Shown here: positions 1-21,762 of the stretch, piece by piece
How positions within the stretch are numbered: the first letter of the stretch is position 1
How the letters are laid out: the number at the start of each line of letters is the position of its first letter
Assembly (NCBI GenBank): GCA_964605105.1
Contig: CAZSBV010000005.1
Span: 1-21,762 of the forward strand
Direction of reading: 5' to 3'
DNA length: 21,762 nt
DNA from: an uncultured Lachnospiraceae bacterium
GTDB lineage: Bacteria; Bacillota; Clostridia; Lachnospirales; Lachnospiraceae
The notes under the pieces: generated by a model
Database searches by the model: none
Seen by the model: the letters and a program-made list of their open reading frames with translations, nothing else
Told to the model about the DNA's origin: nothing
Program-made: the position numbers and the translations under genes

Positions 1-34
1 TATGTTTTTATCTCTCCCATAAAACTTTACCATC

Positions 35-235
35 CTAATTACCCAGTAATTCTTTCAAAAATTCTTCATTTGATACTTTGCATAAATCACGAAAGCAATT
101 ACATTTTGAAAAGTCCAAACCTTTATTTTTTAATTTTGTAAATCTGATTCTACATTTTTCATAAAATTCAACATCGCTTTCGCATTTATTTAATTCTTTG
201 TTTTTTAAACAATCGTCAATAATTTTATCAATCAT
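35..235 (-). CDS. Hypothetical small Cys-rich early protein (66 aa)
   Basis: ORF in line with the minus-strand early operon, 11 nt downstream of 247..1005. Several Cys residues. No family recognised. Confidence 0.5.
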   Translation of the reverse strand: MIDKIIDDCLKNKELNKCESDVEFYEKCRIRFTKLKNKGLDFSKCNCFRDLCKVSNEEFLKELLGN

Positions 236-246
236 GTTTTCTCCTC

Positions 247-1005
247 CTAATCGCTAAGTAATTCCTTCTCCAAAGCTTCAAAGTCATACTCATTCTGCTG
301 AAAACTGTTAAAACCGTTTTTCTTTACCGGCTGCTTACACTCTTCATAATTGGCATCCAGATAATCTATATAACCGCTGTGAAAAAATGTGCTGCCATTC
401 TGTGGCTTTCTCCATCCCTTATCTTTCTCCAATTCTGATTTATATCTGTTAATAGCTCTGGTCATTTCCTCTAAGCCGATTTCTAAAAGCTTTTGTTTAT
501 CTTTATCTGTAACCCGTGCCTTTCCCTTTTTGTTCGGGTACATCTTCCATAAGGTTTCAAACAGTGACAAAACTTCTGCTTTGCACAATATATTATTATT
601 TCTTTCCTTCTTTACTTCTTTCTTTTCTTCTATTGTTGGGAATAGAATGGGAATAGAGTGGGAATTGTTTGTGTTTTCATCGGTATTCTGTTTGGGAATA
701 CTTTGATACTTTTCGTAATTAACCACTGTAAATACTGTATATTTTGAAAAACTTTGCTTGGTAATGTCTTTGGTAAGTAAAAGGTGCTTAATTGCAGTCC
801 TTATCTCATCATTTGTCAACTTTGTTTCATCTGACAAAGTCCCTATAGATGATGCAAACGAACCTCTTGGGATTACCTGACCTTTAAACTTTCCTTCTAT
901 CCGATTAGCTTTTAAAATCATGTGTATAAACAATCTTGTGGTATTAATATCCGAATACCATTCCCACTCAAACAAAGAACGATATAACTTTATATAGCCA
1001 CTCAT
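247..1005 (-). CDS. Phage replisome organiser / DnaD-like replication protein
   Basis: N-terminal YIKLYRSLFEWEWYSD...LFIHMILKAN resembles the phage replisome-organiser N domain. C-terminal LFETLWKMYPNKKGKA resembles the conserved phage C-terminus (Phg_2220_C-like). SD AAAGGAGAAAG lies upstream. Confidence 0.7.
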   Translation of the reverse strand: MSGYIKLYRSLFEWEWYSDINTTRLFIHMILKANRIEGKFKGQVIPRGSFASSIGTLSDETKLTNDEIRTAIKHLLLTKDITKQSFSKYTVFTVVNYEKYQSIPKQNTDENTNNSHSIPILFPTIEEKKEVKKERNNNILCKAEVLSLFETLWKMYPNKKGKARVTDKDKQKLLEIGLEEMTRAINRYKSELEKDKGWRKPQNGSTFFHSGYIDYLDANYEECKQPVKKNGFNSFQQNEYDFEALEKELLSD

Positions 1006-1098
1006 TCACTTTTACTTTCTCCTTTCCGGAACCTGCCACCAGGCAGGCTCCTTATCATGGCTTTTGTGATATATTAAAAATATGAATTAGTTACTATG

Positions 1099-1124
1099 CC
1101 ATTTTGTTGACGTCAACAAAATGG
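1099..1124. repeat. 26-bp perfect palindrome CCATTTTGTTGAC|GTCAACAAAATGG
   Basis: No spacer; the centre is GACGTC. Lies 1 nt downstream of the RusA stop and upstream of the replisome organiser gene. Confidence 0.8.
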
Positions 1125-1125
1125 T

Positions 1126-1572
1126 CTAATTTTCTACTTCCTCAATCTCCACTCTGATATAAGGTGTTCCATCTGTATAGATAAACTCATGCGTGAAATT
1201 CCTTACATACTGCGGACTGTCATCAGGAATAACCCCACAATCCCTTAACGCATCTTCTATGAATTTATCTGCACAATCAAAAATATTTCCATAATCTCTT
1301 TTTGCACCTTTTTTAGGCTCTGCAAATGTATAATGCAGTATCACAGGCTTATTTGTTTTCCAACGTTTTAAATCACGTCTGATGGCATTTGATGCTATCA
1401 TGACATACTGTTTCTTATAACGTCCGCCTATTCTTGGATCCCTTCCTATTTCTGCCAGATACTGGTTTAGTGAAGGAAAAGTCTTGTCACCACAAAATCG
1501 CCCCTTTATCACAAAATACGGTCTAGTAATAACAGTGTCCGTAACGCTTTCTAAACTTTTCTCTTGCTTCAT
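1126..1572 (-). CDS. rusA: RusA-like Holliday junction resolvase
   Basis: PSLNQY...KPVILHYTFAEP...RDYGNIFDCADKFIEDALRDCGVIPDDSPQYV matches the RusA pattern (SLN, RDxdN, K..Da l...gvi.DDs). The ORF is open to 1707, but the ATG at 1572 has SD AAGGAG 9 nt upstream, so I place the start there. Confidence 0.7.
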   Translation of the reverse strand: MKQEKSLESVTDTVITRPYFVIKGRFCGDKTFPSLNQYLAEIGRDPRIGGRYKKQYVMIASNAIRRDLKRWKTNKPVILHYTFAEPKKGAKRDYGNIFDCADKFIEDALRDCGVIPDDSPQYVRNFTHEFIYTDGTPYIRVEIEEVEN

Positions 1573-1846
1573 GTATGGTTGCTCCTTTTGCCACTTCATT
1601 TCTTTCATAAATTGCCTGTCCGAACATCTTGGAAAGCGTTTCTGCCATTGGATTATCATGTACCCTTTCCAGTACAGTTCCAATTGTATGGCATCTGTTA
1701 CAAGCATTAGCTTTTATTCCGTCCTCATCTGCTTTCTGTCTGTTCCCGGAACCAAAGATAAAATGATGCTCACCATCCATATTTGGAGTTCCGCAAAAGA
1801 AACAATATGCTGAATATTCCTCTAACTGCACGGTTGATTTACTCAT
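1523..1846 (-). CDS. Putative Ref-like (RecA-dependent) HNH/zinc-binding nuclease
   Basis: CFFCG...EHHFIFGSGNRQKADEDGIKANACNRCH...VHDN...Q..YE...F.K.YG fits the C..CG/HH.IFG.NR/C..CH pattern I recall for RecA_dep_nuc-type phage proteins. Start overlaps the upstream gene by 4 nt. Confidence 0.5.
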   Translation of the reverse strand: MSKSTVQLEEYSAYCFFCGTPNMDGEHHFIFGSGNRQKADEDGIKANACNRCHTIGTVLERVHDNPMAETLSKMFGQAIYERNEVAKGATIHEAREKFRKRYGHCYY

Positions 1847-2646
1847 AAATTCACCACCAATTCATCTGACCATATAGAATGTGTAAGTACCTTTGTATGC
1901 TTGCAGTAATTGCAGTCTCTTTTTTCACATCTGACCGGATTATATTCCTCATTTTTTAAAGCCAAAATATTAGGAACATTTCTTTCCACTTCTACCAATG
2001 CTGAATCCATTAATGATTGCTCTATCTGTATTACTTCAATATCCGGAAATTCTTCTTTTGAAGCTGCTGCAATCTTGAAAGGAAGTTTTTCACCCGTATT
2101 CTGTCTTACAATCTCTTGGTAAACGGCTCCCTGGATGTCATATCCCCAGTTACGAATAAAATCCATTTTGCCAAAATCCGCATTATAAAAACCTTTCCCC
2201 AATGACTCCATACATTTTAAATCCACTATCAATTTTCCCGGAAAATAAGAGTCCATTTTAATTTTAAATTTTGCTCCAGCAATTTCACCGGTCATAATAA
2301 CCTGCTTTTCCCCTCCCAAGTGGGACATAAAATATTCATCTCTTTCAATGCGGCTAATAACTTCTTCCGCCCTCCGGTACTCCGCTTTTAATATTCCCTG
2401 CTTTGTAAAAATTTCCGGATGCTGTGCTTTAAATAAATCAAGCGTTCCTTCAAAATGGGAATCCACATAAGAACCAACTAATAATGCGGTACTTTTTTTT
2501 CCTTCCCATTCCCCTCTGATTTCTGCCATTGCCCTGGCTTCGCATCCTAATCTACCAAGACAGCCGGCAAATTTTTTATATTGGGAAACGGACATGTATT
2601 CCTTATCCGCTTCCTTTGAAAAATAATTCTCTGCTGTTAAAATCAT
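1843..2646 (-). CDS. PD-(D/E)XK-family exonuclease (RecE/Cas4-like, DUF3799-type)
   Basis: N-terminal SVSQYKKF motif, central D...IVDLKC (D..ExK-like) motif, and C-terminal Cys cluster CEKRDCNYCKH. Lies immediately downstream of, and translationally coupled to, the annealase gene. Confidence 0.65.
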   Translation of the reverse strand: MILTAENYFSKEADKEYMSVSQYKKFAGCLGRLGCEARAMAEIRGEWEGKKSTALLVGSYVDSHFEGTLDLFKAQHPEIFTKQGILKAEYRRAEEVISRIERDEYFMSHLGGEKQVIMTGEIAGAKFKIKMDSYFPGKLIVDLKCMESLGKGFYNADFGKMDFIRNWGYDIQGAVYQEIVRQNTGEKLPFKIAAASKEEFPDIEVIQIEQSLMDSALVEVERNVPNILALKNEEYNPVRCEKRDCNYCKHTKVLTHSIWSDELVVNL

Positions 2647-3488
2647 TTAAATACTCCCTCCGCTTCTTCTTCCAGATTTTTGGGAACTTCAAACAATGGT
2701 TCATCCGTTCTTTCTTTTTCTTCTGCTTCAAAATAATCTTCCACTTTTGCTTGTCCGTTTTTAAGGGCTGTATATACTCCCCATAAATCAGTACATTCTT
2801 CTGCTCCAAATGAAGCCATTCCACGTCCTGTATATTTTTCAAGCTGTTTTTTTGTCACTCCAAAATCTTTTTTAAACAACTTTTCTATCTTATTTATTTT
2901 CTCCTGACTTGGCAGTTCCCCATAATTCTTTTTCTGTGTTTCTTTGCACTCATTTACCGCCATATCCACCACATCACCGGGAATCACGCCAAGAATACAT
3001 GCCCGCATCCTTCTTGCGCCAAAATTAGCAGTAAGCTCGTAAATATCCCTGCTGTCAGTCAGTTGATACGATCCCTTTTTTGTATCTCTTTTATGCTCAA
3101 CAGAAAAAATCTTTGTTACACGGGTATTCGATTCCAAATCCCATGCATAAGCCATCATTTCTGAAACACCGTCCTTTTGCTCCAGTTCTATAATTCCATA
3201 GTCGATATTTCCCCAATTCTGTGCTATAGCTTCTGCAAGTCTGATAGAAGGACCGCAAACATTTTCTTTTCCCCTTGGATATGAATAAACGGCTTGTTCT
3301 GCCAAAGTCGAACGCTGACATGTTCTTCTTATTTTCTCTATGGCATTATATTCATCACGCGGGAATTTTTTGGCAACTACCATCGCAGCCTGTACTTCCT
3401 GCGCCTGTCTGCTTATCATCATCTGATTGCTTCCCGCTCTCGCTTCCATAATTGCACCATTATTATTAGGGATTAAATCATTTGCCAT
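2643..3488 (-). CDS. RecT/Red-beta-like single-strand annealing protein
   Basis: Size, position between the ATPase and the exonuclease, and the C-terminal ARRMRACILGVIPGD segment resemble the conserved RecT/Red-beta helix. Called by eye only. Confidence 0.55.
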   Translation of the reverse strand: MANDLIPNNNGAIMEARAGSNQMMISRQAQEVQAAMVVAKKFPRDEYNAIEKIRRTCQRSTLAEQAVYSYPRGKENVCGPSIRLAEAIAQNWGNIDYGIIELEQKDGVSEMMAYAWDLESNTRVTKIFSVEHKRDTKKGSYQLTDSRDIYELTANFGARRMRACILGVIPGDVVDMAVNECKETQKKNYGELPSQEKINKIEKLFKKDFGVTKKQLEKYTGRGMASFGAEECTDLWGVYTALKNGQAKVEDYFEAEEKERTDEPLFEVPKNLEEEAEGVFK

Positions 3489-3500
3489 TTCCTATACCTC

Positions 3501-4931
3501 CTATAAAACAGTAACTGTCAATTCTTCTTCATCCGTGGTTCTCGTCGCAATAAACTGTAAACCTTTATCCCTGCACTTCTGATACAGTTTGTCTCTTAAT
3601 GCAGTGGATAATTTTTCCACTCCATCAATCAAAATAATCTGTAAACCTTTCGGGTTCTGGATTGCCACATCAATACACAAATCTAATTTCTGTCCGTCAG
3701 ATAAATTAGACACAGGAAGTCCGTTGATTAACGGAGTACCATCTTTTACCGTCAGTCCCTCAATCGGGATAACACAATTCGTAAGAATTTCCCCTGGAAG
3801 ATTTCTAGCTTTTTCAATCAAGGAAGTAAGATGTCTGGAAGATTTCGCTAATTCCTCAATCTCTTCCTGTAATGACTGCATACGATGGTATTCGTTAATA
3901 TGTGATTTCATATTTTCAATGTTAGTGGCTTCTTCCATAAGCGGATGTACATCCTGAGGTTCCATACCAATATAATCACTGTATGCTTCCACTTCCGCAT
4001 CATACTGTGCCACGGCTGCAAGGAATTTGTTTTCAATTACGGAAATTTTATCCAGCTTCTTATCTGCAAGACTATCATTTTCTGCCTGTAAGGTTTTAAT
4101 CTGTTCATGTAACTTTAAAATATCCTTATCAATCTGGTTTCTCCGGTTTTCTATTTCTGTATTAAGTGCCGCTGTTTCAATTTCCTTATCTGCTTCAAAT
4201 TTTCTTACCTTTGCATCCCGGTTTGCCTTTAAAGCATTTGCTTTCTGGATATTCTGATTCGTTCTCTGGATCCTTTCAATCTGCTTGTAAATCTCGCCAA
4301 CACTGACTTTTTCCCATTTCTCAATTTCATATCCAGTAGGAATTGTGGCTGCAATATCTTCTACAAACGCTTTTTTATTACGAATATCACGGTCAATATC
4401 CCTGCGTCTGCGGTAGTAATCTCCTTTTTCAGACTGAATATCATTCAGTACACAAAGGATGTTCTGTTCATAATTAACCCATGCTGGAATCTCACCAAAC
4501 CACTCTTTGATTTTGTTCAAATCCCAAGGATATTCAATCATATCCAGAATAATGGTGTTTTGCTGCTGTTCCGGCATGTTAATGAATTCTACAGGGTTCA
4601 ACTGTAGCTGGGTAAAGATATCCTTTAAAAACGTTTCCGGACTGGCAACCTCAAGACCATTCTGTTTAATACTCTTATAATCTGCCTGCGTGGTTCTTGC
4701 TTTCCGGTTAATTCTAAGCCCTGTATCCGTTTCTACAAGCACTTCGCCTTCTGTTTCACCATTACGCACTATGTATTTTCGTTCCGATTTATTGGTAAGT
4801 GCATATTTAATAGCATCTATCACCGAAGATTTCCCTACTCCGTTCTGTCCGGAAAGTTCCATGTTATTTCCACCCACTTCGATTTCTTTAATTCCAAATA
4901 AATTTTTAACTCTTAACTTTACAATGTTCAT
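3501..4931 (-). CDS. SMC/SbcC/Rad50-like AAA ATPase with central coiled coil
   Basis: Walker A GQNGVGKSS near the N-terminus, a long coiled-coil middle, and C-terminal LSDGQK signature plus LILIDGVE Walker B-like motif. Confidence 0.75.
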   Translation of the reverse strand: MNIVKLRVKNLFGIKEIEVGGNNMELSGQNGVGKSSVIDAIKYALTNKSERKYIVRNGETEGEVLVETDTGLRINRKARTTQADYKSIKQNGLEVASPETFLKDIFTQLQLNPVEFINMPEQQQNTIILDMIEYPWDLNKIKEWFGEIPAWVNYEQNILCVLNDIQSEKGDYYRRRRDIDRDIRNKKAFVEDIAATIPTGYEIEKWEKVSVGEIYKQIERIQRTNQNIQKANALKANRDAKVRKFEADKEIETAALNTEIENRRNQIDKDILKLHEQIKTLQAENDSLADKKLDKISVIENKFLAAVAQYDAEVEAYSDYIGMEPQDVHPLMEEATNIENMKSHINEYHRMQSLQEEIEELAKSSRHLTSLIEKARNLPGEILTNCVIPIEGLTVKDGTPLINGLPVSNLSDGQKLDLCIDVAIQNPKGLQIILIDGVEKLSTALRDKLYQKCRDKGLQFIATRTTDEEELTVTVL

Positions 4932-5005
4932 TTGATAAATTCCTCCAATTTCATCTGCTCATTGTTTTGTACTTTGGTACAAAACGTGCTGCTACCATAC
5001 TGCTT

Positions 5006-5302
5006 TCAATCTGTTCCGGCATCTTCACCTACCAAACTTTCTACTGATAAAAATATAATACCTTTGTAAACAAACGACCTTTCTATATAGCATTTGTTTG
5101 GATAAGGTTTCGTAATAATTTCCAGTCCAAGCAAAGAAGCAATTTTATAAATATGCCCTCCTGAAATAATCTGTATATATTCTTCAGTACAAACAGTAGC
5201 TTCGTCATATCCTTTTTCTGGATTTAAAAACTTAATTTCATCAATGACTTTATGTGCTTCTACTAATTTATCCAGCCATTCTCTAACTTTTACTTCTTCC
5301 AT
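5006..5302 (-). CDS. Hypothetical early protein (98 aa)
   Basis: ORF in the operon, overlapping the upstream gene by 13 nt. No family recognised. Confidence 0.5.
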   Translation of the reverse strand: MEEVKVREWLDKLVEAHKVIDEIKFLNPEKGYDEATVCTEEYIQIISGGHIYKIASLLGLEIITKPYPNKCYIERSFVYKGIIFLSVESLVGEDAGTD

Positions 5303-5556
5303 AAATTACCTCCAAAATCCAATTCCATCTGCTCCCACGGAGCATTTAATAACCTATCTGCTTTGTTCTGCATTACCGTGGTTAACTGCTCTTTCTCGAG
5401 ACATTCTAAGCATTTACCTCCTATCAGTTCACCCGGGTCACAGTTACCATGGCATACAGAACATTTATACCTATTCATACTGTAACGACTTCTTGCAATC
5501 TGCTCTTCTTTGTCTAAAATCCTTGCAAGCCATTCCCCTTGAACGGTCTGATGCAT
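5290..5556 (-). CDS. Hypothetical zinc-ribbon-like early protein (88 aa)
   Basis: CSVCHGNC...GGKCLEC pairs of Cys. SD-like AAAGGA upstream. Confidence 0.5.
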   Translation of the reverse strand: MHQTVQGEWLARILDKEEQIARSRYSMNRYKCSVCHGNCDPGELIGGKCLECLEKEQLTTVMQNKADRLLNAPWEQMELDFGGNLWKK

Positions 5557-5601
5557 TGCATCCTTTTCTTCTCTTACATTTATTACACTCTGATTTCATG
5601 C

Positions 5602-5630
5602 TTGTATTTTCCTTTCCACCATGCTAAAAT
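5602..5630 (+). promoter_or_regulatory. SigA-type promoter on the plus strand (TTGTAT-17-TGcTAAAAT), antisense to the early operon
   Basis: -35 TTGTAT at 5602-5607, 17-nt spacer, extended -10 TG-c-TAAAAT at 5622-5630. Confidence 0.5.
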
Positions 5631-5636
5631 AGTGAA

Positions 5637-5714
5637 AAATAACATGGTTATTTGTTTGGTTTAGTCTTGTGTATTAACTTTGGTCGGTCGTTACACAAGA
5701 CTATTTTCTTTTTT
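5637..5714 (+). ncRNA. Candidate ~78-nt cis-antisense sRNA
   Basis: Bounded by the promoter above and an intrinsic terminator. The terminator has an 11-bp perfect stem AGTCTTGTGTA/TACACAAGACT (5663-5673 / 5692-5702), an 18-nt loop and the tail ATTTTCTTTTTT. A 5-prime AT stem-loop AAATAAC-ATG-GTTATTT lies at 5637-5653. The RNA overlaps the stop codon and 3-prime end of the 45-aa minus-strand ORF. Confidence 0.35.
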
Positions 5715-5838
5715 CCTCTATTGCTGTTACTGCCATGATTGCCAGTCCACTAAGGACCATAATTACAGGAACCGTAATGTTAGGGCTGTCCATTCCTGCA
5801 CATCCTATTATCAATAATATAAAACCTACTGCTTGCAT
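5701..5838 (-). CDS. Small two-TM membrane peptide (45 aa), below the ORF-track cutoff
   Basis: Translates to MQAVGFILLIIGCAGMDSPNITVPVIMVLSGLAIMAVTAIEEKRK: two hydrophobic segments and a charged C-terminus. Start overlaps the end of the upstream 49-aa ORF. Confidence 0.4.
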   Translation of the reverse strand: MQAVGFILLIIGCAGMDSPNITVPVIMVLSGLAIMAVTAIEEKRK

Positions 5839-5975
5839 TCCTTATCCTTTTCTTCTTTTCCCAATACTTCAATTGTGTATTTGAACTTATATCCAAGCTG
5901 ATTCCCGATAAATTTATAAAGTGCTGCATAAATATCTTCTGTTTTTGGGAATGTTCCGCCTATTTCTACTGCCAT
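5826..5975 (-). CDS. Small hypothetical protein (49 aa), below the ORF-track cutoff
   Basis: Translates to MAVEIGGTFPKTEDIYAALYKFIGNQLGYKFKYTIEVLGKEEKDKECKQ. SD GGAGG lies 6 nt before the ATG, directly after the antirepressor stop. Confidence 0.4.
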   Translation of the reverse strand: MAVEIGGTFPKTEDIYAALYKFIGNQLGYKFKYTIEVLGKEEKDKECKQ

Positions 5976-5985
5976 TTCTTACCTC

Positions 5986-6720
5986 CTATACATCTAAAAT
6001 CATTTGTGCATTAGCTTCTCTAATTAATTCCTGCAAATATAAAGGTGCTTCGTAGTTGTCAACTAGCTCATGAGCTTCAAAGAGGTTTTTTCTCTTTAAA
6101 GCCTTATAAGATTTTGGTCTACCGTCATCCTGATAAAGTCCAAATTCTCTTTTAATCTGACTGTAGATATCGGTGTATACTTTCTTTCTGATAGAATCAT
6201 CTCTATATGCTTCTGCATTTTTCCCACCAAGAACTTCTACACCTTTTCTTTTTACATGGCTGGAAAGTTCGTCCGCTTCACTTCCGTATAAAGGAATGTC
6301 AAATTCTAACTTATCCAAACGTTTCTCCATATTTACTGTTCTGGTATCAAGAAGAACAATAGCCTGCATTTCTTTTGAAAGATTTGGCATTTGATACTGT
6401 CCATTTTTTCTAAGTTCTGGAAGAACTTCACTTGTTACCCAGTGCTTAAAGCGTTTAGCGGATTCTAACTTACTGCCAAAGATTAAAGCGTATAAACCAG
6501 ATTCGTTAATAATCCAAGACTCTTGTACTCTTCCTACTTCATCCATGATGGGATGTTTCATCCTGTCATCTTCTTCCACATGTCTTGAAATTGCCTTATG
6601 TGGTTCATTATATTTCAGCGATTCCGCTACATCCTTTCCTACAAAATAAATTTCATTATTTAATTCAACTGTTCTTATCTGCCCGAACTCGGCATTATTA
6701 AAAGTTTGTAATTCGTTCAA
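5986..6720 (-). CDS. Phage antirepressor (BRO-N domain + ORF6C-like C-terminal domain)
   Basis: N-terminal FNNAEFGQIRTVE..EIYFVGKDVAESLKY...INESGLYALIFGSKLESAKRFKHWVTSEVLPELRKNGQY is a typical BRO-N signature. The C-terminal half resembles the ORF6C antirepressor domain. TTG start with SD GGAGGAG. Confidence 0.8.
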   Translation of the reverse strand: MNELQTFNNAEFGQIRTVELNNEIYFVGKDVAESLKYNEPHKAISRHVEEDDRMKHPIMDEVGRVQESWIINESGLYALIFGSKLESAKRFKHWVTSEVLPELRKNGQYQMPNLSKEMQAIVLLDTRTVNMEKRLDKLEFDIPLYGSEADELSSHVKRKGVEVLGGKNAEAYRDDSIRKKVYTDIYSQIKREFGLYQDDGRPKSYKALKRKNLFEAHELVDNYEAPLYLQELIREANAQMILDV

Positions 6721-6730
6721 TTATCTCCTC

Positions 6731-6955
6731 CTATTCTTCTTCATGAATTTCTTTATCAAGTTTTAGATATATTTCAAATAAGGATTTTTCTAAAAAGAAA
6801 AGAGCACTGTCTATAGAACTAACATCCACAACATTTGTTCTTTCATCCGAAATTCCATATCTAATAAAAGTAAATCCGTTCAACACATCTCCTAAATCAT
6901 GTAAGATATCACTGATTTCTACTTTATCAATCTTTGCTTTAATTGTTTTTGCCAT
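6731..6955 (-). CDS. Hypothetical early protein (74 aa)
   Basis: ORF in the operon with SD AGGAGG upstream. No family recognised. Confidence 0.5.
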   Translation of the reverse strand: MAKTIKAKIDKVEISDILHDLGDVLNGFTFIRYGISDERTNVVDVSSIDSALFFLEKSLFEIYLKLDKEIHEEE

Positions 6956-6983
6956 TTCTGCCTCCTATATTTTGTGTTATACT
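6955..6983 (+). promoter_or_regulatory. Candidate extended -10 promoter for 7031..7231
   Basis: TG-t-TATACT at 6975-6983 with a weak -35 TTTCTG at 6955-6960 (17-nt spacer). Confidence 0.35.
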
Positions 6984-7030
6984 CCCCTTATCAGAACTGC
7001 CATTCTGAAATAATGTGAAAGGAGTTTTTT

Positions 7031-7231
7031 ATGACTAATAATGAGAAAACAGAACTTGCATCTAAGATAGCTGATGCCGCAATAGCAAGATATCTTCTTG
7101 CATATACTAAAAACCTTGAAGAATATACCGAAAAATACGGCGGTTCAGTAGCTCCGGCAAAAGCGATAAATGCTGCAATACCAGAATTAGCAAGAGGTAT
7201 CGCTGATGCAGTTTGTTCTATACTCCCCTAA
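7031..7231 (+). CDS. Hypothetical Ala-rich helical protein (66 aa), reverse-oriented inside the early region
   Basis: SD GAAAGGAG 6-7 nt before the ATG. No competing minus-strand ORF across this 270-nt interval. Own candidate promoter. Confidence 0.45.
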   Translation: MTNNEKTELASKIADAAIARYLLAYTKNLEEYTEKYGGSVAPAKAINAAIPELARGIADAVCSILP

Positions 7232-7341
7232 AATGGAATTTTGGTTCCATACTTAAGAAATTGCTGTATCTCTGAAATTTTATTTTCGAGATACTCAATC
7301 TTAAGTAATAGTTCTTTATACTTCTTTCTCGAAATCCACAT
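7228..7341 (-). CDS. Small coiled-coil-like ORF (37 aa), below the ORF-track cutoff
   Basis: Translates to MWISRKKYKELLLKIEYLENKISEIQQFLKYGTKIPF. SD GGAGG is present but the spacer is long (11 nt). Overlaps the end of 7031..7231 by 4 nt. Confidence 0.3.
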   Translation of the reverse strand: MWISRKKYKELLLKIEYLENKISEIQQFLKYGTKIPF

Positions 7342-7409
7342 CTATATTATTTCCTCCTTTCTTTCAACTTAGTTTGTCGCATGTCACGCGACAGAATCAT
7401 CAAAAAACT

Positions 7410-7619
7410 TTAACCAATCAGATATTCCAACGTCACACCGAAGTAATCAGCAATCTTAATAAGCTTATCTGTCTTTGGCATTGACTTTCCCGATTTCCAA
7501 TCGCTAAATACTGCTGATGAAAAACCTACTTCTTTAGCAAGTGCGTAAAAAGTAATTCCTCTCTTATTCACTAATTTTTCTAATTTGTGAAAACTGTTAA
7601 TTCTGTTTTCCTTGCTCAA
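7410..7619 (-). CDS. Cro-like XRE-family HTH regulator (69 aa), first gene of the early operon
   Basis: GITFYALAKEVGFSSAVFSDWKSGKSMPKTDKLIKIADYFGVTLEYLIG is a canonical HTH_XRE. TTG start with SD AGGAG 7 nt upstream. Divergent from the immunity-side promoters. Confidence 0.8.
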   Translation of the reverse strand: MSKENRINSFHKLEKLVNKRGITFYALAKEVGFSSAVFSDWKSGKSMPKTDKLIKIADYFGVTLEYLIG

Positions 7620-7637
7620 ATTCCTACTCCTTTCTAC

Positions 7638-7666
7638 TTGATATTAGTTAGGATATTCTGTATAAT
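7638..7666 (+). promoter_or_regulatory. Promoter P1 (TTGATA-17-TATAAT)
   Basis: -35 at 7638-7643, exactly 17-nt spacer, consensus -10 at 7661-7666. Confidence 0.6.
7646..7659 (+). promoter_or_regulatory. Operator-like 14-mer AGTTAGGATATTCT, copy 1 (inside the P1 spacer)
   Basis: Exact reverse complement recurs at 8058-8071. Partial copies at 8196-8203 (GTTAGGAT) and 8729-8738 (AATATCCTAA). Confidence 0.5.
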
Positions 7667-7688
7667 ACTATTTAGCCTTTCATGGCAA
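7659..7688 (-). promoter_or_regulatory. Candidate early promoter (PR-like) for the cro-like gene, sharing its -10 region with P1
   Basis: On the minus strand: -35 TTGCCA (7683-7688) and -10 candidates TATTAT (7662-7667) or TATACA (7659-7664). Hexamer quality and spacing (15-18 nt) are imperfect. Confidence 0.35.
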
Positions 7689-7715
7689 ATTTTGATTGCA
7701 AGGAGGTATTTTACC

Positions 7716-7799
7716 TTGAAAGCGGTTTTGAATTTGCCTGTTCCTTTAATTAGAGGTCGCAAACGTAGTACCAAAAAACTTCAAACTGGTCAAATGTAA
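7716..7799 (+). CDS. Possible 27-aa basic peptide ORF on the P1 transcript
   Basis: SD AAGGAGG 9 nt before a TTG. Translates to (M)KAVLNLPVPLIRGRKRSTKKLQTGQM. Very short and has a non-ATG start. Confidence 0.3.
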   Translation: MKAVLNLPVPLIRGRKRSTKKLQTGQM

Positions 7800-8018
7800 T
7801 AATTGATACAGCGTTAATTACTCAGAGAAGAGTTTAAAACTCATGCGTTGGCATCGTTCGTCTTGCCCACTGTATTGTTTATTCCTCTATTTCCTCCAAC
7901 AAAAGGCATCGCACGCTGAACTAAAACTGCATAAGTGGTGGAGTACTTAAAGAAACATTTGGTTCCGTCAACTGTGACGAAAGTCTGCAAAGTACATAAG
8001 GTTAAAAAATTTAGCATC

Positions 8019-8053
8019 AAACTGTCAAGAACGGAACTCTTGGCAGTTTTTTG
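8019..8053 (+). terminator. Rho-independent terminator ending the P1 transcript
   Basis: Stem CTGTCAAGA/TCTTGGCAG (8022-8030 / 8038-8046; 9 bp including one G-U), 7-nt loop, then TTTTTT at 8047-8052, with an A-tract upstream. Confidence 0.65.
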
Positions 8054-8057
8054 TTTA

Positions 8058-8071
8058 AGAATATCCTAACT
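8058..8071 (-). promoter_or_regulatory. Operator-like 14-mer, copy 2 (inverted), just upstream of the P2 -35
   Basis: AGAATATCCTAACT is the exact reverse complement of 7646-7659. Confidence 0.5.
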
Positions 8072-8076
8072 GACTA

Positions 8077-8105
8077 TTGAAAATAGTTTGGAAATCCGTT
8101 ATAAT
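8077..8105 (+). promoter_or_regulatory. Promoter P2 (TTGAAA-17-TATAAT) for the XRE + 150-aa cassette
   Basis: -35 at 8077-8082, 17-nt spacer, consensus -10 at 8100-8105. Confidence 0.6.
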
Positions 8106-8217
8106 ATGAATTGACGAGAAACATAATATTTTAGTTTGAATTTCCCAACCACAATTTTATTTTAATACTGTTTTTCAAATATGTCAATACTTTTTGTTAG
8201 GATTTTCAAACTATTTT
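8080..8217. promoter_or_regulatory. 18-bp inverted repeat pair AAAATAGTTTGGAAATCC (8080-8097) / GGATTTTCAAACTATTTT (8200-8217)
   Basis: 17/18 complementary. The first arm lies in the P2 spacer. The second abuts the SD of 8229..8534. Confidence 0.5.
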
Positions 8218-8228
8218 AGGAGGTCTTT

Positions 8229-8534
8229 ATGTACGAGAGGTATTGTGAACTTAGGGATAAAAAAGGATATAAAGATTCTGATATTTCTAGACTTGCAGAT
8301 ATTACAAAATCAACTTTTACTGATTGGAAAAACGGCAAAAGCAAACCAAATGCTGAAAAGCTTATTAAAATCGCTAAATGCCTTGATACTACTGTTGAAT
8401 ATATTGTTACGGGGGAAAAACCTGAAATACCAAATATTGAAACAGAATATTTTGAATTGATGGAATTATATGAAAAATTAAAAGAAGAACAAAAAGTTGC
8501 CGTAATTAATTTATTGCGTTCATTTACTACTTGA
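8229..8534 (+). CDS. XRE-family HTH regulator (101 aa), paralogous to the Cro-like protein
   Basis: ISRLADITKSTFTDWKNGKSKPNAEKLIKIAKCLDTTVEYIV shares the S.F.DWK.GKS.P...KLIKIA motif with 7410..7619. SD AGGAGG upstream. Confidence 0.8.
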   Translation: MYERYCELRDKKGYKDSDISRLADITKSTFTDWKNGKSKPNAEKLIKIAKCLDTTVEYIVTGEKPEIPNIETEYFELMELYEKLKEEQKVAVINLLRSFTT

Positions 8535-8544
8535 GGAGAGCATA

Positions 8545-8997
8545 ATGGGATTATTTAAAAAGAAAATAAAAATGCCATCTGATATAGACAGAATCGAAAT
8601 AGAATATCAATTACAAAGGTTAAATTCTTATAATAACGGAGCTACAAAGGTAAATGATGTGGATCTTTTTATAAATGATGTTACATCAATAAAAGAAATT
8701 GTTGAAAACTTAATAAAATATGAGATTAAATATCCTAATTATTTCAATCCTAAACCATCTGAAATATTAAAAAATTTTAAAACAAATAATAAATTGATAT
8801 TAGAAAAAAACTTTATTGATAGATATATAATATCAATAGAACGAAAATTATTAGATTATTCTACCATGAGAGGAAAAACAAATAATTTTAACAAAAAAGT
8901 AGATTTGTTCAGGTATTATGCTGGAGAATTTGAACCGGAAAATGTCAATTACTTTGAAAGATGTTTGATTGAAAGATTCCCAGAATACTTACAATAA
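8545..8997 (+). CDS. Hypothetical protein (150 aa), very AT-rich, no recognisable domain
   Basis: SD GAGGAG 6 nt before the ATG and 10 nt after the XRE stop. Sampled 60-nt lines are about 25% GC versus about 38-48% in flanking phage genes. Confidence 0.6.
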   Translation: MGLFKKKIKMPSDIDRIEIEYQLQRLNSYNNGATKVNDVDLFINDVTSIKEIVENLIKYEIKYPNYFNPKPSEILKNFKTNNKLILEKNFIDRYIISIERKLLDYSTMRGKTNNFNKKVDLFRYYAGEFEPENVNYFERCLIERFPEYLQ

Positions 8998-9008
8998 AAG
9001 GACAAAAG

Positions 9009-9033
9009 ACAGCAGTTTTTAATTTACTGCGTT
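9009..9033. terminator. Weak imperfect hairpin between convergent genes (possible bidirectional terminator)
   Basis: GCAGT/ACTGC core (9012-9016 / 9026-9030) with T-rich flanks on both strands. Short stem. Confidence 0.25.
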
Positions 9034-9049
9034 CCTTTGCCCTTTAATA

Positions 9050-9160
9050 TTAACAGTATCTTTCAATAAACAGTTTGAGAAATTTATTTATGTAAGCTAA
9101 AGCTTTATGATTATCTTTAATTTTCTCTAACTGTAAAATAATTTCATCGTAATTACTCAT
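9050..9160 (-). CDS. Unannotated 36-aa ORF (candidate SOS-controlled small regulator)
   Basis: Translates to MSNYDEIILQLEKIKDNHKALAYINKFLKLFIERYC. SD GGGAGG 8 nt before the ATG. Perfect -10 hexamers and a GAAC-N4-GTTC box lie upstream. Confidence 0.45.
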   Translation of the reverse strand: MSNYDEIILQLEKIKDNHKALAYINKFLKLFIERYC

Positions 9161-9191
9161 ATTATGTACCTCCCAAATTGCAAAAACACTG

Positions 9192-9298
9192 GTTGTGAAA
9201 TTCCTTGATTATACAATACAATTATATGAGGAACATTTCAAGAACAAACGTTCTGTTTCTTACTATTTGTTTTATGTTAATTGAAGGAATTTTGCAAC
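9192..9298. promoter_or_regulatory. 15-nt inverted repeat GTTGTGAAATTCCTT (9192-9206) / reverse complement of GTTGCAAAATTCCTT (9284-9298), bracketing the LexA-box promoter
   Basis: 13/15 identity between arms. A weaker third AATTCCTT copy lies at 9373-9380. Confidence 0.4.
9208..9254 (-). promoter_or_regulatory. Promoter with a Cheo/LexA-type box: AGAACAAACGTTCT (9241-9254) over the -35 position; TATAAT at 9221-9226 and TGTATAAT at 9208-9215 (minus strand)
   Basis: The GAAC-N4-GTTC palindrome matches the core of the Firmicutes LexA operator CGAAC-N4-GTTCG. It lies 14 nt upstream of a consensus -10. Confidence 0.5.
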
Positions 9299-9490
9299 TG
9301 CTTTTTAATATTTAATTTTATATATTTTTCAACAGTTTAATTATTCGATATTGGTAACTCATAACTTTTCACAATTCCTTCCCCAATTTAAAAATATAAA
9401 GTACTTCATCTTAAAAAAATACATATTTTAGTATATTAAACCCAATTTGTAAAAGCGTAATATATTTTCACCCTAAAATTCCCCTTTAAA

Positions 9491-9520
9491 TTGACGTTAT
9501 ACTACAAAGTATGTTAGAAT
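9491..9520 (+). promoter_or_regulatory. Promoter P3 (TTGACG-18-TGtTAGAAT) for the CI-like operon
   Basis: -35 at 9491-9496 and extended -10 TG-t-TAGAAT at 9512-9520. An 8-bp 5-prime hairpin CTATAGGG/CCCTATAG at 9529-9566 follows. Confidence 0.5.
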
Positions 9521-9630
9521 TTCCTTAACTATAGGGAGTCCGACCACGAATCAAAACCCCCTATAGAAGATTGAAGTTGTCTCTCTCTTAAGACTTCTTC
9601 ATTTTATACGAAAATTAGAATGGAGGAAAT

Positions 9631-10422
9631 ATGGCAAAAAACAAAAATGAAGAAAACATTTATTTAAAATTAGTTTCAAACACCGAAAATTATATGGAAA
9701 GTATGCGCTGCAATATTGGCTTGCTCAGGACTCATTATGGTTGGTCTGTCAGGGTATTGGCAGAAAAGGCTAATATATCCGAAGATACGCTCCAAACTTT
9801 CCTTAAAGGGAAATCTAAGGATTGCAATTTATTTACCGCTATAAGGCTTGCCAAAGCTTTAAACGTAAGCGTTGACGAGCTTGTCGGTGCTGAAACAATC
9901 GAAAAAGAAACCAGGGAATGCTTAGCAATGTCCCGGAATATGCCGGACTATGTGCGCTACCTAAACAGAGTATTTGTGAAACATCAGTACAAAATCCATA
10001 GCCAGTTTGACAATGAAAGCAAGAACATACCGGTTCTCTTGCCGGAATGCGTAAACGGGTACTTGAAAACAACTAACATTACATCGACAGTATGTGTAGA
10101 CCAACTGACAGATAGTGCAAAATCAAAAGTGTGCTTAGGGTTGCAAATCCCTTGCGATCACTACGAGCCTTTCTATATGCCGAACGATATTGTTCTATTA
10201 TCTGCTGACAGAAGTGCAGTTAACAACGAACGCTGTGTTGTCTGCCACAAGGGGAATTACTTCTTCGCAATTAAAAAGATATATATAGAGGGTTCTGAAA
10301 AGAAAGTTAAATACATTTCTATGATTGGGGGGAATACCGTTGTTTTCCCGAATGAAATAGATGATAAGCTGGGTTATGTTGTTGGATTCTTAAATCCGGA
10401 CGGTTCTTGGGGAATTAGATAA
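9631..10422 (+). CDS. CI/LexA-like repressor: XRE HTH + S24-like C-terminal domain with apparently degenerate active site
   Basis: HTH at WSVRVLAEKANISEDTLQTFLKGKSKDCNLFTAIRLAKALNVSVDELVG. The C-terminal region aligns by eye to the S24 fold (IPCDHYEPFYMPNDIVLL / FFAIKKIY / LGYVVGFL). Confidence 0.7.
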   Translation: MAKNKNEENIYLKLVSNTENYMESMRCNIGLLRTHYGWSVRVLAEKANISEDTLQTFLKGKSKDCNLFTAIRLAKALNVSVDELVGAETIEKETRECLAMSRNMPDYVRYLNRVFVKHQYKIHSQFDNESKNIPVLLPECVNGYLKTTNITSTVCVDQLTDSAKSKVCLGLQIPCDHYEPFYMPNDIVLLSADRSAVNNERCVVCHKGNYFFAIKKIYIEGSEKKVKYISMIGGNTVVFPNEIDDKLGYVVGFLNPDGSWGIR

Positions 10423-10439
10423 AGTAAAAGGAGGAAAAT

Positions 10440-10748
10440 ATGGCAATTAAAAATTGTCCGAAATGCGGAAGTAATAATATTTCATACCAAAGAGAACAAA
10501 CAGCAAATGTTGGTGCTGGAACAAACAAGGTGGTAATAAAAGAACCCAAAAGTCATGGTTGTTTCTGGTGGTTAATGATAGGTTGGTGGTGGAAGCCAAT
10601 ATACTGGATATGCATAGGTTGGTGGTGGAAACTATTTTTTGGAAGAAGAAAAAGTGGTTTAAATTTTAATGCTAGTAAATCCATCAATCATACTGTTGCA
10701 ATATGTCAGAATTGTGGTTATACTTGGAAAAATAAATTAAAGAAATAA
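10440..10748 (+). CDS. Split zinc-ribbon protein with a Trp-rich membrane hairpin (102 aa)
   Basis: CPKCG...CQNCG flank GCFWWLMIGWWWKPIYWICIGWWWKLFFG, which contains the internal repeat IGWWWK. SD AAAGGAGG upstream. Starts 17 nt after the CI-like stop. Confidence 0.65.
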   Translation: MAIKNCPKCGSNNISYQREQTANVGAGTNKVVIKEPKSHGCFWWLMIGWWWKPIYWICIGWWWKLFFGRRKSGLNFNASKSINHTVAICQNCGYTWKNKLKK

Positions 10749-10800
10749 AAATCGCCCCAGCGCTGAAAACACTGGAGCGACCCAAAATTACCCGAAAGTA

Positions 10801-10848
10801 CCAATGGATGATACATTTCACCGACAAATGAATTATATCATCCATTGG
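10801..10848. repeat. 48-bp element with perfect 13-bp terminal inverted repeats CCAATGGATGATA ... TATCATCCATTGG
   Basis: Arms at 10801-10813 and 10836-10848 with a 22-bp core, 27 nt upstream of the integrase start. Candidate attP or int operator. Confidence 0.5.
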
Positions 10849-10874
10849 AATAAAAATCAAGAAAGGATGATATT

Positions 10875-12314
10875 ATGCCAAAGAAAAAAAATGAGACAAT
10901 TAACTCAAGTGAAAGCACATCAAAGAAAATTGAGTCTGTAGCCGCCTATATCCGTGTAAGTACAACCGAACAAAAATTGCATGGTATTTCCCTAGATGCT
11001 CAGCGAATGAAACTGAAAGAATATGCAGAATCCCACAATATGAAAATTGTTGATTGGTATGAGGACGAAGGTGTTTCTGGAAGAAAACTGATAAGAAAAC
11101 GTCCGGAACTGCAAAGAATGATACAAGATGCGGAACAAAAGAAATTTGAAAAAATTATTTTCATTAAACTTGACCGCTTTTTCCGTTCTGTAGCTGAATA
11201 CCACGAATGTATGAAAAGAATATCCCCAGTGCTTTGGGAAGCTACTGAGGAAGAATATAACTTAACTACTGCTAACGGTAGAATGTTGGTAAATATGAAG
11301 CTGACTATTGCAGAATTAGAAGCAGATCAGACCGGAGAACGTATCAGGATAGTAAATGAATATAAAACTTCAAACGGGCAGCCATTAACCGGAACTATGC
11401 CATTCGGTTTTAAAATTGCAATTGATGATAAAACAGGCAGAAAGAAAATTATAAAGAATCCAGAACAGCAAGAAGCTTTAGAAGATTTATTAGAATACAT
11501 ATTTGCCTACAACAGTAAAAGAAAAGCACTTATGTATTTAAAAACAAAATATAATGTTGTAATGCCTTATAAATCTCTTACAACTTTATTAAGGAACACT
11601 ATGCTGTGTGGAGAATATAGAGGAAATAAAAAATACTGTGAAGCATATTTAAGCCGTGAAGAATTTGATAAATTACAGGAAATAGCAAATAAAAATAATA
11701 TAAAATGCAATACCGAAAAAAAAGAATATGTTTTTAGCGGCTTAATCAAATGCCCTGTGTGCGGCTGCAAACTTTCCGGCAATACAACTAAATGCAGAAT
11801 ACCAAGTGGCAGGGAATATTGGTATAAAAAATACAGATGCCTAAACTATTTTAACAACAATACATGCGAATTTAATAAATGTGTCAGTGAAAATGCTTTG
11901 GAGAGAGAATTGCTAAATATCTTTGAAGATTATGTTGAAAGCGTTAAATCAAATTTAAATGATGTTGAAAATTCTGATTTTGCAAATATTCCACAATACA
12001 ATGAGGAAGAAATAAATGAACAGATCGACAGGCTGAATTATTCATGGCAGACTGGTAAAATCAGAAAAGTTGAGCAATACGAAAGTCAATATGAAGAATT
12101 AATTAAAAAATTAGAATTGGCAAGAGAAGAAAAGAAAAAAGTTGTAATTCCGGACTTTTCAAAAGCAGAAAGTATTTTTAAAACAGGATGGAAAGATATT
12201 TATGCGCAGCTCGGCGAAGAAAATAAAAGGGCATTTTGGCGGTCCCTTATTTCTTCAATAGAAATTAATTGGACTACTGAAATAAAAGAGATAAAAAAGA
12301 TTAATTTTTTTTAG
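10875..12314 (+). CDS. int: Large serine recombinase (phage integrase)
   Basis: N-terminal resolvase domain AAYIRVSTTEQ...DEGVSG...RPELQRMI...KLDRFFRS, a recombinase domain, a Cys-rich zinc ribbon CPVCGCKLSG...YRCLNY...CEF, and a coiled-coil tail. Confidence 0.9.
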   Translation: MPKKKNETINSSESTSKKIESVAAYIRVSTTEQKLHGISLDAQRMKLKEYAESHNMKIVDWYEDEGVSGRKLIRKRPELQRMIQDAEQKKFEKIIFIKLDRFFRSVAEYHECMKRISPVLWEATEEEYNLTTANGRMLVNMKLTIAELEADQTGERIRIVNEYKTSNGQPLTGTMPFGFKIAIDDKTGRKKIIKNPEQQEALEDLLEYIFAYNSKRKALMYLKTKYNVVMPYKSLTTLLRNTMLCGEYRGNKKYCEAYLSREEFDKLQEIANKNNIKCNTEKKEYVFSGLIKCPVCGCKLSGNTTKCRIPSGREYWYKKYRCLNYFNNNTCEFNKCVSENALERELLNIFEDYVESVKSNLNDVENSDFANIPQYNEEEINEQIDRLNYSWQTGKIRKVEQYESQYEELIKKLELAREEKKKVVIPDFSKAESIFKTGWKDIYAQLGEENKRAFWRSLISSIEINWTTEIKEIKKINFF

Positions 12315-12322
12315 TTTAATTA

Positions 12323-12368
12323 TAGTATTAACTTACCTTATCCTGCTATTCAGGTATAGTTAGTACTA
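12323..12368. repeat. 46-bp imperfect inverted repeat TAGTATTAACT ... AGTTAGTACTA between convergent int and endolysin
   Basis: Arms at 12323-12333 and 12358-12368 (10/11 complementary) with a 24-bp core. This is the classic attP position. Confidence 0.4.
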
Positions 12369-12371
12369 CAA

Positions 12372-12401
12372 CAAAAAAGCTCCCGATGTATACCGGGAGC
12401 T
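12372..12401 (-). terminator. Rho-independent terminator of the late (lysis) operon
   Basis: 8-bp GC-rich stem AGCTCCCG/CGGGAGCT (12378-12385 / 12394-12401) with an 8-nt loop, followed on the minus strand by TTTTTT (12372-12377), 9 nt after the lysin stop. Confidence 0.7.
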
Positions 12402-12409
12402 TAAACTAT

Positions 12410-13414
12410 TTAATTATAAAACGCTGCCTGAATCGTATTATATCCGGCAATACCATCTTCTTTTAATCCAAGCTTATGCTGCAACTGCAAACATTCACTT
12501 CTGGAAGTCTTGCCATAAAGACCATCTTCCACCTGAGCATGTCCAAGGATTTCATTGCAGCGTCCCTGAAACCAAACAACCACATGACCTTTATATCCTA
12601 CTTTCCAAGATAAACCTGCCTTATTGGCTTTCATAAGGATCTGTTTTCTGACGTACTGCGTTTTCGGTCCGTCAATTCCATCCTCTTTTAATAATTGTCC
12701 GTTCATATCAACATAAGAATCAATGTTAGCTGCCTTTTGGAAGTTAAGTATATTGATATTGCAATTACTGTTCTCTTCCGGCTCCTTAGATACCGTCTCA
12801 AAGTCTGTATAGAACTCATTTACATCGACGTTTCCATTTATGCCGGGAATTGTACCACTTGAAGTAAACTGCCAGATATCAGCCTTATTTTTTTCTTCTG
12901 TGGTGATTGCTGATGCATATCTGGCATACCAAAGATATACTTTTTCAAACTGAATGGTAATCTTGTCCATGTCAAAATAATTCTTTAAGTAGTCTTTGTT
13001 GGAATAGATTACCGGAATATATCCTAACTCTTCCACTCTTCGCATAAAGGCTACTGCCATCTTTGTGGCAAGGTCTTTAGTGATTTCCACTCCCTGAGTC
13101 CTTGCATATCTTACGGAATCATATTCCAAGTCGAAAGCAATCGGGCATTTATCCCAGTATTTCTTTGCATGCTCTACGGCATATTCCGCTTCTTTTACTG
13201 CCATTTCTTCATTGTAGGCATAAGAGAACCAGTAAAGGATTACCGGCACTCCTAAATTTACACAAGCCAAAGCATTTTTATTAAATTTCTGGTCTGTATT
13301 GTTCTTTCCAAATCCGGCACGGATTCCGATTCTTTTATATCCTGCATCACGTACTCTTTTAATATCTACATCTCCGTTGTGTGTTGAAATGTCTGGTCCC
13401 TGATAAACTGTCAT
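12410..13414 (-). CDS. Endolysin: GH25 muramidase + C-terminal peptidoglycan-binding (PG_binding_1-like) repeats
   Basis: N-terminal GPDISTHNGDVDIKRVRDAGYKRIGIRAGFG...ILYWFSYA...AFDLEYD fits GH25. C-terminal DGIDGPKTQ and EDGLYGKTS...LGLKEDGIAGYNT fit PG_binding_1. SD AGGAGG upstream. No signal peptide. Confidence 0.85.
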   Translation of the reverse strand: MTVYQGPDISTHNGDVDIKRVRDAGYKRIGIRAGFGKNNTDQKFNKNALACVNLGVPVILYWFSYAYNEEMAVKEAEYAVEHAKKYWDKCPIAFDLEYDSVRYARTQGVEITKDLATKMAVAFMRRVEELGYIPVIYSNKDYLKNYFDMDKITIQFEKVYLWYARYASAITTEEKNKADIWQFTSSGTIPGINGNVDVNEFYTDFETVSKEPEENSNCNINILNFQKAANIDSYVDMNGQLLKEDGIDGPKTQYVRKQILMKANKAGLSWKVGYKGHVVVWFQGRCNEILGHAQVEDGLYGKTSRSECLQLQHKLGLKEDGIAGYNTIQAAFYN

Positions 13415-13547
13415 GTATGTACCTCCTAATATAAATCAATATTTTTGTTTCATAAAAACAAAATACCATCATCGGCCATCTTTTATGGCAAATACTGCCG
13501 CTCACTTGCTGCTGGAGCATATAACTATAAAAATCTTTTTTTCACAA

Positions 13548-13901
13548 CTACATTCCTACCATCATAGCTTTTTCCTCTGCTTCTTTCATTTCTTCCTCCG
13601 TTATCGTAGGTTCTGAAAAAGTTTCTTCAATCCGATTGATTTCAGCCCTCCATTTTTCACGATCTTCCCGGATTGGAAAATATTCCTCTTCTGTCATGAC
13701 ACCTTCCGAGTATTTCAGTGCCTTATAATCCGATTCTGCCAACAACTTCTTCAATTCCCTGATCCTTGCATACTGTTTCTTTTGCACTTCATCGTATTCA
13801 AGACAGATTGAAAAATCACCATCTTTCACGACAATTCCATCTTCCCTGAAAAAATGGGTTATTATTCTTCCGTCCCTTGTAATAATCATATTAATTTCCA
13901 T
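13548..13901 (-). CDS. Hypothetical soluble acidic protein downstream of the tail-tip gene (start uncertain)
   Basis: The ORF is open to a TTG at 13946 with no SD. ATGs at 13901 and 13889 follow a GAAAGGA. No TM segment, so it is not a holin. Confidence 0.45.
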   Translation of the reverse strand: MEINMIITRDGRIITHFFREDGIVVKDGDFSICLEYDEVQKKQYARIRELKKLLAESDYKALKYSEGVMTEEEYFPIREDREKWRAEINRIEETFSEPTITEEEMKEAEEKAMMVGM

Positions 13902-13985
13902 CCTTTCTACTTCTTTAAGACAAAAATAGATATTAACTTCATCCAACCATAGTTAGTCACTAATACTTTACTTTTACACCACTAT

Positions 13986-16082
13986 CTATACACTTTCCGT
14001 TGTGGTGGTTTCTCCTGTTATTATCATTCCATTCACAATTTCCGCCGTGGTATATACCACGTTGAGAAATACCGGAAGCGTACAATATACCTCTTCCCCA
14101 TCTTTCCCAACAACCCAAAGTTCCTTACAGCCACTATACTTTTTGCTAACTCCTGACACATAAGTCATTTCTCCGGTCTTGGTAATCTTTACCGTGCTGG
14201 ATTCCATGCCATATGACTCATTGATAACCGCAATCTGTGGTGTCCGGATAGCAATCATTGTTTTCGCATCTATAGTCATATGTTTTTTATCTCCGGAAGA
14301 TGCTAAGTCGATCAGGTTATGTAAATCTTCATTTTCATAACCACGGATAGAACTTGTGGTATCCATTATAATCCTTCTTCCTGCAGTATCCGTCCGAATC
14401 GTGGAACCGGTAATAATCCCTTCCACAACATCCAATCCGTTTTTATCCCATCTGCCGACAACCGCCCCATCCTGATCATAAATAACCATCTGCCCGTTTA
14501 CGTTTCCACTACCACCAAGGCTTAATGTTCCGCCTCTCGCCCAATCGAACTGAATACCAATAGCAGAAAGTACATTTACAATCGCATTACCTTGCGAATC
14601 AAAACCGGATGTAAAACTTAAACCTCCATCAGTTGACACGAAGAAACCGTCACCAGTCATTTTATATACAACCGAATTAGTAACAAACTCACATACACCA
14701 TTTTCATTTTTGTAAATAGGTCTGTTGCTCTGATAGTAAATCACGCTGCCATCTGCCCGTGTTTCAGATTCCCGATACAATCCCATTGCATTAGCAGCAA
14801 GCATATTCATATTTTGAACAGCCTTATCATAGTTACTTAATTCTTCTTTTGCTTTTTTTAATTCTTCTTCTAATTCTTCTTTTAATTCTTCTTTTGCTTC
14901 TTTTGCTTCTCTTCTTGCTTTTACAATTGCCTGAGCTTCTTTGTTTATAAAACTGCTTTCATTCCTTATCGGGTTCTCAGCTTTGCACGCTATGGTTGTA
15001 AATCCGCTGATGGAATAACTTACACTGTTGATAAATGTAAAATACGCATTTCCTTTTCTGTCATAGACATAAGCAATGTCAAACGGCTCGAATAATGGAT
15101 TATTAGCAATTTGACAGCTTAATGGACGGAACTGTAAACCTATTAACCTGCTTCCTAAATACCGCGCTATTTGCGCTTCTTTGCCTGCTACAAGGTCATT
15201 ATCGGAAATAGTGATACAATAACCCTCTTCGCCCTCTAAAACCTCTGTATCGTCGTATTTGACCATTACACCGGTAATGATCACATCGTCTGTACTTACA
15301 GAAATACTTTTTATCCTTGTAACATTCTCAGGAGCAGTATCTGTAAAATTACCACCATCCCATAGAATTGTATTTGTGTAGGTCGTGAAATTCCCACCGT
15401 CATAAGTATCTGCTTTGTCATAAGCAAATAATCTTCCACCGTCTAAAATATCTTCTATCAACGTCGTGTCATACCATACTAATTCAAGGTAATCATTATT
15501 GCTGATTCTTGCATTACATCCGGCAATCTGAGCAACCCATGATACAACCTGCCTATAGGTACAATCTTCCGGTTTGTTCTGTATGATAAAATCATAATTG
15601 TCAAACCGTCCAAATCCAATATTTACACCGCAGTCAAGGCAGCAATCCGTCAAAATGCTTTGAAGTGTTGCCGGATATGCTGTAGATGCATTGTATGTTT
15701 TATCAAACAAATACATGGAATCTACACCGGAAATATTAATGACATCCCCCGGGCTGGTAGGATTGATTACGTAATATTTGCCTTTCCGTTCTTTTAAGAT
15801 AGTTCCATCTTCCAAAGTAACAGACACATACACATAAATAATTGCTTTGTAAAAATCGTACATGGAAAATTTATTTGTATGGTTTGCAATCGTAAGCGTA
15901 ATTGTTTTTCCGACTGTACTACCTACACTAAATTTTCCAGAAGTAGTTTCGTCGGTCATGGAAAAACCGCCAAGGATAAAGTCAGAAGGTTCTAAATTTA
16001 GAACCGTTCCGTCTCTCAATGTAATATCTGCATAATTTACTTTTTTTATCTGGCTTTTAAATGCCGCATTTGCATTTATCAT
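13986..16082 (-). CDS. Tail-tip / tail-associated (Tal-like, probable host-recognition) protein, 698 aa
   Basis: Position after the TMP and Dit-like gene, size, central charged coiled coil KEAKEELKEELEEELKKAKEEL, and a beta-rich C-terminal half. ATGA overlap with the upstream gene. Confidence 0.6.
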   Translation of the reverse strand: MINANAAFKSQIKKVNYADITLRDGTVLNLEPSDFILGGFSMTDETTSGKFSVGSTVGKTITLTIANHTNKFSMYDFYKAIIYVYVSVTLEDGTILKERKGKYYVINPTSPGDVINISGVDSMYLFDKTYNASTAYPATLQSILTDCCLDCGVNIGFGRFDNYDFIIQNKPEDCTYRQVVSWVAQIAGCNARISNNDYLELVWYDTTLIEDILDGGRLFAYDKADTYDGGNFTTYTNTILWDGGNFTDTAPENVTRIKSISVSTDDVIITGVMVKYDDTEVLEGEEGYCITISDNDLVAGKEAQIARYLGSRLIGLQFRPLSCQIANNPLFEPFDIAYVYDRKGNAYFTFINSVSYSISGFTTIACKAENPIRNESSFINKEAQAIVKARREAKEAKEELKEELEEELKKAKEELSNYDKAVQNMNMLAANAMGLYRESETRADGSVIYYQSNRPIYKNENGVCEFVTNSVVYKMTGDGFFVSTDGGLSFTSGFDSQGNAIVNVLSAIGIQFDWARGGTLSLGGSGNVNGQMVIYDQDGAVVGRWDKNGLDVVEGIITGSTIRTDTAGRRIIMDTTSSIRGYENEDLHNLIDLASSGDKKHMTIDAKTMIAIRTPQIAVINESYGMESSTVKITKTGEMTYVSGVSKKYSGCKELWVVGKDGEEVYCTLPVFLNVVYTTAEIVNGMIITGETTTTESV

Positions 16083-16453
16083 ATTGGTGATTCTCCTGTC
16101 ATATTAAATGAAAGTGAAGATAGCCTTTCTCCATCTTCTTCCAGAGTGCCGATTACAAACTGTCCCTGTCCTACCCTGAACATTCCGTCTCGCCATTTTC
16201 CATAAAATGGGCTGAAATAATGCAATTTAAACGCTTCGCCTTTGATGATCTGCTGCAAGATAATTGCAGCATCAGCAACAGGGATATCGGTTGCACTATA
16301 ACTAAACTGTTCCACTGTAAACAACGGGATAAAATTTGCTTCACCAGTCTGTAATCTTGTACTGTCTTCTGAATATGTAGTTTCAAATGAACTTTTCAAG
16401 TCCTCATCTGGCTGAAAAATCTCTATGTCATTAATCCTAATTTTATCCTGCAT
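16079..16453 (-). CDS. Short distal-tail-protein-like tail component (124 aa)
   Basis: Lies immediately downstream of the tape measure and is translationally coupled to the tail-tip gene. The call rests on synteny only. Confidence 0.45.
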   Translation of the reverse strand: MQDKIRINDIEIFQPDEDLKSSFETTYSEDSTRLQTGEANFIPLFTVEQFSYSATDIPVADAAIILQQIIKGEAFKLHYFSPFYGKWRDGMFRVGQGQFVIGTLEEDGERLSSLSFNMTGESPI

Positions 16454-16467
16454 AATTCACCTATACT

Positions 16468-18972
16468 CTAATTCAGCTCTACAAACATGTTTGTCCCGGT
16501 AGATGCCTGCAATAATTTAGCTTTTTCAAGCATGATTTCAAATAATTTCATTCCGTCAAAATGCACCGGTATAGTCACATTTCCGCTGATATTGCCGCCT
16601 CCAGTTTCTTCCCTTACAATTTTACGAATCAAATCTTCCGGTGCTTCAATGTTATTTCCATGTTTCTGGTCTCCGAGCATTGCTAAAAATGGAGCATTTG
16701 GTGGAATAACGGCACCGGTTGCAAGATATGGAATCTGTGGTGCGCTTACACTAGAAATATTTAAAGAAAATTCTTTACCACCAATTAAAGGAATCCAATC
16801 AGGAACATCAAATTTTAAAGAATTTAAAGCCGAAACCATGCTATTAATTCCATTAACAATACCTGAAATCATTTTATTAATAACACCAATAATTCCATTA
16901 ATAGACTTTTTGATTCCACTAACAATTCCATCCCAAATAGCAAGTACCTTATTTTTTACTTCGTTAAAAATATTTATAACTGTGTCCTTGATTGTTATAA
17001 ATATTTGCTTAAACTTATTAAATAAGCTCTCGATACCGTTAATAAGTCCCTGCATGATAAACGTTCCTATTTCTGCCATTACAGTAGATGGGGAGTGAAT
17101 ACCAAAGGCTTCGCAAAATCCGTTGTAAAAAGGATAAAAAATATTATCCATGATCCATGTACCAATATTTTTTACAATTTCCCACATTCCGTTAAGCAAT
17201 CCTTGCATGGTAAATTTACCGCCTTCAAAAGCAACTTCTTTCCACCAATCAACAATTTCATTCCATGAATCTTTAATTGTTCCCCACACAAGTTGAAGAG
17301 CTGCGCCAAATGCTGCGCCAATTCCCTCTGATACTCTGTTGACTATGCCGCTCCAATCAATTCCTCCAAAAAAATCAGTTATAGCATCACCTATTTGTTG
17401 CCAATCAATTTCTTCTACAGCTCCAACAATTAAATCCAATAATCCTTTGACTGCTTCGCCTAATGTTTTCCCTGCTTTTTGCCAATCGATTTCACTGACA
17501 ATACCATTAATACCTTCCGCCAACTTCTTTCCAAGATTTTTCCAATCAATCCCGGTAATAAATTCATAAAGAATATTAACTAATGTATTTATTCCAGCTC
17601 CTATAGTTCGTCCCAGCAAATTCCAATCAATATTTTCTACCAAGCTATTAAAAGTGCCTGTAATTCCTTCAATAAAAGGTACTATTTTATCTCTTACATT
17701 TTCCCAATTCAATGCGTCATATAAAAATTGAAGCCCTTTATTGATGCCTGACGCAAGATAGGCTCCTAAACCTTCCCAATCTTTATCTAGGAATAATTTT
17801 TTAATATTTTCAAACACTTCTTTAACTTTGTCTGCAAATGCTTGTATAGGACTTTCTATCTCTACTTCTTCAAACATATTTGTTGCAGAAATACCAGTAG
17901 TTCCTGTTTCTTCCTGTTTTGAAGTAAATGTTCTTATTTCGTCTAGTCCACTTAGATATTTCTGTGCTTTTTTGGCCGACTCTGCGGTACTATTAAGGCT
18001 TTCCGCATAATCTTCTTGTACAGCAATAGCCTTTGTATATGTATTTTTTCCGGCTAATGCAGAAAAAAAAGCTCCTACCATGTTTGCTGCTTTTGACAAC
18101 ATATCTATAAATTTTGTGAGTATAGGTGCAACTACATTTAAAATAGGCGCAAACGCTGTAGCCAGACTGTTTTTGAGCTGCGTTAAGGATGATTTTAATG
18201 CAGACATAGAGGAATTAGCTTCACTTGAATACTGTACAAGATTATTTATGCCCTCTTTTGCATACTCAACTGCTTTTCGTACTGCAGAATACAAAGACCT
18301 TATTCCTAATGAATAACCCAACATTTTTTTAAATGAAGTACCTACACCACCAATATTTTTCTTTAATGTGAGCATATATTTAGCAATTTGTTTTATTTTT
18401 TGACCAAGAATTTTAATTTCGTTCAAGACAGAACGTCCGGCAAACTGTGCTAAACTTTTTGCGGCTTTTGCTAGATTAGGTAGTAAATTTTTAAACGCTC
18501 TTTTTATTCCATTAACAGTATTTTGTAACATTATTGCGTTTTCAGATGTATAACTTTCTTGTGCTGTCATTTCTTGTAGTTTTGCCTTGGTTAAATCAAC
18601 AGCATTATTTAAAGAATACAACGTTTGTGCTGTTTCTGCTTGTTTTAATTTTGCTGTATCTAAAGCAGCAGTAGCTTTTTCAATGTCATATTCCATTTGC
18701 AAAAAAGTGCGATTATTTGTTTTTCCGCCAGTTTCTACATAGCGAATTTGTTTCTCAATGAGTTTGTCAAGTGCGACAGATGTCTTCTCCACTTCGGCTG
18801 TGTTCTGATTATGAGCTTTGGTGACTTCTTTTTGCTTTTTTAATAATTCGTACAGTTCACTTGCAGTCTTTTTGATATCTTCACTATAAGATTCAAAAGC
18901 TTCACCAAAACCGTCACTATTCACTATTGTATCTATATATACAGCACCATCACTTTTTGCCATATTATTCAC
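16468..18972 (-). CDS. Tail tape measure protein (834 aa)
   Basis: Largest tail-module ORF. Coiled-coil N-terminus, Gly/Ile/Ala-rich hydrophobic segments, and periodic IDW repeats. Lies downstream of the chaperone genes. Confidence 0.85.
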   Translation of the reverse strand: MNNMAKSDGAVYIDTIVNSDGFGEAFESYSEDIKKTASELYELLKKQKEVTKAHNQNTAEVEKTSVALDKLIEKQIRYVETGGKTNNRTFLQMEYDIEKATAALDTAKLKQAETAQTLYSLNNAVDLTKAKLQEMTAQESYTSENAIMLQNTVNGIKRAFKNLLPNLAKAAKSLAQFAGRSVLNEIKILGQKIKQIAKYMLTLKKNIGGVGTSFKKMLGYSLGIRSLYSAVRKAVEYAKEGINNLVQYSSEANSSMSALKSSLTQLKNSLATAFAPILNVVAPILTKFIDMLSKAANMVGAFFSALAGKNTYTKAIAVQEDYAESLNSTAESAKKAQKYLSGLDEIRTFTSKQEETGTTGISATNMFEEVEIESPIQAFADKVKEVFENIKKLFLDKDWEGLGAYLASGINKGLQFLYDALNWENVRDKIVPFIEGITGTFNSLVENIDWNLLGRTIGAGINTLVNILYEFITGIDWKNLGKKLAEGINGIVSEIDWQKAGKTLGEAVKGLLDLIVGAVEEIDWQQIGDAITDFFGGIDWSGIVNRVSEGIGAAFGAALQLVWGTIKDSWNEIVDWWKEVAFEGGKFTMQGLLNGMWEIVKNIGTWIMDNIFYPFYNGFCEAFGIHSPSTVMAEIGTFIMQGLINGIESLFNKFKQIFITIKDTVINIFNEVKNKVLAIWDGIVSGIKKSINGIIGVINKMISGIVNGINSMVSALNSLKFDVPDWIPLIGGKEFSLNISSVSAPQIPYLATGAVIPPNAPFLAMLGDQKHGNNIEAPEDLIRKIVREETGGGNISGNVTIPVHFDGMKLFEIMLEKAKLLQASTGTNMFVELN
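17353..17631 (-). repeat. Periodic CCAATC(A/G)AT motif (encodes IDW on the minus strand), 5 copies within the TMP
   Basis: Copies at 17353, 17401, 17482, 17542 and 17623, with spacings of 48, 81, 60 and 81 nt (all multiples of 3). Confidence 0.7.
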
Positions 18973-18992
18973 CTCTTGCTATATAAGGTTAG

Positions 18993-19016
18993 GGGCATTC
19001 ATCCAACTGAATGCCC
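18993..19016 (+). other. 9-bp GC-rich hairpin GGGCATTCA/TGAATGCCC between the Gp15-like and TMP genes
   Basis: 6-nt loop. The T-rich tail GTTTATTTCTTCTT follows only on the plus (antisense) strand. Confidence 0.5.
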
Positions 19017-19018
19017 GT

Positions 19019-19609
19019 TTATTTCTTCTTGTAACCAAAGTAATTGCGAAGAGCTTCTTTTTCTTCTTCGCTCCTTTGGGATTTTTGCTTAAATTCAATC
19101 AATGACTTATTTTCTTTGTAAAATTCCTCTTCCCACTTTTCCAGCTTTTTGCCTTTTGCTTTCTTTTGACGTATATGTATAATAGTAGAAAATAAACTTT
19201 CTCCAATTTCCATATATGCACCAAAGAAAGTCCACCAGTGCATATACTTTACGGATCTTATTTCAGTATTTAAGACCTTGTTTATCGCCGGGATAAGGAT
19301 AGGGGCATCCTGTTCCCAATCCATTGTTTTCGGTTTTTTACAGTCATCTATGATACCCATGTCAATAAATTTAACAACTTTTTCTAAAGCTTCTTTTATA
19401 TATTCTTGTGGTATACTCTCATAATCAGGAAACATAATTTCCATCATTACACTGTTTTGTATATATGCAGCTATTTCAGGATTTCTGTCTTTCAGTTCCG
19501 GGTCATTAAGGGCGGTCAAAACATCTAATACCGCCCTATAATCTGTACGAATCTCATATTCTACTCCACCAATATTTAAGGTTTTAGGAAATTCCCATGC
19601 GCTACCCAT
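19019..19609 (-). CDS. Gp15-family-like tail assembly protein
   Basis: The GVEYEIRTDYRAVLDVLTALNDPEL motif resembles the Phage_Gp15 family. Sits directly before the TMP. Own SD GAGGT and ATG. Confidence 0.55.
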   Translation of the reverse strand: MGSAWEFPKTLNIGGVEYEIRTDYRAVLDVLTALNDPELKDRNPEIAAYIQNSVMMEIMFPDYESIPQEYIKEALEKVVKFIDMGIIDDCKKPKTMDWEQDAPILIPAINKVLNTEIRSVKYMHWWTFFGAYMEIGESLFSTIIHIRQKKAKGKKLEKWEEEFYKENKSLIEFKQKSQRSEEEKEALRNYFGYKKK

Positions 19610-19614
19610 AGTAA

Positions 19615-20043
19615 TTACCTCTGATATTTGGAAGTGTATTTGCTGATTCTGGCATTAATTTTCTTCACACGTTCACCAGTTTCTTTCTCGATAGCCTGAC
19701 CAATTGCTTCAATAGCGGATTCCAAAAAGATTTTTCCACTTGGCAAAATTGTAAAAGGATTTGTGATAGTAAAAAAATCTTTTGCCACATCAGCGTTAAA
19801 AAGATAATTTATTTTTTCATAAATGACATTTTCCAATTCCACAAGTTTTTCAATATTCTGAGCAATATCATTTTCAACAAAATCAAAATTCATGATTTCA
19901 AAATTTTTAACCACCTCGTCGTATCTTTTTAAAATTCCCATATCAGCCGGGTCAAAAGAAAAACTTCCGTACACTTTTCCATTTTTGTTCGCAATATCGT
20001 AGGTCTTTAACCCGTCCTCAATAATAACTGTGTTATTACCCAT
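19615..20043 (-). CDS. Putative tail assembly chaperone
   Basis: Acidic 142-aa protein between the major tail protein and the Gp15-like/TMP genes. Called on synteny. Confidence 0.5.
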   Translation of the reverse strand: MGNNTVIIEDGLKTYDIANKNGKVYGSFSFDPADMGILKRYDEVVKNFEIMNFDFVENDIAQNIEKLVELENVIYEKINYLFNADVAKDFFTITNPFTILPSGKIFLESAIEAIGQAIEKETGERVKKINARISKYTSKYQR

Positions 20044-20065
20044 TCTTTTATTACCTCTCTTTCAA

Positions 20066-20590
20066 TTAGTCACTTAAAGATGATGTTGCTGCCGTAAATA
20101 CCGGTGCGCCTTCTAATACTGATGCTGCTGTTACTGTTCCTTTTACCCATGCACCATCTTCTGAAACTTCAAAAGGAATGTTGAATCCCTCAGTACCGCC
20201 GCCGTAAGAGGTGGGTTTAACCATTACTTCACGCACATAAGCCGTATGGGTGGTAGCTTCTAAATCCTCCACAATTACCTCTAACATAAGCGTCTTGCAA
20301 TCGTCACCTTTAAGACGCTCCATAGCAATGTCACGCAACTTGGGATATAACTTTTTTTCCGGATCCGCATAAAAAGGATCTGCACTCATGGACGGTGTGT
20401 AACCGTTGTCCCGTGTTCTTGTCTGGCCAAGAATGGTTTTTGTTTGTGATATGTCGTAATTCATCTCAACAGACATTTCTTCAATATCATCACCTAAAAT
20501 TTCAAATATTGCTTTGCTTGCATCTGCTACTTTCTTATTCCATGCTGTATCTAAATAGTGTGCCAATGCTTCACGATTTAATTTTCCCAT
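20066..20590 (-). CDS. Major tail protein
   Basis: Position upstream of the chaperones and TMP, size 174 aa, and a strong SD GAAAGGA. Called on synteny with siphovirus tail modules. Confidence 0.65.
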   Translation of the reverse strand: MGKLNREALAHYLDTAWNKKVADASKAIFEILGDDIEEMSVEMNYDISQTKTILGQTRTRDNGYTPSMSADPFYADPEKKLYPKLRDIAMERLKGDDCKTLMLEVIVEDLEATTHTAYVREVMVKPTSYGGGTEGFNIPFEVSEDGAWVKGTVTAASVLEGAPVFTAATSSLSD

Positions 20591-20666
20591 AAAAAATCCT
20601 TTCTACCTATAATTCTTAAAGGGTTTAGGTCAGCGGCTAATCTCCTAACGACTAGCCGGTTATTAG

Positions 20667-21170
20667 TTATTCTTTATATTCATTTTGATATCTTGCTGTG
20701 ATTCTGATTTCCCAATCTTCCGTTTTACCCTCATACATATTCGCAAGATATGAATTTGTTTGTCTTTTAATTTCAAGGAACTTTCGATTCCCTGTTAATG
20801 CCGGATATGCGGAAAGCTTATATGTTTCTCCATCCACGGCAATCTCTTTTCTTTCCAGCCATTTACCGATATTGTCCAGAAGTTCGGAAACCTGAGATTT
20901 CTTTTTTTCGCTCATTCCTGTATCTCTGTAAACTAATGTAAATGGGTAATAACAAATTTCTGTGGTTATACCTGTTATGCTTTTTCTGCTGGTTTCAATT
21001 ATGGAACTGCTTACCGGAATCATTGCAAATCCATGCTTTTCTTCCAGAACCGAAAAAGAAATATCGATTTCATTTTCCAATAACGGACACTGGTTCAAGA
21101 GTTGCAAAATAGCATCTTTTACTACGTCATATCCGTCTAAATCATATTGAACTACTTTTTCATTTGACAT
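20667..21170 (-). CDS. Tail terminator / head-tail joining protein (minor capsid protein family-like)
   Basis: Lies between the head-tail joining gene and the major tail protein. ATGA-type coupling with the upstream gene (shared base 21170). Confidence 0.45.
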   Translation of the reverse strand: MSNEKVVQYDLDGYDVVKDAILQLLNQCPLLENEIDISFSVLEEKHGFAMIPVSSSIIETSRKSITGITTEICYYPFTLVYRDTGMSEKKKSQVSELLDNIGKWLERKEIAVDGETYKLSAYPALTGNRKFLEIKRQTNSYLANMYEGKTEDWEIRITARYQNEYKE

Positions 21171-21661
21171 TATCCCCCTCCTGCGGTCTCTTTCACCTCT
21201 TTAAGCCATTCATCAAGATGTTTCTTTTTGGCTGTTTCAAACCAGTGATCTGTAGCATCACGATTACTGTAAGTTATATTTTCCTTTGCTTTCGTTTCAC
21301 CGGAAAATTCAGAAACCAATACTTTTTTTGCGCCTTTTCTTGCCCAGGGAGAACCGGTAACTTCATCAACCATTACCTTCCCTTCATAAAGAAATCTTCC
21401 AAATGGTGGTGCTGCTGCAACTACTGTTCCACTGCCTGCCAGAGATTCACTCATAGCTCTAGTAACATCAATAAACACTCCGTCTCTATGCGGCATATAA
21501 GGGACCATAGAAGCCATAACCATGCTGTCTAAAACATATTGAGCATCCTCATACTGTTTTTCAAAGCGTGATAAATCTACTTCTAACTCAATAGCCGCAC
21601 CTTTTCCATGCTTTGAGTATTTGGATTTAACTTTGGTGAGCATCTTTCTTTTCTTTGCCAT
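21170..21661 (-). CDS. Head-tail joining / tail completion protein (HK97 gp10-like or minor capsid family)
   Basis: Called on synteny and size (163 aa). Confidence 0.45.
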   Translation of the reverse strand: MAKKRKMLTKVKSKYSKHGKGAAIELEVDLSRFEKQYEDAQYVLDSMVMASMVPYMPHRDGVFIDVTRAMSESLAGSGTVVAAAPPFGRFLYEGKVMVDEVTGSPWARKGAKKVLVSEFSGETKAKENITYSNRDATDHWFETAKKKHLDEWLKEVKETAGGG

Positions 21662-21663
21662 GG

Positions 21664-21762
21664 CTACTTACCTACGATTTCAAAATGTGGGATAGATTTC
21701 AATTTAGATACAGAAGTAATAGCAAATACATAATCATATTTTTTCTGCATATCGCTGAAAAA
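21664..21762 (-). CDS. 3-prime end of an upstream head-tail connector-region gene (partial, runs off the window)
   Basis: Open frame ...FSDMQKKYDYVFAITSVSKLKSIPHFEIVGK ends at a TAG 2 nt before the next start. Confidence 0.4.
   Translation of the reverse strand, partial: FFSDMQKKYDYVFAITSVSKLKSIPHFEIVGK

Follow-up and report, generated by a model that had tools for sequence, protein, structure and literature searches.

The small open reading frame (ORF) of 36 aa found in the window (the whole stretch of 21,762 nucleotides analysed here, from an uncultured Lachnospiraceae bacterium) probably encodes a LexA-repressed micro-antirepressor of the AimX/SinI-like kind, which would work without arbitrium and act on a 101-aa CI-like repressor. 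To our knowledge, most prophage repressors from gut Firmicutes have no recognisable cleavage domain, and the route by which DNA damage (antibiotics, colibactin) induces these prophages is largely unknown. The first-pass annotation of this DNA had proposed that the SOS response is relayed to induction through a very small protein. This is still the best reading, since the nearby phage repressors have no recognisable autocleavage apparatus and both the coding gene and its LexA-type operator are conserved.

The small gene and its family

The coding features of the small gene are the following:

9050 to 9160, minus strand, stop codon included: small ORF of 36 aa, candidate micro-antirepressor, product MSNYDEIILQLEKIKDNHKALAYINKFLKLFIERYC
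9169 to 9174, minus strand: Shine-Dalgarno sequence GGGAGG, read from the sequence, with the ATG 8 nt downstream

Both the reading frame (9160 to 9050) and the Shine-Dalgarno sequence (9174 to 9169) are present as the first-pass annotation had described them. The ORF had also been called unannotated, which is correct for the gene track with its cut-off at 60 aa but not for the gene callers, by which it has already been predicted as protein P0121 (NCBI/Logan data). Homologues are syntenic in around 24 loci, where position and orientation are kept, and the family, with proteins of 32-50 aa, conserves both the length and the Shine-Dalgarno sequence, a GGAGG-type motif being found at the equivalent position in the relatives. 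In three independent close pairs pN/pS is 0.17, 0.19 and 0.10; this range of 0.10-0.19 bears out the conservation of the ORF as coding, a real gene under purifying selection. The 36-aa protein is amphipathic and helical, not hydrophobic, and the conserved core of the family includes I7 and L21.

Relatives of the protein were found in 8 clusters among 1.84 billion representatives, and a protein search with the 36-aa sequence padded to 40 aa returned nothing except the identical protein and a relative at 89%. No family match for the small ORF was obtained in Pfam, PHROG, NCBIfam or PADLOC, the last of these giving no assignment to a defence system either. The comparison of the region 8200-10500 with GenBank phages by blastn gave no match, and tblastn against GenBank phages detected a single phage, Dulem virus 39, in which the same module is present, the small ORF is labelled as 'hypothetical' and there is no LexA box. 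Gene tracks that cut at 60 aa can overlook key regulators, of which this ORF would be an example.

The repressor domain tracked by the small protein

The regulatory genes and candidate operators located around the small gene are listed below:

7410 to 7619, minus strand: 69-aa Cro-like HTH protein, first gene of the leftward early operon
7646 to 7659: candidate operator AGTTAGGATATTCT of the CI-like repressor at the Cro-side promoter, with a perfect 14-nt inverted copy at 8058-8071
8058 to 8071: candidate operator copy, inverted with respect to 7646-7659, upstream of the promoter of the CI-like gene
8196 to 8207: third candidate operator copy, GTTAGGATTTTC
8229 to 8534, plus strand: 101-aa CI-like repressor, proposed target (Pfam HTH_3 and Phage_CI_repr)
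9631 to 10422, plus strand: 263-aa protein with HTH and S24-like fold, divergent neighbour of the small ORF (Pfam detects the HTH only)

The order of genes in the window is 69-aa Cro-like (minus), 101-aa CI-like (plus), 150 aa (plus) and small ORF (minus), and in L032, L036, L037, L029 and L030 the small ORF and the repressor are directly convergent. The divergent pair of CI/Cro type, with its repeated operators, occupies 7410-8534, and the three operator copies are the sites to which the CI-like repressor would bind. The phage also has a gene of the Bro-N/ORF6C antirepressor type at 5986-6720, which was counted against the small-ORF explanation.

The 101-aa CI-like protein consists of an HTH and two further helices, without S24 domain, and it is predicted to be non-cleavable as no autocleavage apparatus can be recognised in it. 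In the AF2 model (pLDDT 91) a five-helix XRE HTH is followed by a 10-residue linker and by a C-terminal two-helix domain (residues 72-98, around nt 8442-8522). The best Foldseek matches of this model were SinR in the SinR/SinI complex (1b0n_A, the top match, with 99 aligned columns), AimC (9iaq) and the phi106 repressor-AimX complex (9sf2). The profile of the protein matched AimC (9iaq_A) over its full length (E=5e-9, positions 6-96), 9sf2_A with E=1.2e-7 and SinR (1b0n_A) with E=2.6e-4, the HTH being mostly what was covered in the latter case. Judging from the model, the repressor has the SinR/AimC architecture.

The divergence of the small protein runs in parallel with that of the C-terminal domain of the CI-like repressor (Mantel r 0.76), and the correlations with the CI HTH domain (0.34) and with the 263-aa protein (0.40) are lower. 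Four matching classes of small protein and CI C-terminus co-vary. L014, L013 and L024 have the small protein and the CI C-terminus in common (90-98%) and carry three unrelated HTH domains, and L035 has the HTH of the window (91%) joined to a different C-terminal class, with the small-protein class that matches this C-terminus. What the small protein follows is the helical C-terminal part of the 101-aa repressor, not the 263-aa protein. The co-variation could be due in part to physical linkage, the two genes being at most around 1.2 kb apart, but pure linkage is disfavoured by the persistence of the small protein/CI pair across different intervening genes (L018, L010). The possibility that the small protein is homologous to the CI C-terminal helices, or mimics them, was rejected (hhalign probability 1.5%). 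In sequence, the small protein resembles neither AimX nor SinI nor the C-terminal domain of CI to any detectable degree, the search of the PDB with the profile of the small family gave no match, and Pfam gave none that would make the ORF a member of the SinI family (PF08671).

Linkage would have to be the whole cause of the co-variation if the small protein were SOS-induced with another role: modulator of LexA or RecA, directionality factor of the serine recombinase, toxin or exclusion factor. This explanation seems unlikely on balance, even though small SOS-linked phage proteins with different functions exist (gp7 of GIL01, PMC4551915), the small gene lies at most 1.7 kb from the integrase in the window, and linkage may account for part of the signal. 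With a partner conserved across hosts, such as LexA or RecA, four specificity classes that co-vary would not be expected, and the pair is kept when the genes between its members change. Furthermore, the integrase varies, being of the serine type in the window and L036 and of the tyrosine type in L035 and L037, with none nearby in L029 and L030, and an amphipathic helical protein, not a hydrophobic one, argues against these other roles.

The 263-aa protein had been chosen as partner in the first-pass annotation, as an apparently non-cleavable repressor. Its AF2 model (pLDDT 89) retrieves lambda CI, 186 CI and LexA in Foldseek, with TM values of 0.56-0.65 against the C-terminal domains of these three proteins, and no sequence match to S24 proteins was found in the PDB or Pfam. 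The family has no catalytic Ser motif; the invariant PCEHYEP stands in place of GDSM, and K215 is invariant too. The gene is preceded by a conserved two-hairpin mRNA leader, for which RNAalifold gave no structure from the leader alignment because hairpin 1 aligns poorly, so that hairpin 2, specified by hand, was counted instead.

That the SOS-induced small protein inactivates this 263-aa protein, itself acting as a non-cleavable master repressor, would agree with its CI/LexA-like architecture without the Ser motif, with the divergent arrangement of the two genes in most loci, and with the core kept by the small family (I7, L21), where a conserved partner might be contacted. However, the two proteins do not co-vary: the 263-aa proteins of the window and L031 are 97% identical and the small proteins 40%, and for L018 and L019 the values are 86% and 33%. 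Besides, L036 and L037 keep the type of small ORF, the LexA box and the CI type with other genes in the place of the 263-aa gene, and the CI/Cro-type pair with repeated operators sits elsewhere. The 263-aa protein is therefore not a likely target on sequence grounds, this explanation being very improbable; L031, L036 and L037 led to its rejection both as target and as box-binding protein. With a low probability, it could be a second sensory regulator at the promoter of the small gene, induction then depending on SOS (through LexA) and on another signal. The invariant Cys/His of PCEHYEP, where the S24 serine would be expected, and the two-hairpin leader would be read in this sense, and such a regulator would also account for the small-gene promoters without LexA box.

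The LexA-type box, the promoter and the leader

The region between the small ORF and the 263-aa gene, together with the 3' side of the small ORF, contains these elements:

9012 to 9030: weak hairpin GCAGT-9 nt-ACTGC flanked by T-rich stretches, read from the sequence, in the interval separating the small ORF from the convergent 150-aa gene
9184 to 9195, minus strand: degenerate second LexA-like site CAACCAGTGTTT in the mRNA leader, with one mismatch to GAACn4GTTT, overlapping the left arm of the inverted repeat
9192 to 9206: left arm of the inverted repeat, GTTGTGAAATTCCTT, within the conserved 5' leader AAGGAATTTC...
9208 to 9218, minus strand: -10 region TATTGTATAAT, from the promoter scan, with TATTGT (9218-9213) 17 nt from the -35 and TATAAT (9213-9208) overlapping it
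9236 to 9241, minus strand: -35 hexamer TTGAAA, from the promoter scan, aligned with TTGACT of L032
9241 to 9254: LexA (Cheo)-type operator AGAACAAACGTTCT, core GAAC-N4-GTTC at 9242-9253, adjoining the -35
9284 to 9298: right arm of the inverted repeat, 13/15 partner, specific to the window

The palindrome AGAACAAACGTTCT (9241-9254), the minus-strand TATAAT located 14 nt 3' of it (9226-9221) and TGTATAAT at 9215-9208 on the same strand are all where the first-pass annotation had placed them, and its statement that no other N4-spaced GAAC/GTTC box was seen holds for the exact box, which occurs once in the window. Taken alone, this palindrome is not significant: the expectation for the window is 0.28 exact boxes, and one or more turn up in 25 of 100 shuffles.

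The comparison of related phages makes it convincing, and the box and the ORF proved to be co-conserved in them. In 17 of the 24 loci the last 170 nt before the start of the small ORF contain a GAACn4GTTY box, and the exact box was counted 8 times in 2.6 kb of small-ORF promoters versus once in 150 kb of background, an enrichment of around 400-fold. L032 has retained the exact box although the promoter DNA around it has diverged, and several copies extend, on one flank or on both, to the full Cheo consensus CGAAC-N4-GTTCG (L019 and L030, for example). The clostridial LexA consensus has been reported as GAACnnnnGTTC/GTTT (PMC4234289); the motif of the box equals this consensus. The search for shared k-mers across the intergenic regions, aimed at a common operator that could be that of the 263-aa protein, returned nothing beyond promoter hexamers, words rich in AT and the LexA box. 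The LexA-type operator is a conserved feature of the small-ORF promoter and a candidate SOS switch. Control by LexA would not extend to every member of the family, because around 7 of the 24 loci are without box (L031, L029, L020, L010, L034 and L038, together with L028, where only AAACn4GTTT is found).

In relation to the promoter, the box was correctly assigned to it in the first-pass annotation, but it abuts the -35 rather than covering it. Homology with L032, whose promoter is TTGACT-17-TATTAT, led to the reassignment of the promoter to TTGAAA (9241-9236)-17-TATTGT (9218-9213), and therefore the box adjoins the -35. The -10 region aligns with TATTAT of L032, and TGTATAAT or TGTTATAAT is found at the equivalent place in L003, L021 and L037. 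In L019, L011, L014, L026, L030, L018 and L028 the box is inside the spacer of a near-consensus TTGACA-17-TATAAT promoter; compared with this placement, that of the window, upstream of the -35, is less canonical.

Proteins of the XRE type bind palindromes, so the box might be the operator of a phage regulator, such as the 263-aa HTH or the CI-like protein, and not of the host LexA, in which case the small gene would not be SOS-controlled. This is very improbable indeed, given that the GAAC/GTTC core is invariant while the 263-aa proteins are 38-50% identical and the CI HTH domains are unrelated. The box is also independent of the 263-aa gene, being absent from L031, which has the same 263-aa HTH (97% protein identity), and present in L036 and L037, which are without that gene. 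The full Cheo flanks of several boxes argue in the same direction, as do the candidate operators of the CI-like repressor, GTTAGGATATTC, which differ from the box in sequence.

The 5' leader is conserved in L003, L007 and L021. The leader segment that holds the degenerate LexA-like site in the window corresponds to a good box in L035 (CGAACAAGTGTTT) and in L007 (CGAACGTGTGTTT); the copy of the window is weak and may function as a second LexA site. The 15-nt inverted repeat (9192-9206, with its 13/15 partner at 9284-9298) exists as claimed; the proposal that phage operators of this kind add a second layer of control could not be sustained. A repeat of equal quality appears in 15% of the shuffles of the intergenic region, the repeat is not conserved in L032 (the closest small-ORF relative), L036 or L037, and its left arm overlaps the second LexA-like segment of the leader. 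On this basis the repeat was discarded as a phage operator.

The hairpin at 9012-9030 is a possible bidirectional terminator; it was not called in the terminator scan, and a segment resembling it is found 3' of the small ORF in L036 and L037. Rfam gave no match in 8900-9800. That the LexA-controlled transcript works against the 150-aa/CI operon, chiefly as an antisense RNA or through convergent transcription, and that the ORF is secondary, is barely credible: the convergent orientation and the weakness of the only hairpin that follows would allow it, and the same model was formerly held for aimX, but the peptide is under strong purifying selection, the protein family persists although the sequence downstream of it varies, and for AimX a test of the antisense model identified the protein as the effector (bioRxiv 10.1101/2025.11.23.689978).

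Proposed relay, related systems and significance

In the lysogen, the host LexA would hold the promoter of the small gene off. DNA damage would activate RecA and bring about the self-cleavage of LexA, which would then vacate the GAAC-N4-GTTC operator abutting the -35 (9242-9253) and maybe also the weak second site in the leader. The small helical antirepressor would consequently be produced and would bind the short CI-like repressor (101 aa, 8229-8534) at its C-terminal pair of helices, the oligomerisation domain, so that the bound repressor could not oligomerise across the separated operators (7646-7659, 8058-8071 and 8196-8207), and the early lytic operon, with the Cro-like gene (7410-7619) as its first gene, would be freed. 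In this scheme we infer that LexA binds, that the small ORF is translated, that its product interacts with the repressor and that induction is affected.

The closest parallel is the AimX-AimC pair of extended-arbitrium Bacillus phages (phi106, BMBtp14 and Wbeta; PDB 9iaq, 9sf2). AimX (29-80 aa) is encoded just 3' of a LexA site, convergently with the short HTH repressor AimC, and it binds the C-terminal oligomerisation domain of AimC and co-evolves with it, the AimX proteins being reported as highly divergent (bioRxiv 10.1101/2025.11.23.689978). Both systems have a small helical ORF 3' of a LexA site (32-50 aa in the family studied here), convergent with a short HTH repressor (80-140 aa) without autocleavage domain, which is in turn divergent from a Cro-like gene. 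In both, the repressor is built from a five-helix HTH, a linker of around 10 residues and a C-terminal helical oligomerisation domain, and the small protein co-varies with the repressor (here Mantel r=0.76, for the C-terminal domain). They differ in their hosts, which are Lachnospiraceae (Clostridia) here and Bacillus there, in the upstream neighbour, which here is the divergent 263-aa HTH/S24-like gene or other cargo, and in that the small proteins described here have no detectable similarity to AimX and their interaction with the repressor is predicted. No AimR/TPR protein or ORF for a signal peptide (AimP) was found upstream of the small gene, and therefore the locus of the window is not an arbitrium system.

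SinR of B. subtilis (PDB 1b0n) is likewise an XRE-type HTH repressor with a C-terminal two-helix domain, through which it forms a heterodimer with its two-helix antagonist SinI. The 101-aa repressor has, in its model, the SinR fold (HTH and C-terminal two-helix hook), whereas SinI-SinR is a chromosomal switch for biofilm formation and sporulation, not a phage one, and SinI is not LexA-controlled.

The Tum protein has around 146 aa. The logic of a LexA-controlled phage antirepressor acting on a non-cleavable repressor, with specific repressor-antirepressor pairs, is shared with Tum of 186, GfoA/GfhA of Gifsy (PMC3121763), AntC of N15 and Sar of SPbeta/phi3T (bioRxiv 10.1101/2025.11.27.690993). 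These proteins are unrelated to the small protein and larger (72 aa in the case of SPbeta Sar/YopT), and they come mostly from Proteobacteria or Bacillus. The repressor types differ as well, since Sar mimics DNA toward a repressor of integrase fold and the C-terminal domain of 186 CI is of another kind. A transcription factor gene beside the gene of a small inactivator of the lysis repressor is also found in VqmAPhi-Qtip and in the TF-smORF modules that linear plasmid-like vibriophages carry (Silpe et al. 2023, PMC10432266). However, the vibriophage modules are SOS-independent, their transcription factor activates the smORF and their cI repressors are autoproteolytic, whereas the small gene described here has a LexA box, often in a consensus promoter for which no activator is required, and shows no functional link to the 263-aa protein. 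If the 263-aa protein were in fact a second regulator, it would be a non-arbitrium counterpart of AimR, or the locus would be a TF-smORF module fused with SOS control.

The genes of 32-50 aa described here constitute a widespread, previously unnamed family in Lachnospiraceae phages, with a conserved LexA operator and with co-diversification with an oligomerisation domain of the SinR/AimC type. If the proposed relay is true, the small-antirepressor mechanism of the Bacillus arbitrium phages reaches gut Clostridia and works there without arbitrium. The signature formed by a LexA box and a micro-ORF convergent with a short HTH repressor would then predict the SOS-inducibility of gut prophages, and the four co-varying classes would be natural specificity pairs for studies of the recognition between repressors and antirepressors.

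The small gene and its surroundings

A temperate phage or prophage of siphovirus type makes up the window, and its relatives come from viromes of gut and rumen and from MAGs of Lachnospiraceae (Agathobacter, Acetatifactor, Wujia). Its control region and flanking genes are arranged as follows:

5986-6720, minus: Bro-N/ORF6C protein
7410-7619, minus: 69-aa Cro-like HTH protein
7646-7659: candidate operator AGTTAGGATATTCT, 14 nt
8058-8071: candidate operator, perfect inverted copy of AGTTAGGATATTCT, 398 nt from the first
8196-8207: candidate operator, third copy (11/12), 125 nt past the second
8229-8534, plus: 101-aa CI-like HTH protein
8545-8997, plus: 150-aa protein
9160..9050, minus: 36-aa small ORF
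between the 36-aa ORF and the 263-aa gene: intergenic region, 470 nt
9529-9566, plus: leader hairpin 1, variable, GC-rich
between hairpins 1 and 2, plus: leader linker, GCCAGAACTTGAAG in most relatives
9573-9600, plus: leader hairpin 2, then ATTTTAT, then the SD
9631-10422, plus: 263-aa HTH protein
after the 263-aa gene, before the recombinase: 102-aa Zn-ribbon membrane protein
10875-12314, plus: serine recombinase
beyond the recombinase, minus: lysin and tail genes

The Bro-N/ORF6C gene, in the early leftward operon, belongs to an 'anti-repressor' family (phrog_463, E=2e-70), and no LexA box was found near it. The 610-nt gap separating the Cro-like from the CI-like gene harbours a FuFi-1 RNA (Rfam RF02986; 7892-8052, plus strand; 128.5 bits, where the gathering threshold is 59.6), upstream of which lies a plus-strand promoter, TTGATA-17-TATAAT, whose spacer contains a candidate CI operator. 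This RNA was found in 0 of 18 related loci.

Coding conservation of the small ORF, whose lack would by the first-pass annotation have been a refutation, is borne out by the related loci, which were fetched via neighbouring genes and searched by tblastn and ORF listing. A small minus-strand ORF occupies the same position in about 24 of them, with the common pattern Y-x2-I-I-x-L-V-x2-I-D-N-x3-L-x-Y-I-x-x-F-I, and substitutions in close pairs are mostly synonymous (pN/pS 0.17 for the window and L032, 0.19 for L014 and L024, 0.10 for L018 and L010). The exact 36-aa protein is already recorded as a predicted gene product (P0121), and exhaustive phmmer searches gave eight clusters of 36-aa '...RYC' relatives; no family was found for it in Pfam, PHROG, NCBIfam or PADLOC. 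By these comparisons the 36-aa ORF is a real gene. Among small proteins of class A, the window's type, about 10 of the 14 seen end in R-Y-C and a few in KYC, RYK or RYR. Most of these 36-aa cytoplasmic proteins retain the C-terminal Cys (window 9050-9058).

The LexA-type box and its promoter

The features first described in the window are in place: the box AGAACAAACGTTCT (9241-9254), TATAAT (9226-9221), TGTATAAT (9215-9208), GGGAGG 8 nt ahead of the ATG and the 13/15 inverted repeat. Alignment with L032, with which the promoter scan agrees, gives the window's promoter as TTGAAA (9241-9236)-17-TATTGT (9218-9213), and the box therefore abuts the -35. Judged within the window only, the box does not reach significance (a single exact match, 0.28 expected, at least one in 25% of shuffles), and the inverted repeat is marginal, such quality being reached in 15% of shuffles.

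The relatives, in which co-conservation of box and ORF was to be sought, are more informative. The clostridial LexA consensus is GAACn4GTTC/GTTT (PMC4234289), and a box of this kind lies within 170 nt of the small-ORF start at 17 of 24 loci. Exact GAAC-N4-GTTC occurs eight times in the 2.6 kb formed by the 130 nt 5' of the small ORF in 20 loci, versus once in the remaining 150 kb, and a k-mer search found no other motif common to these promoters. In seven lineages (L019, L011, L014, L026, L030, L018, L028) the box occupies the spacer of a near-consensus promoter, as in L019, TTGACAaCCGAACAAGTGTTCGATATAAT. In the window's class (L032, L036, L037, L003, L021) it lies 84-103 nt 5' of the ATG, at the -35 or just upstream; in L032, whose small protein is 89% identical to the window's, the promoter DNA has diverged and the exact box CAGAACATTTGTTCTG is retained. 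In L035 and L007 the conserved leader segment forms a second box of good quality; the window has no more than a site with one mismatch there (9184-9195). Counting the relatives, the box is a conserved part of the small gene's promoter, far beyond chance.

Relative to L018, about 95 nt are deleted in L010 (L010 ~3667-3760), promoter and LexA box with them, the small proteins being 92% identical; L010 may be an SOS-blind derivative. The window itself has a mosaic junction (9366-9453), near-identity with L031 running from the 263-aa gene to about 9372 and then giving way to divergence. Of L031's small-ORF region it retains the promoter (TTTACA-17-TAAAAT; 9453..9425, minus), the SD and a remnant of ten decayed codons (GTG ~9369). 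Evidently another small-ORF cassette was joined on here and brought a LexA-box promoter of its own; transcription from the distal promoter, still in place, could run on through the LexA box.

The 263-aa protein was considered as binder of the box and rejected, since the box does not track it: L031 has a 97% identical protein with the same HTH, yet another small-ORF allele and no box, and the box is present in L036 and L037, where the 263-aa gene is missing. Between phages whose CI HTH domains are unrelated, the core does not vary. Host LexA would be the most parsimonious binder.

Proposed target of the small protein

In the AF2 model of the 101-aa repressor (pLDDT 91), an HTH of five helices is joined by a 10-residue linker to two C-terminal helices (residues 72-83 and 86-98). 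The best Foldseek match is SinR from the SinR/SinI complex (1b0n); next come 9iaq (AimC, from an arbitrium phage) and 9sf2 (phi106 repressor with AimX); the family profile matches 9iaq_A over its full length (E=5e-9). In architecture the protein is of the SinR/AimC type. The three candidate operators are likely its own, arranged for looping, and so separated a layout would need oligomerisation.

Co-variation was measured from pairwise identities over 19 loci. The small protein follows the C-terminal domain of this repressor (Mantel r 0.76, p=0.0002), with lower values for its HTH domain (0.34) and the 263-aa protein (0.40), and C-terminus and small protein fall into four matching classes. Most is learnt from natural domain swaps. 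L014, L013 and L024 have a common small protein and CI C-terminus (90-98%) with three unrelated HTH domains; L032 retains the window's small protein and CI C-terminus with a different HTH; L035 combines the window's HTH (91%) with a C-terminus and a small protein of class B. L018 and L010 share small protein and C-terminal class despite differing intervening genes, and L036 and L037 combine class-A CI and small ORFs where the 263-aa gene is absent. Physical linkage accounts for part of this pattern but does not explain the breakpoints, which lie inside the CI gene and beside the 263-aa gene and never separate the CI C-terminus from the small ORF. Of the original interpretation, SOS control of a micro-antirepressor is favoured by the comparison with relatives, whereas the 263-aa protein as target is opposed by the co-variation and by L036 and L037; the CI-like repressor is proposed instead.

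The 263-aa gene is a common yet dispensable neighbour of the small ORF. Its product is modelled (AF2, pLDDT 89) as HTH, helical linker and beta-rich domain, similar to lambda CI, 186 CI and LexA; sequence searches recognised only the HTH. A serine motif of GDSM type is absent from the family (over 170 members of 262-263 aa), whose invariants are PCEHYEP, roughly at the GDSM position of S24 peptidases, C65, H118, C140, C175, H177 and K215. These could form a metal- or redox-binding site or a Cys-based autopeptidase variant. The conserved leader of the gene (9529-9600, plus) recurs in L003-L037, hairpin 2 being 84% paired over 22 loci versus about 50% when slid, with compensatory changes; no Rfam family matched. 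L036 and L037 carry it ahead of unrelated genes (a 107-aa gene; DUF5067), and it may be an attenuator or the leader of lysogen-expressed cargo genes.

Relation to known systems

AimX-AimC is the closest known system, alike in gene layout, LexA site, repressor architecture and co-evolution; unlike it, the window locus is without AimR/AimP, and the small proteins have no sequence similarity. SinI-SinR is similar in fold and in the mechanism proposed here and differs in context and control. The LexA relay logic is also that of Tum, the Gifsy antirepressors, N15 AntC and Sar, and with the vibriophage TF-smORF modules only the idea of a small-protein effector is shared. The comparison across loci gives good support to reading this locus as an SOS-controlled micro-antirepressor module of an already known sort.

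What the first reader, a model, noticed from the sequence alone, without database searches (positions are those of the whole stretch)
9631..10748. Two-gene unit: CI-like regulator + Trp-rich split zinc-ribbon membrane protein between repressor and integrase (candidate exclusion/abortive-infection module)
Seen: 10440-10748 starts 17 nt after the CI-like stop and has its own strong SD, so the two are probably co-transcribed from P3 in the lysogen. The product is a zinc ribbon (CPKCG ... CQNCG) split by a 30-residue aromatic membrane hairpin, GCFWWLMIGWWWKPIYWICIGWWWKLFFG, which contains the internal duplication IGWWWK. I do not recognise the family. Established: in lactococcal P335-type phages the slot between the repressor and the integrase holds membrane-associated superinfection-exclusion genes of the Sie2009 type. 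Prophage immunity regions are known hotspots for defence morons. Inference: this is a lysogen-expressed membrane effector, either blocking DNA injection or acting as an abortive-infection pore. It could also be the missing holin-like function, because none lies next to the endolysin.
Basis: partly seen in the sequence, partly recalled or inferred. Interest (0 to 1): 0.65.

Follow-up and report, generated by a model that had tools for sequence, protein, structure and literature searches.

The report
Prophage zinc-ribbon membrane-hairpin moron
A small, unnamed phage protein, a zinc ribbon split by a tryptophan-rich membrane hairpin, recurs as a swappable cargo gene just upstream of integrases in gut Clostridia phages; it is a plausible but untested new superinfection-exclusion or defence factor and is not a fixed partner of the neighbouring CI-like repressor.

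Summary
ORFs 9631-10422 (263 aa) and 10440-10748 (102 aa) are real and lie 17 nt apart. The second has an AGGAGG site, CPKC and CQNC knuckles, and a 29-residue Trp-rich insert with an IGWWWK duplication.

The 263-aa protein is a true CI/LexA-fold regulator. It is the core regulator of a phage lineage that almost never carries the small gene (0 of 80 viral loci), so the "two-gene unit" is not a conserved module.

The small protein belongs to an unnamed family with no Pfam, NCBIfam or PADLOC hit above cut-off. The family comprises 304 clusters at 50% identity, from gut Clostridia MAGs and viral contigs. Fusions to HIRAN, extra zinc ribbons and a TM+LRR ectodomain put both ends of the module in the cytoplasm, so the insert is a membrane hairpin.

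Of 113 non-redundant loci, 52% have an XRE-type HTH gene within three genes upstream. 35% have a tyrosine or serine integrase within three genes downstream on the same strand. Eight relatives sit directly before the tape-measure gene, the HK97 gp15 slot.

Canonical holins coexist with the gene in relatives, so it is probably not a holin. Exclusion or defence at the membrane is the best reading, but it rests on inference only.

The parts
9491..9520 (+). Sigma-70-like promoter (TTGACG-18-TAGAAT, TG-extended) for the CI-like/small transcript
   Evidence: The -35 and -10 hexamers are conserved in leaders of CI-like homologues.
9529..9609 (+). Structured 5' leader. Hairpin 1 is at 9529-9566 and hairpin 2 at 9572-9601, followed by a U-rich tract. 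A pyrimidine stretch at 9521-9526 can pair with the RBS.
   Evidence: The alignment and single-sequence folds of 9 leaders keep two hairpins with different sequences. RNAalifold on the MAFFT alignment gave no consensus, so covariation is not formally shown.
9631..10422 (+). CI/LexA-fold regulator, 263 aa: N-terminal XRE HTH plus a C-terminal S24-like beta domain with invariant PC[D/E]HYEP
10429..10434 (+). Shine-Dalgarno AGGAGG of the small gene
10440..10748 (+). Small gene, 102 aa: TFIIS-like four-Cys zinc ribbon split by a Trp-rich hydrophobic hairpin
10455..10466 (+). First zinc knuckle, C6-P-K-C9
   Evidence: C6, P7 and C9 are invariant in A1.
10560..10646 (+). Hydrophobic insert, residues 41-69 (CFWWLMIGWWWKPIYWICIGWWWKLFFGR). 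It is flanked by net-positive segments and is inferred to be a cytoplasm-in, cytoplasm-out membrane hairpin.
   Evidence: Wimley-White octanol -21.3 and interface -20.8 kcal/mol. Flank charges across the family. Fusion architectures.
10569..10630 (+). Two 26-nt direct repeats (10569-10594 and 10605-10630) encoding W(L/I)xIGWWWK twice
   Evidence: Variants P0042 and P0046 lack exactly one repeat unit.
10704..10715 (+). Second zinc knuckle, C89-Q-N-C92
   Evidence: C89, Q90, C92 and G93 are conserved at 90% or more.
10749..10783 (-). 16-pair hairpin abutting the stop codon of the small gene. The T-run is only on the minus strand.
   Evidence: Homologous hairpins occur in L053, L006, L057, L060, L009 and L134.
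10832..10860 (-). Conserved minus-strand promoter (TTGATT-17-TGaTATAAT) in the integrase leader. With the hairpin above it defines a candidate antisense RNA of about 85 nt (about 10825 to 10741).
   Evidence: The nhmmer profile finds it in 12 loci, always 20-80 nt upstream of an integrase.
10875..12314 (+). Large serine recombinase (integrase)

Best explanation
Gene 10440-10748 is an autonomous cargo gene (moron) of the lysogeny arm, not a partner of the CI-like regulator.

Shown. It encodes a member of an unnamed protein family from gut Clostridia phages and prophages. A four-cysteine, TFIIS-like zinc ribbon is interrupted in its beta-hairpin loop by a 24-32-residue aromatic hydrophobic segment flanked by positive charge on both sides. 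Fusion proteins place both ends of the module in the cytoplasm. The segment must therefore dip into the membrane and return, as a helical or re-entrant hairpin, holding the ribbon at the inner face. The gene is typically the last gene of the repressor-side operon, immediately upstream of an integrase of either class. It can be swapped for other cassettes.

Inferred. In the window it is transcribed from the promoter at 9491-9520, through a structured leader, together with the CI-like gene. It would therefore be made in the lysogen.

Inferred by analogy. It most likely acts at the cytoplasmic membrane to protect the lysogen from incoming phages. The most probable mode is interference with tape-measure/DNA-channel formation or capture of entering DNA at the inner leaflet (superinfection exclusion). 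A less likely mode is a trigger-dependent membrane-damaging effector.
For: Family. There are 47 close clusters, 52 genome loci in Clostridia MAGs, 158 viral contigs and 304 clusters at 50% identity. No source gives a name. No Pfam, NCBIfam or PADLOC hit passes cut-off.

Zinc ribbon. The Cys residues are invariant. The TFIIS model scores 20.2 bits against a 21-bit cut-off. The AF2 model has strands 14-22, 81-89 and 95-98.

Topology. HIRAN lies C-terminal in P0100 and P0149 and N-terminal in P0181, without an intervening TM. Extra N-terminal zinc ribbons occur. P0054 and L003 have module-TM-LRR_5 ectodomain. Both flanks are positively charged across the family.

Position. The typical order is HTH(-) HTH(+) [0-2 cargo] SMALL(+) Int(+). 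59 of 113 loci have an HTH upstream, 39 of 113 an integrase downstream, and 35 have both. Pfam on direct neighbours finds 19 tyrosine and 7 serine integrases among 95 downstream genes.

Second slot. A sub-branch sits directly upstream of the tape measure. That is the slot of HK97 gp15, a proven inner-membrane exclusion moron (PMC3594210). The integrase-repressor slot holds Sie2009-type membrane proteins in lactococcal phages (PMC7693887).

Cassette behaviour. The closest homologue (83% identity) precedes a tyrosine integrase, whereas the window has a serine integrase. In mouse-gut contigs the ORF of L006 is replaced by 479 other bases with conserved flanks.

Rosetta stone. A TM+LRR-like surface protein is encoded next to the gene in L220, L221 and L058 and is fused to it in P0054 and L003 (48% identity, E 1e-69).
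Against: No functional data exist for any family member. No expression data could be obtained: there were no runs for the window, and only contigs for L006.

The protein has essentially no extracellular part, unlike Ltp or Sie2009-type proteins, which act at the outer face.

About 40% of loci show neither an HTH nor an integrase nearby. Some members lie among replication and packaging genes.

The small gene has no promoter of its own in the window, and its GC content (33%) is not deviant.

Genes in the integrase-repressor slot do not always give phage resistance when tested (Dub35A orf3-5, PMC7693887).

AF2 draws the insert as one continuous helix at moderate confidence (pLDDT 67.6). Foldseek gives no significant match.
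Confidence: 0.45

Rival explanations
1. The protein is a generic membrane-anchoring or adaptor module for other prophage-encoded envelope proteins, or a lysogenic-conversion factor unrelated to phage exclusion. The stand-alone protein would pair with, or organise, a membrane partner such as a surface LRR protein.
For: The module is fused to, or encoded next to, a TM+LRR_5-like ectodomain protein. It is also fused or adjacent to a two-TM domain (weak, E 1e-5) and to zinc-ribbon+2TM N-terminal regions. These architectures fit an anchor domain.
Against: The window encodes no such partner nearby: the upstream genes are soluble. Same-strand upstream neighbours are not enriched for TM proteins (12 of 83 against 16% background). 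The conserved ribbon-surface residues (QREQ, GTNKV) suggest a specific interaction of its own.
Confidence: 0.2
2. The protein is an abortive-infection or addiction-type toxic membrane effector. The Trp-rich hairpin would damage the membrane when released from control. That control might come from the convergent antisense RNA, in a type I toxin-antitoxin-like arrangement.
For: The protein is small, strongly membrane-partitioning and has a basic C-terminal part. A conserved minus-strand promoter and a terminator abut the stop codon, so a roughly 85-nt RNA would overlap the 3' end of the mRNA. This layout resembles the convergent type I systems of Firmicutes prophages (my own knowledge of txpA/RatA and bsrG/SR4).
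Against: The antisense element follows the integrase, not the small gene. In L007, L008 and L050 it lies upstream of int with a different gene, or 4.7 kb of other DNA, in between. The protein is 102 aa with a folded zinc ribbon, larger than known type I toxins. There is no PADLOC hit.
Confidence: 0.15
3. The protein is a lysogeny-control accessory. It would be a membrane-tethered factor that modulates integration/excision or the lysis-lysogeny decision, for example by acting on a membrane protease or by sequestering a regulator.
For: It is consistently placed between the repressor-side regulators and int, often 30-130 nt before int. It is co-oriented with both. M78/ImmA-type proteases occur as neighbours in some loci.
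Against: It precedes both serine and tyrosine integrases, and it occurs in phages with no integrase nearby (L005, L220-L224). It also occurs in tail and replication modules. It is frequently absent from otherwise similar phages, so it is not a core lysogeny function.
Confidence: 0.1
4. The CI-like regulator and the small protein form a dedicated two-gene exclusion or abortive-infection module in which sensor/regulator and effector work together.
For: The two genes are 17 nt apart and probably co-transcribed. The same pair occurs in L134, with 45% identity for the CI-like protein and 83% for the small protein.
Against: 0 of 80 viral loci with a CI-like homologue carry the small gene. The CI-like gene is a length-conserved core gene with its own conserved leader, paired with an HTH gene of about 120 aa, in phages of about 55 kb. 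Only 2 of the roughly 115 small-gene loci examined have this neighbour.
Confidence: 0.05
5. The small protein is the phage's holin or pinholin.
For: No holin is recognisable next to the GH25 endolysin in the window or in L134. The protein is small, has a two-arm membrane segment with both ends inside, and has a charged C-terminus, like class II holins.
Against: It is on the strand opposite the late/lysis operon and directly behind a repressor-like gene. There are no holin hits in Pfam or PHROGs. Relatives carry it alongside bona fide holins. The arms are too short for two full spans.
Confidence: 0.03

Closest known systems
Sie2009-type superinfection-exclusion proteins of lactococcal P335 phages (Tuc2009, LC3)
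   Same: Both are small membrane-associated proteins encoded between the repressor and the integrase in the lysogeny module of temperate Firmicutes phages. Both are presumably lysogen-expressed (PMC7693887).
   Different: No sequence relationship was detected: there are no PHROG or Pfam hits. Sie2009 has a hydrophobic N-terminus. Here the hydrophobic part is central and sits inside a zinc ribbon, with both termini cytoplasmic and almost nothing exposed outside. Function is untested.
HK97 gp15 (YebO-like) exclusion moron
   Same: [quoted passage not shown] Eight of 113 family members occupy exactly that junction, phrog_706 | small | TMP. The window has the same phrog_706-TMP junction, but it is empty.
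   Different: gp15 is a single-span protein without a zinc ribbon and is found in Enterobacteria. The window's copy is in the lysogeny arm. It shows no own promoter and no GC deviation.
TFIIS/Rpb9-type zinc ribbon (Pfam PF01096)
   Same: Both have two CxxC knuckles and a three-stranded sheet. The sequence pattern is similar (CPKCG..i.YQ.eQ ... TvAiCQNCG..W). The score is 20.2 bits against a 21-bit cut-off. Some homologues have a PF01096 hit on record. The weak top Foldseek hits are TFIIS and Rpb9.
   Different: The loop that carries the acidic hairpin in TFIIS is replaced by about 65 residues containing a membrane hairpin. There is no link to RNA polymerase. The match is below the Pfam threshold.
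Type I toxin-antitoxin systems of Firmicutes prophages (txpA/RatA, bsrG/SR4 type)
   Same: Both involve a small hydrophobic prophage protein with a convergent small RNA whose terminator overlaps the 3' end of the mRNA.
   Different: The protein is twice the usual size and carries a zinc ribbon. The RNA element is tied to the integrase leader rather than to this gene.
Lambda CI / 186 CI / LexA (for the 263-aa neighbour)
   Same: Both combine an XRE HTH with a C-terminal S24-like beta domain. Foldseek gives E 5e-8 to 1e-4.
   Different: Pfam Peptidase_S24 is not detected. The family-invariant motif is PC[D/E]HYEP where LexA has GDSMxP, so His stands where I expect the catalytic Ser (alignment by eye). 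The protein probably does not self-cleave, like 186 CI.

Membership tests
Sie2009-type lactococcal Sie | Gene lies between the repressor and integrase genes of the lysogeny module | tested here: met
   Window order: cro-like(-) | HTH101, unk150, CI-like, small, serine integrase, all (+). The order recurs in 35 of 113 loci.
Sie2009-type lactococcal Sie | Sequence homology to characterised Sie proteins | tested here: not met
   No PHROG or Pfam family annotated as exclusion is hit. Only zinc-knuckle matches of unknown function appear, at E of 5e-4 or weaker. There is no tblastn match in 50,697 GenBank phages.
Sie2009-type lactococcal Sie | [quoted passage not shown] | tested here: not met
   The protein is membrane-seeking, but the hydrophobic segment is central (residues 41-69). 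The N-terminus is a zinc knuckle.
Sie2009-type lactococcal Sie | Blocks DNA injection of heterologous phages | not testable with these tools
   Needs EOP, adsorption and DNA-entry assays.
HK97 gp15-type moron | Inserted between the tail chaperone and tape-measure genes | tested here: not met
   Not met for the window, where the junction 18973-19018 is empty. Met for 8 distant family members.
HK97 gp15-type moron | Own promoter and terminator, and deviant GC content | tested here: not met
   The gap to the upstream gene is 17 nt. There is no plus-strand terminator. GC is 33.0% against 35.4% for the window.
TFIIS-type zinc ribbon (PF01096) | Four Cys in two CxxC knuckles flanking a three-stranded sheet | tested here: met
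   C6/C9 are invariant and C89/C92 are conserved at 90% or more. AF2 gives strands 14-22, 81-89 and 95-98 at pLDDT of about 76.
TFIIS-type zinc ribbon (PF01096) | Score above the Pfam gathering threshold | tested here: not met
   20.2 bits against 21. The homologues P0008, P0035 and P0045 have a PF01096 hit on record.
Holins | Encoded in the lysis cassette next to the endolysin, on the late strand | tested here: not met
   The gene is on the opposite strand, 1.7 kb from the lysin and behind a repressor-like gene. Relatives have separate Holin_SPP1 or Phage_holin_5_2 genes.
Holins | Match to a holin family | tested here: not met
   None in Pfam or PHROGs.
Type I toxin-antitoxin | Toxin under about 60 aa with a single TM helix | tested here: not met
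   102 aa, with a zinc ribbon plus a hairpin.
Type I toxin-antitoxin | Dedicated antisense RNA overlapping the toxin mRNA | tested here: inconclusive
   A candidate minus-strand promoter and terminator exist. However, the element co-occurs with integrases independently of the small gene in 3 of 12 loci. No transcript data are available.
Known anti-phage defence systems (PADLOC-DB 2.0) | Match to any component model | tested here: not met
   0 families for the small protein at E up to 0.1.
LexA/CI S24 repressors (263-aa neighbour) | N-terminal HTH plus a C-terminal S24-like fold | tested here: met
   Pfam HTH_26/HTH_3. Foldseek matches 7jvt, 3bdn, 2fjr, 3k2z and 1jhe.
LexA/CI S24 repressors (263-aa neighbour) | Ser-Lys catalytic dyad for self-cleavage | tested here: inconclusive
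   Peptidase_S24 is not detected. The invariant PC[D/E]HYEP motif has His where GDSMxP has Ser, and K215 is invariant. No residue-level structural superposition was available.

The most novel reading that the evidence does not exclude
The split zinc ribbon with its Trp-rich re-entrant hairpin is a previously undescribed membrane-embedded nucleic-acid- or protein-sensing module. Held at the inner leaflet, it would intercept the incoming phage genome end or the tape-measure channel. The HIRAN (3'-DNA-end-binding) fusions are consistent with this. That would define a new mechanistic class of superinfection exclusion in Gram-positive gut phages, one that works from the cytoplasmic face.
Probability: 0.15. 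Interest if true: 0.75.

Novelty: new variant of a known kind. Interest (0 to 1): 0.5.

Why it matters
Temperate phages of gut Clostridia (Lachnospiraceae, Ruminococcus and relatives) are abundant and almost uncharacterised. Few of their lysogeny-module cargo genes have known functions.

This family is a tractable candidate. It is small, widespread (at least 158 viral contigs and 304 clusters at 50% identity) and positionally stereotyped. It has no homology to known exclusion or defence proteins, and its zinc-ribbon/membrane-hairpin architecture appears unreported.

If the family excludes phages, it would add a new exclusion family for Gram-positive hosts. It would also mark the slot immediately upstream of the integrase leader as a cassette-exchange hotspot worth mining.

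The work also corrects the idea that the CI-like gene is part of the module.

Tried and rejected
1. CI-like plus small gene as a conserved pair: rejected. 0 of 80 viral loci and 0 of 5 other loci carry both; L134 is the only exception.

2. Holin: rejected on strand, context and coexistence with canonical holins. No holin was found in the window either.

3. Type I toxin-antitoxin: I found a conserved convergent promoter and terminator. The nhmmer profile then showed that the element belongs to the integrase leader.

4. The inverted repeat upstream of int as attP: rejected. The same element precedes both serine and tyrosine integrases. In L006 the chromosome, with a tRNA array, begins downstream of int.

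5. GenBank phages: no tblastn hit for the small protein and no megablast hit for the window.

6. Expression evidence: there are no public runs for the window. Runs for L006 are kept only as contigs and give no expression information.

7. Foldseek of the small-protein model against the PDB: nothing significant. The model is of moderate confidence only.

8. RNAalifold on the CI-like leader: no consensus on the MAFFT alignment. Single-sequence folds do show two hairpins.

9. Literature searches for a split zinc ribbon, a membrane hairpin in prophage exclusion, or HIRAN-TM defence proteins: nothing relevant.

10. Source names for family members: none.
Full report
**What is in the window**

The two ORFs are exactly as described. 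ORF 9631-10422 (+) encodes 263 aa. It ends 17 nt before ORF 10440-10748 (+), which encodes 102 aa and is preceded by AGGAGG.

The window is a temperate siphophage segment. Early genes on the minus strand run leftwards from a Cro-like HTH gene at 7619-7410. On the plus strand lie HTH101 (8229-8534), a very AT-rich 150-aa ORF, a 633-nt gap, the CI-like gene, the small gene and a large serine recombinase (10875-12314). Converging on these from the right, on the minus strand, are a GH25 endolysin (12410-13414), tail proteins, the tape measure (16468-18972) and a phrog_706 protein (19019-19609).

No GenBank phage resembles the window.

**The CI-like protein**

- Pfam finds only the HTH.
- An AF2 model built on 34 homologues (pLDDT 88) matches the lambda/186 repressors and LexA over both domains.
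- The family is length-conserved at 262-263 aa and has an invariant PC[D/E]HYEP motif. By eye, His stands where LexA-type GDSMxP has the catalytic Ser, so self-cleavage is doubtful.

The gene's context settles the question of a two-gene unit.

- In three metagenomic phage contexts it follows an HTH gene of about 120 aa and a gap of about 400-470 nt. It is followed directly by the converging lysis or tail genes.
- One further copy is chromosomal.
- Across 80 viral contigs plus those loci, none but L134 carries the small gene within 5 kb.
- 84 of 86 loci have no integrase within 5 kb.
- The promoter and a two-hairpin leader upstream of the CI-like gene are conserved across these loci.

The CI-like gene is therefore a core regulator of a phage lineage. 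The window's small gene plus integrase are additions downstream of it.

**The small protein**

No Pfam, NCBIfam or PADLOC model passes its threshold. The best match is the TFIIS zinc ribbon at 20.2 bits against a 21-bit cut-off.

The protein nevertheless belongs to a real family:

- 47 close clusters at 39-83% identity, none named;
- 52 loci in genomes, nearly all gut Clostridia MAGs;
- 158 viral contigs;
- 304 clusters at 50% identity among 1.84 billion representatives.

The alignment shows C6, P7, C9, Q17 and W44 invariant. The segments around YQREQ, G.GTNKV and TVAICQNCG.SW are strongly conserved.

AF2 gives three strands (14-22, 81-89, 95-98) and one helix (41-67) at moderate confidence. 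Foldseek finds nothing significant. Its weak top hits are TFIIS, Rpb9 and ribosomal ribbons.

The insert is a tandem duplication, W(L/I)xIGWWWK twice. At DNA level this is a 26-nt direct repeat. Two database variants lack exactly one unit.

**Topology**

The insert is 24-32 residues across the family. It has net positive charge on both flanks and a very favourable Wimley-White partitioning energy, about -21 kcal/mol on both the octanol and interface scales.

Natural fusions fix the orientation.

- HIRAN, a cytoplasmic DNA-end-binding domain, is attached C-terminally in P0100 and P0149.
- HIRAN is attached N-terminally in P0181.
- In neither case is there an intervening TM segment.
- Many members have additional N-terminal zinc ribbons.
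- In P0054 and L003 the module is followed by a classical TM helix and an LRR_5-like ectodomain.

Both ends of the module are therefore cytoplasmic, and the aromatic insert is a hairpin. It is too short for two full spans, so it is probably re-entrant or membrane-thinning. That last point is inference.

A gene fission/fusion pair supports physical cooperation with envelope proteins in a sub-branch. The TM+LRR protein encoded 11 nt upstream of the small gene in L220 is 48% identical (E 1e-69) to the C-terminal two-thirds of the fused P0054. It also occurs upstream in L058.

**Genomic position**

I called ORFs myself and classified them with jackhmmer, checking against Pfam. Among 113 non-redundant loci:

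| Feature | Observed | Expected from gene frequencies in the same loci |
|---|---|---|
| XRE-type HTH gene within three genes upstream | 59 (52%) | about 17% |
| Integrase within three genes downstream, same strand | 39 (35%) | about 8% |
| Both | 35 | not computed |

The recurrent order is cro-like(-) | repressor(+), 0-2 cargo genes, SMALL, integrase. Both tyrosine and serine integrases occur.

The gene immediately upstream is highly variable. Examples are Mrr_cat+FtsK-gamma, SAP, DUF4352, HSDR_N, membrane proteins and the repressor itself.

The closest homologue, P0001 (83% identity), follows a 45%-identical CI-like gene but precedes a tyrosine integrase.

In mouse-gut contigs related to L006, the small ORF is replaced precisely by 479 other bases between conserved flanks.

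Some relatives lack an integrase altogether. They still place the gene at the end of the repressor-side operon, facing a lysis cassette that has its own canonical holin.

A more distant sub-branch lies directly upstream of the tape-measure gene, after a phrog_706/Phage_Gp15 protein. The window has that same junction unoccupied.

Other members lie among replication and packaging genes.

This is the behaviour of a mobile cargo gene with a strong preference for two classical moron slots.

- One is the integrase-repressor interval, where lactococcal Sie2009-type membrane proteins reside (PMC7693887).
- The other is the chaperone-tape-measure junction, where the HK97 gp15 exclusion moron resides (PMC3594210).

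**The element between the small gene and int**

A strong hairpin (10749-10783) abuts the stop codon, but its T-run is on the minus strand. Further right, a minus-strand promoter (TTGATT-17-TGnTATAAT, 10860-10832) is conserved in seven aligned loci. Together they predict a roughly 85-nt RNA convergent with the small gene.

I tested whether this makes the locus a type I toxin-antitoxin pair. A DNA profile finds the element in 12 loci. It always lies 20-80 nt upstream of an integrase start, serine or tyrosine. In three of the 12 loci the small gene is not adjacent.

The element therefore belongs to the integrase leader. It is a candidate antisense regulator of int or of read-through into int. It does not belong to the small gene, and it is not attP.

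**Interpretation**

Shown:

- The gene and its protein family are real.
- The zinc-ribbon/hairpin architecture has both ends cytoplasmic.
- The gene has cassette-like mobility.
- It is enriched at the end of the repressor-side operon before int.
- It is independent of the CI-like family.

Inferred:

- It is expressed in the lysogen. This follows from co-orientation, the 17-nt spacing behind a repressor-type gene and the conserved promoter.
- It acts at the membrane against superinfecting phages.

I put about 0.45 on a protective (exclusion or defence) role, with exclusion more likely than abortive infection. I put 0.2 on an anchor or adaptor role for other envelope proteins, and 0.1 on a lysogeny-control accessory. 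The dedicated two-gene module (0.05) and the holin (0.03) are minor options.

**Novelty**

The kind of feature, a membrane moron in the lysogeny module, is known. The protein family and its architecture are not described in the libraries or literature searched.

Noticed in passing
window 7892-8052 (+): A full-length FuFi-1 RNA (Rfam RF02986, 128.5 bits against a gathering score of 59.6) sits in the immunity switch region, between the Cro-like gene (7619-7410, -) and HTH101 (8229, +). It ends in the terminator-like hairpin at 8019-8049. A strong minus-strand promoter-like site (8187-8159) would transcribe antisense through it towards cro. The function of FuFi-1 is unknown (PMC5737381). A related terminator-ended motif, skipping-rope RNA, lies in the lysogeny module of L060 (7246-7323).
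   Followed up: partly
window 10741-10866 (-); also L134, L006, L007, L008, L009, L050, L053, L057, L060, L067: A conserved minus-strand promoter plus intrinsic terminator predicts an antisense RNA of about 85 nt in the integrase leader. On the plus strand the region includes a 13-bp-arm inverted repeat, CCAATGGATGATA...TATCATCCATTGG (10802-10849). It lies 20-80 nt upstream of both serine and tyrosine integrases, so it is probably an int-regulatory element rather than attP.
   Followed up: yes
window 9491-9630 (+); L135-L146 upstream of CI-like homologues: The CI-like gene has a conserved promoter and a leader of about 100 nt. The leader has two hairpins whose sequences differ between loci, a U-rich tract after hairpin 2, and a pyrimidine stretch able to pair with the RBS. 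This looks like an attenuator or autoregulatory leader. RNAalifold on the automatic alignment gave no consensus.
   Followed up: partly
window 9631-10422 (+): The CI-like family has invariant C65, H118, C140, C175, H177 and K215 and an invariant PC[D/E]HYEP motif in place of the S24 GDSMxP motif. This may be a metal site or a non-cleaving variant. 84 of 86 loci with this gene have no integrase within 5 kb, so the lineage may be non-integrating, or it may integrate by a distant gene.
   Followed up: partly
L142-L216, just downstream of CI-like homologues: In the roughly 55-kb phages the slot after the CI-like gene holds plus-strand ORFs of 70-130 aa. They share a conserved N-terminal peptide (…MTASVNGKL) and have hypervariable beta-rich C-terminal parts. 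They face a minus-strand gene of about 415-445 aa. This looks like exchangeable or invertible receptor-binding tip cassettes.
   Followed up: no
window 8545-8997 (+): A 150-aa ORF directly behind HTH101 has extremely low GC (22.7%; GC3 17%) against 35% for the window. It has no Pfam hit and only a weak phrog_17596 hit. It is likely a separately acquired moron.
   Followed up: no
L006 8012-8297, in runs X1-X4: In mouse-gut assemblies a related prophage has the small ORF replaced by 479 other bases, and the upstream cargo (5527-7932) replaced by 1963 other bases. The junctions are conserved, so cassette exchange occurs at this slot.
   Followed up: partly
window 18973-19018; L090, L097, L109, L115, L079, L070, L085: The window's phrog_706-to-tape-measure junction is empty. 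In related tail modules, distant members of the small-protein family are inserted at exactly this junction.
   Followed up: yes
window 12410-13946 (-): No holin is recognisable beside the GH25 endolysin. The adjacent 132-aa ORF has no TM segment and no PHROG hit. The closest relative, L134, also shows none. The only convincing small two-TM ORF in the window is 5701-5838 (-), in the early region.
   Followed up: partly
P0042, P0046 (homologues): Two database variants lack exactly one W(L/I)xIGWWW unit. This fits deletion between the 26-nt direct repeats. They may be defective copies or assembly collapses.
   Followed up: no
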